A stretch of DNA of 63,574 nucleotides, counting the filler, from Candidatus Woesearchaeota archaeon (GTDB lineage Archaea; Nanobdellota; Nanobdellia; Woesearchaeales; GCA-2687795), in the NCBI GenBank assembly GCA_030753365.1. It is 5 parts of 5 records of this genome, joined end to end, with 100 filler letters (N's around TTAATTAATTAA, not from the genome) between each part and the next. Parts side by side here need not be neighbours in the genome. Positions count along the whole stretch, not along the records: positions 10,269 to 41,429 come from JASMCJ010000028.1; 4 more parts are not named here. One strand, written 5' to 3'. Shown piece by piece: positions 1 to 63,574 of this stretch; the first letter of the stretch is position 1; the number at the start of each line of letters is the position of its first letter. A model generated the notes under the pieces. That model saw nothing but the letters and a program-made list of their open reading frames with translations, searched no databases and had not been told where the DNA came from. The position numbers and the translations under genes are program-made.

Positions 1-44
1 AATAATAAAAACACTTAAATAGCCCTCTCGCTTTTTTCCTGGTA

Positions 45-389
45 ATGAGCAAGAAAAAAGAAGAACAAGCAAAACAGGACGCAATCCAGCAGCAGCTCAC
101 AAGAATCAAGCTGCCCAGAGGCAGAGAAGTCTTTGGAATACTTGAAAGAAGGCTTGGCGGCAGCAGGAACGATGTCAAATGCCTTGATGGAAAAAGCAGA
201 ATCTGCAGAATCCCTGGCAGGCTAAAAAGAAGGTTATGGGTAAGGCAGGGTGACATAGTCATAGTTGAGCCTTGGGAATATGGCGGTGACAAGAAAGGTG
301 ATGTGGTCTACAAATACTCAAAAGCTCAAATTAGTTTCTTAAGAAGAAAAGGCTACTTAAAACAGATTGAAGAATTTGATGAATTCTAA
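45..389 (+). CDS. eif1a: Translation initiation factor aIF-1A
   Basis: RLGGSR..VKCLDGKSRICRIPGRLKRRLWVRQGDIVIVEPW signature of the eIF1A OB fold. Confidence 0.95.
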   Translation: MSKKKEEQAKQDAIQQQLTRIKLPRGREVFGILERRLGGSRNDVKCLDGKSRICRIPGRLKRRLWVRQGDIVIVEPWEYGGDKKGDVVYKYSKAQISFLRRKGYLKQIEEFDEF

Positions 390-470
390 TAATGTCTCTA
401 ACTGGGGACGATTTCTTTTGTTTACTAAAGGATAGAAATCTTTAAGTATAAGCTTAGTTTGCACTTTTCT

Positions 471-1013
471 ATGGCAGGAGGAAAATTCATAACACTTGTT
501 ATCTCATTATTATTTGCTTTCTTAGCTTTAATATCATTTGGATTTAGACTGCCAGTTTATCTCAGGCAACAAATTCTTTTAATCTTTTTTCTGGCTTTTA
601 TCTCAATCATAATGTCAGTAGGTGTTTATCATAATAAAAACTGGGCATGGACACTCTCAGGTATAGTTCTTCTTATAATACTTATAAATCTCTTTTATGC
701 ATACCTTAAAGTACCAAGAGGATTCATTTTATTCGGAACAGCCACCTTTTTCAGTTCAATCAGTCTATTCATGTCAATGGTATCCCTGAAAAAGAAAAGG
801 TTCAGGAAAGAGTTTGATGACTACACAGAAGAGTCTGAATCAGTATCAACAGAATTCACTCCAGGCAAATACATTGCCAGCGAAACAGGCAAAAGATTTC
901 ACACACCCAAATGCCAATGGGCAGAAAAAATTAATAAAGACAAGGCAATCTGGTTTGACTCAGAAGAAGAAGCAGTCTCAAAAGGTTATGAAAGAGATAA
1001 GTGTATAGGTTAA
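471..1013 (+). CDS. Membrane protein (about 4 TM) with C-terminal Ada-like metal-binding domain
   Basis: Hydrophobic N-half; C-terminal YIASETGKRFHTPKCQWA...FDSEEEAVSKGYERDKC; ATG at 471 preferred to TTG at 459. Confidence 0.65.
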   Translation: MAGGKFITLVISLLFAFLALISFGFRLPVYLRQQILLIFFLAFISIIMSVGVYHNKNWAWTLSGIVLLIILINLFYAYLKVPRGFILFGTATFFSSISLFMSMVSLKKKRFRKEFDDYTEESESVSTEFTPGKYIASETGKRFHTPKCQWAEKINKDKAIWFDSEEEAVSKGYERDKCIG

Positions 1014-1114
1014 TTATTTAGTTTGGGTTTTATACCCCGATGCTTGCATCGGCTTAATACGCAAACTAAATACTAAAAATACCCCGCAGCTTGCTGCGAT
1101 TGGGATTTTTTATT
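1012..1114. repeat. 103-bp palindromic dispersed repeat, copy 1 (REP/PATE-like)
   Basis: Exact reverse complement of 42919-43021; contains hairpins CCGATGC-TT-GCATCGG and CGCAGC-TT-GCTGCG, each within an ATACCCCG-initiated motif. Confidence 0.95.
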
Positions 1115-1179
1115 CTTCTGGAAAGTAAATTTTTTAAAGTTAGTTTGTACATTTTTATTAAAACAGGAGGTGAGTAAAA

Positions 1180-1869
1180 GTGGGTGTTTTTAATAAAGAG
1201 GAATTTAATAGTTTTGTTCTAGATAATAGTATTGTTGGTTTCTTTGAAAAACCTATAACATTAAAATCTGGCAGGATGTCAAACTGGTATGTAAACTGGC
1301 GAGACATTGCAGAAGATGTATTCTTAATGGACCAATTAACAAATTATGTTATTGCTTTTACAAAAGGCTTAGGATTAGAACCAGACTGTTTCTATGGTGT
1401 ACCAGAAGGTGCAACCAAACTAGGAACTCTTACACAAGATAAATGGGCAAAGCAATCTCCATACTACTCTCAAGGAAGCCACGTTCTTCCCATGGGCAGA
1501 GGAAAACATAAAGACCATGGAGCAGCAAAAGACAAATATTTTGTTGGTGTGCCAAAGGGAAATGTCATTGTTTTAGAGGATGTAACAACAACTGGTGATT
1601 CTTTGTTATCAACAATTGATTATCTCATAGAAGCAAAAGTTTCTATAATTGCAGCGTTTGGTCTAACAAATAGGATGGAATTAAGAGATGATAAACAAAG
1701 TGTTCAGCAAGCTGTGGAAGCTAAGGGCATTCCATATCATGCATTAAGCAATGCGCTTCAGCTATTACCCTTAGCATATAAAACACATCAACCAGGAGAA
1801 GAGATTGCCAAAGCCATAGAACAAGAGTTTCAACAAGTAGGAGTTGAAAAACTAATTTTACTGCAATGA
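1180..1869 (+). CDS. pyrE: Orotate phosphoribosyltransferase
   Basis: ITLKSGRMSNWYVN, KHKDHG loop, PRPP motif VLEDVTTTGDS; GGAGGTGA RBS; next to pyrD and pyrF. Confidence 0.85.
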   Translation: MGVFNKEEFNSFVLDNSIVGFFEKPITLKSGRMSNWYVNWRDIAEDVFLMDQLTNYVIAFTKGLGLEPDCFYGVPEGATKLGTLTQDKWAKQSPYYSQGSHVLPMGRGKHKDHGAAKDKYFVGVPKGNVIVLEDVTTTGDSLLSTIDYLIEAKVSIIAAFGLTNRMELRDDKQSVQQAVEAKGIPYHALSNALQLLPLAYKTHQPGEEIAKAIEQEFQQVGVEKLILLQ

Positions 1870-3491
1870 AACTAGGGACCAAAGAAATCAGCGGAAGATT
1901 CACAATCCCTTCTGGAATAGTTACAACAAATGTTTCAGTGTTAAAAAAGATAGCAGATGAAATTCCTGAGATTGGAATTTTAACAACAAAAAGTATTGGG
2001 CCGAAACCAAGAGAAGGCAACAGGGAACCCATCTTTGCTCAATATGCTCCAGACTCTTTCACAAACGCTGTTGGATTAACAAACCCTGGCGCAGAAGAAT
2101 TTGCAAAACAACTCCAAAACTTAAAAATACATAAAGACAAATTTTTGCTAACCTCAATCTTTGGAGCAAACTTAGAAGAGTTTGTCTATGTAGCCGAAAC
2201 TCTTGCACCTTTCTCAGATGGTTTGGAACTAAACTTCTCATGCCCTCATGCACAAGGCTATGGCCAGGTAATCGGGCAGGATAAAGAGCTAGTCTCAAAA
2301 ATCATAAGCGCAATAACAAACAAAACAGACATTCCCATCTTTGCCAAACTAAGTCCAAACATTCCAAATTTAGGTGAAATTTCCAAAGCATGCGCTAACT
2401 CAGGCGCTTATGGCATTACAGCCATAAACACTGCAGGCCCTGGATATCATATGGTTAACGGACACCCAGTCTTAACAAATGAACTAGGCGGCTTATCCGG
2501 AAAAGCAATCCTTCCAATTGGCTTAAAATGTGTAAAAGAAATCTCTGAAGCAGTCAACAGTTTAGAAAAAAAGATAAAAATCATTGCCTGCGGAGGAATA
2601 AGCACAGCGCAGGATATAAGAAACTATGAAGCTGTTGGAGCAAACTTCTTTGGAGTAGGTTCAGCACTCAAAGGTCTGGACTTACAAGAGCTCAAACTTT
2701 ATTTCTCTGAGTTAGGTAAGGATTTACAGCAGAATACAGATAATGCAGTCAGACATTTAAAATCTGACAACAGTATGGGATTTGTTAAATATAAGATTAA
2801 GAAGAAAACAGACCTTGCAGACGATTTAACCATACTGGAATTCAATGATTCAATCAAAGCATATGCCGGGCAGTTTATCTTCTTATGGCTTCCTTCCATT
2901 GGAGAAAAACCTTTCTCTGTTTTAAACAGCCAACCTTTTACAGTTCTTATCCAAGATAAGGGCTGTTTCACCAAAGCCTTGCTTGGCATGAAAGAAGGTG
3001 AAGCTGTTTATGCCAGGGGACCTCATGGAAAAAGAACAAAACCCTTACAACCTGAAAACGATTTAGTATTGATTGGCGGTGGTACTGGCATAGCTTCTTT
3101 GTACCTAATAGCAAAAGAAAATAAAGATCTGAAGGTATATATCTTTTTAGGAGCCAGGGATAAAACTCATCTTGCTTACATAGACCAATTTGAACAGTTA
3201 GGAAATGTTTTTATTTCTACTGAGGATGGCTCACTCGGTTTTAAAGGAAACATTGTTGAGCTGCTTAAAGAACATTTAGAAAAAGGAGAAATCAAAAATC
3301 CTGTCTTCTACAACTGCGGGCCAAAAGGCATGATAAAAGCACTAACAGCTCTGGAAGAACAATATTCTAACAAAGAGCAAATATATTCTTCAATAGATTA
3401 CCTCACAAAATGTGGCATAGGCATCTGTGGCAGTTGTGCAACAGAAGATGGAAGAAGGTCCTGCGTTGATGGGACTTTTTTAATAAAATAA
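1866..3491 (+). CDS. pyrD: Dihydroorotate dehydrogenase (family 1B) fused to a PyrK-like electron-transfer domain
   Basis: TTKS, NAVGLTNPG, ELNFSCPH, KLSPN, AINT, GGLSG; C-half has KPFS, GGGTG, CGP and the 2Fe-2S motif CGIGICGSC...C..G. Confidence 0.9.
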   Translation: MKLGTKEISGRFTIPSGIVTTNVSVLKKIADEIPEIGILTTKSIGPKPREGNREPIFAQYAPDSFTNAVGLTNPGAEEFAKQLQNLKIHKDKFLLTSIFGANLEEFVYVAETLAPFSDGLELNFSCPHAQGYGQVIGQDKELVSKIISAITNKTDIPIFAKLSPNIPNLGEISKACANSGAYGITAINTAGPGYHMVNGHPVLTNELGGLSGKAILPIGLKCVKEISEAVNSLEKKIKIIACGGISTAQDIRNYEAVGANFFGVGSALKGLDLQELKLYFSELGKDLQQNTDNAVRHLKSDNSMGFVKYKIKKKTDLADDLTILEFNDSIKAYAGQFIFLWLPSIGEKPFSVLNSQPFTVLIQDKGCFTKALLGMKEGEAVYARGPHGKRTKPLQPENDLVLIGGGTGIASLYLIAKENKDLKVYIFLGARDKTHLAYIDQFEQLGNVFISTEDGSLGFKGNIVELLKEHLEKGEIKNPVFYNCGPKGMIKALTALEEQYSNKEQIYSSIDYLTKCGIGICGSCATEDGRRSCVDGTFLIK

Positions 3492-3509
3492 AATTTTGGA
3501 GGATGAAAA

Positions 3510-4409
3510 ATGAAATTTTTAGAAAAATGGTTAGAAGCAGTAAATAAAAAAAATTCAGTTTTATGCGCAGGATTAGACCCTGCAGAATTCGAAATGGAAA
3601 GAGGAGAAAAAGGATTGCCAGAAGGTATTGATAAAAAAGAATGGTCTTTAAGATATATTGAGGCTGTTGCACCTTATTGTGCAGCCATAAAACCTAATAT
3701 TCAATATTGGAAAGGAGGAGGAGATTTAAAAGATTTACAAGAGATCTGTGAATTCGCTCGATCTAAGGGTTTAGTTATTATTGATGATAGTAAGCTGGCA
3801 GATATCGGTTCAACAAACGAGGCTGGCGTGTTTTATGCTTCTCAAAGAGTAGGTGCAGTGACTTTAGCTTTGTTTGCAGGAAACATGAATGAAGCGCCTG
3901 AACAATTAGAAAAATGGCGTGTAGGCGGAATTCATATGTGTTTGATGAGCAATCCAGAATATGAAAGAGAAAAAAACAAACCAGTAAAAGTGGATCCAGA
4001 TGATGGTTATGATAAAGATGATATCATTGAAATTCCAGGTCTTGGAGGACCTCATGTAAGACAATATATCCAATTAGCTCATGATGCAAAGAAATTTGGT
4101 TTAGATGGTATTGTTATCGGAGCTCCAAGTAAATCTGATCCAGAAAAAGGAATAAAAGGAAATCATATACAGGAATCAGAGATTGCAAAAGCAAGACAGT
4201 ATGTTGGAGACAATATGCTTGTTTTACTTCCAGGAGTAGGCGCACAAGGTGGAGAAGCAGGTGCAATTTGGAAATATTTTGATAAAGATAAAGTTATTGT
4301 CAATGTTGGAAGATCATTAATGCTTCCAAATGGTTCAAACTCAACACCAGAACAACAAGCTGAAACTGCAAAACAATATCAAGAAATGTTGAATGGTTTA
4401 AGAGAATGA
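3510..4409 (+). CDS. pyrF: Orotidine-5'-phosphate decarboxylase
   Basis: LCAGLDP, IKPN, DSKLADIGSTN (DxKxxDIxxT), LLPGVGAQGG, VNVGRS. Confidence 0.92.
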   Translation: MKFLEKWLEAVNKKNSVLCAGLDPAEFEMERGEKGLPEGIDKKEWSLRYIEAVAPYCAAIKPNIQYWKGGGDLKDLQEICEFARSKGLVIIDDSKLADIGSTNEAGVFYASQRVGAVTLALFAGNMNEAPEQLEKWRVGGIHMCLMSNPEYEREKNKPVKVDPDDGYDKDDIIEIPGLGGPHVRQYIQLAHDAKKFGLDGIVIGAPSKSDPEKGIKGNHIQESEIAKARQYVGDNMLVLLPGVGAQGGEAGAIWKYFDKDKVIVNVGRSLMLPNGSNSTPEQQAETAKQYQEMLNGLRE

Positions 4410-4416
4410 TATTATC

Positions 4417-4968
4417 ATGAAAATAGGTGTATATGGTTCAGCAGCAGGAGATATTACTGAAACTGTCAGAGAGTTAGCCAGAAAAGTGGGCAGACAGATT
4501 GCTTTAAGAGGTCATACTCTTATTACTGGCGCCTGCCCAGGGATTCCATATGAGGCAGTTCTTGGAGCAAATGAAAAAGGCGGAGAAGTTATTGGATTTT
4601 CCCCAGCTATCAATGAGCAAGACCATATTGAAAGATTTGGATTTTCAACACAAGGATTCACAGAACTAATATATCTTCCAGAAGATTACAAGCATAGAGA
4701 GCTTAAGAAAGTATGTCTAAAGTACAGGAATGTTTCTTCAGTAGCAAATAGTGATTCTGCTCTAATAATCAGCGGAAGATGCGGAACACTTAATGAATTT
4801 ACTATAGCCTATGATTTAGGAAAAAATATTGGGGTTCTCACTGGAACAGGAGGCATGACTAAGTTTCTAGAAACATTAGTTGAAGATTGGAATAAACCAA
4901 GTGAATCAAAGATTATTTATGAAACCGAGCCTGGAAAATTGATAGAGGATTTAGAGAAAGTAACTTAA
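4417..4968 (+). CDS. LOG/SLOG-family nucleotide-binding protein
   Basis: [27 protein letters not shown] motifs. Confidence 0.8.
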
Positions 4969-5390
4969 TTTTTCTTAAGAGAAAGCAAAACCAACCCAAT
5001 AACTCCAATCATAATAGCAGAATCTGCAACATTAAACACAGGCCAAACCCTAAAATCAATGAAATCAATCACATAACCTACTCTAATTCTATCAACAAGA
5101 TTCCCAACAGCCCCTCCAATCACAAGCGCTGTCATAACCAGCCCAGCTTTCGATTCTGTCAAATCCTCAAGATAAAAAAGAATAAACCCTATCACAATAA
5201 GCGAAACCCAAATCAAAATAACATTCTGTCCATGCATCATTCCAAACACAGCGCCAGTATTCTTCACAAGCGTCAAATGCAAAACATTCTTAATAACAGG
5301 AACAGAATCTATTCCAACCACCAACAACTTAGTCAATTGGTCAACTAACACAATAATCCCAGCAATCAAAAACACAACATATTTCTTCAT
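4965..5390 (-). CDS. lspA: Lipoprotein signal peptidase (signal peptidase II)
   Basis: [36 protein letters not shown]; 4 TM. Confidence 0.92.
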
Positions 5391-5443
5391 AAACTCTTAC
5401 TAAAAGGGCAATATTTATTTAGTTTTGCTTTTTAACCTACCAT

Positions 5444-6028
5444 ATGCTATTCACTCTCAAAGAACTATTTGACATAATCATGATGAGTCTCATAGTAGGC
5501 TACATCTTCAAAGACTTATTCAAAACACCTACAGAAAACTATGATCCCTTAAAACAATACCAATCAAACAGCATAATCACTGAAAACCTCAAATTTGCAA
5601 TCATGGTAACAGCCCCTGCAATCATTCTCCATGAACTAGCCCATAAATTCGCAGCATTATATTATGGCCTGGAAGCAACCTTCCATGCAGCATACATGTG
5701 GTTAGGCCTAGGCTTAATCCTAAAGTTCATGAACTTTGGCTTCATCTTCTTTGTGCCAGGCTATGTCTCCATAAGCTGTAAAACCATCGCCTGCCAGATA
5801 ACACCATTGCAAAGTGCACTAATAGCAGGCGCAGGCCCTTTCATGAACCTCTTGCTCTGGCAAATCTCTTCCTTCATCATAAAACACAAAAAAGTAAACC
5901 AGAAATATCTCCCTTTACTTCTAATCACTTCAAAGATTAACATGTTCCTCTTCATCTTCAACATGCTCCCCTTCTTCATGTTTGACGGCTATAAAGTTTT
6001 CAATGGCCTGATAAGAACATTCATATAA
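5444..6028 (+). CDS. M50-family (site-2-like) intramembrane metalloprotease
   Basis: HELAH, AGP..N, FNMLP...FDG. Confidence 0.85.
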   Translation: MLFTLKELFDIIMMSLIVGYIFKDLFKTPTENYDPLKQYQSNSIITENLKFAIMVTAPAIILHELAHKFAALYYGLEATFHAAYMWLGLGLILKFMNFGFIFFVPGYVSISCKTIACQITPLQSALIAGAGPFMNLLLWQISSFIIKHKKVNQKYLPLLLITSKINMFLFIFNMLPFFMFDGYKVFNGLIRTFI

Positions 6029-6072
6029 TCATAAACCTTAAATATATTCACTATTAAGAATATAAAAAAGAG

Positions 6073-7317
6073 ATGAATTTTTTCAAAAAGCTATCTGGAA
6101 AGAGAACTGGCAGGCTTGAACAAAAGTGGACATTTGATGCAAAAAGTCAAATACTCTCCACACCAACAGTCTCCAAAATAGGCAACAATGAAACTTCTAT
6201 AGTATTTGGAACAAAAGATGGTAATATACATTCTTTAAAAGAAGATTCAACCCTAAACTGGACATATTCCATAAGTGAAAAAAAATCAAAAGTTGAAATG
6301 CTCTTCCTGGAAAAAGAGTTCTATAAAGGCATATACTCCTCACCTGCAATAGCAGACATCAACAATGACCAAAAGCCTGAAACAATCATCGGCTCAGACA
6401 TAGGCAAAATATACGCCTTAAACCACAAAGGAAAACTCTTATGGAACTTTGCAACGAATGATATAGTAAGGTCTTCACCTCTTATAGCGGACATCAACAA
6501 TGACAACCAATTAGAAATAATCTTCGGCTCCAATGATACTTACCTATACTGCCTTGACAACAAAGGCAGGATCCTCTGGAATTTTAAGGCAGACTCAGGC
6601 ATAGAATCTTCTCCTAATATACTTCAAGATAGAATCATTTTTGGTTCTAACAAAGGCATGATTTACTGTTTAAATAATACAGGAAAATTATTATGGAAGT
6701 TCAAAACAAAAGGAAAAATAGCCTGCCGGCCTGTAATAGGGGACATTTATGGTTCTGGCAGACCTTCAATTGTAATCGGTTCCTGCGACAATAACCTATA
6801 TGTACTGAACCCAGAAGGAAAGCTTGAATGGAAATATCCCACAGAAGGAAGAATTTATGGAGACGCATGTTTAGTAGATGTTAACAATGATAAAAGATTA
6901 GAAATCATCTTCGGCTCCTGTGATAACAATATATATGTGCTTTCCTCTAACGGCACAAAAATCTGGAGCTATGCATCCAACTTTTTCATAGTTGACAAGC
7001 CAATAGTGGTTGATATGGATAATAACGGGAAGTTAGAAATTGGAATAGGCTCCTATGACCACTTCTTATATATTTTTGAAGGAGAAGGAGCATTCAAACT
7101 GAATTATATGCCTGGCCTTTCAGGTATAGTCCAGCAGACAGGCCATTACTCAGACGTAATGAGTTCAGAGCCTGGCAAGTACATTGGCAAAAAATTATGG
7201 CAGTTCAAAGCAGAAGATATAATAATAGGGACATCTTATTTTATAAATCATGAAGGTATCAATATAATAGTAGCTACCAAAAATGGTAAAATAAGCAATA
7301 TTGTGCTAAAAAGGTGA
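6073..7317 (+). CDS. PQQ-like/FG-GAP beta-propeller repeat protein
   Basis: Repeated SSP.IADINNDxxxEIIFGS.D..LY.L...GK.LW units. Confidence 0.85.
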   Translation: MNFFKKLSGKRTGRLEQKWTFDAKSQILSTPTVSKIGNNETSIVFGTKDGNIHSLKEDSTLNWTYSISEKKSKVEMLFLEKEFYKGIYSSPAIADINNDQKPETIIGSDIGKIYALNHKGKLLWNFATNDIVRSSPLIADINNDNQLEIIFGSNDTYLYCLDNKGRILWNFKADSGIESSPNILQDRIIFGSNKGMIYCLNNTGKLLWKFKTKGKIACRPVIGDIYGSGRPSIVIGSCDNNLYVLNPEGKLEWKYPTEGRIYGDACLVDVNNDKRLEIIFGSCDNNIYVLSSNGTKIWSYASNFFIVDKPIVVDMDNNGKLEIGIGSYDHFLYIFEGEGAFKLNYMPGLSGIVQQTGHYSDVMSSEPGKYIGKKLWQFKAEDIIIGTSYFINHEGINIIVATKNGKISNIVLKR

Positions 7318-7323
7318 TGCAAA

Positions 7324-8142
7324 ATGGTTGAAATCCTCAAAGATAAAAAAGAAATGAAAAGAGTAAAAACTTACATAAAAGGCTTAGATGAAAATATTGA
7401 AGGAGGCATACCAGCTGGCCATGTTGTTTTAGTCTCTGGAACAGCAGGTACAATGAAGAGTTCTGTAATATTCAATATACTCTATAATGAAGCATTAGCA
7501 GGAAAAACCAGCTTATATCTTTCCTTAGAGCAAAGCTACCAATCCTTATTAAACCATTTCATTAATATGGGCTATGACTTCTCAAAAATTAATCTCTATA
7601 TGCTCTCTGACATATCCAAAATTGATGAAAGCATAGCTGAGGTTAAAGCATCTAAAAAAGGCACTCTTATAATCTCAGACGTTGGTACATTAAGAAAACA
7701 GATAAAAAACCTAAAAGTAGGTCCTGGCGGAGATTGGCTAAATGTTATCAAAAACATTGTACAAAAGATTAAGAAAGGCTGCAACTGCGAATTATTTACG
7801 CTTGACTCCTTATCAGCCATGTACATATTATCAAACTTTACTGGCACAGAAGTAAGGTCAAGATTGTTCTATGTCTTTGAGTTTTTAAGAGACCTTGGAC
7901 TAACATCTTTCCTCATCTCAGAAATGCCATTAACAAAAACAAAATACAGTGAATATGAAATAGAAGACTTTCTCTCAGATGGCATAATAGTACTGCAGTT
8001 AACAGAAAGGTACAGAAAAGTCACAAGAGAAATAGCAATAGTAAAAATGAGAGCAACCAAGTGCAATACAGACATATTCAGCTTAGAATTCAAAGACGGG
8101 CAATTCCAGGCACTCTACGGAGGAAAAACTCCTTTAGTATAA
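7324..8142 (+). CDS. KaiC/RAD55-like RecA-superfamily ATPase (single domain)
   Basis: TYIKGLDE..EGGIP, Walker A GTAGTMKS, YLSLEQ, LDSLS, IVKMRAT. Confidence 0.88.
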   Translation: MVEILKDKKEMKRVKTYIKGLDENIEGGIPAGHVVLVSGTAGTMKSSVIFNILYNEALAGKTSLYLSLEQSYQSLLNHFINMGYDFSKINLYMLSDISKIDESIAEVKASKKGTLIISDVGTLRKQIKNLKVGPGGDWLNVIKNIVQKIKKGCNCELFTLDSLSAMYILSNFTGTEVRSRLFYVFEFLRDLGLTSFLISEMPLTKTKYSEYEIEDFLSDGIIVLQLTERYRKVTREIAIVKMRATKCNTDIFSLEFKDGQFQALYGGKTPLV

Positions 8143-8214
8143 AGAGTTCTTTATTTTTCTTTTTATACAGGCGTTCCAAAACCTTTAAATACCTAATTAA
8201 GTAAATCCAAGTAT

Positions 8215-9582
8215 ATGCCTCAGCTCAAAGAAGAAGTAGAAAAGAGATTAGCAAACAAAGAAAATATTGAAGCAATCAGGCAAAGCCTGATAAACCATGG
8301 CTTCCTTGAATCAGACGTTGACGAAGCCGTAAGCTCAGTCTCAGACATTGTTTCCCAAAAAAATGACAAGAAAAATTCAGCTATTGTATCCAAAAGCTTC
8401 TTCAAAGAGTTATTTGACAGGTTTGGCTTTGGTTTTGGCTCCCAGCAATACATAAACATCCTATTCTTCCTCTCAGGAGCCTCTCTCTTCTTAATAGGAA
8501 TCATCAATGGCTTAAGAGTACTATTGATTGCACTATTCACCCCTATTATAGAAGAATGGACAAAGGTAAAAAGAATCAGCAACTGGTTCATCGCTTTAAC
8601 CGGATTTTTATTTGCCTTAAGCTTTGTTCTTGTAATACTAGCAAGACGTTTTAATCTTACCTACTTGTTCATAATTTCATTCATACTAAGCGCAGTCACA
8701 CTTGTTACATTCGGCAACTCATACTCCAAACTAATAAAGCAAAACCTAAAGCCCGAGAACATGGGCATTCTCAACAAAATCTCAAAAATAGGCATACTAA
8801 TCACAGCAATAAGCTTATTTGCAAGTGCTTATATCATGGACAACATAAAAAATGGTTACTTAATCTCTTTTGGAATAACAGCCGGCTGTTTCATTGCGTC
8901 AGCATTTATAATGTTCCTATTCAGATGTTCTATTAAACCGCAGGAAACATCAACCATTGGCTTCTTCAAAGACCTAAAAACTCATGCAGCCTTATTCTTA
9001 AAAAACAAAATCATCCTCATCCTTCTCATAGCTTCAACAATAACTGCCTTTGTCCAAACAATCGGCAGCATCTATTATGGAATCTTTATCTACAATTTTC
9101 TAAACAACACAGGCTTTGGCGGCTTCCTTAATGTTGCCGTTGTATTCATAGTAGCAACCTTATCTTCTTTACTAGCGCCATATCTCACAAGAATCAATTC
9201 CAAAGCATATGGAAAATTCCCTATGCTTGTATTCGGCACTCTACTAATAGCCATCATGCCTTTAACCTATTTCTACAACCCAAACTTAGTAGCCATATCC
9301 ATGGCAACAATGATAGGCATAATTGGAGCAGCAATAGTAGGAGTTGCAAACGGGCTGCTAATCTTGGACATACTCCATGAAAGAGACAGAAAATATTATT
9401 TTAGGGTCTCAAACTTGTTAATCACTATACCCTACATAATAACCATACCAATCGGCTCTTTCATTGCTCAGGCTTTTGGCCTAAAAACTTTATTCTTAGT
9501 GCTAGGTCTTACATTAGTCTGCGCAGTAATGCCCCTTTATCTAATAATAATAATACTTTATCATAGAAAATTTAAAGTTTAA
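8215..9582 (+). CDS. MFS-like transporter with soluble N-terminal extension
   Basis: About 12 hydrophobic segments in two halves. Confidence 0.7.
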   Translation: MPQLKEEVEKRLANKENIEAIRQSLINHGFLESDVDEAVSSVSDIVSQKNDKKNSAIVSKSFFKELFDRFGFGFGSQQYINILFFLSGASLFLIGIINGLRVLLIALFTPIIEEWTKVKRISNWFIALTGFLFALSFVLVILARRFNLTYLFIISFILSAVTLVTFGNSYSKLIKQNLKPENMGILNKISKIGILITAISLFASAYIMDNIKNGYLISFGITAGCFIASAFIMFLFRCSIKPQETSTIGFFKDLKTHAALFLKNKIILILLIASTITAFVQTIGSIYYGIFIYNFLNNTGFGGFLNVAVVFIVATLSSLLAPYLTRINSKAYGKFPMLVFGTLLIAIMPLTYFYNPNLVAISMATMIGIIGAAIVGVANGLLILDILHERDRKYYFRVSNLLITIPYIITIPIGSFIAQAFGLKTLFLVLGLTLVCAVMPLYLIIIILYHRKFKV

Positions 9583-9588
9583 AATAAT

Positions 9589-10071
9589 CTAACATCCCTT
9601 AATCCTTTCCTTAAGAATAGAATTATCAAAGCACAATTGTTCTGCTCCACTGCTCCCTAAAATAGGTATAAACTCTATCTGCTTAATATCTCCATAAGTT
9701 CCAAAATCATAAGAAATCTCTTCACTTTTAGGATATCCTGGTTCAATCTCCTCTAATTCTGTAACATATACATCATTCCCTGTAACAAGCGCCCTAATCT
9801 TATCTATATTTGCATTCGCCTTATTAACAAGGGTAACCTTTATCCCGCCATTTTCATAACATATTTGGTCTATATTACTAACCTTATGCACTTCAAGATT
9901 TATGTTTTCACAAACATTCCCTTGAGATACAGTAGTTGTAACTCCTCCTGTTTCTCCATAATAAGAACTTCCATAACTCATCACCACTGCCCCTAATCCT
10001 ACAGCAAACCCTATAAGAAGCACTGTTGCAACTAATGGTGAAACTCCTCTTTTTGATGAAAACATATTCAT
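9589..10071 (-). CDS. Type IV pilin/archaellin-like protein
   Basis: Class III signal peptide KRG|VSPLVATVLLI. Confidence 0.85.
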   Translation of the reverse strand: MNMFSSKRGVSPLVATVLLIGFAVGLGAVVMSYGSSYYGETGGVTTTVSQGNVCENINLEVHKVSNIDQICYENGGIKVTLVNKANANIDKIRALVTGNDVYVTELEEIEPGYPKSEEISYDFGTYGDIKQIEFIPILGSSGAEQLCFDNSILKERIKGC

Positions 10072-10168
10072 TTCTTTTTCCTTCTTACTTTACTTTTACT
10101 TCTCGCAGTTATATCAGCTCTTAATAATTTAACTTCTTCTAATTGTTCCTTAACAATCTTCTTAAGCA

Positions 10169-10268
10169 NNNNNNNNNNNNNNNNNNNNNNNNNNNNNNNN
10201 NNNNNNNNNNNNTTAATTAATTAANNNNNNNNNNNNNNNNNNNNNNNNNNNNNNNNNNNNNNNNNNNN
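10169..10268. other. Artificial contig spacer
   Basis: N44-TTAATTAATTAA-N44; identical at four places. Confidence 0.98.
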
Positions 10269-11184
10269 CTTCTTGTCCAAGATAAATACTTACACCTGCT
10301 GTTTCATCTTGCCCGATTAAAATTGGAGAAGCCGCTACAGAAAAAGGATGGTCAGGACTCGCAGTCCCAATACCTACATTCCCAGAATTAACAATCAATC
10401 CATTGCTAACATTCAACCCACCAGAAATATTAGTAGGTGATGGAATATTAACATACTTCGTTAAAGCATTAACAGTATCAACCGTAATCTGGCTAGCGCT
10501 TATCTCCAGATTACCTAAATAAGAAGTCCCAGTCACATTCAGATTCTCAAAGGTAGCATTCTTTGCCCTTATATTCTCACTAACATTAAGGTTTCCAGTA
10601 ACCTTCACCCAGTTATTAACAAGATTATCAATAAACTCTCCAAATCCGAAAGTCAATCTATCAGCTAAAGAAAGGTTAGCTGTCATATTCACCTGCCCAG
10701 TAAAATTAGCCCCTGTTAATTTAGCGTATTTAGTGAATTCAACCTGCACAGAAGTAACATTATCTTTCATGACAAGTTCTGTGGCATCTGAAGGCCCCCC
10801 TGCGTTAATTATAATCTCATCGCCTGTAGGGCTTTCATCGCCAAATACAAGATGGGCAGAGCTAAAGTTGGCGGCATCAAGGTCAATGGCAACAACAAGC
10901 TGGTAATCTTTGCCAGCAGTAAGGTTCAATTGATAATTCCTGCCTAAGATAAGGTCAAACACGCCATTGCTGTCAGTTACATTAGAAAAATTGTAAGGTC
11001 CCCATTTAACATCAGATAGATTATCCAGTGTTGTAATGTTTATCTGGAAAGAAACGTTTGTGAAAGGGTTTCCTGTGCTTCTGTTGGCTAATTTACCCTG
11101 ATAACTGATGAAAGTGGGAACATCGGTTGCCCTAACCAAGCCAGCTAGTACAATTATTGACAAAAATAATACTATTTTCTTCAT
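10269..11184 (-). CDS. Secreted Asn/Thr-rich protein with tail-fibre-like repeats (3' truncated by gap)
   Basis: Signal peptide, VPTFISYQGKL start, GNVGIGTASP repeat, many NxS/T sequons. Confidence 0.65.
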
Positions 11185-11378
11185 TTTTTGTTTAACATTT
11201 TCTTTATAGAGTTAGGTATAACCGATTTCTCGCTAAGCCAGCTCATTACAATAGTTCTTACAACTTCAGAATTTGTGCTTCCCAGAATGCCTTTCAGATC
11301 GCTGATTAACTCTAGTTGCTCTTTTGTGAGCTTGACATGTATTTTTGCAGTACCTGATTTGTTATCCAAGATAACCAC
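11181..11378 (-). CDS. Small ribbon-helix-helix (CopG-like) DNA-binding protein
   Basis: KIHVKLTKEQLELI..LKG.LG...SEVVRTIV pattern; stop overlaps the next start (ATGA). Confidence 0.65.
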   Translation of the reverse strand: MVILDNKSGTAKIHVKLTKEQLELISDLKGILGSTNSEVVRTIVMSWLSEKSVIPNSIKKMLNKK

Positions 11379-11513
11379 TTAAGCTACTTTTGAGGTATTA
11401 TTCTATTTAAAGCTTTCTATTGTCATCTGAGAATATTTTTTGTGCTAAGATAGCTAGAATTTTCCATTCAGTCTTCTAAAAATTAAATTTCATGAGGTGA
11501 GTGGTTCTTGACA

Positions 11514-12077
11514 TTAAAGAAGAAAAGGTGTATTCATACCAAGAACCTTACCAAAAGCTGTTAGATCATGGACAGTCCTCATATCAAATGGTTCAGAAGC
11601 AAAACTTCCAACAAATACTTCAACCTTGTATTTCCTGCAGATTCTTATGTTCTGCAGCATCCTTCCTAAGATATTAGCTCTTTCAACGTCTTCAGAGTTA
11701 AGAACATCTGAGAAAGGAATACAAATCTTGATTTTGTTCTTGTAAGCTATTTTGCATAATACCTGGTTTAAGCCGGCTCTGTGATGAATAAAATCATGCC
11801 TAGCAGCTTTCTCTAAACCAAACAGAAACAGATTTTTATTGTTCTCCATGACTGCCCTATCCTTATCCGAAGATTTGACAAACACAAATTCAGAAAGTTT
11901 TTTGGCTTTCCTGACTTCGTTAGGCTCAGCTAATACACCAAAGGTTAATTTAATTTTGCTATCATAAGAATTCTTAAAGCTTTTGAGCTTATACACAAGG
12001 CATAAGCTATTATAGCCTAGCTTTTCAGCTAGCTCAATAAAGTCATTCTCATTATTCTTAGGGAACACAATATCCAT
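11514..12077 (-). CDS. rnp3: RNase P protein subunit Rpp30-like
   Basis: AEKLGY, GLNQVLCKIA, NIRICRKYKV, FASEPFDMR. Confidence 0.8.
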   Translation of the reverse strand: MDIVFPKNNENDFIELAEKLGYNSLCLVYKLKSFKNSYDSKIKLTFGVLAEPNEVRKAKKLSEFVFVKSSDKDRAVMENNKNLFLFGLEKAARHDFIHHRAGLNQVLCKIAYKNKIKICIPFSDVLNSEDVERANILGRMLQNIRICRKYKVEVFVGSFASEPFDMRTVHDLTAFGKVLGMNTPFLL

Positions 12078-12132
12078 ACATCTAAAGCTTCTATAGAATT
12101 ATATAAAGTTATTCTTTATGAATGTAGGAATC

Positions 12133-12612
12133 CTACCCAAAATACCCTAACTCTTCTTGTATATCAGTATGGTTTACCCAGGTATCTTTCATTTTTCTTG
12201 CATGAGTGAGAATGTGCTGTTTTAGCTCAGGCAAATTCTTGAAAGCTTCATTGATAAAAGTTGCTTCTTCTTCTTCAGTGGAATGTATTCCCAACAACAA
12301 GGCAGACTTGTTCATAAGCATCAATTTCTTGTAAGTCATGTACAGCTTTTCCTTTTCTTCATCTTCAAGGAATTTGCATTCATGCATGCTGGCAATGGAA
12401 GCTGTATCAGGCTGTAATGAATTTTCTATTATCTCGCAGAAAAAGTCAATTTTCTCACTTATCTTTCTTCTGATATCGCTTAATAACAAATCATCTCGTT
12501 CTATTGTGCTTAACTCAAACTCTGAGTCAAGCTTTTCAAGGGCTGGAAGCTTGTATAACTTCTTATAATGCTTATATTTATTTTTTATATGCTCTTCTAC
12601 CATGTTATTCAA
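12133..12612 (-). CDS. Hypothetical helical protein
   Basis: 159-aa ORF with typical composition; no motif recognised. Confidence 0.6.
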   Translation of the reverse strand: MNNMVEEHIKNKYKHYKKLYKLPALEKLDSEFELSTIERDDLLLSDIRRKISEKIDFFCEIIENSLQPDTASIASMHECKFLEDEEKEKLYMTYKKLMLMNKSALLLGIHSTEEEEATFINEAFKNLPELKQHILTHARKMKDTWVNHTDIQEELGYFG

Positions 12613-12625
12613 CGAAAATGGGTCA

Positions 12626-12707
12626 ATACCCCTGAGTTTGCTCAGGTTTTATACTGTCCATTTTCTGGAGTAAAAATGCCTGCAGTTTGCTGCTATTGGG
12701 ATTTTTA
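12626..12707. repeat. Degenerate copy of the REP/PATE-like element
   Basis: ATACCCCTGAG-TTTG-CTCAGG ... TAAAAATGCCTGCAGTTTGCTGCTATTGGGATTTTTA versus copy 1 TAAAAATACCCCGCAGCTTGCTGCGATTGGGATTTTTTA. Confidence 0.75.
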
Positions 12708-12787
12708 CTTGATATAATTACATACTTGTTTTAATATCTTTCTAATTTTCCCAAAGGTTTATAATATTAATCTGTTGCTTTAAACAT

Positions 12788-13612
12788 ATGGATACTGTAA
12801 AGCTAAGGCTTGATTATCACTTTCATCCAAATATATCAAAGAATGATACTAAAGCGTTAAAGAAATGTAGACTTTGGTGGGAAAAGCTGGAAGAAAATAG
12901 AATTAATTGCATTATTGTAACTGAGCATTCTTATAAGAATCCTAAAAGGGCTTTTGAATTTATGAATAAGGCTAGACCTAAAGGCTGTTTCTGTTTTCCT
13001 GGAATGGAATATATTACCAAAGAAGGGATTGATATCATAGTTTTCTCTAATAACCAAATGATTTATGGGTTAAATGAGTTGAAATCTTTTAAGTTAACAT
13101 ATCAGGAGTTAATCGATTTTGTGCTTTCTAATGATAATCTTTTTGCGTTTGTTACGCATCCTTATGTATTAGGGACAACTTCTGTAATACGCAAGCTCAA
13201 TAAAGAACAATATCTGAAGTCAGTGAATATGTTAGGAGCTGTTGAAGTATCAAATAGTGTATATGATATATTAGAAATGGTTCTTAATAAATTTCCTTTT
13301 AATATATTACTTAAATCAAAGCTTGAAAATATTAAAAAGACAAGAAATCTTCCCAAATCAGATTATCCTAAAAATATAAGATTTCTTGCTGTAGGAAGTG
13401 ATGCTAATTATACTAAGGAGTTAGGGAATTGTTTTGAAGTGATTATTCCTAAAAAAGATGTTCCTTCAAACATCTTCCAATACGTTGTAAGAAATAAAGG
13501 AAGAGGAAAGGTTTCTATAAAACAGAAAAAGTTTGATTTATTATTGCTGCTTAAAACAGGGCTTATTACATTTGGCGAGTTCTTGATTAAGGTTTGTATA
13601 ACAAAAAAATAA
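12788..13612 (+). CDS. PHP-domain phosphoesterase-like protein
   Basis: DYHFH, VTEH, PGME, THPY, GSDAN (His of GSDAH replaced by Asn). Confidence 0.75.
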   Translation: MDTVKLRLDYHFHPNISKNDTKALKKCRLWWEKLEENRINCIIVTEHSYKNPKRAFEFMNKARPKGCFCFPGMEYITKEGIDIIVFSNNQMIYGLNELKSFKLTYQELIDFVLSNDNLFAFVTHPYVLGTTSVIRKLNKEQYLKSVNMLGAVEVSNSVYDILEMVLNKFPFNILLKSKLENIKKTRNLPKSDYPKNIRFLAVGSDANYTKELGNCFEVIIPKKDVPSNIFQYVVRNKGRGKVSIKQKKFDLLLLLKTGLITFGEFLIKVCITKK

Positions 13613-13615
13613 ATA

Positions 13616-14164
13616 TTATTTTTCTTTTTTGCATTTCTCGCACATGAGCACGTTGTCTTCGTTTGTTAACTCTTCTGAGTATTCTCCGCATGTCTGACAG
13701 ATGCCTTCTTTCTCTTTTATGTTACGAAGCGGCTTTCTTTCCTCTTCCCTTAGCTCAATCTTTTCCGCGAGTATGTCAAACAGCTGAGGCTCTATCTTTA
13801 GTATGTCGTTTAAAGTTAAGATACCTACTAGCTTGTTTTCAGCCATTACGGGAAGATGCCTTACTTGTATATCTCTCATAAGAATTAACGCTTCAAAAAT
13901 ATCTTTGTCTGGAGAAATTGCAGTTAAATTGGTTTCCATAATATCTTTACTTTGTTTATTTAATGGATTAATTCCTTCTGCGACTGTCTTTTTTACTATG
14001 TCTTTTTCGGTCATGATTCCTTTTACTTTGTCGTCTTCCTTTACGACGAGAGAACTGACGTTGTTGTCTTTCATTATCTTTGCGCAGGTCTCAAGGTTTT
14101 CATCAGGCCGTACATAAATGACTTTTTCAGTCATTGCGTCGCATACTTTATAACCGGTTTTCAT
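13616..14164 (-). CDS. CBS-pair protein with C-terminal Zn ribbon
   Basis: Two CBS repeats (GIMTEKDI, RHLPV..GILTLNDI) plus CQTC...CEKC. Confidence 0.9.
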   Translation of the reverse strand: MKTGYKVCDAMTEKVIYVRPDENLETCAKIMKDNNVSSLVVKEDDKVKGIMTEKDIVKKTVAEGINPLNKQSKDIMETNLTAISPDKDIFEALILMRDIQVRHLPVMAENKLVGILTLNDILKIEPQLFDILAEKIELREEERKPLRNIKEKEGICQTCGEYSEELTNEDNVLMCEKCKKEK

Positions 14165-14199
14165 TGAAATATAATAGATTAAGGTTTTATATAAATATG

Positions 14200-14358
14200 T
14201 CGGAATTTTATTATCTAGTTTGTAGTTAGCAAGCTTCGCTTGCTTTTATTTAATACATTGAATAAAATTCCGAGTGTTTAAAATCCCTTTTGGATTTTCA
14301 ACAAACCAAAAATTCACTATGTGAATTTTTCAGTTCATACCGAAAATCCTAGATTTTC
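14200..14358. repeat. Intergenic multi-hairpin element (family B)
   Basis: 13-bp perfect inverted repeat TCGGAATTTTATT/AATAAAATTCCGA enclosing AGCAAGC-TTC-GCTTGCT, then three short A/T-stem hairpins; similar to 31503-31625. Confidence 0.7.
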
Positions 14359-14399
14359 TAGTATGTGGGTAATAGATAAGCTATAAAGAACTAGTATAA

Positions 14400-16253
14400 T
14401 CAATAATTAACCAAAACTTCAACGTCTTTCCCGAATACTCTTTTCAGGTCTTCAAAGATTGGTTCTTTGATGAATACTTTAGAAGGTATTTCTGTTTTTG
14501 ATAATGTTTTTTCCAGTTCTTCTAAAGAGGCTTTTTCGATTGTGTCAAGGCTGCCGTCAGACTTGATTTTAGCTTTGGACAACTCTTTTTCTTCATGGTC
14601 TATGTCATGGATGATGTATGCAATATCTCCGAGCAGTATGACTTCCCCAAACCTGTTTCCATGCTTTACCCTGATTCTTGTTTTCTCCAGCTCTTTTCCT
14701 CTTTTTCTTTGCATATATTCTACAAGGAACTTGATGAATTCTCTGCTTTCTTTCTTAACCTTTTCTACTTCTGGCTTTGTGAGCTTCTTTTCGTCATAAT
14801 CTTTCTTTGCCTTGATGATAGTGTTCAGAATCCTTAAGAATTTTGCGGGAATCTTTCCCAGGGATATCATCTCATTTTCAAAAGTGTTTACTATTTCTAT
14901 ATCACTTACCTTTTCTATGCCTTCAAGCCTTAAGACATCTCTTATCATGGTAACTACTGTGTCATATACATGGAGCATGCTTTCCTCTTCCTTGATGGTT
15001 TCTATCTTTGAGAACAACTTTTTGATCATCTTAAGGTATTTCTCTGCATCGCTGAGAAGCTTGTCAACGTCTTTGCCTGTTAATTCTTTCTTTTCTCCGT
15101 GCTCTATGCTTTTCCTTGTCTGGATAACGTTTTCAAGTATGTTTACATATTTGTCTTCGAAAAGCTTTTCTTTTTTAACGAAGATTTCTCTCATGAGATC
15201 AGGAGTTTCTTTAGGCGCGGGAGGAGGAATTCCATAGAGCATTAAAGCTGCCTGTGAAGGAGTAAGTAATGCGTAGAATATGTCTTCCATGCCTATGTCT
15301 TTGAGCTTGAGATGAACCCTTTTGAGCATCTGCTCACCGCTTACCATGAACATGTCAATGGCTTCATAGCTTGGCTTGATTTTGCCCATCCTGAGCAGTT
15401 GTTTCCAAGGCATGAAGATTCCCCTGTCATAAAAGGGAACACCGTCTCTTAGTAAAGTGAAAATTATAGGATTAGCTTCTTTTAATGAGTCCCAGAAGTC
15501 TGTTAGTATGTATACCTGGATGTTGAGCTTGTTTTTAACGCCTGTCATTTCGCCGGCTTCTATACCCATGCCGATTATGATTGCCCTTAGCTTGTCTTTC
15601 AGTTCTGCTCTTGTCATCCTTTTGACATCAGTGTCGTCTATTACAATCCAGACGTCTATATCAGATGTCTTGGTTGCCCTGCCCTGGACTAAAGAGCCTG
15701 CAAGAACATAACTAATAATATATTTCTCAAACTTTTTGAGAACCATGGTTTTATGAATTTCTGCTATTTTGATTGCCTGTAGCATTCCCTTGTCCTGTAT
15801 GGGGGCAGACATGGCTATTAATTTCAATAGGTCATGTTTTCCATCATAACAGCTTTGCCATAGTTCGGATAAGATAACAACTCTTGTTTCAATGTCTTTG
15901 TCTATTTTTTCTGCTATGCTTTTGATTATAGTGCCAAGCTTATTTTTTAGCTCTTCTTTTGGCATCTTTTTAGAATCTGAATCGTCTACAAGAATGAGTA
16001 AGCCAATTTTATTTTTTTCAGGCTTTTTTCCTTCTTCCGGTCTTGGAGGAGGTAAAAGTGCAATTCCTGCAATATAATTGCTGAACTTTTCGTTTACTTT
16101 CTTTTTGAATGTGTCAAGCTTGCTTTTGATGGCTTTTAGCTTTTCCTTGTCAGCTTTAGGTATCTTAGAAAAATCAATATCTTTGTTTCCTTTTGGAAGC
16201 CCTGCTTTACTGTCGGCATAAGGAATTTTTTCTTTTGAGTAATCTTTCTTCAT
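14400..16253 (-). CDS. Multidomain minimal nucleotidyltransferase (MNT) / HEPN protein
   Basis: AGSLVQG....TSDID (GSx10DxD); HEPN-like helices with RKSIEH (Rx4H); internal duplications. Confidence 0.75.
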   Translation of the reverse strand: MKKDYSKEKIPYADSKAGLPKGNKDIDFSKIPKADKEKLKAIKSKLDTFKKKVNEKFSNYIAGIALLPPPRPEEGKKPEKNKIGLLILVDDSDSKKMPKEELKNKLGTIIKSIAEKIDKDIETRVVILSELWQSCYDGKHDLLKLIAMSAPIQDKGMLQAIKIAEIHKTMVLKKFEKYIISYVLAGSLVQGRATKTSDIDVWIVIDDTDVKRMTRAELKDKLRAIIIGMGIEAGEMTGVKNKLNIQVYILTDFWDSLKEANPIIFTLLRDGVPFYDRGIFMPWKQLLRMGKIKPSYEAIDMFMVSGEQMLKRVHLKLKDIGMEDIFYALLTPSQAALMLYGIPPPAPKETPDLMREIFVKKEKLFEDKYVNILENVIQTRKSIEHGEKKELTGKDVDKLLSDAEKYLKMIKKLFSKIETIKEEESMLHVYDTVVTMIRDVLRLEGIEKVSDIEIVNTFENEMISLGKIPAKFLRILNTIIKAKKDYDEKKLTKPEVEKVKKESREFIKFLVEYMQRKRGKELEKTRIRVKHGNRFGEVILLGDIAYIIHDIDHEEKELSKAKIKSDGSLDTIEKASLEELEKTLSKTEIPSKVFIKEPIFEDLKRVFGKDVEVLVNY

Positions 16254-16307
16254 TTATATACCCCAATATATGTTTGCAATACGATGTATGATATATAAAA
16301 TCTTCGA

Positions 16308-16910
16308 TTATTCCTCTGTAAAATCTTCAACAGGCTCTTTCATGTCTTCTGGCTTTTTTATGAGTCCCCTATTAGTAAGATATTCTCTTGCAAGAATCCA
16401 GAAGAAAAGGCCTAGAGACTTTTTGCCTTTGTTGTTGCAGGGTACTACAAGATCAATGTTGTTTGACTGATTGTTGGTGTCGCATAATGCAATAACTGGG
16501 ATGCCTATGTTAACGGCGTCTTTGACAGCGTTCCTGTCAGGCCATGAATCTGTTACCAATAGAACTTTTGGCTCTATATAGCTTTCAAGATTAGAATTTG
16601 TTAAGATTCCTGGAGGATATCTGCCAGCGAACACTTTCATGCCGGTTAACTTACCTAAAAGCTTGACAGGTTTCCAGCTGTTCTCTCTTCTGCTGACTAT
16701 AAGGATGTCCTCAGGAGCATACTGTGAAAGGAACTTTGTGCAGACTCTTATTCTTTCATCTATTTTTTGCAGGTTTAAAACGCTTAAACCGTCAGGCCTG
16801 GTCTTGTAAATGAATTGTTCCATGTACTTTGTCCTGAATTTTGTGCCAATATGAATACCTGATTTTAGGTATGTGTCATTAGCAACTAAAAATTTTGGTT
16901 GTTCTTCCAT
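16308..16910 (-). CDS. rps2: 30S ribosomal protein uS2
   Basis: YLKSGIHIGTK, GRYPPG.LTN, IPVIALCDT, PCNNKGKKSL; ATG at 16910. Confidence 0.97.
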   Translation of the reverse strand: MEEQPKFLVANDTYLKSGIHIGTKFRTKYMEQFIYKTRPDGLSVLNLQKIDERIRVCTKFLSQYAPEDILIVSRRENSWKPVKLLGKLTGMKVFAGRYPPGILTNSNLESYIEPKVLLVTDSWPDRNAVKDAVNIGIPVIALCDTNNQSNNIDLVVPCNNKGKKSLGLFFWILAREYLTNRGLIKKPEDMKEPVEDFTEE

Positions 16911-17090
16911 TTTAGTATAACAGTTCAAGAAAATGAACTGCAGTTTTTATTGCCTCATGCAGTGTTGTATAAAAAGACTTTATACGTTGGCAATAAGGTA
17001 ATAATTGGGGCGTTGTTTATAAAGATTGTTGTTTGAATAATGTTTTTTGATTCCATAATCTATTTAAGTTCTTTAAGATTCTTTGTTGAC

Positions 17091-17720
17091 ATGCAGAAAA
17101 GAATGTTCTATCTTATTGGTGTTGAGATTGTGGTAGCGTTTATCTTCTATAAATTAGTTAATGGTATTATTAATAATAATGTAAGATTAGATATATTTCT
17201 TAATGAGAAAGTGATGGTATTGTGGAATCCATTGTTGAATAGAATTATGATTCTTGTGACTATGATTATGGATACTAAAGTTGCTGCAGGATTGGCTATT
17301 GGGCTATTGGTAGTATTGCTTTCAAGGAAAAGGTTTTATGATTCTTTTTTATTGGTTTCAAGCCTTATTATAGGCCAAGCTGTGAAGAGTTTAATGAAAT
17401 TAATTATGATAAGAATAAGGCCAAGCAATGCGCTTATACATGCAGAAGGGTTTAGTTTTCCCAGCGGGCATGCGACAATAGCAATAATTTTCTTTTCTCT
17501 CTTGATTTATTTCTTTAGGAATGATATTAAGAATAAATTTTTGAAAAACCTGTTTATAGCAGTGAACATTCTTATGATTTTGTTGATAGGGTTTAGCAGG
17601 GTTTACTTAGGAGTTCATTGGGCAAGCGATGTTATGGGTGGGTTTTGTTTGGGACTGGGAGTAGTTTTGTTTGGGATGTTAAGCAAGATATATAAAGAAA
17701 AGAAATTTACCTTTTTCTGA
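17091..17720 (+). CDS. PAP2-family membrane phosphatase
   Basis: KxxxxRxRP, SFPSGH, SRVYLGVHWASDV. Confidence 0.9.
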   Translation: MQKRMFYLIGVEIVVAFIFYKLVNGIINNNVRLDIFLNEKVMVLWNPLLNRIMILVTMIMDTKVAAGLAIGLLVVLLSRKRFYDSFLLVSSLIIGQAVKSLMKLIMIRIRPSNALIHAEGFSFPSGHATIAIIFFSLLIYFFRNDIKNKFLKNLFIAVNILMILLIGFSRVYLGVHWASDVMGGFCLGLGVVLFGMLSKIYKEKKFTFF

Positions 17721-19936
17721 TGCTTAAAGATTTTACACCGAGATTATATCAGGAAACTATTCTTGCGACATGCACGCAGAAAAATACGTTAGTTGTGCTT
17801 CCTACAGGGATGGGGAAGACGGCGGTTTCGCTTCTCTTGGGGATTCATAGGTTGACTATTTATCCTAAGTCAAAGATTCTTATTCTTTCGCCTACAAAGC
17901 CGTTGTGCCAGCAGCATGTGGACACTTTTAGGAAGCATATGAAGATTGAGAAGGATGAGGTTGTATTATTCACTGGCTCGATAAGCCCTGAGAAACGTAA
18001 AGAGGCATGGAGAAATGCTAAGGTTATAGTTGCAACGCCGCAGTCTATTGAGAATGATGTTATAAGCAATAGGATTCCTATGGAAGATGTTTCATTGGTT
18101 GTGTTTGATGAGGCGCACAGGGCAGTGGGGGAGTATGCTTATGTGTTTGTGGCAAAGCAGTATAATAAGCTTTCAAAATGTGCTAAGATACTTGCATTAA
18201 CAGCATCGCCTGGCTCTGATATGGAGAAGATAAAAGAGGTTTGCAAGAATCTGTTTATTGAAGAGATAGAAATCAGAACTGATGAGGATCCTGATGTTAA
18301 GCCATATATTAAGGAGATTAGTGTTGACTGGATAGGAGTTGAGCTGCCGCCAGTGTTTAAGGAGGCGCAGAAGTTTCTGTCAGCTTTTCTTAAGGATAGG
18401 ATGAAGAAGCTGAAAGATTTGGGGCTTTTGAATAAGCAGAGCGCTAGTTATGTGAGCAAGAAAGACCTTTTACAGCTTCAAAGCCAAATAAGGATTGATG
18501 CGGTTGCTGAAAGAACTAATTTCACTTTATGGAACGCGATTTCAGTGCTTGCAGAGATTATGAAGATTTATCATGGGCAGGAACTGCTTGAGACGCAGGG
18601 AGTGGCAGCGTTGCACAAATATCTTGAAAAACTGCAGTCTGAGTCAAGAACTACAAAGACGAAGGCTGTGAAGAATATTGTTCGCGACCTTAACTTTAGG
18701 TCTGCTTTGATTAAAGCGCAAAGGATGAAAGATGAAAAACTTGAGCATCCTAAGCTTGTTGAATTGCAGAGGATTGTAGAGAAAGAGGTTAAGAGTAATA
18801 AGGATATTAAAATTATTGTGTTCAACCAATACAGAGATAATGCGCAGGACATTGAAGAGAAGCTTAACAGCATAAAGGATGTTAAGGCGAAGATTTTTGT
18901 GGGACAGATGAAGAAGGGTGATACAGGTCTGTCGCAGAAGGAGCAGATTGAGAGATTGGAGGAATTTAAAACAGGAGAGTTTAATGTTTTGATTGCAACA
19001 ACTGTTGGTGAAGAGGGGTTGGATATTCCTTTGGTTGATATTGTTATTTTCTATGAGCCTGTGCCTTCTGCTGTGAGGACTATACAAAGGAGAGGAAGGA
19101 CTGGTAGGCAGGATAAGGGTAGAGTGATTATACTTTATACAAAAGGTACAAGGGATGAGAGTTATAAATGGAGCTCGCATCATAAAGAGAAGAGGATGTA
19201 TAGGAATCTTCAGAGCCTTAGAGGAAAGGTTGGCTTTTCTTTGGATAAGATTCCTGAGAAGCCTTTGCAGGAGTTTATTAAGGATGAAGAGAAGATTAAG
19301 ATTTATGCTGATTACAGGGAGAAAGGTTCAAGAGTGATAAAAGAGTTGGTGGATTCAGGGTTTAGTGTAATGCTTTCAAAACTTGAGGTTGCTGATTACC
19401 TGCTTTCAAAGAGAGTGGGAGTTGAGTTTAAGAAGGTTGAAGATTTTGTGCAGTCTATTATTGATGTTAGGTTATTACAACAGGTTAAAGATTTGAAAAG
19501 AAACTTTGAGAAGCCGTTGCTTGTTATAGAAGGAGTTGAAGATATTTATTCTATAAGGAATGTGCATCCTAATGCCGTAAGAGGAATGCTTGCTACTATT
19601 GCGATTAGCTATGGAATTCCAGTGCTTTATACTAAAAGCCCGAGAGAGACTGCTGAATTGTTTAGTGTGATTGCAAAGAGAGAGAATTCTGAGGATAGTT
19701 CTGAGTTTAACCCGCATGGGAGCAGGAAGCCTTTGACGTTGAAAGAGCAGCAGGAGTATATTGTTTCCTCACTTCCTGGAATAGGGCCAACTTTGGCAAA
19801 GCCGCTGCTTAAGAAGTTTGGCAGTGTGAAGAAGATTGTTAATGCTAAGCCTGAGAAATTGGAGAAAGTTGAAAAGATTGGCAAGCAGAAAGCAAAGCAG
19901 ATTAAAGATGTTGTTGAGAAGGATTATATAATATAA
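17720..19936 (+). CDS. hef: Hef (FANCM-like) helicase with ERCC4 nuclease and HhH domains
   Basis: PTGMGKT, DEAH, LTASPG, QRRGRTGR; ERCC4 ADYLL...VEFK; HhH LPGIG and VEKIG. Confidence 0.95.
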   Translation: MLKDFTPRLYQETILATCTQKNTLVVLPTGMGKTAVSLLLGIHRLTIYPKSKILILSPTKPLCQQHVDTFRKHMKIEKDEVVLFTGSISPEKRKEAWRNAKVIVATPQSIENDVISNRIPMEDVSLVVFDEAHRAVGEYAYVFVAKQYNKLSKCAKILALTASPGSDMEKIKEVCKNLFIEEIEIRTDEDPDVKPYIKEISVDWIGVELPPVFKEAQKFLSAFLKDRMKKLKDLGLLNKQSASYVSKKDLLQLQSQIRIDAVAERTNFTLWNAISVLAEIMKIYHGQELLETQGVAALHKYLEKLQSESRTTKTKAVKNIVRDLNFRSALIKAQRMKDEKLEHPKLVELQRIVEKEVKSNKDIKIIVFNQYRDNAQDIEEKLNSIKDVKAKIFVGQMKKGDTGLSQKEQIERLEEFKTGEFNVLIATTVGEEGLDIPLVDIVIFYEPVPSAVRTIQRRGRTGRQDKGRVIILYTKGTRDESYKWSSHHKEKRMYRNLQSLRGKVGFSLDKIPEKPLQEFIKDEEKIKIYADYREKGSRVIKELVDSGFSVMLSKLEVADYLLSKRVGVEFKKVEDFVQSIIDVRLLQQVKDLKRNFEKPLLVIEGVEDIYSIRNVHPNAVRGMLATIAISYGIPVLYTKSPRETAELFSVIAKRENSEDSSEFNPHGSRKPLTLKEQQEYIVSSLPGIGPTLAKPLLKKFGSVKKIVNAKPEKLEKVEKIGKQKAKQIKDVVEKDYII

Positions 19937-19944
19937 TGAAACAA

Positions 19945-20556
19945 CTATTTCCCAAAAACATCATTTATTTTGTTTAGGAATTTATTATAAAATTCATTAA
20001 TTGACTCTTTAAATGATAAAGCCTCTTCATCTTTTAAAGTCTCATATTCTTCTTCTTTATAATCTATAATTTTAACTGTTAGACCTTCAGTATCTACTAC
20101 TGTTCTTGTGTTACGGTTTGTTATGCCTCCTGCTCTCTGAATAGCATTATTTGCACTAATATCTAAATCATCTGGTTCTTCAATTCCACGTAAACCTTCA
20201 CTATCCATTAAAACTCCTTCTAGTGTACTTACTGGACCTTCAGTGAATATAATTCTCTCAGGAATTCTGTCTTTTCCTATATCGTATAGAGATGTTCCTT
20301 TCTCTTCTGATTTTTTTTTGAATATCATAAACCAAGAGCCTATTTTTATAGAATAATCTCCGCTTTTTAGTTCATAAACATTTCCTTGACTTATTCCATT
20401 TAAATTATACTCAAAAACCTGTGTTTGAGGGTTGCTTTTTACAGATTCTTCTAAAGCCCTTAATTCAGGGTCTTGGCTGTCTTTCCCATAAAGAGCTGAA
20501 GCTGCTAATAGCATTCCTACGTACAATATTGTTTTTATTTTGCCTGGTCCTTTCAT
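19945..20556 (-). CDS. Hypothetical secreted protein
   Basis: N-terminal signal-like segment; no motif recognised. Confidence 0.55.
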   Translation of the reverse strand: MKGPGKIKTILYVGMLLAASALYGKDSQDPELRALEESVKSNPQTQVFEYNLNGISQGNVYELKSGDYSIKIGSWFMIFKKKSEEKGTSLYDIGKDRIPERIIFTEGPVSTLEGVLMDSEGLRGIEEPDDLDISANNAIQRAGGITNRNTRTVVDTEGLTVKIIDYKEEEYETLKDEEALSFKESINEFYNKFLNKINDVFGK

Positions 20557-20703
20557 AGTATAATCACATAGCCAGTAAAGGTTTACCTGTTTATAAACCT
20601 TTCGGTTTTGTTACCTCTTAGAAGGAGCAAATAATGTGTTTTAGACTCTTAGAGGGCAACTTATAATTTTAAGGTTAATAACAGAAATGAGTTATAAAAA
20701 AAG

Positions 20704-20819
20704 AAGGGACAGCTTCCTTGGGTTCCCATATAAAATACAGTACAACCAAAGACGTTGGCTTGTTTAACTTCTGAGTTCGAAATGAGATCAGGTGGAACCA
20801 AGCCACTATGACCGTCCTC
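20704..20819 (-). rRNA. rrf: 5S rRNA (stand-alone)
   Basis: Minus strand GGACGGTCATAGTGG...CCACCTGATCTCATTTCGAACTCAGAAGTTAA...GCTGTCC; helix I ends pair; TATA-like box about 25 nt upstream; ends approximate. Confidence 0.93.
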
Positions 20820-20911
20820 ATGCTTTAATAATCTGATTTTGTTTATAAAGGTAACTGATTTAAGCGCTTAAAAAGCAAACTTTTTAATGGAGATAGTTTT
20901 TTTGTATTAAA

Positions 20912-21823
20912 ATGATTAATTATTTTAAGAAGACGCCAAAGGATGAGAGCCTTAGAAAACTTAGCAAGTTTGAGAAAGGATGCTGGATTGAGGTAATTGA
21001 CCCTTCAGAAAAGGAGTTAAGTTATCTTCACAAAACTTTTGATTTAGACAAACAAAACCTTATTTCTGGAACTGATAAAAATGAAGTTCCAAGGGTTGAG
21101 TTTGATGATAAAGATTTGTATGTTATACTAAAGATAATTTCTCCAGATGATAAAAAAGAATTGCATACTTTTTTGATAATCATAACGAACGATTTTGTGC
21201 TGACTTTGTCTGAACATAGGCCGGATTTTATGGAGAAAATCTTTGAAGACAAAATAGGGGTCATAACTACTCAAAAACCGAAGTGCCTTTTGAAATTGTT
21301 TTCATTGATAAACAAGGATTTTGAGAGGTCAACGCTTGCGGTGGTGAGGTCGGTTAACACAAAGAGGGAAGCTATAACTAATTTATCTGACAGAGACATA
21401 AAAGCATTGCTTGAGCAGGAAAGCATACTTAACAATTTCGTTTCGTCGTATCATTATATTAATCTTTTATATCAAAGAATAGTAAAGAATGTGAAATTTT
21501 TTGAGGAAGATAAAGAGTTTATAAAGGATTTGATTATTGAATCGCAGCAGGGGCTTGACCTTTGTAAATCTTCATTGAGAACTATATCTAATATGAGGGA
21601 CCATTTTGTGATATTATTATCCAATAAGCTTAATAGAGTGATTACTTTGCTTACAATATTTACAGTGTTCATAAGCGTGCCTGCAGCAATATCGGGCATT
21701 TATGGAATGAATCTTGGACTGCCTTTGCAGAATAATCCTTTTGCTTTTTATTATCTTGCGGCCCTGATTGTGGTTATATGGATAGGGTTTATAGTATTTT
21801 TTAAGAAGAATAGAATTCTTTAG
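20912..21823 (+). CDS. corA: CorA-family Mg2+/Co2+ transporter
   Basis: YGMN signature between two C-terminal TMs. Confidence 0.92.
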   Translation: MINYFKKTPKDESLRKLSKFEKGCWIEVIDPSEKELSYLHKTFDLDKQNLISGTDKNEVPRVEFDDKDLYVILKIISPDDKKELHTFLIIITNDFVLTLSEHRPDFMEKIFEDKIGVITTQKPKCLLKLFSLINKDFERSTLAVVRSVNTKREAITNLSDRDIKALLEQESILNNFVSSYHYINLLYQRIVKNVKFFEEDKEFIKDLIIESQQGLDLCKSSLRTISNMRDHFVILLSNKLNRVITLLTIFTVFISVPAAISGIYGMNLGLPLQNNPFAFYYLAALIVVIWIGFIVFFKKNRIL

Positions 21824-21876
21824 ATTGAGAAATATAAATAAAGTTTATTAATCATTATTTGATTATATAATTTAAA

Positions 21877-22866
21877 ATGCACAAAATAAAACAACAACCT
21901 GAGGATTTCATTGTGAAGGAAGTAAGCAATGTAGATGTTAATGGTACTGGCGAGTATAATTATTTCACTTTGAAAAAGGAGAATTATGGAACTCTCAGGG
22001 CAGTTGAAACTATTGCAAAATCTTTAAGGATTCCTGTTAAATTCATTGGATTTGCTGGCAATAAAGATAAGGTGGCTGTTACAGAACAGGTTGTTTCTGT
22101 TAAAAGTAGAAGTAGGAAAGAAGTTGAAAGGTTGAAATTAAAAGATATAAAGTTAGTTTACTTAGGAGAGGGAAAAAAGCCTGTTTCTTTAGGTGATTTA
22201 TTGGGTAATGAGTTTGTGATTACTGTGAGAAATCTTACTAATAAAGAATTGAGAAGTTTTGAGGAGAAGGTTGGAAAAAAGTTATTAGTTCCTAATTATT
22301 TTGGGGAGCAGAGATTTTCTGATAATAATCAGGTTATTGGGAAATGCATTGTTAAAAAAGATTTTAAGAAAGCGGTTGAATTAATCTTAGAAAGTAATTC
22401 TGATTATAAAAGAGAAATTAATGATATTTTGAAGAAGAATAAGAATGATTTTGTGGGAGCTTTAAGAGCAGTAAATAAAAAGTTGTTGAAGCTTTATGTG
22501 CATGCATACCAATCTTTTATATGGAATGAAACTGTTGAAAAATATATTAAGAAAAATGGACTGAAAGATGTTAAGATTCCTATAATTGGGTTTGGAACAG
22601 AAATAAATGATAAGGAAATAGAAAGTATTGTTTCAAATATAATGGAAAGAGAAGAGTTAACTTCAAGGGATTTTATCATAAGAGAGTTGCCGGAGCTTAG
22701 CGTTGAAGGCAAGGAAAGAAACATGGTTGTAAAACCTGATAATTTTGAGGTTAATAACAAAGGGAAGGATAAGCTGAATAAAGGTAAGAGTAAAGTTGTG
22801 TTAAGCTTTAGGCTTCCTAAGGGCTGTTATGCTACGATTGTTATTGAGTGGCTGTTTAATAGCTAG
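21877..22866 (+). CDS. truD: tRNA pseudouridine(13) synthase
   Basis: PEDF.V.E, AGNKDK.AVTEQ, GNEF, PNYFGEQRF, F.LPKG.YAT. Confidence 0.95.
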   Translation: MHKIKQQPEDFIVKEVSNVDVNGTGEYNYFTLKKENYGTLRAVETIAKSLRIPVKFIGFAGNKDKVAVTEQVVSVKSRSRKEVERLKLKDIKLVYLGEGKKPVSLGDLLGNEFVITVRNLTNKELRSFEEKVGKKLLVPNYFGEQRFSDNNQVIGKCIVKKDFKKAVELILESNSDYKREINDILKKNKNDFVGALRAVNKKLLKLYVHAYQSFIWNETVEKYIKKNGLKDVKIPIIGFGTEINDKEIESIVSNIMEREELTSRDFIIRELPELSVEGKERNMVVKPDNFEVNNKGKDKLNKGKSKVVLSFRLPKGCYATIVIEWLFNS

Positions 22867-22910
22867 AATATCCCATACTTTTTTATAGAATAATCTCCTT
22901 CTAAAGTGTT

Positions 22911-24605
22911 ATGAGCAAGATAAAAGCAATCATATTTGACCTTGATGATACACTGTATGATACAACAGCGCAGCGTATTGATAAAGCGTTGAAAGCTGCA
23001 GTTGAAGCTATGGTCAAAAGTGGGCTTAACTGCTCAGTTGAAGATGGCTTTAGGGCTATAAAAGAGATAATTAAGAAGAACCCTTTAGGAGAGAGATTTT
23101 TGAAGCTTGCAGAACAGCATAATGCTGATGAAGCTGTTTGCGAAATAGGGAAAAAGGCATATTATGGTTTTGAATCAGATGAACTCTCACTTTTTCCTGG
23201 AGTAAGGGAACTTCTTAAAAAGTTAAAAAAGGATTATACGTTGATTTTAGTAACTTTTGGAGAGCCTAAGACGCAGAATAAAAAAGTTGAGCTGCTTGGC
23301 ATAAAAGAATTGTTTGATATATCCTTAATAACGCAGAATCCTGATAAGGAAGAAGTTTTTCTTGAAGCGTTGGATAAGATTGGCATTAAGCAGAATAGGA
23401 TTTTGTGTGTCGGTGATAGGATTGATTCTGAGATAAGGATTGCAAACAAGCTAGGGATGACTACTGTGAGGATTATGCATGGGATGTATCAGAATCTTAA
23501 AGCAAAATCAGCTCTTGAAAACCCGGATTTTACAATTAAGAATCTTAAAGAAATAGAGAATATCCTGAAGAACATAGAAATCAATGAAAGCAAGCTTGAG
23601 AAAGGGCCTTCAATAACGCTTATAGGCGGCGGAACAGGTATTCCTACATTGATAGAAGGACTGAAAAAATATACTTATAACATTGCATCAATAATAACTA
23701 TTACAGATGAAGGAAGAAGCTCAGGAATGCTTAGGAAAGAGCTTAAAATTCTTCCGCCGGGAGATGTGAGAAATAATATCATTGCGTTATCTGATTCTGA
23801 GAAACTGTTGCATGATTTATTGCAGTATAGATTTGACACTGGCTCTTTGAATGGCCATACTGTAGGAAATGTATTATTGGCAGCATTGACTAAGATAACA
23901 GGAAATTTTCAGGAAGGGATTAAAGAATTGAGCAAAATACTTAATCTTAAAGGAGGGGTTTTTCCTTCAACATTGGAAGATACGCATATTTGTGCAAAGC
24001 TGGAGGATTCTACAGTGCTTAAGAATGAGCAGGAGATTGTTATAAAAGGTAAAAGGATTCAGACTGTTAAAAGGAATCCTATAAAAGAGGTTTTTATTGA
24101 GCCTGAAGATGTGAAAGGCAATCCTTCTGCTGTTGAGAATATTAAGGATGCTGATATTATTGTTATAGGACCTGGCTCACTGATTACAAGCGTTATGCCT
24201 AACCTGTTGATAAAAGATATAAAGAAAGCAATTAAAGATTCAAAAGCCAAGAAGGTTTATGTTTGTAATATTGTGACGCAACCTGGGCAGACAGAAGATT
24301 TTACTGCCGCTGACCATTTGAGGTTTATTGAGAAGTACCTTGGCAAAGGAGTGGTGGATTATATTGTGTTAAATAATGAGATGCCAAGCAAAAAGCTGAT
24401 AGAACAGTATGAGAAGGATAAGTCTTATATTGTGAAGAATGATATTGAAGAGATCAAGAAGATAGGCGTGGTTCCTATAGAAGGAGAGCTTATAGAAGAT
24501 ATAGATGGGAAAAAGATTCTTTGGGAAAAGACATATTTATTAAGGCATGATTCTAATAAGGTTGCTGAATTGATTGTTTCAGTTTATAATAATGGCAGGA
24601 AATGA
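22911..24605 (+). CDS. HAD hydrolase fused to a YvcK/GlmR (CofD-like) domain
   Basis: N-half FDLDDTL and VGDR; C-half IGGGTG, DEGRSSG.LR, PPGDVRN, GPGSL.TS..PNL, LLRHD. Confidence 0.88.
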   Translation: MSKIKAIIFDLDDTLYDTTAQRIDKALKAAVEAMVKSGLNCSVEDGFRAIKEIIKKNPLGERFLKLAEQHNADEAVCEIGKKAYYGFESDELSLFPGVRELLKKLKKDYTLILVTFGEPKTQNKKVELLGIKELFDISLITQNPDKEEVFLEALDKIGIKQNRILCVGDRIDSEIRIANKLGMTTVRIMHGMYQNLKAKSALENPDFTIKNLKEIENILKNIEINESKLEKGPSITLIGGGTGIPTLIEGLKKYTYNIASIITITDEGRSSGMLRKELKILPPGDVRNNIIALSDSEKLLHDLLQYRFDTGSLNGHTVGNVLLAALTKITGNFQEGIKELSKILNLKGGVFPSTLEDTHICAKLEDSTVLKNEQEIVIKGKRIQTVKRNPIKEVFIEPEDVKGNPSAVENIKDADIIVIGPGSLITSVMPNLLIKDIKKAIKDSKAKKVYVCNIVTQPGQTEDFTAADHLRFIEKYLGKGVVDYIVLNNEMPSKKLIEQYEKDKSYIVKNDIEEIKKIGVVPIEGELIEDIDGKKILWEKTYLLRHDSNKVAELIVSVYNNGRK

Positions 24606-25309
24606 TTATGAAAGCGGTGATTCTTGCAGGCGGGCAGGGTATGAGGCTTCTTCCTTTAACGGAAGAGACTCCTAAAGTTTTGGTTGAGATAGGAGGAAAA
24701 CCTTTTCTTTATTATCTGCTTAACAATGTTGTTAAGGCAGGATTTGATAAGATTGCTATAGTTGTAAGGTTTAAGAAAGAGAAGATAAAGAAATTCTTAA
24801 AGGATTATGGATTTGAAGTGACTTTGATAGAGCAGAAGGAACATCTTGGGACAGCGGATGCAATTAAAAGCACTGAAAAGTTTGTTGGAAATGAAAATTT
24901 TGTGTGTATCCATGGAGATAACCTTTTCTCTGTTAATGACCTTAAACAGATGAAGATTGATGATGAGCATTGTTATGTTGCAGGGTTGAAACATAAGAAT
25001 CCTGAAAAGTATGGTGTCTTGGTAACAGATGAAAAGAAGTTTTTGGTTTCAATGCCTGAAAAGCCTAAGAAGTTTGTTGGAGATGTTATCAATGCAGGGT
25101 TGTACATGTTTACTCCAGAGATATTTGGTGCTGTTAAGAAGATAGATAAATCTTCAAGAGGAGAGTTTGAGATTAATGATGCTATTATGCTTCTTGCAAA
25201 AGAGAAAAAGGTTAAGGTGAAGAAACTTGATGATTTCTGGCTGGATTTAGGGAATAAGGAGGATATCGTTAGCATTGAAAGTTTTGTGAGAGAAGGGAAG
25301 CATAGGTGA
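24602..25309 (+). CDS. Sugar-phosphate nucleotidyltransferase
   Basis: AVILAGGQGMRLLPLT..PK, GTADA, EKP, SSRGEFEI. Confidence 0.9.
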   Translation: MIMKAVILAGGQGMRLLPLTEETPKVLVEIGGKPFLYYLLNNVVKAGFDKIAIVVRFKKEKIKKFLKDYGFEVTLIEQKEHLGTADAIKSTEKFVGNENFVCIHGDNLFSVNDLKQMKIDDEHCYVAGLKHKNPEKYGVLVTDEKKFLVSMPEKPKKFVGDVINAGLYMFTPEIFGAVKKIDKSSRGEFEINDAIMLLAKEKKVKVKKLDDFWLDLGNKEDIVSIESFVREGKHR

Positions 25310-25313
25310 TAAA

Positions 25314-25493
25314 ATGGCAGAAATACAAGAACATTCTACAAAAAAATGGGAAGTATCTATAGCGGAAGTAGAAAATGGTGTAGGAAAACTGTATAAGGTA
25401 ACCAAGCATGTTCCTGATTTGTCTGTATCTGAAACAAAAGTGTTTCGTTCAAAGGAAGAAGCGAAGAAACAGTTTGATGAATGGTTAAAATAA
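25314..25493 (+). CDS. Small hypothetical protein, 59 aa (below the ORF-track cutoff)
   Basis: Read manually: MAEIQEHSTKKWEVSIAEV...FRSKEEAKKQFDEWLK; GGTGA RBS just upstream; fills the intergenic gap. Confidence 0.7.
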   Translation: MAEIQEHSTKKWEVSIAEVENGVGKLYKVTKHVPDLSVSETKVFRSKEEAKKQFDEWLK

Positions 25494-25790
25494 CTTATTG
25501 ACTTTAGATTTTAATGCCTTAATTAATTCTGGTTGGTTAAAAGTGTAAATATCTGGTATCTCTAAGGAAAGAATACGTTTTTGCATATAATGTTGAGGGA
25601 ATCTTTTGGATATCTCAGTTCTTTGAATGTCTTCCATAACCATGATAGTATCAGCCCAGGATACTTGCTTCTCAGTGACAGGCTTTCCATTGTAAAGGCC
25701 AGCTGATTTGGTATCGAACTTGTTTTTGAATATGTCTTCAGCTGTTTTGCTTCTGTTCTGGTTTTGGTTGCAGATGAATAATACGTTCAT
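25485..25790 (-). CDS. Low-molecular-weight protein-tyrosine-phosphatase-like protein
   Basis: VLFICNQNQNRS (Cx5R), SAG, WAD, IPD. Confidence 0.85.
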   Translation of the reverse strand: MNVLFICNQNQNRSKTAEDIFKNKFDTKSAGLYNGKPVTEKQVSWADTIMVMEDIQRTEISKRFPQHYMQKRILSLEIPDIYTFNQPELIKALKSKVNKLF

Positions 25791-25832
25791 AGTAAAATAT
25801 ATATACGTTCAAACAATATAAATTTTACTAAA

Positions 25833-26459
25833 ATGGTAAAAGCAGTAATATTTGACATGGATGGTGTGATTATAGACAGTGAAGGTCTTGACATGGAAGT
25901 GAAACAAGCCTTGTTGAAGGAGTTTAAGCTTAAGATTTCTAAGAAAAAGATAATTGAGAAGACAGGGGAGACTGCAAGGGATTTCTTTGCTTATGTTAAC
26001 AAGCTGAATAATACAAACTTTGATGTTGAGATGTTGATTGAGAGAAAAATGAGCCTTCAGAGGAAGATTTTCAGGGATAAATTGAGGCTTTTTCCGTATG
26101 TTAAGGAGTTTTTAAGGGAACTTAAGAAGAATAAGGTTAAGATTGCGCTTGCTTCTTCAAGTAGAATGGAGAAAATAGAATTTGTATTGAATCTTTTAAG
26201 GCTTAGAGGGAAGTTTGATGTAATAGTTAGTGCAGATGATGTTAAGAAAGGGAAGCCAAACCCTGAAATCTTCCTTAAAGCTGCAAAAAGGCTGAGAATT
26301 AAGCCTAAAGATTGTGTTGTGATAGAGGATTCTGTGCATGGTGTGAGGGCTGCTAAAAGAGCGAAGATGTATTGTATAGGAGTTACTAACACATTTAGCA
26401 GAGATAAGCTGAAAGAGGCTGATTTGGTTGTTGAGAGCTTGAGAGAGGTTAGTGTGTAA
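25833..26459 (+). CDS. HAD-family phosphatase (beta-PGM-like)
   Basis: FDMDGV, GKPNPEIF, IEDS..G..AA. Confidence 0.9.
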   Translation: MVKAVIFDMDGVIIDSEGLDMEVKQALLKEFKLKISKKKIIEKTGETARDFFAYVNKLNNTNFDVEMLIERKMSLQRKIFRDKLRLFPYVKEFLRELKKNKVKIALASSSRMEKIEFVLNLLRLRGKFDVIVSADDVKKGKPNPEIFLKAAKRLRIKPKDCVVIEDSVHGVRAAKRAKMYCIGVTNTFSRDKLKEADLVVESLREVSV

Positions 26460-26463
26460 ATAA

Positions 26464-26550
26464 TGCCCCTACCGGGATTTGAACCCGGGTCACAACCTCC
26501 GCAAGGTTGCATCATATGTAGTTAGAACATATCCACTAGACTATAGGGGC
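26464..26550 (-). tRNA. tRNA-Arg(GCG) with a 15-nt D-loop intron (about 26516-26530)
   Basis: GCCCCTA/TAGGGGC acceptor, CAACC-TT-GCG-GA-GGTTG anticodon arm, GGTTCAAATCC T arm; removing ATGTTCTAACTACAT gives a 72-nt cloverleaf. Confidence 0.9.
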
Positions 26551-26737
26551 ATATTTAAAGGGTAATTCTTAGTGCATTTATAATGGCTATTTACTACTAA
26601 CGCGTGATTAAAACAGAAATGTTTATAAATCGGCTCTTTTTATTATTAGTTATGAGCAGAATAAAACGTATTGCTAGAAGGATTAAAAGAAGTAAGGAAA
26701 AGCAGAAGATGCTTAGTCTTATACTGTTAAGACCTGG

Positions 26738-27523
26738 GTGGATAGAGATAAGAGTATTCTTTTTGTTAATGATCCTCATGGAAATATTTATGATGGTGAT
26801 TCTGAAGGAAAAACCCAGTTTGGAGATGTTGCAAATACATTCTCTAATAATGATGTTCTAGCTGGAGTGCTTGAGAAAATATTAAATGGAACAGAAGAAG
26901 AATTCACTTCTTCAAGAAATACATATATGACTCCTTCTGGAGAAGAGAGGATTGCAGACACTACTATAAGGAAACTTTATGGTGGCGCAACTATAGATAT
27001 TCGTGTTCATGATAAATCTGAGATTAAGGATGAGTTAACAGAGCTTTATAATCGTAACTTTTTTGAGCATGTACTTTTTCGTGAGATTAGTAAGGCTATG
27101 AGAGAAAAACAGCCCGTATCTTTTGTGTCTATTGATTTAGGTGAATTTAAGAAGGTTAATGATACATATGGCCATGATATAGGAGATAAGGTATTAAAAG
27201 AAACTGCTGTCTTATTGACCCGAAATACAAGAAGGGGAGATTATGTGGCAAGAATAAGCGGAGATGAGTTTGTAGTTCTCTGTCCGGATACAGATGAAAA
27301 AGGAGCGGAAAGAGTAAAGGAGAAGTTATTGTATGGACAGGTGAATCATAATGAATATATTTCTGATGATATACTAAAAATAAAGATGGATATAGGCATG
27401 GAAACAAGGAGGTTTGCAGAAGATGTTGATCCAGAAGAAGTGGTGAAACGTATGAGGAAAGAAGCGGATATAAAGATGTATGAGGAAAAAAGAAGGAGTA
27501 AAGAGGAAAAAGGCATAGATTAG
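26738..27523 (+). CDS. GGDEF-domain (diguanylate-cyclase-like) protein; start uncertain
   Basis: DELTELYNR, FKKVNDTYGHDIGD, RRGD I-site, SGDEF, ADIKMYEEK. Confidence 0.85.
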   Translation: MDRDKSILFVNDPHGNIYDGDSEGKTQFGDVANTFSNNDVLAGVLEKILNGTEEEFTSSRNTYMTPSGEERIADTTIRKLYGGATIDIRVHDKSEIKDELTELYNRNFFEHVLFREISKAMREKQPVSFVSIDLGEFKKVNDTYGHDIGDKVLKETAVLLTRNTRRGDYVARISGDEFVVLCPDTDEKGAERVKEKLLYGQVNHNEYISDDILKIKMDIGMETRRFAEDVDPEEVVKRMRKEADIKMYEEKRRSKEEKGID

Positions 27524-27638
27524 TGTTTTTGTTATTTAAAGGTGTTCTATAAGATAATTCTTTAATTCTATTAACTTTAATAGTTAGTTTTGAGAATATA
27601 AAAGTATAAAAATCCTAACTTTCTGAATTCTTAATAAA

Positions 27639-28874
27639 ATGTCTGAAATCTTATTGTTTCCTGTTAGGCCGAATGACAGCTTTGCTTCAAGGCTTGCAGA
27701 AAGTCTTAAGGAACTTGAAGCATATGGTGATGGAGATCTTAGTGACAAACTGATTAATAGGAAATTTAGCGATGGGGAATATAATCCTGTAATTACTGAA
27801 GATAACACAGACGAGCCTAATAAAAGAAGATGTGAAGATAAGGATGTGTACTTGGTGTGGAGTATTACAAGCCAAATTACACCTACTGAAAGTTTTGGAA
27901 GAGTTCTACTTCTTGCAGATGCTGCTTATAGAGAAGGAGCGGATAATGTTTACTTGGTTTTGCCTTATTATTATTTTAATAGGCAGGATATTGACCCTGC
28001 TTTGAGATATACAAAAGAGTTTGATTCTGGCAATATAGAAGATATTAAGCTAAAAAAGAAACTGGGAAAAATGGAAGGACAGCCTTTTAGCCTTGAAGTT
28101 GTTGTTAAGCATTTGCATAGCGCAGGCATAAAGAAAGTGCTGACAATGGATGACCATTCTGAGCATACAAGGGAAATTTATGAAAGAATCTATGGAAGGG
28201 ATGATGCTTATGTGAATTTAGATCCTTTGCCAGTATATGCGCATTATATACTTAATTCTTTGAGTAGAGATGTGGATTTAGGAGATAAAGGTAGTAATGT
28301 TATTCTCTTTGGTCCTGATAAAGGCTCTATGGATAAAATTGTTAAGGTTTATGACTTGCTTGACCTTGAATGTGCAACTAAACTACTTTTTGACAAAAAT
28401 AGGCTGAAAGAGAATGACCCTAATGAGATTGAGTCTGTACTTAAAGAGTGTGATGGAGACTTGTCAAACCTTTCAAATAAAGTGGTTTTAGGGTTTGATG
28501 ATCAAGGAGATAGTTTGGGAACTTTTACAAACCCTTTTATTAACTTATTTAGGAAGGAAAAGCCTAAATATATTTTTGGCTGCATATCTCATTTGATACT
28601 TCCAAATTCTGAAGCATTTACAAGGGTTTATAAAAATAGGCTTAATCTTATAGGAACAAATTCTCACCCTAATATTGCTTATCATGCAGAATTGGGAGTT
28701 TCTCAGATAACAGTTTTGGACATAACAAAGTACTTTGCTTTGGCGATGATTATGTGTGGAAAAAAAGGGAAAGACCCTTCTTTAGCTCTTAGGTATTCTA
28801 AAGAAAATTTAGATGGAGTGGGTTTTCTTTATAGTCCTTTAAAGAAAGCAAACCTAATTTCTTATTCTAAGTAA
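27639..28874 (+). CDS. Divergent ribose-phosphate pyrophosphokinase-like protein
   Basis: FSDGE, PY..F.RQD, GPDKG, DKNR, FDDQGDSLGT. Confidence 0.75.
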   Translation: MSEILLFPVRPNDSFASRLAESLKELEAYGDGDLSDKLINRKFSDGEYNPVITEDNTDEPNKRRCEDKDVYLVWSITSQITPTESFGRVLLLADAAYREGADNVYLVLPYYYFNRQDIDPALRYTKEFDSGNIEDIKLKKKLGKMEGQPFSLEVVVKHLHSAGIKKVLTMDDHSEHTREIYERIYGRDDAYVNLDPLPVYAHYILNSLSRDVDLGDKGSNVILFGPDKGSMDKIVKVYDLLDLECATKLLFDKNRLKENDPNEIESVLKECDGDLSNLSNKVVLGFDDQGDSLGTFTNPFINLFRKEKPKYIFGCISHLILPNSEAFTRVYKNRLNLIGTNSHPNIAYHAELGVSQITVLDITKYFALAMIMCGKKGKDPSLALRYSKENLDGVGFLYSPLKKANLISYSK

Positions 28875-28881
28875 ATATAAA

Positions 28882-30378
28882 TTATCCACTAACCTGCCTT
28901 TTCACGTCTTCACCAATCTTCTTTCCTAGGACAGAAGTAAGCTTTGAAAGCTCTGCTTTCCTAACATCACCTAAATCTCTTATGTTATGGAAGTAAAGCT
29001 TTCTTGCCCTTGCCCTGCCTATACCTTCAAGTCTTACTAATGGCAATAGTTGTTCTCTTACTCCATATTTGAGCCTTAATCTCACTTTGATGAGCTCTTT
29101 TATTATGGGTTTTAAGTTTAATAATTTAGATAATTCTCCTGCGCAGTAAATAAGCCAATCAGCTCTTTCAAGCTTTACCCTTATTTCGCCGGGCCGTATG
29201 CCAAACTCTTCAAGAAGAGTTTCTTCATCTTTCTCATTAATCCATTCGTAAAGCATCATGGCGGTTTTAATAGATTTTACAAAGTTTTCATAGCCAAAGT
29301 CATATTCTGAAGGTTCGTTCATAAGCAGGCTTGATGAATGTTTAAGAAGAGTTTGTTCTACCTCTTCCCTATCCTTTGACCTTACACTCAATAAAGGCTT
29401 CATCTCAATAGTGTATGAAAGCGCTTGGAGAAAGGGAAATGATTTTGTGTTTTCATCTGCTCTCTTAAGGCATTCTATGATATTACTGGCAGTGTAAGGG
29501 TCAATGTAAAGTTCTGCAATCCTTTTGCCTATGGGTGTGGCAGTATAGCTTTCTTTTCCATAATCTGAAGCTGACTGGAAGCCTGAATTGTCTGCCTGTT
29601 TTGAGCTGCATTCAAGGAAGTTCCATTCGGTGAGAAGGCTTAGCATCTCATGAATTATGCTTTCCAGTTTTTCTATGTCGCCATAATTAAATGCCCAGAA
29701 TGTTTTCTTGAAAAAGTTGAATATCTGGCTTAAATCGTTCACATAGCCTGTTGCAATCAATGAAAGAAGATAAGTTCTCAGGGCAGGCTCTGCTGCGAGC
29801 TTTGACTCAATCTTTTCAGGCTCACCTAATATGTATTTCTCGTGAATCTTGTCTTTATGGCCATCGTTATTAGCGATTACAATGGCTTCGCCGTGCTTGT
29901 CATAACCAGGTCTGCCGCATCTTCCAATCATTTGGCAGTATTCAAGCACTGGTATCCAATCGAGACCTCTTGGTCCAAACCTTCTAAGATCTTTTATGAT
30001 TGCCCTGAAAGCTGGCAATTGGAGTCCCATAGCAAGTGTTGGCGTGCAACATATTATTTTAACAACTCCTTTCTTAAAAGCATCCTCAATCAACTCTTTC
30101 TGTTTTCCAATAAGGCCTGCATGATGGTAAGCTATGCCTTTTTTTACACATTTGGATAATCTCTCGCACTGTTTTGTTGGCCTTGACAAGGCGTGAAGGA
30201 TTTGATTGGAGAGTTCAAGCTGTTCTTTGGTTGAGGACTTGATTTCTTTAGAAATGTCTTCAGCAGCTTTCTCTGCTGATCTCTTTGTGTTAGCAAATAC
30301 CAAGCATTGTTTCTTATTCTTTAATGTATCAAGAACAAGGTCTATGGCGCCGTCATTTGTTGGTGTAAGGATTTTCAT
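28882..30378 (-). CDS. Hel308/Ski2-like helicase, C-terminal part only
   Basis: LVFANTKR, AYHHAGL, TPTLAMG, QMIGRCGRPGYD, LEGIGRARARKL; no Walker A or DExH. Confidence 0.85.
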   Translation of the reverse strand: MKILTPTNDGAIDLVLDTLKNKKQCLVFANTKRSAEKAAEDISKEIKSSTKEQLELSNQILHALSRPTKQCERLSKCVKKGIAYHHAGLIGKQKELIEDAFKKGVVKIICCTPTLAMGLQLPAFRAIIKDLRRFGPRGLDWIPVLEYCQMIGRCGRPGYDKHGEAIVIANNDGHKDKIHEKYILGEPEKIESKLAAEPALRTYLLSLIATGYVNDLSQIFNFFKKTFWAFNYGDIEKLESIIHEMLSLLTEWNFLECSSKQADNSGFQSASDYGKESYTATPIGKRIAELYIDPYTASNIIECLKRADENTKSFPFLQALSYTIEMKPLLSVRSKDREEVEQTLLKHSSSLLMNEPSEYDFGYENFVKSIKTAMMLYEWINEKDEETLLEEFGIRPGEIRVKLERADWLIYCAGELSKLLNLKPIIKELIKVRLRLKYGVREQLLPLVRLEGIGRARARKLYFHNIRDLGDVRKAELSKLTSVLGKKIGEDVKRQVSG

Positions 30379-30517
30379 AGTAACAAAGGAAAGTCATTTG
30401 GTATAAAAAGTATTCGTGGAATTTATAAAGTCTTAAACTAGGATATCTAATAATAAAAACCTTTATTATGTTCAAATTAAGTTTAGTTATTCATTAAGCA
30501 AAATTAATTGACCTTAA

Positions 30518-31296
30518 ATGAAAACTAAAAAAATCAATCATGAAATAATCAAGAGTTTCTGTGAATTATATAACCATGACAAATCTTTGCGTACTATTGC
30601 CAAGGAAAAGAAAGATTCTCCTAATACGGTTAAGAAATACCTTCTCTTGGAAGGGATAAAGGTAAAATGTAAAAATATTGTTTATAGCACCAAAACTCAT
30701 GATCACTTATTAAATGGATTATATTTAGGTATATGGGCAGGAGATGGCACTCATTATATGGACAAAGGCTATAGGATTAAGATTTGTTGTCATAGAAACA
30801 ATATTGAACTAATAAATTTTATACAGGATTCTTTATTAAACTTTTTAATAAAAAAAGTAATTTACAAATAGAAAAAAAGTACAATAGAACTAACATAAGA
30901 TTCAATTCAAAATTCATTTATAATTATGTTTATGATTCCCTTGATTTTGGGTCAAATAAAACACATACTGTAGGTCTTAAGAAACCAATTGATTCTTATT
31001 CAAATAGATTCTTAAGTGGCTTTCTTTTAGGCTTAGTGTTGACTGATGGATATTTAAAGGAAAGATTTTGTTTTAATACAACATCACCTAAACTAGCAGA
31101 AAATGTAAAATATATCCTTGGTAGGTTAGGTTATAAGGCTAATCTATATAAGCATAGAAGAGGAGAGCAAGGATGGAAAGATCTTTGTATGATTAGTTTA
31201 ACAAAATGTGATAGTAGAAGTCTTTTGGGCATATTAAATAAAGAGTTAGAGAAAGTTGGATACAATAAAGGATTCAAGATTATAAAAGGATATTAA
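30518..31296 (+). pseudogene. Two-motif LAGLIDADG endonuclease-like gene with N-terminal HTH, one frameshift near 30840-30857
   Basis: LYLGIWAGDG in the first frame; the -1 frame is open from about 30840 and reads ...FLSGFLLGLVLTDG...FNTTS.KLA. Confidence 0.8.
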
Positions 31297-31300
31297 AAAA

Positions 31301-31469
31301 TGGGCCCGCGGAGACTCCCAAATCCAGAGGAATTTGTGGTCTCCCTCTGGGATATTTGAACTCCGGACCTTTATCGGGCTATTGCCTCACGATGTCTAAG
31401 TCTGGTTATCAGTATCGCAATCAAAAAAACTTTTGATTCGTGCGCACCACCAGACTATGCTACGGGCCC
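31301..31469 (-). tRNA. tRNA-Ile(GAU) with four introns
   Basis: Exons 31469-31439, 31413-31407, 31393-31388, 31370-31355 and 31314-31301 join to a 74-nt cloverleaf GGGCCCGTAGCATAGTCTGGTGGTGCGCACGACTGATAATCGTGAGGTCCGGAGTTCAAATCTCCGCGGGCCCA. Confidence 0.88.
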
Positions 31470-31502
31470 ATAGAACTAATTAGTTAATAAAGGGTTTATA
31501 AA

Positions 31503-31625
31503 ATGCTCGGAATTTTCCATCATGTTTTTGACAAAAAATAAGCTTCGCTTGTTGTGATTTCAGAAAAGTAGAAAATTCTGAGCATGCTCAAGAATCGTTC
31601 TGTTGTTCTGATGGTTCTTGACATT
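31503..31625. repeat. Intergenic multi-hairpin element (family B)
   Basis: ATGCTCGGAATTTTC/GAAAATTCTGAGCAT inverted repeat enclosing AAGC-TTC-GCTT, then a TCAAGAATC/GGTTCTTGA stem. Confidence 0.7.
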
Positions 31626-31679
31626 TATCGTAAGATTTATAAAGATAGTATTTAAATTATACCTATAGTTAAAAAGAGG

Positions 31680-32234
31680 TTGATGCTAATGGTGGACAGC
31701 GATTATGAGCTTCTTCCCGAAAAGGATATACTCAAAATAAAAAGAGAACTTAATGAGCTTAAAGAAAATGAGCTTTCTTCTAAATTCTCTCCTGAAAAGA
31801 TTGAAGAGTTAAATAATAATATAAAAGAATTGATTGAAGTCATCAGATTAGCAAGTGATGAAGTGAAACTTGAAAAAGTTGATCCATACATACATAGACT
31901 TAGTGTTATTGAAAAGAAGATTGATAAATCATTGTATGAGAATAAAGAGATTGCACAAGGCATAGTTGCTCTTGCTGATTTGATTAATAAGCCTGCACCA
32001 CCACCTGTGCAACATCCTGCTGCTCCAGCGCCGCCTATGGAAGCGCCTGCTAATCCACCTATGCCATTAGGGTCAGGACAAAATCCTTCTCCACATCCGC
32101 CTGGAGCTCCGCCAATGCCACCGCCTTTGAATCCTCCTCCTGGACCTGGAATGCCAGCTCCTATAATGCCTATGCCTCCTGCTGGGAAGCCGCAAAAGAA
32201 AGGATTGTTTGGGGGAATGTTTAAGAAGAAGTAA
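31680..32234 (+). CDS. Hypothetical coiled-coil protein with Pro-rich tail
   Basis: Heptad-like N-half, poly-Pro linker, C-terminal KKGLFGGMFKKK; GAGG RBS. Confidence 0.65.
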   Translation: MMLMVDSDYELLPEKDILKIKRELNELKENELSSKFSPEKIEELNNNIKELIEVIRLASDEVKLEKVDPYIHRLSVIEKKIDKSLYENKEIAQGIVALADLINKPAPPPVQHPAAPAPPMEAPANPPMPLGSGQNPSPHPPGAPPMPPPLNPPPGPGMPAPIMPMPPAGKPQKKGLFGGMFKKK

Positions 32235-32235
32235 G

Positions 32236-32637
32236 ATGAACAAATCAATTTTTTCTAGTAATGAACTTAATCCTATTAAATTAAGAAGTTTTCTAAGGCA
32301 TCTTAGGTTGCAAAGAAGAAAAAGCTGGGAAATAGAGTCTGAGAAGCCAATCTTGGCAGAAACTGAAGAGCCTAAAACTGATTTCAGCAAGATGAGCAAA
32401 GCGGAAGCAAGGAAGCTGTATAAAAGGATTCAGTCTTTAAAGAGAACTGTTAAGAGGGTTAAGGGGGAAGGCATTAAAGTAGTGAAGCCTCCTGCTATAA
32501 AGAAAACTGGTGTTAAAAAGCCTGTTACTAAGAAGAGATTATTTTCTAAAAGGAAGGCTGTTAAGAAGGTTGGTGTGAAAAAGGTTCCTATTAAGAGAAA
32601 GGTTAGTAAGGGGAAAAGGGTTGCTAGAATAAAATAA
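32236..32637 (+). CDS. Hypothetical Lys-rich basic protein
   Basis: ATG directly after the previous stop; K/V-rich low-complexity C-terminus. Confidence 0.55.
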   Translation: MNKSIFSSNELNPIKLRSFLRHLRLQRRKSWEIESEKPILAETEEPKTDFSKMSKAEARKLYKRIQSLKRTVKRVKGEGIKVVKPPAIKKTGVKKPVTKKRLFSKRKAVKKVGVKKVPIKRKVSKGKRVARIK

Positions 32638-32652
32638 AGAAGACTATTACAA

Positions 32653-33723
32653 TTATTCAACAAACTTTGGAACATATTTTGCTTCTTTGAGTGTTCCTTC
32701 TTTTAGAAGTTCTCTAACCAAGGGTAGATTATCAATACCTACTTTGCCAACGTAAAGTGTTCTAAAGTCTCCGTCTGTTTCAGCAAAGTCTCTTACTTTT
32801 ACAAGGCCTTCTAAATAGACATGGTCTTTAATATAGCCACCGGCTCTATGTGCTCTAACTGAAAGGTCCCATGCCTGGTCATCTGTTAGTTCATAGTTCT
32901 TAAGCCTGTCAAATGTTTCGCTGAAATCTAATCCTTTACATACAGAATCAACAGCTATAACTCTTCCTGCATAATTTCTCATTACTTCCTTATTAGTGTT
33001 GCCTATAACTTCTTCGAAGTATGATGTTAATCCTTCCTCTGTAGGAAGGTATCCTGGCAAGCCTATTGCGAATATCTTAAGAGGCTGTTCATATCCATTA
33101 GTAGCTCTTAAGGCGTGCACATCAACTTCATGAATACCTGCTCTTGTAAGATCTATATCAGGGAAACCTCTATCTTTGCATACAGTAATTCTTTTTTCTT
33201 CAGGATAAGCAGTGGTTAATTTCTTGTCTGAGAACTCAACCTGCCAATCAGTTATGTCATTATTAGCTAGAGCTTCTTCTAAGGCTTTTTTAATCATATC
33301 GGATGGAACGTTTTTTTCAAATTCAATGTTTGGAATCTGTCTAAGTAAACTATCTGCATAACCTACTAATTGTTCATTTGGGATTCCATAAATTGTTGAA
33401 CTAGCTTCCCTAACAATGTCTTCATTCCCTAAATTTTCTATAATTCTGTTTTCAAGTAATGTATTCCTTCTTTTCTGCTGAAACATTTGTCCTAGAGCAT
33501 CATCTGGTATTTCAATAGAATTTAGCATGTTTCTGATTTCATTAGGGTCATATTCTAGGTCTTTGTATTGAAATTTAGGATTCTGTGTTTTACCAGCTAG
33601 AAATTCTTCTTTTTGCTCTTTTTCATTGCCATTAACTGGGTCAATATAATGTAATGGATTTGTATTCTTAGCACTATCCATAAGAGCTTCATCCAGTGAA
33701 TTATAAACTTGTATATTTGTCAT
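32653..33723 (-). CDS. DUF1704 (Tyr/Phe carboxypeptidase-like, MATCAP-related) metallopeptidase
   Basis: NPKFQY, HEVDVH (HExxxH), TEEGL, KDHVYLEG, LYVGKV. Confidence 0.8.
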   Translation of the reverse strand: MTNIQVYNSLDEALMDSAKNTNPLHYIDPVNGNEKEQKEEFLAGKTQNPKFQYKDLEYDPNEIRNMLNSIEIPDDALGQMFQQKRRNTLLENRIIENLGNEDIVREASSTIYGIPNEQLVGYADSLLRQIPNIEFEKNVPSDMIKKALEEALANNDITDWQVEFSDKKLTTAYPEEKRITVCKDRGFPDIDLTRAGIHEVDVHALRATNGYEQPLKIFAIGLPGYLPTEEGLTSYFEEVIGNTNKEVMRNYAGRVIAVDSVCKGLDFSETFDRLKNYELTDDQAWDLSVRAHRAGGYIKDHVYLEGLVKVRDFAETDGDFRTLYVGKVGIDNLPLVRELLKEGTLKEAKYVPKFVE

Positions 33724-33851
33724 TTTACCCCTTATTATAGCTTATAGTGGTAGTATTTAAACCTTTTCATTATTTACCTCTTATGAGTAGTTCTAACACT
33801 ATAATCAACCAATAGCAACCTTTATAAACAATTTTACACTACATTTATTCT

Positions 33852-34199
33852 ATGAAAGTAAAACCACTTCTTCCAAGTTTAAGGGAAAAAAAGAGATATC
33901 TGGTGTTCCAGGTTTTGTCTAAATCGCCAGTCAAATCTTCTAATGAATTAATTAAAAGTATTCATTCAAACTGCCTTAGTTTCTTAGGAGAACTTGGGTT
34001 TGCAAAGGCAGGACTAATGTTTCTTAAAGATAAGTATAATCCTAAACTTCAGAAGGGTATTATAAAGGTAAACAATAAATATATAAACCATCTAAAAGCT
34101 GTAGTAGCATTAGTTAAGAAGATTGATAACCAGAATGTTATTATCAGCTCGGTAGGGGTTTCAGGCATACTGAAGAAAGCCGAGAAGATGATGGTTTAA
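33852..34199 (+). CDS. rnp2: RNase P subunit Pop5/Rpp14
   Basis: LPSLREKKRYL...GVSGILKKA; head of the exosome superoperon. Confidence 0.92.
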   Translation: MKVKPLLPSLREKKRYLVFQVLSKSPVKSSNELIKSIHSNCLSFLGELGFAKAGLMFLKDKYNPKLQKGIIKVNNKYINHLKAVVALVKKIDNQNVIISSVGVSGILKKAEKMMV

Positions 34200-34236
34200 T
34201 TTTATTAAAAAAACGTTAATAGGAGGATGATTAATA

Positions 34237-34974
34237 ATGCAGCCAATGCCACATCAATTAATGGGTTATGACAGGGCCATAACAATGTTTAGTCCTGACG
34301 GTAGATTGTTACAGGTAGAGTATGCTAAGAAAACGGTTAAGCAAGGTTCTACAGCTATTGGAATAGTTTGTTCTGATGGAGTTTTATTAGTTACTGATAA
34401 AAGGGTTATGGACAACCTGATTATACCAGAGTCTGTTGAAAAGACGTTCCAAATAGATGAACATATAGGGGCAAGTGCTTCAGGAATCTTGTCTGATGCA
34501 AGGGTTTTGATAGAGAATGCACAGACAAAAGCGCAGCAGCATAGGATGACATATGATTCTAAGATAGATGTTCTTAGCGTTGTTAAGGCTATCTGTGATT
34601 TAAAGCAGATCTGCACTCAAAGCGCTGGACTAAGGCCTTTTGGTGTCAGCATATTGGTTGCTGGCGTTGATGGTACAGGACCTAAACTGTTTGAGACAGA
34701 CCCTACTGGAATATATTTCCAGTATAGAGCAAGTGTTATTGGTGAAGGTGAGACTGAAATAGAAGAAATATTGCATAAGCAATATAAGGAAAGTCTTACA
34801 ATTGAAGATAGTCTGAAGCTTGCTATAAGAGCTCTTGCAAAAGTGCTTGATAAGAATTTTGATGCTAGTAGAATTGACGCAGCTTATGTAAGAACAGATG
34901 AAAAGAAGTTCAGTAAGTTTTCCAAGGACAAAATAGAAAAAGTGCTTAAGGAAGTTAAAAGGTCTGAGAAGTAG
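34237..34974 (+). CDS. psmA: Proteasome alpha subunit
   Basis: YDRAITMFSPDGRLLQVEYA. Confidence 0.97.
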   Translation: MQPMPHQLMGYDRAITMFSPDGRLLQVEYAKKTVKQGSTAIGIVCSDGVLLVTDKRVMDNLIIPESVEKTFQIDEHIGASASGILSDARVLIENAQTKAQQHRMTYDSKIDVLSVVKAICDLKQICTQSAGLRPFGVSILVAGVDGTGPKLFETDPTGIYFQYRASVIGEGETEIEEILHKQYKESLTIEDSLKLAIRALAKVLDKNFDASRIDAAYVRTDEKKFSKFSKDKIEKVLKEVKRSEK

Positions 34975-34981
34975 ATTCACT

Positions 34982-35701
34982 ATGGCTGGAATAACCTGCG
35001 ATAAAGAAAGAGTTTCTCTCGATATAGCAAGACTTAGAAAAGAAGGCAAAGATTTTGAAATTTGTGTTGAGCCTGATAAGGCGCTTAGCCTTAAGAGCGG
35101 AGAAAGTATTGATATTAGAGATGTGTTAATTACTGAAAAGATTTTCTCGGATGTTAAGAAAGGTCTTGAAGCTTCTGAAAAAGATATAAAAGCTGTTTTT
35201 GGGATTTCTGATATATTTGAGATTGCTGAAATAATCGTAAAAAAAGGTGATATTCCTTTAACAACTGAGTATAAAAATAAGTTAAGGGAGCAAAAGAAGA
35301 AACAGATTATACAGATTATCCATAAGAATGGTGTTGATCCTAAGACGCATATTCCTCATCCTATAAATAGGATAGAAAATGCGATTGAAGCTGCAAAGGT
35401 GCATATAGATGAAAGGAAGTCTGTTCAGGTTCAGGTTCAGGATATTCTTAAGAAAGTAAGAGTTATATTGCCTATAAGATTTGAAGTTAAAGAGCTTGCA
35501 GTGAAGATACCTGCAAGTTATGCACCTAAATCTTACCCTATCATGAAGAGTTTTGGGAAGCTGTTGAAAGAGGAATGGCAGAATGATGGCAGCCTTGTGG
35601 CAGTTGTTGAGATGCCTGGAGGCCTTGAAGAGGATTTTCACCAAAAACTGAATGCCTTGTGTCATGGTGAAGTTGAGAGCAAAGTGCTGAATACTAAGTA
35701 G
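34982..35701 (+). CDS. Ribosome maturation factor SBDS/Sdo1
   Basis: ARL...G..FEI, DPKT..PHP..RIE, EEW..DGS; canonical position. Confidence 0.95.
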   Translation: MAGITCDKERVSLDIARLRKEGKDFEICVEPDKALSLKSGESIDIRDVLITEKIFSDVKKGLEASEKDIKAVFGISDIFEIAEIIVKKGDIPLTTEYKNKLREQKKKQIIQIIHKNGVDPKTHIPHPINRIENAIEAAKVHIDERKSVQVQVQDILKKVRVILPIRFEVKELAVKIPASYAPKSYPIMKSFGKLLKEEWQNDGSLVAVVEMPGGLEEDFHQKLNALCHGEVESKVLNTK

Positions 35702-35796
35702 AAATAGGAAAATTGCTTTAAGAAGGATTAAATTTCTCTAATTTTTGAAAAGATATATAAATGATGGCATAATTCCTTATTCTGGAGAGAAAAAGA

Positions 35797-36489
35797 ATGA
35801 GTTTACTGATTAAAGATAAAGACATTGTAGTTCCTGGTGAAGAATTAGCGAAAGGTATTGAGTATTCTTCAGGTTATGGAACTTATAAGGATAAAGAAGG
35901 TATAGTTGCTTCTAAGCTTGGTTTGGTTAATATAAGAGATAAAGAAATTAGCCTAGTGCCTTTATCAGGCAGATATATGCCTCAGAGGGATGACGTAATA
36001 ATTGGGCAGATAGAAGATATTTCTTTCTCAGGATGGAGAGTTGATACAGGTTCAGCTTATTCTGCTATGCTAAGCGTTAGAGATGCAACATCTGAATATA
36101 TAAACAAAGGCGCAGATTTGACCAGATTTTATGATTTAGGAGATTATATTGTAACAAAAATACTTAATGTTACTTCTCAGAAATTGATTGACCTTACAAT
36201 GAAAGGCCCTGGCTTAAGAAAACTTGTTGGCGGTAGAATTATAGAGGTTAACGCTCACAAAGTGCCAAGAATAATAGGAAAAGCAGGTTCTATGGTAAGT
36301 TTAATCAAAGAAAATACTAATTGCAAGATTACAGTAGGACAAAATGGGTTAATTTGGATTGATGGAAGCCCGGCAGATGAATTGGTTGCTGTAAACACAA
36401 TAAGAAAAATTGAAAGAGAAGCTCATATAAGCGGATTAACTGATAAAATAAAAGCATATTTAGAGGAGTGTTGCAAGAAAAATGAATAG
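35797..36489 (+). CDS. rrp4: Exosome RNA-binding subunit Rrp4
   Basis: VVPGE, S1 domain, KH KVPRIIGKAGSM, VGQNG.IW. Confidence 0.95.
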   Translation: MSLLIKDKDIVVPGEELAKGIEYSSGYGTYKDKEGIVASKLGLVNIRDKEISLVPLSGRYMPQRDDVIIGQIEDISFSGWRVDTGSAYSAMLSVRDATSEYINKGADLTRFYDLGDYIVTKILNVTSQKLIDLTMKGPGLRKLVGGRIIEVNAHKVPRIIGKAGSMVSLIKENTNCKITVGQNGLIWIDGSPADELVAVNTIRKIEREAHISGLTDKIKAYLEECCKKNE

Positions 36490-37171
36490 ACCTGATGGAA
36501 GAAGATTTGATGAATTGAGAGATATAGAAGCGAAAGCCGGAATCATAAAGAGGGCTGACGGTTCTGCTTCTTTTAAGATAGGGGATACTATTGCTTATGC
36601 AGCAGTGTATGGTCCAAGGAATCTTTATCCTAAGTTTCTTCAGAACCCTGAGAAGGGAGTTTTAAGATGCAGTTATAACATGATGCCTTTTTCAGGTTCA
36701 GGAGAAAGAATCAGGCCAGGCTCAAGCAGAAGGAGCAAGGAAATTTCGCTTGTAACACAGAAAGCGCTTCTGCCAGCTATAAACCTTAATGAGTTTCCTA
36801 ATTCAGTTATTGATATTTTTATAGAATTTCCACAGACAGATGCTGGTTCAAGATGTGCTGGTATTTGCGCGGTGTCAATAGCTTTGGCTGAGGCAGGAAT
36901 TCCTATGAAAGAGCTTGTTGCTGCTGTTGCAGTTGGATTAGTTAATGGAGAAGTTGCTGTTGACTTGAGCAAGGAAGAAGAAGATCTAGGTGGAGCTGTG
37001 GACATTCCTATTGCTGTTACAACAAGATCAGGTAAAATAAGCCTGCTTCAAATGGATGGAATGATTAAAGCTGAAGATATCAAAAAAGGTGTGGCATTAG
37101 GAAAGAAAGCATGCCAAAAAATATTTGAAATTCAGAAAAAAGCCTTAAAGGAGAAATATAATACTCAATAA
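36482..37171 (+). CDS. rrp41: Exosome subunit Rrp41
   Basis: RPDGR...ELR, ADGSA, VYGPR, RRSKEIS, DAGSR. Confidence 0.95.
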   Translation: MNRPDGRRFDELRDIEAKAGIIKRADGSASFKIGDTIAYAAVYGPRNLYPKFLQNPEKGVLRCSYNMMPFSGSGERIRPGSSRRSKEISLVTQKALLPAINLNEFPNSVIDIFIEFPQTDAGSRCAGICAVSIALAEAGIPMKELVAAVAVGLVNGEVAVDLSKEEEDLGGAVDIPIAVTTRSGKISLLQMDGMIKAEDIKKGVALGKKACQKIFEIQKKALKEKYNTQ

Positions 37172-37172
37172 A

Positions 37173-37943
37173 ATGTATAATAATCTAAAATTACATATAA
37201 TCAACTGCCTTAATGAGAACATAAGGTTTGACGGCAGAAAAAATGATGAACATAGGAAGATAACAGTAGAATATGGTATTTCTAAGAGCGCTGAAGGCTC
37301 TGCAAGAGTTAAAATTGGAAACACAGAAGTAATAGTAGGGGTTAAGACAGAAATAGGAACGCCTTATCCTGACAAGCCTGGTGAAGGTACTATTATGGTA
37401 GGCGCTGAATTAACACCGTTATCTAATCCTGATTTTGAGAATGGTCCTCCTAGCATACAAGCTATTGAACTTGCAAGAGTTATTGATAGGGGATTAAGAG
37501 AAAGTGAAGCAATGGATTTTAAGCAGTTATGCATAAAAGAAGGAGAAAAGGTTTGGTTACTATTGATTGATATATGCACTGTGAATGATGAAGGTAACTT
37601 GTTTGATGCTTCTTCACTTGCAGCATTGGCTGCTCTTAAGGATATGCATTTTCCTGCGTTTGATGGGGAAAAGATAGATTATAAGAAAAAGTCAGAAAAG
37701 AAGCTTGAATTGAAGGAAGAGCCGTTATCTGTTACAGTCTATAAAATAGGAGAAAAATATGTGATTGATCCTACTAATGAAGAAGAAGTGTTCGTGGATT
37801 CAAGGTTGACTGTGGCAGCTACTTCAGATGGGACAATATGTGCTTTACAGAAAGGCGGGGACAGTGCGCTTACTGAAGAAGATATTGATGCTATGATTGA
37901 CTTATCTATTAAAAAAACGCAGGAATTAAGGAAACATTTATAA
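37173..37943 (+). CDS. rrp42: Exosome subunit Rrp42
   Basis: RFDGR, AEGSA.V.IG.T, ELARVIDRGLRES, DEGNLFDA, QKGG. Confidence 0.95.
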   Translation: MYNNLKLHIINCLNENIRFDGRKNDEHRKITVEYGISKSAEGSARVKIGNTEVIVGVKTEIGTPYPDKPGEGTIMVGAELTPLSNPDFENGPPSIQAIELARVIDRGLRESEAMDFKQLCIKEGEKVWLLLIDICTVNDEGNLFDASSLAALAALKDMHFPAFDGEKIDYKKKSEKKLELKEEPLSVTVYKIGEKYVIDPTNEEEVFVDSRLTVAATSDGTICALQKGGDSALTEEDIDAMIDLSIKKTQELRKHL

Positions 37944-37989
37944 ATCAATTATTTTCTTAATCTAAATATACTTAATATATGAGGTTAAT

Positions 37990-38241
37990 ATGGATAATAA
38001 AAAAATTCCAATGGAAGAGTACACAAGGTTTGAAAGGGCTAGACTTGTTGGAAGCAGAGCTTTGCAGATTAGCATGGGCGCTCCTTTTAAGGTTAAACTG
38101 AGTGAGAAAGACCTTAAAAGAATTAAATACAATCCTGTTGAAATAGCAAAGATGGAGTTGGAGAAAGGAGTTATTCCTATTGATATAAGAAGACCAATTA
38201 CTAAGTCTGGTTCTGAAGAAGAAGTTGTTAAGACTGAATAA
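37990..38241 (+). CDS. rpoK: RNA polymerase subunit K (Rpo6)
   Basis: [22 protein letters not shown]. Confidence 0.96.
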
Positions 38242-38271
38242 AGGTTTGTTTAATAATTCTAGTTTATAAAA

Positions 38272-38685
38272 TTAAAAGTCTATAAAACCGCCAATTATAA
38301 GCAATAGGCCGGCTCCAACGAATAGGAAGTCGATTATCTGGCCAATAGCTGGTAACTGAAAGCTGATGACATTGAACTGGTTCAGTAAAGGAATTGTGCC
38401 TATAGCCAGTATCACTATGCCAACAAGAGCGGTAACGATTCTAAGTGCGTTTTCCATGCCTTCTTTTATTGCATCGATTAATAAGAAAATACCACTTGCA
38501 ACACAAAGTATCCAGATTGCCAGCATTGGTACTGCCGGAAGTGTAAATCCTATGACATTAAACTTATTCAGCAAAGGAATTAAACCTAATGCAAGAAAAC
38601 CTAATCCTAGTAGCCAAGATATAATCTTCCTTGGACTCATCATCTGAGCTTTTTTGTTAGATAGTAAACCTTTCATTAAAATCAC
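38272..38685 (-). CDS. 4-TM membrane protein with internal duplication and KKAQ class-III-like leader
   Basis: LG.IPLLN.FNVI.F.LPA occurs twice. Confidence 0.65.
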   Translation of the reverse strand: MILMKGLLSNKKAQMMSPRKIISWLLGLGFLALGLIPLLNKFNVIGFTLPAVPMLAIWILCVASGIFLLIDAIKEGMENALRIVTALVGIVILAIGTIPLLNQFNVISFQLPAIGQIIDFLFVGAGLLLIIGGFIDF

Positions 38686-38801
38686 CTCTAGTTTTATAGG
38701 TCTTTTAGAGTTTGCTTATATTTAAAGGTTTCTTTTGAGAATCTGTCACATTGAAAGAGGTAATAGATAATTATTTAAATAATCTTTATAATAGTAAGAG
38801 T

Positions 38802-39172
38802 ATGGCTGAAAAAGAAACATTAAACCTCAAAGACCCAGATCTTATTTTAAAAAGAATAATTATTATGAGCATAATTTTTGGAATATTATCTTTTCTACTG
38901 ATTTCAGTAGGACAAAAAGGCGGAGCAATTGCTGTTGGAATAGGAGGATTGGTTAGTATAATAATCGGAATAATATATTATATTCTAGTAAAAAACATGA
39001 AATCTCTTCAGCAAAGAAACTTGCTACAATTCCTATTGTATTTTGTGGACTTGGTCTTATTGTTATTGGATTTTTTCAATATGAATCTGGAAATAAGATT
39101 AAATCACTATTAGATATTGTTTTAGGAATTGCTTTGATTATTGTGAATATTAGAATATTAAAGAAACACTAA
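38802..39172 (+). pseudogene. Probable frameshifted 4-TM membrane protein
   Basis: Two TMs in the ATG-38802 frame; the -1 frame from about 38980 continues SSKKHEISSAKKLATIPIVFCGLGLIVIGFF...IVLGIALIIVNIRILKKH. Confidence 0.5.
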
Positions 39173-39249
39173 AGAGAGTTCTATTATATATTTCTGTTAA
39201 AAGAGATTTATTCACAAAAGGTTTTTAAACCTTTACAGTTATGGATTAA

Positions 39250-40149
39250 ATGATTAAAATGCAACTAACATTTTTAGGAACTGCTGCAATGGTTCCAACA
39301 AAAGATAGAAATCATTCAGGCTTTTTCCTAGATTATAAAGATGAAGGGATATTGTTTGATTGCGGTGAAGGTATTCAAAGGCAGTTTAGAATGGCTGGAA
39401 TTAAGATTACAAGAGTAACAAAAATCCTGATAAGCCATTGGCATGGTGATCATGTTTTAGGCCTGCCTGGGCTGATACAAACGCTTGGAGCAAGCGAGTA
39501 TAGCGGAGTATTGGAAATATATGGACCGGTAGGTACAAAAGAGAGGTTTAAGGCTATGTTTGACGCTTTTGTGTTTGACAGAAGGCTGGATATGAAGATA
39601 GAAGAGGTAAAAGAAGGAATTTTTTTCCAAAATAAGAACTTTTCATTGGAAGCGTTTGAGCTGGAGCATAAGGTTAAGACTTTTGGATTTAGGTTTGTTG
39701 AAGAGGACAGGAGAAGGATAGATGTTAAAGCTGTTAAAAAGCTGGGAATACCTCCAGGGCCTTTGTTAGGGAAGCTGCAGGATAATAAGGTGGTTACATT
39801 CAAAGGGAAGAAAATAAGCCCTAAGGATACAACATATACAGTTGAAGGCAAGAAGATAGCTTATATTGCGGATACTGTGCTGTGTAATAACTGTTATAAG
39901 CTGGCAAAGGATGCTGATGTGTTGGTTTGCGAGTCTACTTATGCATCTAACTTGTTAAGCAAAGCTGAGGAGTACTATCATATGACCTCAAAACAGGCTG
40001 CGTTAATTGCAAGCAAGGCTAATGCTGAGAAGCTGATATTAACACATTTTAGCAATAGGTATAAAAATACGCAGGAGTTGGAAGAAGATGCGAGGAATGT
40101 GTTTGATAACACTCTCTGTGCTTATGATTTGATGAAGGTTAAGGTGTGA
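39250..40149 (+). CDS. rnz: Ribonuclease Z
   Basis: FLGT...P...RN, FDCGEG, SHWHGDH, exosite GIPPGP, THFSNRY. Confidence 0.96.
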   Translation: MIKMQLTFLGTAAMVPTKDRNHSGFFLDYKDEGILFDCGEGIQRQFRMAGIKITRVTKILISHWHGDHVLGLPGLIQTLGASEYSGVLEIYGPVGTKERFKAMFDAFVFDRRLDMKIEEVKEGIFFQNKNFSLEAFELEHKVKTFGFRFVEEDRRRIDVKAVKKLGIPPGPLLGKLQDNKVVTFKGKKISPKDTTYTVEGKKIAYIADTVLCNNCYKLAKDADVLVCESTYASNLLSKAEEYYHMTSKQAALIASKANAEKLILTHFSNRYKNTQELEEDARNVFDNTLCAYDLMKVKV

Positions 40150-40150
40150 A

Positions 40151-40546
40151 ATGTCTTGCAAATCTAAAGGAATCAATGGTGAGAGGGATTTAGTGCACCA
40201 GTTCTGGGCATTGGGATTAGCATGCCAGAGAAGCGCGGGTTCAGGATCATCAAGATTTCCTTCTCCTGACCTTATTGTAGGAAATAAGACAAGAAAACTG
40301 GCAATAGAGTGTAAGATAACCAAAGATAGTAAGAAATATTTTACAAATGAAGAAATTGAGGCTTTAAAGGAATTTTCGGATATTTTTGGGGCTGAGCCCT
40401 GGATTGCAGTTAAATTTAAAAAAACTGACTGGTTTTTCCTTACTTTAGAGGACCTTAACAGGTCAAATAAGTGTTATATTGCTGATGTTAATATGGCAAA
40501 AACCAAAGGATTGCTGATAAATGAGCTAATTAGCGATAATTATTAG
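40151..40546 (+). CDS. hjc: Holliday junction resolvase
   Basis: KG...ERDL, RSAGSG, PDL, IECK. Confidence 0.93.
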   Translation: MSCKSKGINGERDLVHQFWALGLACQRSAGSGSSRFPSPDLIVGNKTRKLAIECKITKDSKKYFTNEEIEALKEFSDIFGAEPWIAVKFKKTDWFFLTLEDLNRSNKCYIADVNMAKTKGLLINELISDNY

Positions 40547-40581
40547 AAATGTTTTTAAATACACTTTCTAATTAATCTAAA

Positions 40582-41094
40582 ATGAGGGTTACAAAAAAGG
40601 TTATAGAGGATGTTGTAAGTGAAGCATCTGGGGAAGATGTTGTTCCTTTAATTAGATACCTCAAAGATAAAAAGAATATTTCAGAATTTAAGATAGCTGA
40701 GAAAATTAAGAAAGAAGTAAATGTTACAAGAAATATGCTTTATAGGTTGTTTGAGGCTAATCTGGTTTCTTTTATAAGAAAAAAAGATAAAACAAAAGGG
40801 TGGTATATCTATTATTGGACTTTTAACCCTAAAAGAGTAAAATATCTTATGTATGATCTTAAAAGAAAAAAGCTTGATAACCTTAAGAGCAGACTGAAAA
40901 GGGAAGATGGCAATTATTTCTTTGTTTGTGGTGATAATTGTATAAGGCTGGATTTTGAGCAGGCTACTGATTTTAATTTTAAATGTCCTGAATGTGGAAA
41001 ACTGGTTAATCAGGAAGATAATGTTTCTAAGATTGATGAGATTAAAAAAGAAATAAAGAAACTTGAAAGAGAAATAAGGGAGCGTCCTAATTAG
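40582..41094 (+). CDS. tfe: Transcription factor E alpha
   Basis: wHTH with GWYIYYW, Zn ribbon FKCPECG. Confidence 0.92.
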   Translation: MRVTKKVIEDVVSEASGEDVVPLIRYLKDKKNISEFKIAEKIKKEVNVTRNMLYRLFEANLVSFIRKKDKTKGWYIYYWTFNPKRVKYLMYDLKRKKLDNLKSRLKREDGNYFFVCGDNCIRLDFEQATDFNFKCPECGKLVNQEDNVSKIDEIKKEIKKLEREIRERPN

Positions 41095-41102
41095 AATATT
41101 TT

Positions 41103-41429
41103 TTACAGGTTGTTGCACATCCAATCGTTGTTTCTTTTGATTTCTTCAATGAATACAGAAGGTCTATAGTCCCCTATCTCAGAGATTATAGCGGTTACTA
41201 AGTTTAAGTTAATCTTTTCAAAAGCGTAATTGCATATTTTTGTGTTTTTAGGAGGATTCTTCCAGATTTCTTTTTCCTTCCTTGTTTCTATTTCTTCCTC
41301 AAAGCCAAATATTGTGTGGTAATCAAATTTCCAAGAATTGCAGCATACATAGACCGGAATGTCATACTTATTAGCCAGCTCTGCTATTACTTCCGAGCCT
41401 ATCTTGTTAATGGCTTTTTCAGGTGTTAT
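41103..41429 (-). CDS. eIF2B-like / ribose-1,5-bisphosphate isomerase family protein, C-terminal fragment
   Basis: Read manually: AINKIGS..IAELANKYDIPVYV....WKF...NYAFE......VTAIISEIG; 5' part lost in the gap. Confidence 0.8.
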   Translation of the reverse strand: MTPEKAINKIGSEVIAELANKYDIPVYVCCNSWKFDYHTIFGFEEEIETRKEKEIWKNPPKNTKICNYAFEKINLNLVTAIISEIGDYRPSVFIEEIKRNNDWMCNNL

Positions 41430-41529
41430 NNNNNNNNNNNNNNNNNNNNNNNNNNNNNNNNNNNNNNNNNNNNTTAATTAATTAANNNNNNNNNNNNNNN
41501 NNNNNNNNNNNNNNNNNNNNNNNNNNNNN
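41430..41529. other. Artificial contig spacer
   Basis: N44-TTAATTAATTAA-N44. Confidence 0.98.
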
Positions 41530-41530
41530 T

Positions 41531-42196
41531 ACAGGAATTATTAAAGGAATAGTAAATCATGCTGTTATACCTGGGGATTTAGAACCGGAAGAAACTATAG
41601 AAACCATAGAAGCAATAACTCAATACAATCATGAAGGCGGCTATGCCACAATGAAAGAAGAAGCTGTAAACGTAATATATGCTTTCCCAACAGGCGTTCT
41701 TAACACAAAAATTAAGGCAACTGCTCTTTATCCTTATGAAACCGAATTTTCAACTGATGTCTGCGTTGACCTAAAACCCTATGCACAAACTGAGAAAGTA
41801 TGTAATATGGCTGAAAAGTCAGTTTCTGGCGGCCAGGGAGCTCCTGTTGCAGTAACAGGCATTGTACCCCAGGCAATGGTAAATGATATTAAATACAAGG
41901 TCTCTATCAAAAACTCAGGCAATGGCAAAGTTATTAAAAAATCAAGCGTAAATACTGCGCCTTCTGATTTAACTATTGGTGATTATGATACTGTCAATGT
42001 CAAAGGAAAACCTAAGTTAGGTAATCTAGAAGGAAGCTGCCAACCATCTGAAATAAGGCTTGTTAATGGAAATGGCTTCACTTTCTGCACCTTCTCTGGA
42101 GCACCAAAGGAAGCTTATGTCACAAGGCTTGATTTAAAGCTTGAATATGCTTACATGAGTTCTACAGAAACCGCTGTTGAAGTTAGAGGAACATAA
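41531..42196 (+). CDS. Probable extracellular beta-rich protein (5' truncated)
   Basis: Frame open from the contig edge; paired Cys and beta-strand pattern. Confidence 0.6.
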   Translation, partial: TGIIKGIVNHAVIPGDLEPEETIETIEAITQYNHEGGYATMKEEAVNVIYAFPTGVLNTKIKATALYPYETEFSTDVCVDLKPYAQTEKVCNMAEKSVSGGQGAPVAVTGIVPQAMVNDIKYKVSIKNSGNGKVIKKSSVNTAPSDLTIGDYDTVNVKGKPKLGNLEGSCQPSEIRLVNGNGFTFCTFSGAPKEAYVTRLDLKLEYAYMSSTETAVEVRGT

Positions 42197-42241
42197 TAAC
42201 ATTAGCAATCTTTATATACTTCTATTAATGAAATTATTATC

Positions 42242-42967
42242 ATGAGTTGGTTCAATAAACAAAGCCTGGGACATTTAGAAGAATTCATAGAAAAGGATTT
42301 AAAAGATTTCTTAGAGTTAGACAGATTTTTTATAAGAAGTTATCACAATATAATCACATATGCTCCAAACAAGAACGGAATTCCTTTTGAAGACTTAAGA
42401 AAAGATATAAGCGAACTGGCAAGATTTGCTGACTACTTATGGTTATGGTTCAACAAGACAGATAACAACCTCCGCTCTCTGCTTAGCCTTCTTGAGAAGG
42501 ACTTCAAAATTCTCCAAAGAGGCCTTTCTAAGATAACAAAAACATGGCTTATAACCAAAAGATCAGGCTTTTTTAAAAGAGATATAAGCGATAAGAATTT
42601 CAAAAGATTATATCAATTAGTTTCACTCACAAAGAACAGCATTAGCTCTTCTCTTGGAGAGATTATAATTTTAAAGAACAGGCTGAACAGTTCTACTACA
42701 AAATCATTTCTCCATGAATGCAAGGAACTGCTTAAAAATAAAGGCTTAATACAGGAGACAATACGAGATCATAGGCAAGGAATGGGACAAGCTTTAAGAC
42801 AGTACGCACGTTACCTTAAAGAAACAAACTCTAAATTGGAAAGCCTTGCAGGGCTTATAGTCACGCCTTTGAGAAATATCTTGTTTGAGATAACCGAAAT
42901 TGACAAGAATTTTGAAATAATAAAAAATCCCAATCGCAGCAAGCTGCGGGGTATTTTTAGTATTTAG
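42242..42967 (+). CDS. Hypothetical helical protein whose last codons lie within the repeat
   Basis: 241-aa ORF; C-terminal IKNPNRSKLRGIFSI and stop are encoded by 42919-42967. Confidence 0.6.
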   Translation: MSWFNKQSLGHLEEFIEKDLKDFLELDRFFIRSYHNIITYAPNKNGIPFEDLRKDISELARFADYLWLWFNKTDNNLRSLLSLLEKDFKILQRGLSKITKTWLITKRSGFFKRDISDKNFKRLYQLVSLTKNSISSSLGEIIILKNRLNSSTTKSFLHECKELLKNKGLIQETIRDHRQGMGQALRQYARYLKETNSKLESLAGLIVTPLRNILFEITEIDKNFEIIKNPNRSKLRGIFSI

Positions 42968-43021
42968 TTTGCGTATTAAGCCGATGCAAGCATCGGGGTA
43001 TAAAACCCAAACTAAATAATT
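42919..43021. repeat. 103-bp palindromic dispersed repeat, copy 2 (inverted)
   Basis: Base-for-base reverse complement of 1012-1114, on a different contig. Confidence 0.95.
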
Positions 43022-43039
43022 TATAAATTTTATTTAGAT

Positions 43040-44770
43040 TTAGAGCTTTTTGGACATATAAGGCCCTTCTTTCTTATACCCTAACTTCTTCCTAAAGTAC
43101 TCTTTTGCTCCAACACCAGATATAACAACCATTTTCTTCTTATAATATGTTTTGGCAGTCTCTTCCGCCACCCCCATCAGCTTTCTTCCTATTCCTCTAT
43201 GCTGGTAAGAACTCTTAGACTTCTTTCCTATAGCCACAGCAGGCGAGAACACATGAAGTTCTCTTATCAAAGCAGTGTCATCGTTAATCTCTTTCCTTAG
43301 ATAAGAGTTAGGAAATCTCAGTCTGCAGAATCCGAATAATATATCATTTTTAACATCTTCTGCTGATATAAAGAACTCATTCCCATCTGACGCAAGATAA
43401 TGATGCACTAAAATCTCAATTTTTCCAACCTTTACTTTCTTATGATTCATAAGGAAATGCCCTGCTTCTCTACATCTTATGCATTTGCATTTTACCTTCC
43501 TCTTTTTCATAACTTTCTCAATATACTGGCGCAAATTTGTCCTGTCAACACCTGCTTCTGTCATAAAAGTAGGAACATCTCTCTGTACTCTTTGTATTCT
43601 CACCCAGTTTGGAACAATCTTCTTAAAATCTGCAATAAGATTAGCGGCCTGCATTGTCGTTATTGGCTTAAACTTCTTCTTTTTCCATAGTTTATACAGT
43701 CTTGTGCCTTTCAACACCATGCAGGGATAGATTTTAAGCATATCAGGTCTTAACTCTTCATAGCCGAACAATGCCTGCAATGCAAACAAATCCTTTTTCC
43801 TGTCCACGCCAGGCAACCCAGGCATAACATGATAACAAACTTTGAACCCTAAATCCTTTAACGCTTTTGTAGAATTGATAATATCATCAGATGAATGCCC
43901 TCTTCCAATTTTTTTAAGTATATCATCATAGATAGTCTGCACTCCCATCTCAACTTTTGTGCATCCCATCTCAAGCATCTTGTTCGCATGCTTTAGTTTT
44001 GCATAGTCAGGCCTTGTCTCAAGAACAAGGCTTACACATCTTATATTAGCAGTCTCATTCTTTTCCTTCTCAGCTTCAATTCCATTTTTGCCTTTATCCT
44101 TCATCTCCAGCAATCTTTTATGTATCCTCTTAACCCTTTCCTTGTCATTCACATCCTTATCCAGCTCAAAGAACTTACTAAGCTTATCAAAGTCAAGCTC
44201 TTTCTTCTTAAAGAAAGTATCACTGAAATCATTCATTGCTTTAAAAGAAGATTTAATAAACTCCTTTTGATACTTTGACGGGAATGACGGAAATGTTCCT
44301 CCCATGATTATCAATTCAACCTTGTCAAAGGACTTGTTCATTGCAGCATAATGCTCTAATCTGTTCATCACCTGAAGATAAGGGTCAAACTTGTTCCTTA
44401 TTGCTCTCCTTGTTGCAGGCTCTTTGCCTGTATAACTCTGAGGCATGTTGCCGAACACAGAACCTACTCCTCCAGGGCAGTATATGCATGCCTTCTTATG
44501 AGGACATTTGTATGGTTTCCCCATTATTGCAACCACCGCAACCCCTGATATTGTCCTTGCAGGCTTTATTGTGAGAATATCTTTGAACCTTTCCCTATCC
44601 TTTTTAGAGGCAGCATTAGCTATGTCTATGTTTTTTGGAATCCTCTCCATATTATGCTTCCTTACAATTTTTAGCTTGAGAGAATTAAAACTGGCTTGGT
44701 TTCTAATCTTGTTTCTTTTTTTCTTTAGTTCATGTATTATCTCAAGGCATACTTCCTGTAGGGGGTTCAT
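43040..44770 (-). CDS. elp3: Elp3 tRNA U34 carboxymethyltransferase (radical SAM + KAT)
   Basis: RTISGVAVVA, CPH..CIYCPGG, QSYTG.EPA, ETRPD, RELHV, QHRG.G. Confidence 0.96.
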   Translation of the reverse strand: MNPLQEVCLEIIHELKKKRNKIRNQASFNSLKLKIVRKHNMERIPKNIDIANAASKKDRERFKDILTIKPARTISGVAVVAIMGKPYKCPHKKACIYCPGGVGSVFGNMPQSYTGKEPATRRAIRNKFDPYLQVMNRLEHYAAMNKSFDKVELIIMGGTFPSFPSKYQKEFIKSSFKAMNDFSDTFFKKKELDFDKLSKFFELDKDVNDKERVKRIHKRLLEMKDKGKNGIEAEKEKNETANIRCVSLVLETRPDYAKLKHANKMLEMGCTKVEMGVQTIYDDILKKIGRGHSSDDIINSTKALKDLGFKVCYHVMPGLPGVDRKKDLFALQALFGYEELRPDMLKIYPCMVLKGTRLYKLWKKKKFKPITTMQAANLIADFKKIVPNWVRIQRVQRDVPTFMTEAGVDRTNLRQYIEKVMKKRKVKCKCIRCREAGHFLMNHKKVKVGKIEILVHHYLASDGNEFFISAEDVKNDILFGFCRLRFPNSYLRKEINDDTALIRELHVFSPAVAIGKKSKSSYQHRGIGRKLMGVAEETAKTYYKKKMVVISGVGAKEYFRKKLGYKKEGPYMSKKL

Positions 44771-44912
44771 ATAGTTAAAATGAGATTATTCATTTAAAAA
44801 CATTTGTTTTTGACTCTAAACATAGTATATATTTCCCATTACCAAAAAGCTTATAATTAACCTATATCCAATAGACAGAACAAGGTAAAACGTCAATGTT
44901 TAGTTATATAAC

Positions 44913-46217
44913 ATGGAACACTCATCTGCTCAAAAGCATGATCACAGAAATATTGGAATTGTTTCAGCAAGGTTTGCTGACAAGGATGGAGTTTCTCTTG
45001 AGACTTATAAATGGGCAGAAGTTTTTAGAAGGATGGGTCATGATTCTTATTTTCTTGCAGGAGAAATGGATATCCCTCAGGGTATTATTCCTAATGGAAA
45101 AAGATTAGAAGATATATCAAGAGTTGATGAATCATTTCACTTTGATAATGGGCAAATTAAGGAAGTATATAATTCTTGTTTTGGTACAGAAGAATGTTTA
45201 GCTGGAAAAGCTAAGAAAACAATTGACGGGCTAAAAGATGAGATTAGAGATAATGTAAGCAGATTTGTTGATGATTTTAGCATTGATCTATTGGTTGCTG
45301 AGAACGCATTAACAATACCAATGAATATCCCTTTAGGTCTCGCATTATCAGAGTTTATATCAGAAAGTAATATACCAACAATTGCGCATCACCATGATTT
45401 TTACTGGGAACGCAAAAGATTTAAAGTAAATAATATTAAAAATATTTTAGATGCAGCATTTCCCTCTTCTACAAAAAATATTTCAAATGTAGTGATTAAC
45501 TCTATTGCTCAGCATAACCTTTATTCAAAGAGAGGCATCTCATCTTCCATCATTCCTAATGTTATGGACTTCGAGAACCCTCCAGATTACACTCTTGACG
45601 AATATTCTTTAACTTTTAGGAAAACTTTTGGTATAGATGAAGAAGAATACATAATACTTCAGCCTACGCGTATTGTTAGAAGAAAGAAAATAGAAAATGC
45701 TATTGATCTTGTAAGCAGGTTAACTGAAAAAGCATGCCTTGTTATTTCTGGTTTAGACGGAGATGAAGGCAATGATGGATATTTGAAATTTATTGCTGAT
45801 TATGCAAAAGAAAAGGGTGTTAAGCTTATCTTAACAGGTGATTATGTTAATCATACACACGCAATCGCTAAGGATAACAGGAGAATTTATAATTTAAGAG
45901 ATGTATATCTTAATGCAGACCTTGTAACATATCCTTCTTCTCATGAAGGCTTTGGGAATGCGTTGCTCGAAGCAGTATATTTCAAGAAACCTTTAGTGGT
46001 CAATAGGTTTAGTGTATACGAGCAAGATATCAGGCCCAAAGGTTTTAAATTTATAGAGATAAATAACAACGAAATCCCAGAAGATACTATCAAGACTATA
46101 GAAACTATGATTAGCTCCCCTTCATTGGTTAAAGAAGTAACAGATCATAATTACAGGATAGGCAAAGAATTTTTTTCTTATAAAGTTCTTGAAGAAGAAC
46201 TTAGTAAACTTTTATAA
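44913..46217 (+). CDS. GT4 glycosyltransferase (mannosylglucosylglycerate-synthase-like)
   Basis: DGVSLE..KW, HHHDFYWER, QPTRIV.RK.IE, YPS..EGFGNALLEA. Confidence 0.85.
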   Translation: MEHSSAQKHDHRNIGIVSARFADKDGVSLETYKWAEVFRRMGHDSYFLAGEMDIPQGIIPNGKRLEDISRVDESFHFDNGQIKEVYNSCFGTEECLAGKAKKTIDGLKDEIRDNVSRFVDDFSIDLLVAENALTIPMNIPLGLALSEFISESNIPTIAHHHDFYWERKRFKVNNIKNILDAAFPSSTKNISNVVINSIAQHNLYSKRGISSSIIPNVMDFENPPDYTLDEYSLTFRKTFGIDEEEYIILQPTRIVRRKKIENAIDLVSRLTEKACLVISGLDGDEGNDGYLKFIADYAKEKGVKLILTGDYVNHTHAIAKDNRRIYNLRDVYLNADLVTYPSSHEGFGNALLEAVYFKKPLVVNRFSVYEQDIRPKGFKFIEINNNEIPEDTIKTIETMISSPSLVKEVTDHNYRIGKEFFSYKVLEEELSKLL

Positions 46218-46226
46218 TGTCAGAAT

Positions 46227-46559
46227 TTACTCCGTAGCTTCTCCATAATCAAGTGTTACCAAGCTATAACTGCAGTCTGAAGGCAGGGTTTCCCACTTGA
46301 GCTCATATTCTAAGCTTTTTAATGTAATTGTATGCTTCCCACTACAATAGCTTTCAGGCATTTTGTCAAAAAACCCTTTCTCAACTTCTCCCATATACTT
46401 ATCATCAAGGTAAACTTCTCCAGAAAGTGAAAGGCTTGTTCTGCCATCAATAAATCTTATTGTAGGCGGCCCAGTTCTTCCACTGAGTTTTGCTATTATT
46501 ATGCCTACTATCACTATCAAAACTACTCCTATAACCGCAAGTAAAGTTTTATTTGCCAT
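46227..46559 (-). CDS. Hypothetical membrane-anchored protein
   Basis: N-terminal TM followed by a small beta domain. Confidence 0.55.
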   Translation of the reverse strand: MANKTLLAVIGVVLIVIVGIIIAKLSGRTGPPTIRFIDGRTSLSLSGEVYLDDKYMGEVEKGFFDKMPESYCSGKHTITLKSLEYELKWETLPSDCSYSLVTLDYGEATE

Positions 46560-46947
46560 TTATTCTGCAACAAAGACATCAGCATTCAATATAGCATAAG
46601 GATTAACACCTACATTTGTCTTTAGGGTTTCAGAGGTATAGTCCATAGAAGATTGCGCATTCGTGCTGATATAGCTCGTAACGCTTACATCAACAGTATC
46701 AATATCAACAATATACACATTCTTATGCTCAATTTGTGATTTATAATCATCAAGGTTTGCATCGTTCACCATTATAAGGGGAGCATTAAGGAACGAAGCA
46801 TATAACCCTGCAATCAAAGCGCCTTCCTGATTATCGTATCCAATAACAACCACATTATTATAGTATGATTCCCAATAGCTGAAATAATCACTTACCATGT
46901 TCATAGAAGACGTTCTTGGGTCACTTATTACTCCTACAGGAACTGCA
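46560..46947 (-). CDS. Hypothetical protein fragment (probably 5' truncated by gap)
   Basis: ORF near the contig edge; A..YAS.LNAPL resembles cell-wall-binding-2-like repeats. Confidence 0.45.
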
Positions 46948-47047
46948 NNNNNNNNNNNNNNNNNNNNNNNNNNNNNNNNNNNNNNNNNNNNTTAATTAAT
47001 TAANNNNNNNNNNNNNNNNNNNNNNNNNNNNNNNNNNNNNNNNNNNN
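46948..47047. other. Artificial contig spacer
   Basis: N44-TTAATTAATTAA-N44. Confidence 0.98.
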
Positions 47048-47048
47048 G

Positions 47049-47210
47049 GTTAGGGCGAGTATTAGCCCAAGATTAAGAAGCGCTTATCAGAAGCAGTTGG
47101 ATGAACATTGTGATAGTATTGCAGATGCATGCATTGCTCAGAAGATAGATTATCACTTGATTACTACTGATGTGCCTATTTTTGATGCTTTTTATGAGAT
47201 TTTGAAGTGA
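47049..47210 (+). CDS. C-terminal fragment, DUF58-like protein
   Basis: Read manually: ISPRLRSAYQKQLDEHCDSIADAC....IDYHLITTDVPIFDAFYEILK. Confidence 0.55.
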   Translation, partial: VRASISPRLRSAYQKQLDEHCDSIADACIAQKIDYHLITTDVPIFDAFYEILK

Positions 47211-47885
47211 TTATACTTCTTCTGCGTTTCCTTTGTCTATGAGAAGGTTTGCTATTTCAATTGGAAGTTCGGTTGTGTCATCTTCTTCAAAAGGGCCGTA
47301 TTCTTTTAGGTCCTGGCCGATGAATGCAGGTACTGCTTTGCTGAATCTTACTGATTTTTTTGAGGGGTCTGAGGTTTCTTCATTGTTTTCAGGTGTGGGT
47401 TTTTCTTCTTTGGGTTTTATGTTGATAGGTGTGTTTGAGGGCATGGGTTCTTTTCCTTCCAGTATGCTTAATAGTATATTGCCTCTCCATCCGCTGAGCA
47501 GGCTTACTACCTGCTCAAAGAATTCTTTTTCATCTTTTAGCAAGGCGGTGGTGTCTATTAGGTTGGAGCTGATTCTGCTTTTGTTGATTGCCATGCTGAT
47601 GACTTTCTTTTCCCTTCTTTCATAGATTTCTTTTATGATTTTTCTTGCGTTTGTTAGCTGCTTCTCAGTTTTGCTTCTTTCGGTGGCAGAGAATAGGTCA
47701 GAGGTTTTGCTTTGGCTTTCCATGAGGGAGCTTTTTTCAAGGATGTAGTTTTTTACGTCAGTGTAGAAAGAGGAGTCTAGCTTTTGTATGCTTTCTCTTG
47801 ACTTTTCGTTTCTTAATAGGTCAAATAATACTTCGAAGGTGACTTTTATTTCCTTTTCCGGGTCTTCTTTTTGTTCCTGTTCCAT
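47211..47885 (-). CDS. GINS subunit Gins51 (Gins15)
   Basis: L..EK....IQKL...FY, RE.K...MA; B-domain VPAFIG.DLKEYGPF...D...LP...A.LLI..G.A. Confidence 0.85.
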   Translation of the reverse strand: MEQEQKEDPEKEIKVTFEVLFDLLRNEKSRESIQKLDSSFYTDVKNYILEKSSLMESQSKTSDLFSATERSKTEKQLTNARKIIKEIYERREKKVISMAINKSRISSNLIDTTALLKDEKEFFEQVVSLLSGWRGNILLSILEGKEPMPSNTPINIKPKEEKPTPENNEETSDPSKKSVRFSKAVPAFIGQDLKEYGPFEEDDTTELPIEIANLLIDKGNAEEV

Positions 47886-48003
47886 TTTTTTATTGGTAAG
47901 AGAGATAATAGTAATGATATGTTCATACCCCCAGAATAAGGCAAGAGAAAGATATATATAAAGATTTATATTGTTAATTGGCAGATGTTGTTGATAAAAT
48001 ACA

Positions 48004-49407
48004 ATGAGAAAGATAATTGAGAAGAAAGGATATTGGATTTTTATTTTGATAATTATTTTGTATGCTGCTATGAAGCTGAGTTTTATTAATTATTCGTACA
48101 GCGACGAGAATACTTATTTTTATATGGGGAAGTTAGTGAGTGAGGGATTGGTTCCTTATAAGGATTTCTTTTCTTCTCACCCACCTTTGCAGGTTTATTT
48201 GTTTGCCTTATTGTTTAAGGTGTTTGGGTTTAGTTTTATTGTTCTTAAATTAGTTCCATTAGTTTGCACGATAGTGTCTGGGTTTTTTGTTTACAAGATG
48301 GTGTGGGAGAAGATTGGAGTGAGAGAGGCTGTGATTGCTTTGATTTTGTTTTTGTTTTCTTATGATAGTATGAGATTTAGCGGTTATGCCGTCGGTGTTA
48401 ATCTGACTACGATGTTTGCGGTGATGGGGATTTATTTTCTTTTGAATAAGAAGTATGTTTTGAGCGGAGTTTTCCAAGGGGTTGCAGGGATTACTGGATT
48501 GTATTCATTGATACTTCCTTTGGTTATTTTGGCTGTTTTGTTCTTTAAGAATAAGAAGAGTTTTCTTAGGTTTTTGATTGGGTTTGGGGTTGTATTTTTT
48601 GTGACTAATTTAATTTTTATGGTTGTTGCAGGGAGTGATTATGTTAACTCTGTGTATGGGTATCATTTGTCAAAGCCGTCGGAGGAGTCTAATGAGTTTA
48701 TAGTGTTGGGCAGGTTAGTGAGAGTTAATATGCTTTTGTTTGTGGCTTTTTTTGCTTATGTTTTGAGAAGGACTTTTTTTAGATATAAGAAGTTTAATGT
48801 GCTTTTTATGATTGTGTTAATGTATATATTTTTTCTTGTTTCTTTGCAGAGCATTTTTGGGTTTTATTCGATGATTATTTTTCCGTTTTTGGCGGTGCTG
48901 GGAGGCTCTTCATTGGGCTGGATTGGTAAGAAGAATAAGGGGATTCTTGTGATTGTGATTTTGTTGATGGTTTTTAGCGCTGGGTGGAGTGTTAATAAGT
49001 ATGTGAAGTATGATTTTCAGGATTTTGAGAATGCGGATGAAGTTGCAGATTTTATTGAGAGCAATTCTGATGAGAGTGATACTATTTATGGGGATGATTC
49101 TGTTACAACGCTTTTGGCTCTTCTTTCTGATAGGAGGATTACTGCTGATTTTGCGGATTCTAATAATTTTGTTTTTAGGTCTGGGGTGGTTAATTTGGGG
49201 GAGACGATTGATACATTGAAGAAGGAAAGGGTGAAGTTTATTATAGTGTATAAGTTGAAGACTGCTACTCATACAGGAAGGTTTGGGCCTGCATTTATTG
49301 ATGAGTTTTATGAGTTTGCTGTTGATAAGTGCAAGGTTGCTAAAGTGTTTAAGGAAGAGTGGCATAATTATGAGAAGATTATTGAGATTTATGAGTGTGA
49401 GTTTTAG
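48004..49407 (+). CDS. GT-C fold (ArnT/PMT-like) membrane glycosyltransferase
   Basis: SDE..Y in the first loop, PYKDFF..HPP, multiple TMs. Confidence 0.8.
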   Translation: MRKIIEKKGYWIFILIIILYAAMKLSFINYSYSDENTYFYMGKLVSEGLVPYKDFFSSHPPLQVYLFALLFKVFGFSFIVLKLVPLVCTIVSGFFVYKMVWEKIGVREAVIALILFLFSYDSMRFSGYAVGVNLTTMFAVMGIYFLLNKKYVLSGVFQGVAGITGLYSLILPLVILAVLFFKNKKSFLRFLIGFGVVFFVTNLIFMVVAGSDYVNSVYGYHLSKPSEESNEFIVLGRLVRVNMLLFVAFFAYVLRRTFFRYKKFNVLFMIVLMYIFFLVSLQSIFGFYSMIIFPFLAVLGGSSLGWIGKKNKGILVIVILLMVFSAGWSVNKYVKYDFQDFENADEVADFIESNSDESDTIYGDDSVTTLLALLSDRRITADFADSNNFVFRSGVVNLGETIDTLKKERVKFIIVYKLKTATHTGRFGPAFIDEFYEFAVDKCKVAKVFKEEWHNYEKIIEIYECEF

Positions 49408-49499
49408 CACAGACTATTAGTATGATGAAATATAGGTTAAGTGAATGGTTATATTAGAGAATAGGAATTAATTTATAGCTTATTTCTATTGCCCGTATT

Positions 49500-50981
49500 A
49501 TGTGCGGAACTGCTGGTATTGTATGTAATGATACAAGGAAAGGCTTAGATATATTAATAAAAGCAGGTGAATATCTAAAAAGGAGAGGGCCTGATAGTAT
49601 TGGAGCAGGTCTTGTGAATCCATATACAAATACTATTATAAGCAGAAGATATACTAAGCCAATTGATGAATTGTTTATAAGAGAGATCAAAGGTATAGCT
49701 TTTGATACCAGAGCAACACTTTTCTTACTTCAAACAAAGTATTCAACTAGGACAAATGTACAGAAACAAGATAAAGAGTCATTGGAGCTAAATGCACAAC
49801 CTATACATCTTTGGTATGATGGATTAGCAGGTATAGTAAATGATTGTTTAGGGGTACATAATGGAGAGGTTGAAGATGATAAGATTAAAGATTTCTTGAA
49901 GATACATTCACCAATGAAAGCAACAGTTGATTCCAGATATCTTACTGAGATCTACTTTCAGAAATTATCGGAAAGTAATGATGAATGGAAAGCTGCAGAA
50001 TGGGTTATGAATAATGTTGAAGGTGCTTTTACATTTGGGTTTTCAGAAGGGGATAGTTTAATATTTTTTAAAGATAAGAGAGGTTACAGACCTTTGTGTA
50101 TTGGTGAGACAGATGGTTTAATTATGCTTACTTCTGAAAGTGGATTTTTTAATGATTATAACCTTGATTTTATTGATGAGGTGAAGCCTGGTGAGATGGT
50201 TAAAGTTGATAGAGATCTCAGATATGAGAAAAGACTATTAGTAGATTATTCTCCTAAAGCTCCTTGTGCATTTGAAGATATCTATTTTAAGGATTTTATT
50301 TCCAGGGATTTCACAGGAGAACATTCAGTAAGAGAAACAAGAGAAAGAGTTGGAATTGAATTATATAAGTTTTACAAAAATGAATTAGACAATTTTGATT
50401 TTGTAGTTCCTGTAATTGAATCAGGAAATACTTATGGCCAAGCGTTTGCTGCAGCTTCAGGAAAGATGTTTAAGGATGTGGTGAGAAAACCTGAAAGGGA
50501 TGTTAGGTACTTCTTAAGAGCAAAGGTTGAGAAAGAGCATAAGTATAGTGTAGATGATTTAATAGTTAGAGGGAAAGATATTCTTGCAACAGATGATAGC
50601 CTTGTAAGAGGAGATACAATTGTAGAGTTTTATGCTAGCTTGAAGAAGGCTGGCGCAAAGACGGTATCTTTTATGATTGCCTGGCCGCCTATATTCTTTA
50701 CTTGTAATAATGGTATTGATACACCTACACGTGAAGAACTTTATGCACATAAGTTAATTGAGAGAGACCTTATAGAATATAATGGTGGTGAAGTAAAATA
50801 TGATGTTCATAGAGTTAATGATATGATAACTGGTTTATTAAGAGACGATATAAGACAAGAGTGTCCTGAGATCAATCCTAATGATCTTTATGTGTATTAT
50901 GGGACAAACGAAATCTTAGCTGAAAGTCTCCCTTATAAACAAAAGTGCTCGCTTTGTCATACTGGTGTTCCACCAAAATAA
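49500..50981 (+). CDS. purF: Divergent amidophosphoribosyltransferase-like protein
   Basis: N-terminal MCG, RGPDS.G, NAQP, HNG, G.RPL, CAFE.IYF, DDSLVRG, C..GID, CxxC. Confidence 0.75.
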   Translation: MCGTAGIVCNDTRKGLDILIKAGEYLKRRGPDSIGAGLVNPYTNTIISRRYTKPIDELFIREIKGIAFDTRATLFLLQTKYSTRTNVQKQDKESLELNAQPIHLWYDGLAGIVNDCLGVHNGEVEDDKIKDFLKIHSPMKATVDSRYLTEIYFQKLSESNDEWKAAEWVMNNVEGAFTFGFSEGDSLIFFKDKRGYRPLCIGETDGLIMLTSESGFFNDYNLDFIDEVKPGEMVKVDRDLRYEKRLLVDYSPKAPCAFEDIYFKDFISRDFTGEHSVRETRERVGIELYKFYKNELDNFDFVVPVIESGNTYGQAFAAASGKMFKDVVRKPERDVRYFLRAKVEKEHKYSVDDLIVRGKDILATDDSLVRGDTIVEFYASLKKAGAKTVSFMIAWPPIFFTCNNGIDTPTREELYAHKLIERDLIEYNGGEVKYDVHRVNDMITGLLRDDIRQECPEINPNDLYVYYGTNEILAESLPYKQKCSLCHTGVPPK

Positions 50982-51023
50982 TTTTCCAAAACTATTATAT
51001 ACGTAAAACAGATTTTATGTTGT

Positions 51024-52727
51024 ATGAAGGCGAGGTATAAGCATTTTCTTATAATAATTGTTGCTGTGATTGTTGTTTATTTAAACATATTTAGGAATGA
51101 TTTTGTTTGGGATGACAAGTTCTTTGTGCTTGAGAGAGAGGAGATTAAGGATTTAGGAAATATTCCTGCTTTTTTTACCCAGGATGTTGAAGGGCTTTAT
51201 AGGCCAGTGAGGACTGTGTTCTATGCAGTTAGTTATGCTTTATGGAAAGAGAATCCAATAGGATATCATGTTAATGCTATTTTAATTCATAGTATTGTGA
51301 GTATTCTTGTTTATTTGATTATATTGAAGATTTCAGGGAAAATTAAATTGTCCTTTTTGGGAGGATTGTTGTTTGCTTTGCATCCTGTGCATACTGAAGC
51401 TGTTACGTTTATCACTGCTAATTTTGATTTGTTAGGGATTGTATTTTATCTTTTGGGGTTTTTTTATTATCTTAAGGCTTCTGAGAATGGTAAATATTAT
51501 ACTGTTTCTATTTTGTTTTTCTTATTAGGAGTTTTTGCTAATGAGTTTGGTGTAACTTTGCCTTTGGTTTTGGTGTGTTATGATTTGGTTTATAAGAATT
51601 TGAGAAAGAATAATCTTGTGCAGAAGTTAAAGCAGTATATTCCATATTTTATAATAACTGCTTTGTTTCTTTTCATAAGGTTTAGGATAATAGGAGTTTT
51701 TGCAAGGGTTGAAAGTTATCAAGCTAATTATTTTGGCAAGCTCTTTACTATGCCGCAGGTTATAATGAGATATATTCAGATTCTTTTTGTGCCTTTTAAC
51801 CTTAGCGTTGATCATTCTGTCGGGATTGCTTCATTTGCTGAAGTGATATTCTTTTCTGTTATTGTGGCTTTGGTTGTTTATTTTGGGTTTATGTTAAGGA
51901 AGAAGTCTAAACTGGCAAGTTTTGGAGTGTTCTGGTTTTTTATAACTTTGCTGCCGGTTATGAATATTGTTCCTATACAGAGAATGATGGCAGAGGTTTA
52001 TCTTTATCTTCCTTCTGTTGGGTTTTGTGTGTTTCTTGCATGGCTGATTGGAAAGGTTCCTAAGATGAAGTTTAGGAATGCAAAGATTTGTTATATTTTG
52101 ATATTGATAGTAGTTTTAGGTTCTTATTCAGTAATTTCTATTAATAGGAATACTATCTGGAAGGATGAGTTTAGTTTATGGAACAATGCAGTTAAAACTA
52201 ATCCTTCAAGTAGCAAAGTGCATTCTAATCTTGCTTTAGAACTTGATGAAAGAGGATTTGTTGATGAAGCTATAGAAGAGTATAAGGAATCTATAAGATT
52301 GAATCCAAACAGGGCAAAGACTTATTTCAATTTAGGGATTAGTTATGGAAAGAAAGGGATGGTTGATGAAGCTGTGGATGCGTATGGCGCTTCTTTAAAT
52401 CTTGAACCAGATGATGCAGAAGCATATAATAACAGAGGGATTTTGTATGCTAAAAAGAATGTTTCATATTTGGCTATTAATGATTTTAAGAATGCTTTGA
52501 GTTTAGATCCTGAGTTTGCTCAGGCTTATGTGAATTTAGGTAATGTTTATAATGAAATAAAGGATTATGATGATGCAATCAAGGCTTATTTGGCTGCAGT
52601 TAGCATTAATCCAAACATTGCTGAGGCATATTATAATTTAGGGGTGGTTTATAATAAAAATGGGATGAATGAAGAGGCTAAACTTGCTTTTGATAAGGCT
52701 TATGGATTGAATCCTAATCTTAAATAA
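51024..52727 (+). CDS. TMTC-like GT-C membrane protein with C-terminal TPRs
   Basis: FVWDD, YRP, LFALHPVHTEAV, YLYLPS, RN..WK, about 5 TPR repeats. Confidence 0.85.
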   Translation: MKARYKHFLIIIVAVIVVYLNIFRNDFVWDDKFFVLEREEIKDLGNIPAFFTQDVEGLYRPVRTVFYAVSYALWKENPIGYHVNAILIHSIVSILVYLIILKISGKIKLSFLGGLLFALHPVHTEAVTFITANFDLLGIVFYLLGFFYYLKASENGKYYTVSILFFLLGVFANEFGVTLPLVLVCYDLVYKNLRKNNLVQKLKQYIPYFIITALFLFIRFRIIGVFARVESYQANYFGKLFTMPQVIMRYIQILFVPFNLSVDHSVGIASFAEVIFFSVIVALVVYFGFMLRKKSKLASFGVFWFFITLLPVMNIVPIQRMMAEVYLYLPSVGFCVFLAWLIGKVPKMKFRNAKICYILILIVVLGSYSVISINRNTIWKDEFSLWNNAVKTNPSSSKVHSNLALELDERGFVDEAIEEYKESIRLNPNRAKTYFNLGISYGKKGMVDEAVDAYGASLNLEPDDAEAYNNRGILYAKKNVSYLAINDFKNALSLDPEFAQAYVNLGNVYNEIKDYDDAIKAYLAAVSINPNIAEAYYNLGVVYNKNGMNEEAKLAFDKAYGLNPNLK

Positions 52728-52728
52728 A

Positions 52729-53937
52729 ATGGCAAAACTTGAATTTGAGAGTTTATCTTTTGAGGAAGAGAATGATTTTGTTAGAGTTAGCCTTCTCAAA
52801 ATATTTTATTTTCAGATTCCTAAAATTGATTTAAATAAAATAGGAGATTTTGTGTTAAGCGCTAATTCTATTGATTTTAGGGATGTGTCAATGAAAAAGG
52901 CAGGCAATAAGTTCAATATGCTTATACAGAAGCATATTCCTGGCTTGAAGAATAAGATAACTGGTAGAAAAACTGTTTATGTTCACCAAAATTCTGGGAT
53001 TCCTTTGATAGGATCTAATTATTTCGGCATTGTTGACAGAGGAACTTCTTTGATAGAGATAAAGCCTGTTAATGGATGTAATCTTAATTGTATCTATTGC
53101 TCTGTTGATGAAGGCAGGGAGAGTAAGACGAGGTTAGTGGATTTTGTGGTTGAAAAGGATTATTTGGTTGCGGAATTAAGGAAAGTAGTTGATTTTAAGT
53201 GTGCAGATAGCCTAGAGATTCATATAGCTGGGCAATCCGAGCCGTTATTATATGATGATGTTGTCCCCTTGGTAAAAGAGATCTCTCAAATTAGGGAGGT
53301 TAAAGTGGTTTCTATGGACACTAATGGCACACTATTAACTAAAAAACTTGTTGATAAACTGATAAAAGCAGGCCTTACAAGGTTTCATATGTCAATAAAC
53401 TCGCTTGATCCAGAGCTTGCTACAAAGATTGCTGGAGCTCAGTATAACATAAGCCATGTGAAGAAGATGGCAGAGTATATTGTTAAGAAAGCTGAAGTGA
53501 TAATAACTCCTATATGGATAGAAGGTGTTAATGATAAGGAAATTCCTAAATTGGTTGAGTTTGCAGACAAAATAAAAGCTGATATAGGGATTCAGAACTT
53601 TTTGAGGTATAAACATGGAAGAAATCCTGCAAAGCAGATGGAATGGTCAGGGTTTTATGATAAACTTAAGGCTTTGGAGAAGAGATTTAATGTTAAATTA
53701 ATAAAAAGTGAAGAAGATTTTAATATAATTAAAACAAAAGAATTGCCTAAGCCTTTGAAAAAGGATGAGAGTGTAAAAGTGAAGATTGTGGCAGAAGGAA
53801 GGTTGAGAGATGAAAAGATTGCTGTTTATGATAATAAGGTTATTTCTGTGTTTAATTGTTCTGAAGCTGTAAATGAGACTGTTAAGGTTAGAATTCTTAG
53901 AACTAAGCATAATATTTTTGTAGGCAAAAAAGAATAA
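52729..53937 (+). CDS. Radical SAM protein with C-terminal TRAM-like domain
   Basis: CNLNCIYC, SEP, TNG; C-terminal V.V.I.R.KHNIF.G. Confidence 0.88.
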   Translation: MAKLEFESLSFEEENDFVRVSLLKIFYFQIPKIDLNKIGDFVLSANSIDFRDVSMKKAGNKFNMLIQKHIPGLKNKITGRKTVYVHQNSGIPLIGSNYFGIVDRGTSLIEIKPVNGCNLNCIYCSVDEGRESKTRLVDFVVEKDYLVAELRKVVDFKCADSLEIHIAGQSEPLLYDDVVPLVKEISQIREVKVVSMDTNGTLLTKKLVDKLIKAGLTRFHMSINSLDPELATKIAGAQYNISHVKKMAEYIVKKAEVIITPIWIEGVNDKEIPKLVEFADKIKADIGIQNFLRYKHGRNPAKQMEWSGFYDKLKALEKRFNVKLIKSEEDFNIIKTKELPKPLKKDESVKVKIVAEGRLRDEKIAVYDNKVISVFNCSEAVNETVKVRILRTKHNIFVGKKE

Positions 53938-53978
53938 TAAAAAAAAAGAAATTAAAAAAAAGGTTTGTTTAAACCTTT

Positions 53979-56561
53979 TTATTCTGCTGCTTCAGTTGTC
54001 TCTTCTTCAGCTTCTTCTTCAACAACTTCTTCGACAGTTGGTGCACTAACAGTTATGTCTGAGAGGCTTGTTCCTGTAACCTCTACTTCCATACCGGTTA
54101 GGGTTCCTGCAGTCCGATATGTTTCAAAGTCTGCAACAACTCTTGAAGCTCTTTGTGAGTCTTCTGCTGTCCAACCAGCTACAACCAAGGCTACGTTGCC
54201 GTCTGTCTGTTCAACCAGCTTAACTATTGCTGCATTTTCTGGGATTCCAGAAGCTGCGCCGTAGCTAGGGAATGGTTTTCCAAGCAAGACTGCTGCTGCC
54301 TTATTGATAGCAGGACCGCCAACAACGATTAAGTTTTGGGTCTTTTCTTTGCCATCAACTGCTGGGTCTGTATCAAGAACAGCTGCTCCAACATCAATCT
54401 TTGTAACAGTTGTGGTTTCAACTGCTCCATCGCCTGAACTTGTGGTTGCAGTAGTTGCACCAGATGTTACGAAGAAAGCACCGAAGGCTTGTTCGTCAGG
54501 GTAAGTAATTACCATATCATTTTGGGTGTCTGAGCCAGTTCCTTTCCTGTCATTGGATATAAACATACCATAGTTGGTGTATAGTTTATAGACGTTACTA
54601 CCATCTTCTTCCAATTGCATGCCTACTGCAGGTTGATATTGGCTTCCCCAAGTAGCATTATTTAGACTGTCATTAATATCTAATTTATTGCTACTTTCAT
54701 ATAAGTTAATCTCTACCCTATCAAATTGGTTATCTTCATCATCTTCTGTTGTAAGGCAGATGTTTCCGCCTTGTGCAGTAGTTGATGTACCACCACAGTT
54801 CAATGTTATGTTAAGCTCACCTTTAGTCCATAATTCAGGATTTACCAGTTTATCATCTCTGGTTCCATCTCCATCTAAGTCAACCATAATAGTTCCTCCG
54901 TTTGTATCGGAACTTATATTAATCTTAAATGTATTACCATCAAGATTTAGGTCGCCTTCTAGAGCATCACCAGTGTATGTTACTTCATGCATGCTTCCAG
55001 TACCAGTATCCAGAATTTTTATTGTTCCAGTATTGTCCGAAGTAGAAGTTCCTTGAACAACATCCTTGAACTGCATTATTCTTGAATACTTTCCTTTGCT
55101 TACAACAAAGTAGTTTTCGTCAGCCACTGTGTTGTTTTCATGCATTACTATAGACCTAACAGCTGAACCAGTGTATCTTCCAACTGTAACTGCTCCATCA
55201 GCTCCTTCTAAATTCACAACATCCTGGTTATACTCAACACCAGCTTTGTTGGTAAATTTTAGCTTATAATTATAGCTTCCGCTTGGCTTTAAGGTAATCT
55301 CATCTGTTGCTCCTATCTGAAGACCTTCAAACTTATAGTCAAAAGAATCTGTAAAGAAGTTTCCTTCCTGAGATTCTGCAAGGTCTGCAACGTCTGCAGC
55401 TGATGCACCTTCTCCTAAATAAAGATCTTGCCCTGCAGTGTAATTAACCTCAATAGATGTTATGGTTACATCAGAACCATGGGTTATTCCTTCATCTGTT
55501 GAAGTAACAATATCACCTTTGGTAGAGCTTAACTCTTCACTTCCAACTGTTATAGTTGCATCAGAACCTGCAGTTTGTGTGGCAGAATCTGCAATCTTAA
55601 TCTTATTTGCACCGATATCAAATTCTGCTTTTCTTAAACCGCCAGCAAATGCTTGCGCCATTATATCAACAATACCAATTTCACTACCATCTGCTAACTT
55701 AAAAGTATCCCCTTCTGCAAGAGAAGTTGTTACTTCATTGTTAACTGTAAATTTTGCAGTGGTTGTTCCAACAAAGTCAAGCGTTACATCATATTCATCA
55801 CCAGTTGGTAAAGTATATGATTTAGAAGCGCCTTCTTCCAGAACATCATTAACAGCTCCAGCCATAAAAGTCAGCTCAGTATTATTCATTGCAGAATGTG
55901 CTGCTTTTATAATGGTATATTCCTTTCCTAACATTGTTATCTTTTTGTTCTTAATGTCATCAAGATAACCGCTTGAACCAGTATTATGGTCAGATTTCAA
56001 GCCAGGAGAAAAGCTAATTTTATATCTATATACTGCTGCTCCATTTGCAATCACAAAATATGGCTTTACTACACTATCCACATCATCCGGGTCAGCTGTA
56101 TACTGCATTTTTCCATCTGTTGGCAGATATATTGTTTCAGTATAATCATAGTCACCATTTTCATTAGTTATAGTTCCACCACCTAATGCTACTAAATCAG
56201 AACTGGTTAATGATTCTGTAATACCAGTTATAGCTTCATTAAATTCAAGTTTGTTAGAACTCTTTTCTACCTTTTTACTATCACCGCTCATAGAAACAGA
56301 TGTAGCACTTCCGGTATCTACAGTACTTACTGTCTTTGCAGCATACTGTAAACTGGTTGCAATATCAATTGCTCCTAAAACGTCCTGAGTTGCAGCGGCT
56401 TCACCTACTACAATCAATGCATTAAAAGCACCATCCTTTACAAAAGGATCAGGGTATGTACTCAAATCAGCAGCAGCTAAAGCGCCTAACATAGTAGCTC
56501 CGAACATCGAAGCACCTGCACCTAAAGCAGCCACCTTCTTTATTGTTTTTAATAGCTTCAT
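53979..56561 (-). CDS. S-layer protein
   Basis: IKKVAALGAG..M.GAT..GA.AADL..YP.PF, IVVG..AA..D...A.DI; C-terminal NLIVVGGPAINK and LVVAG..A.D; acidic, Thr-rich. Confidence 0.9.
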   Translation of the reverse strand: MKLLKTIKKVAALGAGASMFGATMLGALAAADLSTYPDPFVKDGAFNALIVVGEAAATQDVLGAIDIATSLQYAAKTVSTVDTGSATSVSMSGDSKKVEKSSNKLEFNEAITGITESLTSSDLVALGGGTITNENGDYDYTETIYLPTDGKMQYTADPDDVDSVVKPYFVIANGAAVYRYKISFSPGLKSDHNTGSSGYLDDIKNKKITMLGKEYTIIKAAHSAMNNTELTFMAGAVNDVLEEGASKSYTLPTGDEYDVTLDFVGTTTAKFTVNNEVTTSLAEGDTFKLADGSEIGIVDIMAQAFAGGLRKAEFDIGANKIKIADSATQTAGSDATITVGSEELSSTKGDIVTSTDEGITHGSDVTITSIEVNYTAGQDLYLGEGASAADVADLAESQEGNFFTDSFDYKFEGLQIGATDEITLKPSGSYNYKLKFTNKAGVEYNQDVVNLEGADGAVTVGRYTGSAVRSIVMHENNTVADENYFVVSKGKYSRIMQFKDVVQGTSTSDNTGTIKILDTGTGSMHEVTYTGDALEGDLNLDGNTFKINISSDTNGGTIMVDLDGDGTRDDKLVNPELWTKGELNITLNCGGTSTTAQGGNICLTTEDDEDNQFDRVEINLYESSNKLDINDSLNNATWGSQYQPAVGMQLEEDGSNVYKLYTNYGMFISNDRKGTGSDTQNDMVITYPDEQAFGAFFVTSGATTATTSSGDGAVETTTVTKIDVGAAVLDTDPAVDGKEKTQNLIVVGGPAINKAAAVLLGKPFPSYGAASGIPENAAIVKLVEQTDGNVALVVAGWTAEDSQRASRVVADFETYRTAGTLTGMEVEVTGTSLSDITVSAPTVEEVVEEEAEEETTEAAE

Positions 56562-56931
56562 TATCTAAACACCTCCATGTTTTTGTTTTTTAGCTATCGG
56601 TTAATTTTTTCTACTTCTATTAAACTCTCAAATCATATATAAACCTTTTGGTGAAAGGCTTATTCTATTTTGATTTGGCAGTTTCTACTATAATTTTGTT
56701 ACCTTAATGCATGAAATTGCTTATAAACTTTTCGCAAAAGAAAGAGCACTCTCAAAAGCCTTTACCTAATATCATCCTCTCCTGTGAAAAGAAGAGGTTT
56801 TGGAGGCTTCATTACTCTGAAATGAAGAAAATGGTGAGGGGGCAAAATATAGGGTTTTGTATCATTCTGTTTAAAAGGATTTATAAAAGAAAATGGAGAA
56901 TAATTAATAGATTTAGAGCATATTTCTGAGA

Positions 56932-57122
56932 TTAAATTGTTTCCTTGATATTTGACTCTTTTATTGTTTCATTATCTTTATCAAAAACAAAGTCTGCTTC
57001 TAGTTTCTTTCCCTGTATAATCAGAGGAAGCCAGTGCTTGTCGTCGGCCCACATTTTGTGGAAAGGAATATCTTTAATGCCAAACCATTCTGGCTTCATT
57101 TCTTCGCTTTCTTCAGGAGAGC
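56932..57122 (-). CDS. Nudix 8-oxo-dGTPase (MTH1-like), C-terminal fragment
   Basis: Read manually: ESEEMKPEWFGIKDIPFHKMWADDKHWLP. Confidence 0.8.
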
Positions 57123-57222
57123 NNNNNNNNNNNNNNNNNNNNNNNNNNNNNNNNNNNNNNNNNNNNTTAATTAATTAANNNNNNNNNNNNNNNNNNNNNN
57201 NNNNNNNNNNNNNNNNNNNNNN
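57123..57222. other. Artificial contig spacer
   Basis: N44-TTAATTAATTAA-N44. Confidence 0.98.
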
Positions 57223-57750
57223 CAGCTTGCTGCGATAATCTTTAATAGTTTAGTTACTTTATCTCTGTAATGAAAGTTCGTAAAGCTTGTCATTGTTCTT
57301 ATCGCATTCGATATCATATGGTTTTTGTTGTTAAGTACAGAAGAGGTTTAGTTACTTCTCAAGTTTTTGATTTTATGAAGCATATTTGTAAGGGGATTGA
57401 AAAAAGATACTTTCTTCGTTTTGATGCTTTAGGTTACGAAAATGATTATATTCACTTAGTGGTTGAGGGTGCTCCTCGTTATTCTCCTTCAAGAATCATG
57501 CAAATCTGTAAAAGTGTTTTGGCAATTCAAGTATTTAAAGAATTTCCCAAGATTAAAGAAGAAGAACTTTGGGGTGGTGAGTTTTGGACTGATGGAGGGC
57601 ATATTGATACTATTGGTGATGGAAGAGGATTAGATGAAGTAAAAAAATATGTCAAAAATCAAGGTAGGGATTCGAGTCAGTTACTTATCTATGAGTTTAT
57701 AGATACCCCGCAGCTTGCTGCGGAGTGAGCGTAGCGAACGGTGGGTATTT
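57223..57750 (+). mobile_element. IS200/IS605-family element (tnpA only), left end cut by the contig break
   Basis: tnpA flanked by CAGCTTGCTGCG (57223-57234) and ATACCCCGCAGCTTGCTGCG (57703-57722). Confidence 0.85.
57270..57728 (+). CDS. tnpA: Y1 HUH transposase TnpA (HUH motif reads Y-I-H)
   Basis: YHMVFVVKYRR, DYIHL, KS, LWGGEFW, KKYVKNQ. Confidence 0.92.
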   Translation: MKVRKACHCSYRIRYHMVFVVKYRRGLVTSQVFDFMKHICKGIEKRYFLRFDALGYENDYIHLVVEGAPRYSPSRIMQICKSVLAIQVFKEFPKIKEEELWGGEFWTDGGHIDTIGDGRGLDEVKKYVKNQGRDSSQLLIYEFIDTPQLAAE

Positions 57751-57757
57751 CATTTAC

Positions 57758-58024
57758 TCACAGCATAGTCCTGATACTATCAATATGCTCAGCAATATCT
57801 GAACCTTCTTTTGTAAGAGTCAAAAGCTTAAGTCTTCCCTGTTTCTCAAACTGAATTAAGCCAGCTTTCTGCATTTCCTGGAGAATCTTAACGACATGGG
57901 AGTATGTGCAGTCAATAGACTTTGCAAGAGAAGAAGCATACACTTCAGATTTAGCGTTCTTTAAGCCAACTAACATCATAGTAGGCTTTTCCCTAAAAAA
58001 AACATTAAACATTTTGCCATTCAT
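57758..58024 (-). CDS. Winged-helix (MarR-like) transcription regulator
   Basis: LAKSIDCTYSHVVKIL..M...GLI..EKQGR...L.LT..G. Confidence 0.85.
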   Translation of the reverse strand: MNGKMFNVFFREKPTMMLVGLKNAKSEVYASSLAKSIDCTYSHVVKILQEMQKAGLIQFEKQGRLKLLTLTKEGSDIAEHIDSIRTML

Positions 58025-58234
58025 AATACAACCCCTATTATCTTCTCTTAAATAACTTTTAGATTAAATATATTCTATAATTATCTTCTGTAATAAGGAG
58101 ATTGGACTAATTATTTAAAGCTTTCTAAAAAAAATAGTTTTCCGTCGGAGATTGTTTATAATAAATATTTACTCTTACATAGGAATGTTAAATTATTAAA
58201 AAAGTTTATATATGATTATCTTCAAAATAGGATT

Positions 58235-58708
58235 ATGTTTAATAATAATAACAATAAGAAGAACAATTCTCATCCTGTGCTAAAGACGAAGATGACCTTT
58301 GGGCAGAGAGCGGCTGACTTGGTTACTATATGGGTGGGCAGTTGGAAATTTATCATTGGATTATTAGTATTCATGATAATATGGATAATGTTGAATATCT
58401 ATATGATAATCAGTGAGTGGGATCCATATCCTTTCATACTTCTTAACTTTGTGCTTTCAATGCTGGCAGCATTCCAGGCTCCTGTAATTCTTATGAGCCA
58501 GAACAGGCAGGCTGAAAGAGAAAGGGTAACAGCAAAATATGATTATTTAATTAATAGGAAAGCTGAAAGAGAGATACAGGCAATAAAAGAAGACCTGGAT
58601 TATATCAAGAACATGGTAAGCAAAAAGAAGGTTAATCTTGCACAAATAAAAATGAGAAAGAAGTCAACATTCAAGCCTTATCAACCAAGAATACCAAAAG
58701 GGCTTTAA
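58235..58708 (+). CDS. DUF1003 membrane protein
   Basis: GQR.AD....VGSW.F, DPYPFILLN, AAFQAPVILMSQNRQ. Confidence 0.9.
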   Translation: MFNNNNNKKNNSHPVLKTKMTFGQRAADLVTIWVGSWKFIIGLLVFMIIWIMLNIYMIISEWDPYPFILLNFVLSMLAAFQAPVILMSQNRQAERERVTAKYDYLINRKAEREIQAIKEDLDYIKNMVSKKKVNLAQIKMRKKSTFKPYQPRIPKGL

Positions 58709-58766
58709 ATTACTATCCTAAAGTTAAAATAAAGCTTTTTAACTGATGTTTACTAAAATTAAGTTT

Positions 58767-59729
58767 ATGTATGATGTAATTACTGTAGGCTCTGCAACAG
58801 TTGATGCCTTTGTTGATACAGAGAATAAGCTTTTTATAGGCAAAAAAAGGATACATGTACCGTTCGGTTCAAAACTTCTTATAGAAGACTTAAGGTTTGA
58901 TATAGGTGGAGGAGGAACTAACTGCGCTGTTGCATTCTCAAGGCTTGGGTTAAAAACTGGATATGTAGGTAAAATAGGTGTGGGAACAAATAGTCAAAGG
59001 ATAGTTAATTTGTTGAAAAAAGAGAAGATTAGTCTGTCTCTTGTGTCAAGAGGAGGGGAAAGAACAGGATTTTCAATAATATTAGATGCAAAAGGGCATG
59101 ACAGGACAATATTGGCTTACAAAGGTTCAAATGATGATTTAAGGTATTCTGATATAAAGAAAAATAAGCTTAATACTAAATGGTTCTATTTTACGTCTAT
59201 GATGGGAGAATCTTTTCAAACGTTGAAGAAGCTGGCAGTGTTTGCTGAGAAGAATAAGATTAAAATATTGTTTAATCCTAGTTCGTATTTAGCAAGGAAA
59301 GGTAAAGGCTATATAAGGGAAATATTGAAGAGATGTAATATACTTATTCTTAACAAAGAAGAGGCTGGCTTATTGCTTAATAAGAGCTCTGTTAAAAGCC
59401 TTCTTTTAGGATTGTATAAACTAGGGCCTGAAATAGTGGTAATAACAGAAGGTGTAAAAGGAGTATATGCTTATAACGGTGAACAAAGTTATTTCCTTAA
59501 GCCGCATAATATAAAAGTGCTTGAAGCAACAGGCGCAGGAGATTCGTTTGGGGCAGGGTTTTTGGCAGGGATGATAAAAAGGGATGATGTTGAGTTTGCC
59601 TTACAATTAGGGCTGGCTGAAGCAGAGTCTGTGATAACGCATTATGGGGCAAAGAATAAGCTGCTTAAATGGGGAGAAGCTATAAGGATTGTTAATAAGA
59701 AGCCTGGGAAGATCAAGCTCTCACATTAA
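58767..59729 (+). CDS. PfkB-family carbohydrate kinase
   Basis: GGG.N.A....RLG, N..EA, ATGAGDSFGAGF; ATG at 58767 or 58746. Confidence 0.9.
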   Translation: MYDVITVGSATVDAFVDTENKLFIGKKRIHVPFGSKLLIEDLRFDIGGGGTNCAVAFSRLGLKTGYVGKIGVGTNSQRIVNLLKKEKISLSLVSRGGERTGFSIILDAKGHDRTILAYKGSNDDLRYSDIKKNKLNTKWFYFTSMMGESFQTLKKLAVFAEKNKIKILFNPSSYLARKGKGYIREILKRCNILILNKEEAGLLLNKSSVKSLLLGLYKLGPEIVVITEGVKGVYAYNGEQSYFLKPHNIKVLEATGAGDSFGAGFLAGMIKRDDVEFALQLGLAEAESVITHYGAKNKLLKWGEAIRIVNKKPGKIKLSH

Positions 59730-60402
59730 CTTCTTTTATATCAGCTTTTAATATGTTTTTAAATATATTTAACTCTTCCTTAGAGTATGTTGCTTCTTTC
59801 TCAAACTTCTTGTCAAGCGTTATCTTGTTTCTGAACTGTTGGAGATAGAACATTTTGCTGTTTTTCAATAATTTTCCTATATTTTCTATATCTTTCTTAT
59901 CTATTAAAGAAGGAACGCAGGTTAACCTAAACTCATAGTCAATATTGGAGTTTTTTATGATTTCTATGCTCTTTTCTATGTCTTTGGTGTTTACTTTTGC
60001 TTTTGTGACTTTATTGTATTTGTTTAAAGGAGCTTTTATGTCCATAGCGATGTAGTCAACTAAGTTTTTTTCAATAAGCTCCTTAAGGAACAAAGGTTTA
60101 GTTCCATTAGTATCAATCTTTACTTTCAAAGAAAGCTGCTTGATCTTCTTTAGAAAGTCTGGCAGCTCCTTATGAAGAGAAGGCTCGCCACCGCTAATAA
60201 CGACAGCGTCTATCCATTGTTTCTTTGTTTCTAAGTAATTTAAGACATCTTCTTCTTTTATAGTTGGAAGAGATTTATTTATCAAATCAGGATTATGGCA
60301 GTAAGGGCAGTTAAGATTGCAGCCTGAAAGGAATACAACTGTAGAAATCAGATCAGGATAATCTATTAAAGAAGTCTTTTGCAAGCCTTTTATGGAAAGC
60401 AT
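59713..60402 (-). CDS. nrdG: Anaerobic ribonucleotide reductase activating enzyme
   Basis: SLIDYP, CNLNCPYCHN, SGGEP, DTNG; in operon with nrdD. Confidence 0.93.
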   Translation of the reverse strand: MLSIKGLQKTSLIDYPDLISTVVFLSGCNLNCPYCHNPDLINKSLPTIKEEDVLNYLETKKQWIDAVVISGGEPSLHKELPDFLKKIKQLSLKVKIDTNGTKPLFLKELIEKNLVDYIAMDIKAPLNKYNKVTKAKVNTKDIEKSIEIIKNSNIDYEFRLTCVPSLIDKKDIENIGKLLKNSKMFYLQQFRNKITLDKKFEKEATYSKEELNIFKNILKADIKEVNVRA

Positions 60403-60403
60403 T

Positions 60404-60667
60404 TTAGTTTATATCGCCAAGGCTCTTATTCTCAATAAGCCTCTTAATCTCATCAATGGAGGTTGCCCTGCCTGCAAGCTCTTCTTTCTCGTCAAAGAAT
60501 AATATTGTAGGCACAGACATAATATCATAATTCCTTGCCTCTGCCATGCCCTCTTCGGAAGTAGCATCAATCTCTTTCCCTTCTATGTCAACAGTTTTCA
60601 TGAACTCCTTAACAGAAGGGCAGTTAGGGCACATTGGAGTGAAAAACAGTTTATAATTTTTAATCAT
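60404..60667 (-). CDS. Thioredoxin/glutaredoxin-like protein
   Basis: CPNC, SVPT; ATG at 60667. Confidence 0.88.
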   Translation of the reverse strand: MIKNYKLFFTPMCPNCPSVKEFMKTVDIEGKEIDATSEEGMAEARNYDIMSVPTILFFDEKEELAGRATSIDEIKRLIENKSLGDIN

Positions 60668-60674
60668 TTTTGAA

Positions 60675-60753
60675 AAAAATCGAGTACCTCGGTTTTTGAG
60701 CATCCTAAAAAACGCTTTGCGTTTTTGGGAAACCGGAAATCCAAAGAATTTCC
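60675..60753. repeat. Intergenic triple-hairpin cluster (family-B-like)
   Basis: AAAAATCGAG-TAC-CTCGGTTTTT, AAAAACGC-TTT-GCGTTTTT, GGAAAT..ATTTCC; TGAGCAT junction as at 31579. Confidence 0.55.
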
Positions 60754-60783
60754 CAGTTAATAAGAACAGGCATTCTGCCCGTT

Positions 60784-62892
60784 TTATTTAGCAAAACTCG
60801 ACAGTTCAGTCTTAAAAGGATGCTCCAGTGACTTCTTTTCAAGATATTCTAACCTGTCCTTGAATTCTTCCTTCTTGCCGATGTTCCAATTGTTTATAGG
60901 CCTGTAATAACCCACTATCCTTGAAAAAACCTCAGTCTCTTCTCCACAATCAGGGCAGTTAAACTCCTTGCCCTTAATATAACCATGTGTTTTACAGACA
61001 CTAAAAGTTGGGGTTATTGAAAAATAAGGCAGTTTTGTGTTATGTGCAATCTTCTTGACAAGCCTTTTACAACTCTCTCCTGAGCACATCTTCTCTCCAA
61101 GGAACGTGTGGAATATTGTGCCCCCAGTGTACAATGTTTGGATCTCGTTCTGGTGCTCTATAGCTTCAATAGCGTTATCAGTAAGGCCTACAGGAAGGTG
61201 TGTAGAGTTAGTAAGATAAGGCACATCCTCTCCTGCGGTAATAATATCTGGATGGAATTTCTTGTCAATCTTTGCAAGCCTATAAGCAGTAGACTCTGCA
61301 GGGGTTGCTTCAAGATTATAAAGGCTGCCAGTTTCAGCCTGGAACTCTTTCATAGTATCCCGCATGAACTTTAATGTGTTTATGGTTAGTTCCTTGCCTT
61401 CATCTGTACTGATATCCTTGTTTATAAGGTTAAGGGAAGCTTCGTTCATGCCACATAATCCTATTGTGGAGAAATGGTTCTTAAAAGTTCCTAAATAAAC
61501 CTTTGTGTAAGGCATAAGGCCGTTCTTAAGGTTTCTTTCAACAACCTCTCTTTTAATCTCAAGAGATTCTTTAGCTAGAAGCATGTAATGCTTTATCTTC
61601 TCAAAGAAATCTTCTTGATTCTTAGCTTCATATGCAAGCCTGTTGACATTTATTGTGACAACTCCTACAGAGCCAGTGCTGTCTCCAGGACCCCACATAC
61701 TTCCAGGCCTGTTCATAAGCTCGTTCTGATCAATGTTAAGGCGGCAGCACATTGCCCTAATAGAGCTAGGATCAAGGTCGCTTCCAATATAATTCTGGAA
61801 ATAAGGCGTGCCATACTTGGCTGCGAGATCAAAAAGCAGTTTTGCATTCTCATTATCCCAATCAAAATCCTTAGTAAGGTTATAAGTAGGGATAGGGAAT
61901 GAGAAAGTCCTGCCGTTTGCATCCCCTTCTATCATCACTTCAAGGAAAGCCTTGTTTATCATATCCATCTCTTTCTGGCAGTCGCCGTATGTGAAATCCT
62001 GTTCCTTGCCGCCAACAATACCTTTCTGGTCTTTCAAATCCTTTGGCGGAACCCAGTCAAAAGTAAGGTTTGAAAATGGATATTGGGATCCCCATCTTGA
62101 GGGAATGTTCAATGAGAACACTAATTGCTGCACTGCCTGCTTTACCTGTTTGTAAGTAAGATTATCTGTCTTTACGAATGGAGCAAGTAAAGTATCAACA
62201 GAGCTAAAAGCCTGTGCTCCTGCAAACTCCATCTGAAGGCAACCAATATAATTAACCATCTGATGGACAACAGTGCCCATATGCTTTCCCGGCTTGCAAT
62301 CAACCTTATTAGGGATGCCGCCAAAGCCTTTGATAAGAAGGTTTTTCAGAGACCAACCCGCACAATAACCTATAACGCCATGCGACAGGTCATGAATATG
62401 AAAATAACCATTAACATGAGCATTCTTAATATCTTCTGTATACATCTCATTAAGATTATAATTGGCCATAACCTTACCTGCTGCATATAATAATAATCCT
62501 GAAAAGGAATATGCTTCATTGCTATTCTCCTTAACTCGCCAATCGTCCTGTCTTAAATAAGAATTGATAGTATTCTGAGCGTCAATAAAAGTTGATTTAG
62601 CTTCTCTTAATTTTTTATGCTGGCTCCTGTATAATATATAGGCCTTAGCTGTCTTTGCATGGCCAGTCTTGATAAGAACTCGTTCAATAATGTCCTGGAC
62701 TTCTTCCACAGTGGGAGTGTCGTTTGTATCATGTTTATATTCGATGATTGTGAGAACCTTACTAGCAAGCTTTTCAGAGGTTTCTTTATCATGACCGCCA
62801 ATAGACTCAGCCGCCTTGAAAATTGCATTGGCAATTTTCTCTTCTGTAAATTCTACAACTCTTCCATCTCGTTTTCTAATATTTTTAATCAT
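60784..62892 (-). CDS. nrdD: Class III (anaerobic) ribonucleotide reductase with ATP cone
   Basis: N-terminal KRDG ATP cone, HIHDL, YCAGW, MCCRL, EATPAE, CxxH..CPDC, glycyl loop SRIVGY. Confidence 0.96.
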   Translation of the reverse strand: MIKNIRKRDGRVVEFTEEKIANAIFKAAESIGGHDKETSEKLASKVLTIIEYKHDTNDTPTVEEVQDIIERVLIKTGHAKTAKAYILYRSQHKKLREAKSTFIDAQNTINSYLRQDDWRVKENSNEAYSFSGLLLYAAGKVMANYNLNEMYTEDIKNAHVNGYFHIHDLSHGVIGYCAGWSLKNLLIKGFGGIPNKVDCKPGKHMGTVVHQMVNYIGCLQMEFAGAQAFSSVDTLLAPFVKTDNLTYKQVKQAVQQLVFSLNIPSRWGSQYPFSNLTFDWVPPKDLKDQKGIVGGKEQDFTYGDCQKEMDMINKAFLEVMIEGDANGRTFSFPIPTYNLTKDFDWDNENAKLLFDLAAKYGTPYFQNYIGSDLDPSSIRAMCCRLNIDQNELMNRPGSMWGPGDSTGSVGVVTINVNRLAYEAKNQEDFFEKIKHYMLLAKESLEIKREVVERNLKNGLMPYTKVYLGTFKNHFSTIGLCGMNEASLNLINKDISTDEGKELTINTLKFMRDTMKEFQAETGSLYNLEATPAESTAYRLAKIDKKFHPDIITAGEDVPYLTNSTHLPVGLTDNAIEAIEHQNEIQTLYTGGTIFHTFLGEKMCSGESCKRLVKKIAHNTKLPYFSITPTFSVCKTHGYIKGKEFNCPDCGEETEVFSRIVGYYRPINNWNIGKKEEFKDRLEYLEKKSLEHPFKTELSSFAK

Positions 62893-62899
62893 TTTGTCA

Positions 62900-63358
62900 T
62901 TACCTCTTTTTTTTTAATAGCTTGTGGAGCTCTTCCTCAAACTCTTTGAGGTCAGCAAACTCCTGATAAACAGACGCAAACCGTATATAAGCGACCTTGT
63001 TAAGCTTCTTAAGCTTCTTAATCACCAAATTGCCAATGTCTGTACTCTTTATCTCATTAGTGGCTTTATTCTTTAGTTCTCCTTCAATGTCATCTATGAG
63101 CTTGTCAATCTTTTCAGTCGGAATAGGAAGCTTCTCACATGACTTCAATAATCCAGACCTTAGCTTCTGTCTGTCATACTGTTCTCGCTTTTCATCCTTC
63201 TTGACAACCACTAAATTAAGATCTTCAATCCTTTCATAGGTTGTAAATCTCTTGCCGCACTTGAGGCATTCTCTCCTTCTCCTTGTAACCTTCTCATCTT
63301 CAGTCTCTCGCTTGTCAAGCACCTTTGTTTCGTCGTTACGGCAATAGGGACACATCAT
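62900..63358 (-). CDS. nrdR: Transcriptional repressor NrdR
   Basis: CPYC, RRRRECLKCGKRFTTYE, ATP cone, VAYIRFASVY. Confidence 0.97.
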   Translation of the reverse strand: MMCPYCRNDETKVLDKRETEDEKVTRRRRECLKCGKRFTTYERIEDLNLVVVKKDEKREQYDRQKLRSGLLKSCEKLPIPTEKIDKLIDDIEGELKNKATNEIKSTDIGNLVIKKLKKLNKVAYIRFASVYQEFADLKEFEEELHKLLKKKR

Positions 63359-63385
63359 TTGTCAGTTTTTACTACTTTTGGTTAA

Positions 63386-63433
63386 CCACAACATCTTGTG
63401 TGTTTTGTTTCTGTAAACCACAAGATATAGTAT
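63386..63433 (-). promoter_or_regulatory. Tandem NrdR boxes
   Basis: ACACAAGATGTTGTGG (63401-63386) and ATACTATATCTTGTGG (63433-63418), 32 bp apart, matching acaCwAtATaTwGtg; TATA-like TTTATATA at about 63451-63458. Confidence 0.85.
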
Positions 63434-63523
63434 ATTTAGAGAACTCCTAATATATAAATATTATTGTTTTAGAGAATATATTTCTGGGAGAAATAGTTAT
63501 AGATTATAAGTATTCTGTAAGAC

Positions 63524-63574
63524 TTATTCCTTCTCTTCACCATAGAACTTCTCATCAACAACCTTGAAATACTC
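63524..63574 (-). CDS. 3' end of an unidentified gene running off the window
   Basis: EYFKVVDEKFYGEEKE-stop. Confidence 0.4.
   Translation of the reverse strand, partial: EYFKVVDEKFYGEEKE

Follow-up and report, generated by a model that had tools for sequence, protein, structure and literature searches.

A gene-less 99-nt repeat in a small-genome woesearchaeotal archaeon, a probable PATE of an IS200-type transposase

The closest described relatives of the repeat considered here are the homogeneous PATEs of Haloquadratum walsbyi, which have remained mobile even though the tnpA genes of their host are mostly broken (Dyall-Smith et al., 2011, PMC3119063). IS200/IS605, the family with which they have near-terminal palindromes in common, is given as the most widespread IS family in archaea, and the Nanobdellota are listed as holding all 27 of the families surveyed (PMC13343696). 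For IS608, four guide bases 5′ of each hairpin select the cleavage sites through base pairing, while the third base of the cleavage site stays unpaired (PMC3201880), and the +1 base is common to the target and the left end (PMC5934647).

As with the Haloquadratum elements, our repeat is archaeal and of non-coding length, has no terminal inverted repeats but near-terminal palindromes common with IS200/IS605, causes no target duplication, leaves the target outside the element, has strain-specific insertions and gives rise to terminal-only derivatives; unlike them, as far as their published description extends, it is tied to a tnpA-only IS of ~550 bp in a 0.9-Mb genome, its copies are 100% identical, and its left hairpin is surrounded by an outer stem (PMC3119063). 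It is probably a new family of an already known class, PATE. The preliminary description of this DNA had offered as a novelty that such systems are mainly described in bacteria, which does not hold, as PATEs were defined in the archaeon Haloquadratum (PMC3119063); for the DPANN, no published PATE was found in the open-access literature.

With IS608 and ISDra2 the element shares the homology of TnpA, subterminal hairpins, a guide tetranucleotide 5′ of each hairpin, an unpaired A at the third cleavage position and a +1 base that matches the first base of the left end (PMC3201880, PMC5934647); it differs in that it is gene-less, its cognate IS lacks tnpB, the +1 base is T rather than C, and the target is TT(A/G)AT. 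The PATE-like elements of Geobacillus stearothermophilus are likewise gene-less, have ends in common with IS200/IS605 copies, and show target and end motifs that covary with DNA guides (Meers et al., 2023, PMC10055086). These are described for families bearing TnpB or IscB, whereas here no nuclease was found, nor any guide-RNA part above the Rfam cut-off (a scan of positions 900–1250 returned three matches, all far under their gathering scores). Finally, the REP/REPIN repeats associated with RAYT (TnpA-REP) also consist of short hairpins in many copies that are linked to an HUH-Y1 protein (PMC8266576). From these repeats, as they are characterized in the sources compared, the present element departs in its hairpins, which are direct and not inverted, in the absence of GTAG, in its IS200-class protein and in its pentanucleotide cleavage motifs (PMC8266576, 10.1101/279083, PMC3733652).

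The repeat, its copies and its sister family

The window, that is, the whole stretch of 63,574 nucleotides that was analysed, consists of five contigs of the source genome (896,806 bp, 78 contigs, 35.8% GC, 94.5% complete), in which archaeal host genes (aIF-1A, Hef and exosome genes) are present. The repeat had at first been reported as a 103-bp unit occurring as an identical inverted pair. The pair is confirmed (1012–1114 is the reverse complement of 42919–43021 with 0 mismatches, on contigs C26 and C29), and the same is true of the two hairpins in the same orientation (z-score of the fold −5.9, 0/200 shuffles equally stable), of the 11-bp inverted repeat, the two arms of which form the outer stem (Table 1), of the 20-mer shared with the 3′ end of tnpA (1079–1098, 42935–42954 on the minus strand, and 57703–57722; 0.00 expected in 100 shuffles), and of the hairpin part upstream of tnpA, where a 14-nt piece of this 20-mer begins contig C31. 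The unit itself had to be shortened to 99 nt, since the 103-mer begins with bases of the target, which differ among the copies; given that a T flanks both junctions, it may be shifted by one base, so that copy 1 could lie at 1016–1114. It is indeed repeated, but 21 times genome-wide and not twice: 20 copies are identical over their assembled length and the one on contig C22 is 97% identical. The depth of metagenomic contigs over the element is ~20–30x that of the flanks in four runs, a rough value that gives no copy number.

A length of 99 nt leaves no room for a transposase gene. There are no terminal inverted repeats; the palindromes lie near both ends, and the sole long inverted repeat is confined to the left half. 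The right hairpin is supported by covariation among 30 right ends, where 94% of 270 cells are paired and 24 two-sided changes occur (0/500 shuffles as high). A model of the right end has 33 matches in the source genome, 28 of them at E < 1e-7, and an exact 26-mer of the element has 0 matches in viral contigs. The second copy of the window interrupts the 3′ end of ORF 42242–42967, which codes for 241 aa (247 aa without the element). Behind the first copy, positions 1180–4409 hold a pyrimidine synthesis cluster in this small genome (pyrE-like, a dihydroorotate dehydrogenase fused to an NAD-binding domain, and an OMP decarboxylase), and elsewhere in the window the ORF at 32653–33723 matches Pfam MATCAP, the microtubule-associated tyrosine carboxypeptidase family, with 185 bits.

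What had been taken for a decayed copy at 12626–12707 belongs instead to an older sister family, the member in question extending over 100 nt (Table 1): it matches its sisters on contigs C14 and C4 in 85–87 of 103 columns but the main family in only 70 of 105, and it has a left loop of TTTG, not TT. One sister-family PATE (C8:6200–6470, L161) is split by a longer hairpin-rich insert; at another site (C7:3747–3945, L160) a main-family copy immediately follows the right end of an older-family copy and uses the last bases of the latter as part of its target; and at C15:5759–5826 (L159) there is a terminal-only derivative of the cognate IS, its left end fused to its right end through the shared hairpin, as in a core deletion mediated by repeats, which is present in 4/4 runs examined. 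In locus L204 a terminal-only unit is repeated head to tail.

Table 1. Coordinates in the window of the element, its parts, its targets and the related insertion sequence.
Feature	Position	Strand	Basis or remark
Target TTAAT, left cleavage motif (C_L)	1010..1014	+	Host DNA, kept in empty alleles; includes stop codon of ORF 459–1013
PATE main family, copy 1, 99 nt	1015..1113	+	Filled/empty pairs, 21 copies
Outer stem, 5′ arm, encloses left hairpin	1015..1025	+	Fold
Putative left guide TATA, for target TTAAT (TTGAT via T-G wobble)	1031..1034	+	Target tally, left-end survey
Left subterminal hairpin, TT loop	1035..1052	+	Fold
Outer stem, 3′ arm	1062..1072	+	Fold
Putative right guide AATA, for right cleavage motif TTTAT	1078..1081	+	IS covariation
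Right subterminal imperfect hairpin: CCC/GGG foot, 3-nt bulge, 6-bp stem, TT loop	1082..1104	+	Covariation
Right cleavage motif TTTAT (C_R), within element	1109..1113	+	T next in 29/29 distinct right junctions
Older sister PATE, 100 nt; right guide AATG with motif TTTAC; own outer stem	12609..12708	+	Alignment
Empty target TTGAT+T in GGDEF-domain gene 26738–27523 (contig C28)	27132..27137	+	Filled in frame in metagenome loci L026, L041
PATE main family, copy 2; target TAAAT at 43019–43023	42920..43018	-	Identical to copy 1
IS left hairpin remnant at contig start	57223..57234	+	Full left end (target TAAAT, guide TTTA) in L057
tnpA, 152 aa, IS200-type Y1 transposase; Tyr127 and Gln131 present	57270..57728	+	Pfam, NCBIfam, homology
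Empty target TTGAT+T within tnpA	57367..57372	+	Filled in second tnpA copy (L057, contig C72)
IS right end: guide GATA (57702–57705), hairpin identical to that of the PATE, small extra hairpin, cleavage motif TTCAT (57749–57753)	57702..57753	+	20-mer identity

Insertion sites and the pairing of guides with targets

A scan of metagenomes yielded 37 loci, and three distinct sites that are filled in them are empty in the source genome: the GGDEF gene and tnpA (Table 1), and a site on contig C19, filled in locus L049. A fourth pair comes from the same-genus genome G001, in which an ORF of 349 aa (L189:1518–2567) is intact, while its orthologue in the source genome (C60, ~21000–22000, L178) carries the element, with an alignment gap of exactly 99 nt. 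In none of the four pairs is a base gained or lost beyond the 99 nt, nor is there a target duplication. The comparison of empty with filled sites, proposed at the outset as a way of defining the ends, therefore gives a precise insertion with the target pentamer outside the element, and the absence of further copies and of empty alleles, which had been named as what would tell against mobility, is not what was found (21 copies, four filled/empty pairs). The comparison with G001 was usable at C60 alone, both window copies and those on C15, C46, C69 and C71 being too rearranged or divergent there; the flanks of seven metagenome loci (L025, L027/L039, L030, L034, L044, L045 and L052) have no adjoining match in the source genome and were left unscored, and for the C15 copy no empty allele appears in the assembled contigs of four runs.

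The targets at 28 distinct left junctions are TTAAT (17), TTGAT (8), TTTAT (2) and TAAAT (1), and a T follows in 28/28 left and 29/29 right junctions, against 27.6% after TTRAT genome-wide. The junctions share an ATT, so that the sequences by themselves locate the cut only to within 3 nt. We tentatively place it directly after the pentamer, firstly, because in IS608 the preferred +1 base is also the one with which the left end begins (PMC5934647), and secondly, because the base next to the right motif is not constant among the relatives (it varies in 3/71, once among near-identical copies in one genome).

The insertions in tnpA and in the GGDEF gene are in frame, and the same 33 residues are added to both. 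The possibility that an in-frame length is a selected trait of the family was rejected, as it is not conserved in other families: the main element is open in one frame, as are 13% of shuffles in that frame, and among 14 other PATE units the length is divisible by 3 in seven, the frame is open in two, and both apply to one. With regard to the invaded genes, the GGDEF gene (26738–27523) is diguanylate-cyclase-like, with an SGDEF motif and a Pfam score of 124 bits, in an archaeon. The 349-aa ORF has no Pfam family above the cut-off; its motifs resemble those of a LAGLIDADG-type nuclease, and its orthologue in the source genome is broken by the PATE together with a frameshift. The polymorphic C19 site (C19:1450–1650, L185) lies between two repeats that resemble the 3′ arms of tRNAs, for which neither ARAGORN nor Rfam gave a match.

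In the register of IS608, guide base 1 pairs with base 2 of the cleavage site, guide base 2 with base 1, and guide base 4 with base 4. The pairs quoted for IS608 in PMC5934647 agree with it. Applied to the PATE, this register predicts TTAAT, the target found most often, for the left guide TATA and TTTAT for the right guide AATA; the resident IS combines GATA with TTCAT at its right end and TTTA with TAAAT at its left end. The rule could be followed through 80 related IS from GTDB genomes, with 71 scorable right ends. Guide base 1 is complementary to cleavage base 2 in 68 of these 71 (shuffle mean 34; 0/10,000), and three states are seen, GATA/TTCAT, CATA/TTGAT and AATA/TTTAT. Mapped onto a tree of 68 rows (FastTree), the guide base requires 13 changes, the cleavage base 14 and the pair 14, so that guide and cleavage base almost always change jointly. 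The phylogenetically independent pairs all go in the predicted direction but do not reach significance, being too few (5, 3 and 4 pairs; median p 0.06–0.25). Guide bases 4 and 2, too, are exchanged together with their partners (TTTAC or TTCAC accompanies AATG or GATG, and TAAAT accompanies TTTA). The left ends obey the rule with more exceptions: among 38 crudely parsed families, Watson–Crick pairing is found at guide base 1 in 28/38, at guide base 2 in 35/38 and at guide base 4 in 33/38. An RNA hairpin does not explain this left covariation, as the left motif lies outside the element, in host DNA.

Taken with the copy number, the filled and empty sites and the ends that match those of a resident HUH transposase element, these data favour the early proposal of a recently active, TnpA-dependent miniature system, the dependence on TnpA being likely on the strength of the guide/cleavage covariation and the shared ends. 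The 99-nt repeat is in all probability a gene-less mobile element, a homogeneous PATE, likely moved in trans by an IS200-type Y1 (HUH) transposase. Its transposition would be of the single-strand, peel-and-paste type: by analogy with IS608, TnpA would bind both hairpins of the top strand, the guide TATA would pair with TTAAT (or TTGAT) and the guide AATA with TTTAT, and the element would leave as a single-stranded circle, to be inserted 3′ of a pentamer at which T in the +1 position is strongly preferred. The burst would have been driven by an intact allele of the tnpA of the window, and in the source genome the movement has probably stalled, in that the HUH motif of one tnpA copy has a substitution (H60Y), while the other copy, into which a PATE has inserted, ends short of the catalytic Tyr.

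The resident transposase and competing readings

The product of the resident tnpA is homologous to the solved transposases of the ISDra2 type (E 4e-15) and of IS608 (3e-9). Its nearest relatives belong to tnpA-only elements whose records bear the titles Pacearchaeota, Woesearchaeota and Aenigmatarchaeota, followed by bacterial elements with the same ends, and in a crude scan a TnpB-like ORF after tnpA was found in 0/80 relatives. These titles and the size of the genome suggest that the host belongs to the DPANN. The right end of this IS and that of the terminal-only copy on C15 coincide. On the left, the guide of the PATE differs from that of the resident IS (TATA, TTTA), and the interior of the PATE is no simple deletion of the resident IS.

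The first histidine of the HUH motif is replaced by Tyr in the tnpA of the window (codon 60, 57447–57449), while it is His in 86/87 aligned homologues. In IS608, where H64 is the equivalent of this position, mutation of H64 or H66 inactivates TnpA, as reported in PMC3597680, and the window copy is therefore probably not the active helper. A second tnpA copy (L057, C72) keeps His60, has a PATE after codon 34 and breaks off before Tyr127. In the contigs of four runs the 5′ part of tnpA is covered at ~2x the depth of its flanks, position 57372 has junctions into the element, and 57447 has one or the other base; both types of junction at the tnpA site occur in runs X1 and X10, and filled junctions are found in X5 and X7 too. 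The truncated second copy is fused, at 57637, to the reverse complement of the region of the nearby DUF1003 gene (58134–58481), which also has doubled depth, and this fusion is a local duplication or rearrangement. Contig C72 as a whole, considered as a true rearrangement, is more likely an assembly chimera through the repeat, in view of the fact that locus L054 joins the left flank of C72 to the right flank of C54 and that L057 has tnpA on both sides.

That both assembled copies of the cognate tnpA look disabled gives some room to the idea that the repeat is a PATE with a different helper, either the other Y1 transposase of the genome or an unassembled one, the more so as a second, intact-looking Y1 gene exists (C47:4431–4832, L001, 186 aa) and PATE-rich genomes often have no assembled TnpA of this clade. 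The C47 protein, however, is only 32% identical to that of tnpA, the hairpins upstream of its gene are different, two CoA-activase-like ORFs come after it, and none of the 33 matches of the right-end model in the genome falls on C47. Moreover, the 90% cluster of tnpA has 11 members, four of which have a full C-terminus and an intact HUH motif (P0002, P0005, P0007 and P0009), with P0005, P0007 and P0009 at 97–99% identity. P0007 and P0009 could be assembly mosaics; P0005 is no mosaic of the two local copies, and as P0005 and P0002 have three further substitutions they represent a distinct allele. We regard a different helper as unlikely, and, on the sequences at hand, an active cognate helper probably exists nearby in the population even if there is none in the source assembly.

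A second reading would make the repeat a structure maintained by the host, such as a two-way terminator or an RNA-end hairpin at gene ends, copied by some other route. It could account for the two strong hairpins with T-rich tails on both strands, for the many intergenic copies near gene ends and for the weak, sub-threshold Rfam matches to attenuator leaders (29 bits against a cut-off of 55). It agrees poorly with copies inside coding regions (the GGDEF gene, tnpA, and the ORF that is intact in G001), with polymorphic sites, with ends that match an IS200-type element, and with a base outside the element that covaries with the left guide, and we hold it to be very improbable.

Still less can be said for REP/REPIN repeats served by a domesticated RAYT, as half of the initial REP/PATE reading would have it, even though many hairpin repeats and one apparently intact Y1 gene flanked by hairpins are what such a system would present. 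TnpA scores 99.3 bits for the Y1_Tnp domain of Pfam (cut-off 23) and 104.9 bits on the NCBIfam IS200 model (cut-off 55), but only 13.4 bits on the RAYT model (cut-off 80). The Tyr motif is Y-x3-Q and not the Y---NP given for the REP-associated class 2 in 10.1101/279083. The placement of TnpA among IS200 and RAYT clades, suggested earlier as a check, assigns it to IS200; E. coli RayT sits outside its clade, at the tip of a very long branch, on a quick tree with many open forks. There is no GTAG foot, the feet TATA and AATA vary with the cleavage motif, the hairpins are direct without inverted pairs, and the relatives are IS that occur in several copies and at varied sites (one genome has 10 loci). 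The PATE half of the REP/PATE reading is thus retained and its RAYT half is given up as highly improbable. A MITE of a DDE transposase, finally, for which the ATT at both junctions of all copies would be a 3-bp target duplication around a 96-nt unit, is scarcely credible, since there are no terminal inverted repeats, the empty orthologue in G001 lacks 99 nt, and in the sister family, with TTTAT on the left and TTTAC on the right, the supposed ATT duplication breaks exactly where the right guide changes.

Distribution in the order, the outer stem and significance

The right-end model finds matches in 41/151 genomes of the order, and TnpA of the clade (E < 1e-40) is present in 6/151. All six of the latter have right-end matches, an overlap that is in part built in, since every IS brings its own end with it and some of them had served to train the model. 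Many genomes have PATEs but no helper that could be found, for example G056 (34 matches) and G001 (18 matches), so the co-occurrence of hairpin and transposase, on which the preliminary description had made its reading depend, is loose; some helpers are hidden by assembly breaks, given that in G014 a left end and the start of tnpA lie at a contig edge. Two-hairpin units of 90–111 nt and terminal-only forms, with the same layout, occur in loci of these genomes, and the same end layout recurs in archaeal relatives of the tnpA element. G056 (L225–L239) has an independent PATE expansion of at least three families, and G001 (L240–L244) another, of a near-identical family that breaks many contigs.

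A perfect complement of 7–11 bp surrounds the left hairpin in 10 of 14 PATE left ends (a hand-picked set), with sequences that differ between PATE families, some of which are related. Among 12 left ends of autonomous IS the enclosing complement is at most 5 bp (0/12 with an outer stem), and no description of such a stem was found in those parts of the PATE and IS200 literature with which it was compared. It may reflect the way in which PATEs are formed (fold-back copying) or selection. One might go further and see in the DPANN PATEs a separately adapted class of parasites, in which unrelated families would each have gained an outer stem locking the left hairpin, the guide and the first bases after the cut, and in which a family would jump in frame into its own helper gene, its bursts ending by destruction of the helper, while the two broken local tnpA copies, one without the HUH His and the other without the Tyr helix, could form a heterodimer that nicks DNA but does not rejoin it; this we consider speculative and, on balance, doubtful.

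In summary, since the class and the mechanism are known, the finding amounts to one more family and a structural variant that can be tested rather than to a new system. It provides, for a small-genome archaeon, a case of transposition that is very recent and has sites still polymorphic in an ocean population; genes have been hit, among them a GGDEF gene, the 349-aa ORF and the transposase itself. The IS clade constitutes a natural table of guide and target swaps at three positions, which could be tested with oligonucleotides and a 152-aa enzyme, and the element would provide for this a two-ended substrate of 99 nt, approximately as small as such an element can be.

Follow-up and report, generated by a model that had tools for sequence, protein, structure and literature searches.

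A tRNA-Ile(GAU) gene interrupted by four short introns in a Woesearchaeota-type archaeon, with 6- and 7-nt exons and the same layout in related DPANN sequences

According to passages of a 2014 review (PMC4033280) and of the 2021 paper on tRNAscan-SE 2.0 (PMC8450103), an archaeal tRNA gene holds at most three introns. Up to three introns are also described in excerpts of a study on the nuclear tRNA genes of Cyanidioschyzon merolae (PMC3728597), where their ordered removal was followed by RT-PCR. A bioRxiv preprint of October 2026 reports, in the portion of its text that was available, up to five intervening sequences in a single Asgard tRNA gene. The preliminary description of the locus analysed here had placed the known maximum at three introns, which agrees with the passages of the review and of the tRNAscan-SE paper but has been overtaken for Asgard archaea by the preprint. 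Among the partly available matches listed in the literature searches, there was no report of a four-intron tRNA gene in DPANN archaea. For the splicing enzyme EndA, excerpts of Kaneta et al. (PMC5829648) tie the cleavage of relaxed motifs to inserted loops and describe homotetramer-type enzymes with a C-terminal loop in DPANN archaea.

The host of the present locus is a marine Woesearchaeota-type DPANN archaeon (G000), whose assembly of 0.897 Mb consists of 78 contigs with 35.8% G+C and is 94.5% complete. Positions given without a contig refer to the window, which is the whole stretch of DNA that was analysed (63,574 nucleotides, filler included). A tRNA-Ile(GAU) gene is located on the minus strand at 31301-31469 and comprises, in 169 nt, five colinear exons and four short introns. 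Read on this strand from 31469 to 31301, the G+C-rich acceptor strand comes first and its complement last, followed by the discriminator A and six T. The features of the locus are as follows.

31495..31503, minus strand: A/T-rich, TATA-like box (TTTTATAAA), 26-34 nt upstream of tRNA base 1, read from the sequence
31439..31469, minus strand: exon 1, 31 nt, with the acceptor 5' strand, D arm, position 26 and anticodon-stem positions 27-30; identical in the same-genus orthologue (G001)
31414..31438, minus strand: intron 1, 25 nt, at 30/31; HBh' type with a CGCA/TGCG central helix, a 7-bp inner helix and an outer helix of only 1 bp
31407..31413, minus strand: exon 2, 7 nt (ACTGATA), positions 31-37 including the anticodon GAT
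31394..31406, minus strand: intron 2, 13 nt, at the canonical site 37/38; bulge-helix-loop type with a CTGA/TTAG central helix, no inner helix and the anticodon stem as outer helix
31388..31393, minus strand: exon 3, 6 nt (ATCGTG), positions 38-43
31371..31387, minus strand: intron 3, 17 nt, at 43/44; HBh' type with an ATCG/CGAT central helix, a GGC/GCC inner helix and no outer helix
31355..31370, minus strand: exon 4, 16 nt, with the variable loop, the T-stem 5' strand and T-loop positions 54-59
31315..31354, minus strand: intron 4, 40 nt, at 59/60; TTCA/TGGG central helix, the T stem as outer helix and a CCAGAGG/CCTCTGG hairpin beyond a 2x2 mismatch
31301..31314, minus strand: exon 5, 14 nt, with T-loop position 60, the T-stem 3' strand, the acceptor 3' strand and discriminator A73
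31295..31300, minus strand: run of six T, directly adjoining A73

Excision of the four intervals by coordinate (31414-31438, 31394-31406, 31371-31387 and 31315-31354) leaves a product of 74 nt, which ARAGORN calls as tRNA-Ile(gat). Its cloverleaf is complete, the anticodon loop measures 7 nt, and all four stems are fully paired, the D stem by three Watson-Crick pairs and one G-U pair. The exons measure 31, 7, 6, 16 and 14 nt and the introns 25, 13, 17 and 40 nt; three of the introns lie inside the 17-nt anticodon arm, hence the exons of 7 and 6 nt. The observation of a four-intron tRNA-Ile at this location is confirmed, and the coordinates, intron positions and lengths, micro-exons included, are as the preliminary description had given them. 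The 3' end of the gene does not encode CCA. The six-T run is a likely transcription stop, and such a run is likewise found 3' of most tRNA genes parsed in the host genome. By its position, the box TTTTATAAA is a putative archaeal promoter; archaeal promoters lie outside the coverage of the sigma-70 promoter scan. No ORF of at least 50 aa overlaps the gene. A split or permuted tRNA gene was excluded, since the five exons follow one another in order on a single strand, all within 169 nt. Self-splicing group I or II introns were rejected as well, with inserts of only 13-40 nt and no Rfam family reaching its threshold.

The geometry of the splicing motif is the same at all four introns: a tetranucleotide of the exon, two nucleotides upstream of the 5' cut, is paired with a tetranucleotide of the intron that lies two nucleotides upstream of the 3' cut, and a 3-nt bulge holds the cut site on both sides. 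In each of the central helices CGCA/TGCG, CTGA/TTAG, ATCG/CGAT and TTCA/TGGG all four pairs form; among them, intron 2 has a single G-U pair and intron 4 has two. These helices, the bulges and the details of the inner stems had been described beforehand and were found as written. Under the contiguous-helix rule that was applied, all four motifs fall short of a strict hBHBh' motif; introns 1 and 3 are of the HBh' type, and introns 2 and 4 of the bulge-helix-loop type, where the inner helix of intron 4 counts as one pair followed by a mismatch. At random pairs of cut sites in the host genome, a 4-bp central helix occurs with a frequency of 0.021, or of 0.040 if a one-base ambiguity of the boundaries is allowed. 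On the latter basis, the chance of such a helix at four sites is about 2.6e-6, and the helices are beyond chance. Each intron boundary can be shifted by one base with the same product, as the flanking base is repeated.

A custom intron-tolerant cloverleaf finder was used, which is based on a 7-bp acceptor stem, conserved D- and T-loop bases and paired stems, and accepts introns only at a 4-bp helix. It gave the tRNA-Ile locus a score of 29.5, compared with 7.5 for the best of 11 loci in a reversed-genome decoy, which was run under a slightly narrower rule with T-arm introns only after the first five bases. Across the host genome, 20 loci scored at least 24.5, one mis-parsed locus 20.5 and all others at most 11.5. 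Under strict and relaxed rules alike, the tRNA-Ile locus yielded two parses only, both with four introns; parses with fewer introns were absent. The finder demands a perfect 7-bp acceptor stem, the pair G53-C61 and a 4-bp central helix. It recovered only about 20-22 tRNA genes where at least 40 are expected, and roughly ten additional loci were parsed manually.

Standard tools had been expected to overlook this gene, and this holds for ARAGORN and for the Rfam tRNA model. ARAGORN made no call on the unspliced locus with or without its intron mode, and the Rfam tRNA model gave no match at the gathering score or at E<=10, neither in the whole genome nor in the 471-nt region alone. Around the locus, eight weak Rfam matches at E<=10 lie far below the family thresholds, and none of them is to a tRNA or intron family. 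A check for another tRNA-Ile(GAU) gene had been proposed, and neither BLAST with the spliced product nor the finder revealed one in the 94.5%-complete assembly. The Rfam tRNA model detects 13 genes in the host, 19 in G001 and 12 in G002, a member of another family of the order, compared with 30, 39 and 38 in the related genomes G031, G029 and G026, respectively; ARAGORN makes 16 tRNA calls in the host genome, some of them wrong. Incomplete tRNA sets in DPANN archaea were remarked upon by Kaneta et al. 2018 (PMC5829648), who, in the available part of the text, suspected introns as the cause and left the matter unsettled. Given the low Rfam and ARAGORN counts in the host against the 38-39 Rfam hits in two related Woesearchaeota-type genomes, tRNAs 'missing' from DPANN genomes are at least partly an artefact of intron load.

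Forty related genomes were searched at the DNA level, which gave evidence that is free of the splicing motif. The orthologue in G001, a genome of the same genus, has all 74 exon bases identical to those of the host gene, in three blocks. It has one intron of 19 nt at 37/38, one of 20 nt at 59/60 and no others, and both are unlike those of the host. Two related genomes carry an intron-free tRNA-Ile(GAU) gene, which differs from the spliced product at 4/74 positions in G031, where it scores 64.8 bits on the Rfam tRNA model, and at 9/74 in G029. The D-stem difference in these intron-free orthologues affects both sides of one pair. A single intron is present at 37/38 in G010 and G030 and at 59/60 in G025, and two introns at 30/31 and 59/60 in G021; likewise, the tRNA-Ile(GAU) genes parsed by the finder in related genomes have 0, 1 or 2 introns at the same sites. 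The site of intron 1 is thus empty in G001, G031 and G029 and occupied in G021 and in nine four-intron metagenome contigs.

These contigs stem from a metagenome scan with a pattern of the micro-exons and introns at both 37/38 and 43/44, so that at least two introns are forced by the search. It returned 22 contigs, for which threading on exon anchors resulted in nine genes with four introns, eight with three and two with two; two further contigs were cut by the contig end and one was not re-found. A scan of genomes added 'Candidatus Nanoarchaeia archaeon isolate SMAG_U8017', whose gene is interrupted at all four host positions. The ten four-intron genes found elsewhere (nine contigs and SMAG_U8017) show six combinations of intron lengths and differ in intron sequence too, and all ten spliced products are called as tRNA-Ile(gat), with 65-74 of 74 bases in common with the host product. 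In the two independent contigs L176 and L177 the gene is identical to that of the host. The pattern of the genome scan was too loose and had returned at least 121 stretches, mostly chance matches in bacteria; none of 80 stored loci was parsed by the finder, and three DPANN loci (L077, L091 and L121) were read by eye. The survey of relatives suggested in the preliminary description revealed 0 to 4 introns at fixed sites and the same four-intron layout in ten related DPANN sequences.

Intron 3 is informative here, as its central helix and bulges are fixed by the search pattern and its inner helix is free. In all 12 distinct intron-3 sequences found elsewhere, an inner helix of 2-8 bp adjoins the bulge with different letters, examples being GGC/GCC, GGAA/TTCC, GGATA/TATCC, AAGTC/GACTT and GAATC/GATTC. 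Because introns at 30/31 and 43/44 occur in diverged lineages, their loss in G001 would be favoured, with an independent gain in the host line as a possible alternative. For introns 1-3, BLAST found no paralogue in the host genome, and so no source.

A separate observation concerns the 59/60 site, where six tRNA genes from four genomes (one for Ile, one for Ala, three for Leu and one unnamed) carry introns of a 40-nt family:

31315-31354 of the window, minus strand: member in the tRNA-Ile(GAU) gene, intron 4
L017, 1403-1449: further member
L002, L003, L007 and L019: further members

The members start with TATCC, share a conserved GAGAC.ACAAAT loop and end with GATTTGRRAG. From their sequences, it looks as if this family was copied between tRNA genes or transferred between genomes.

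The tRNA genes of the host are frequently interrupted. In 20 strictly parsed genes, there is no intron in five, one in five, two in seven, three in one and four in two, and all of the roughly ten additional loci read by eye contain at least one. When 22 parsed genes with 33 introns in all are sorted by the contiguous-helix rule, 12 introns have both flanking helices, 11 lack the inner, eight lack the outer and two have neither. An intron at 59/60 ending in ...RAAG|T is found in at least ten host genes. Two more genes have four introns:

G000:C61:35093-35247, minus strand: tRNA-Asn(GUU), introns at 15/16, 30/31, 37/38 and 43/44, and micro-exons of 7 and 6 nt as in tRNA-Ile(GAU)
G000:C47:1381-1564, minus strand: tRNA-Tyr(GUA), four introns including one at 43/44; rests on comparison with G023

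The tRNA-Asn(GUU) genes parsed in relatives have 0, 1, 2 or 3 of the four host introns. For tRNA-Tyr, the search for helix-bulge geometry found none at the long intron in the anticodon loop, the middle one, which was placed solely by comparison with G023, whose gene keeps only this intron. Judged from the DNA, the four-intron gene is not a one-off, with two more in the same genome and the Ile layout recurring in related DPANN archaea.

Several further loci are worth recording in their own right. At 26463-26551 of the window (minus strand), ARAGORN reports an 89-nt tRNA-Val(aac), and our own parse gives a tRNA-Arg(GCG) with a 16-nt D-loop intron after G19; the locus scores 55.6 bits on the Rfam tRNA model. 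The window also contains a 5S rRNA gene at 20704-20819 (minus strand, 76.3 bits). A homologous 103-nt intron at 59/60 is shared by tRNA-Gly(UCC) (G000:C15:19821-20012) and the three-intron tRNA-Ile(UAU) (G000:C13:1937-2176); the presence of the latter suggests that a modified CAU tRNA may not be needed for reading AUA. A second copy of the 3' end of the tRNA is present some 95 nt downstream of tRNA-His (G000:C61:1307-1472) and of tRNA-Leu(CAA) (G000:C19:1457-1712), in both cases after a shared motif (TTCGTGGGAYTTCCGA), and these duplicated ends with TTCGTGGGAYTTCCGA resemble a scar-like trace of an inserted element. At G000:C20:15005-15240 (minus strand), the 3' three-quarters of a tRNA-Glu(UUC) are clear and a matching 5' acceptor strand was not found where expected on the contig, which may point to a split gene or to an interruption of the acceptor or D region by an intron. 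In G002, a tRNA-Leu(CAG) at L002 1314-1569 apparently has four introns, in the D loop, at 37/38, in the variable arm and at 59/60, where the variable-arm intron is misplaced by our own parse.

The host encodes one EndA, a 200-aa ORF with matches to PF01974 (94.9 bits) and PF02778 (64.4 bits), and one RtcB (PF01139, 517.5 bits). The catalytic Tyr, His and Lys of EndA align with those of solved enzymes, the best matches being the N. equitans alpha subunit and the M. jannaschii homotetramer enzyme. The closest relatives of this protein share 70-85% identity with it and carry the labels Candidatus Woesearchaeota or Nanoarchaeota. Compared with the N. equitans subunit, the host EndA lacks six residues between the catalytic Tyr and His; the alignment with the M. 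jannaschii enzyme is gap-free over residues 29-200, and that with 1a79 runs end to end. The host EndA thus has no insertion relative to the M. jannaschii enzyme, and the genome has many relaxed motifs. Neither Pfam nor a self-search at E<=10 detected a second EndA-like gene in the 94.5%-complete genome, a search that a very divergent beta subunit could escape. G001, G002, G031 and G029 also have one EndA gene each, and in the five proteins, from intron-rich and intron-poor hosts, no core insertion or deletion tracks intron load.

A splicing pathway can be proposed from these data. The 169-nt precursor would be transcribed from the A/T-rich promoter and end at the T run. The single EndA would then cut within the 3-nt bulges flanking each 4-bp central helix, RtcB would ligate the exons, the ends would be trimmed and CCA would be added. 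From the sequence, we infer that all four introns are excised and the exons ligated in vivo. Introns 1, 3 and 4 have helices of their own and would be recognisable in the primary transcript, so they could be removed first and in any order. Intron 2 is probably removed last, because its outer helix is the anticodon stem, which is split by intron 1 and shares bases with the helix of intron 3. Specifically, the 3' strand of the anticodon stem that intron 1 splits consists of the same bases that are paired in the central helix of intron 3. In the fold of the 169-nt precursor, the motif of intron 3 is fully part of the minimum-free-energy structure. For intron 1, this fold contains the central helix and the 5' bulge, and the strict motif costs +4.1 kcal/mol; the motif of intron 4 lies outside the fold at +3.5 kcal/mol. 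For the motif of intron 2, the cost drops from +12.9 kcal/mol in the primary transcript to +4.2 kcal/mol after the removal of intron 1. Folding and geometry thus lend support to the earlier proposal that competing motifs in the anticodon arm imply an ordered splicing. A 6-nt exon is the shortest that can hold its own strand of a 4-bp helix plus two bulge bases, and this minimum may explain the sizes of the micro-exons.

As a side observation, eight bases of intron 2 (31394-31406, minus strand), ACCAGACT, are the exact complement of the D-loop sequence AGTCTGGT (31449-31456). This pairing dominates the predicted precursor fold and is absent from the orthologous introns; the complementarity of ACCAGACT and AGTCTGGT may be due to chance.

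The reading that we prefer, with a probability of roughly 0.9, is that the locus is a functional tRNA-Ile(GAU) gene, the only one found in the assembly, with five exons and four introns spliced by proteins. It could instead be a decaying pseudogene whose insertions are not removed, with the Ile codons read by a tRNA encoded elsewhere, for instance in the 5.5% of the genome that the assembly lacks; the relaxed motifs and the insertion scars at other tRNA genes of the same genome would fit such a decay. This is nevertheless highly improbable, as all 74 exon bases are identical to those of the sister-species gene, the four inserts lie exactly at sites with a 4-bp helix and 3-nt bulges, and neither the upstream A/T box nor the T run is disrupted. 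Moreover, the same four positions are occupied in lineages whose mature sequences differ by up to 9/74, with the helix of intron 3 preserved by changed letters, and neither BLAST nor the finder located another Ile(GAU) gene. A chimeric contig in which assembly or binning joined tRNA fragments would be conceivable for a fragmented metagenome assembly of 78 contigs. The sequencing runs make this vanishingly improbable: at least half of the sampled words of the stretch were present in 20 of 24 listed runs from 16 studies, and all of them in 18. These are metagenomes from marine, seawater and vent samples, and most of the runs may be sources of the assembly. The locus is nevertheless letter-identical and without joints in contigs of four runs, two of which are not flagged as a possible source, and the gene is identical in the independent contigs L176 and L177. 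The contigs of the four runs contain no intron-less DNA alleles, and no RNA was found among the listed sequencing runs that contain the locus.

A further alternative accepts a spliced gene and differs in the number or boundaries of the introns, with intron 4 at 56/57 or with one-base shifts to 31/32, 38/39, 44/45 and 60/61. The repeated flanking bases allow such shifts with the same product, and the second parse of the finder, with intron 4 at 56/57, scores 28.5 compared to 29.5. However, the 56/57 parse would result in a T loop unlike that of the Ile orthologues, all of which have TTCAAAT, whereas the 59/60 site with its ...RRAG|T end recurs in the 40-nt family and in at least ten host genes. 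As the finder gave no parse with fewer than four introns, a different count is not favoured either, and this alternative as a whole is very unlikely. Beyond the preferred reading of a functional four-intron gene, a more far-reaching hypothesis would be that the four-intron layout is old and selectively maintained in a DPANN clade rather than recent clutter, that its transcripts are processed by a plain single-subunit EndA without the inserted loops to which relaxed-motif cleavage has so far been tied, and that splicing is an obligate cascade with the removal of introns 1 and 3 as the precondition for cleavage at intron 2. Taken together, we regard this hypothesis as tentative and rather doubtful. 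If it were true, the specificity of the host EndA would be broader than that of any characterised homotetramer enzyme.

A conserved tRNA gene with four introns exceeds the limit of three given in the reviews, and indicates that exons of 6-7 nt are tolerated. The combination of one unadorned alpha-type EndA with many relaxed motifs provides a direct test of the idea that special loops are needed. In addition, the gain and loss of tRNA introns can be studied well in this series of relatives, whose fixed sites hold between 0 and 4 introns and which includes a sister species with identical exons but other introns.

Compared to the described systems, the host resembles the Thermoproteales, for which passages of PMC4033280 and PMC8450103 likewise describe short protein-spliced introns at canonical and non-canonical sites with helix-bulge motifs, an ordered removal of neighbouring introns and similar introns in different tRNA genes. 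According to these passages, the Thermoproteales have at most three introns per gene, in contrast to the four found here, three of them in one anticodon arm with exons of 7 and 6 nt. Crenarchaeota have an alpha/beta EndA pair with a specific loop, whereas the host has a single alpha-type EndA gene. The Asgard preprint, as far as its text was available, likewise describes more than three intervening sequences per gene, located at boundaries with splicing motifs and in many cases missed by standard annotation. It concerns another superphylum, with the word DPANN absent from the available text, and its census is based on DNA alone. ARMAN/Micrarchaeota are DPANN archaea too, and excerpts of PMC3239211 describe tiny genomes with non-canonical and multiple tRNA introns and relaxed motifs; their EndA is a 395-aa three-unit epsilon2 enzyme, in contrast to the 200-aa single-unit EndA of the host. 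In C. merolae, the excerpts of PMC3728597 likewise report several introns at D-arm, 37/38 and T-loop sites, with the intron of the weaker motif removed later, an order established experimentally there and predicted from sequence for the host tRNA-Ile. The splicing mechanism is of a kind already known, and the novelty lies in the conserved four-intron architecture, with three of the introns in one anticodon arm, and in its occurrence in a Woesearchaeota-type lineage that has just one EndA, of a plain type.
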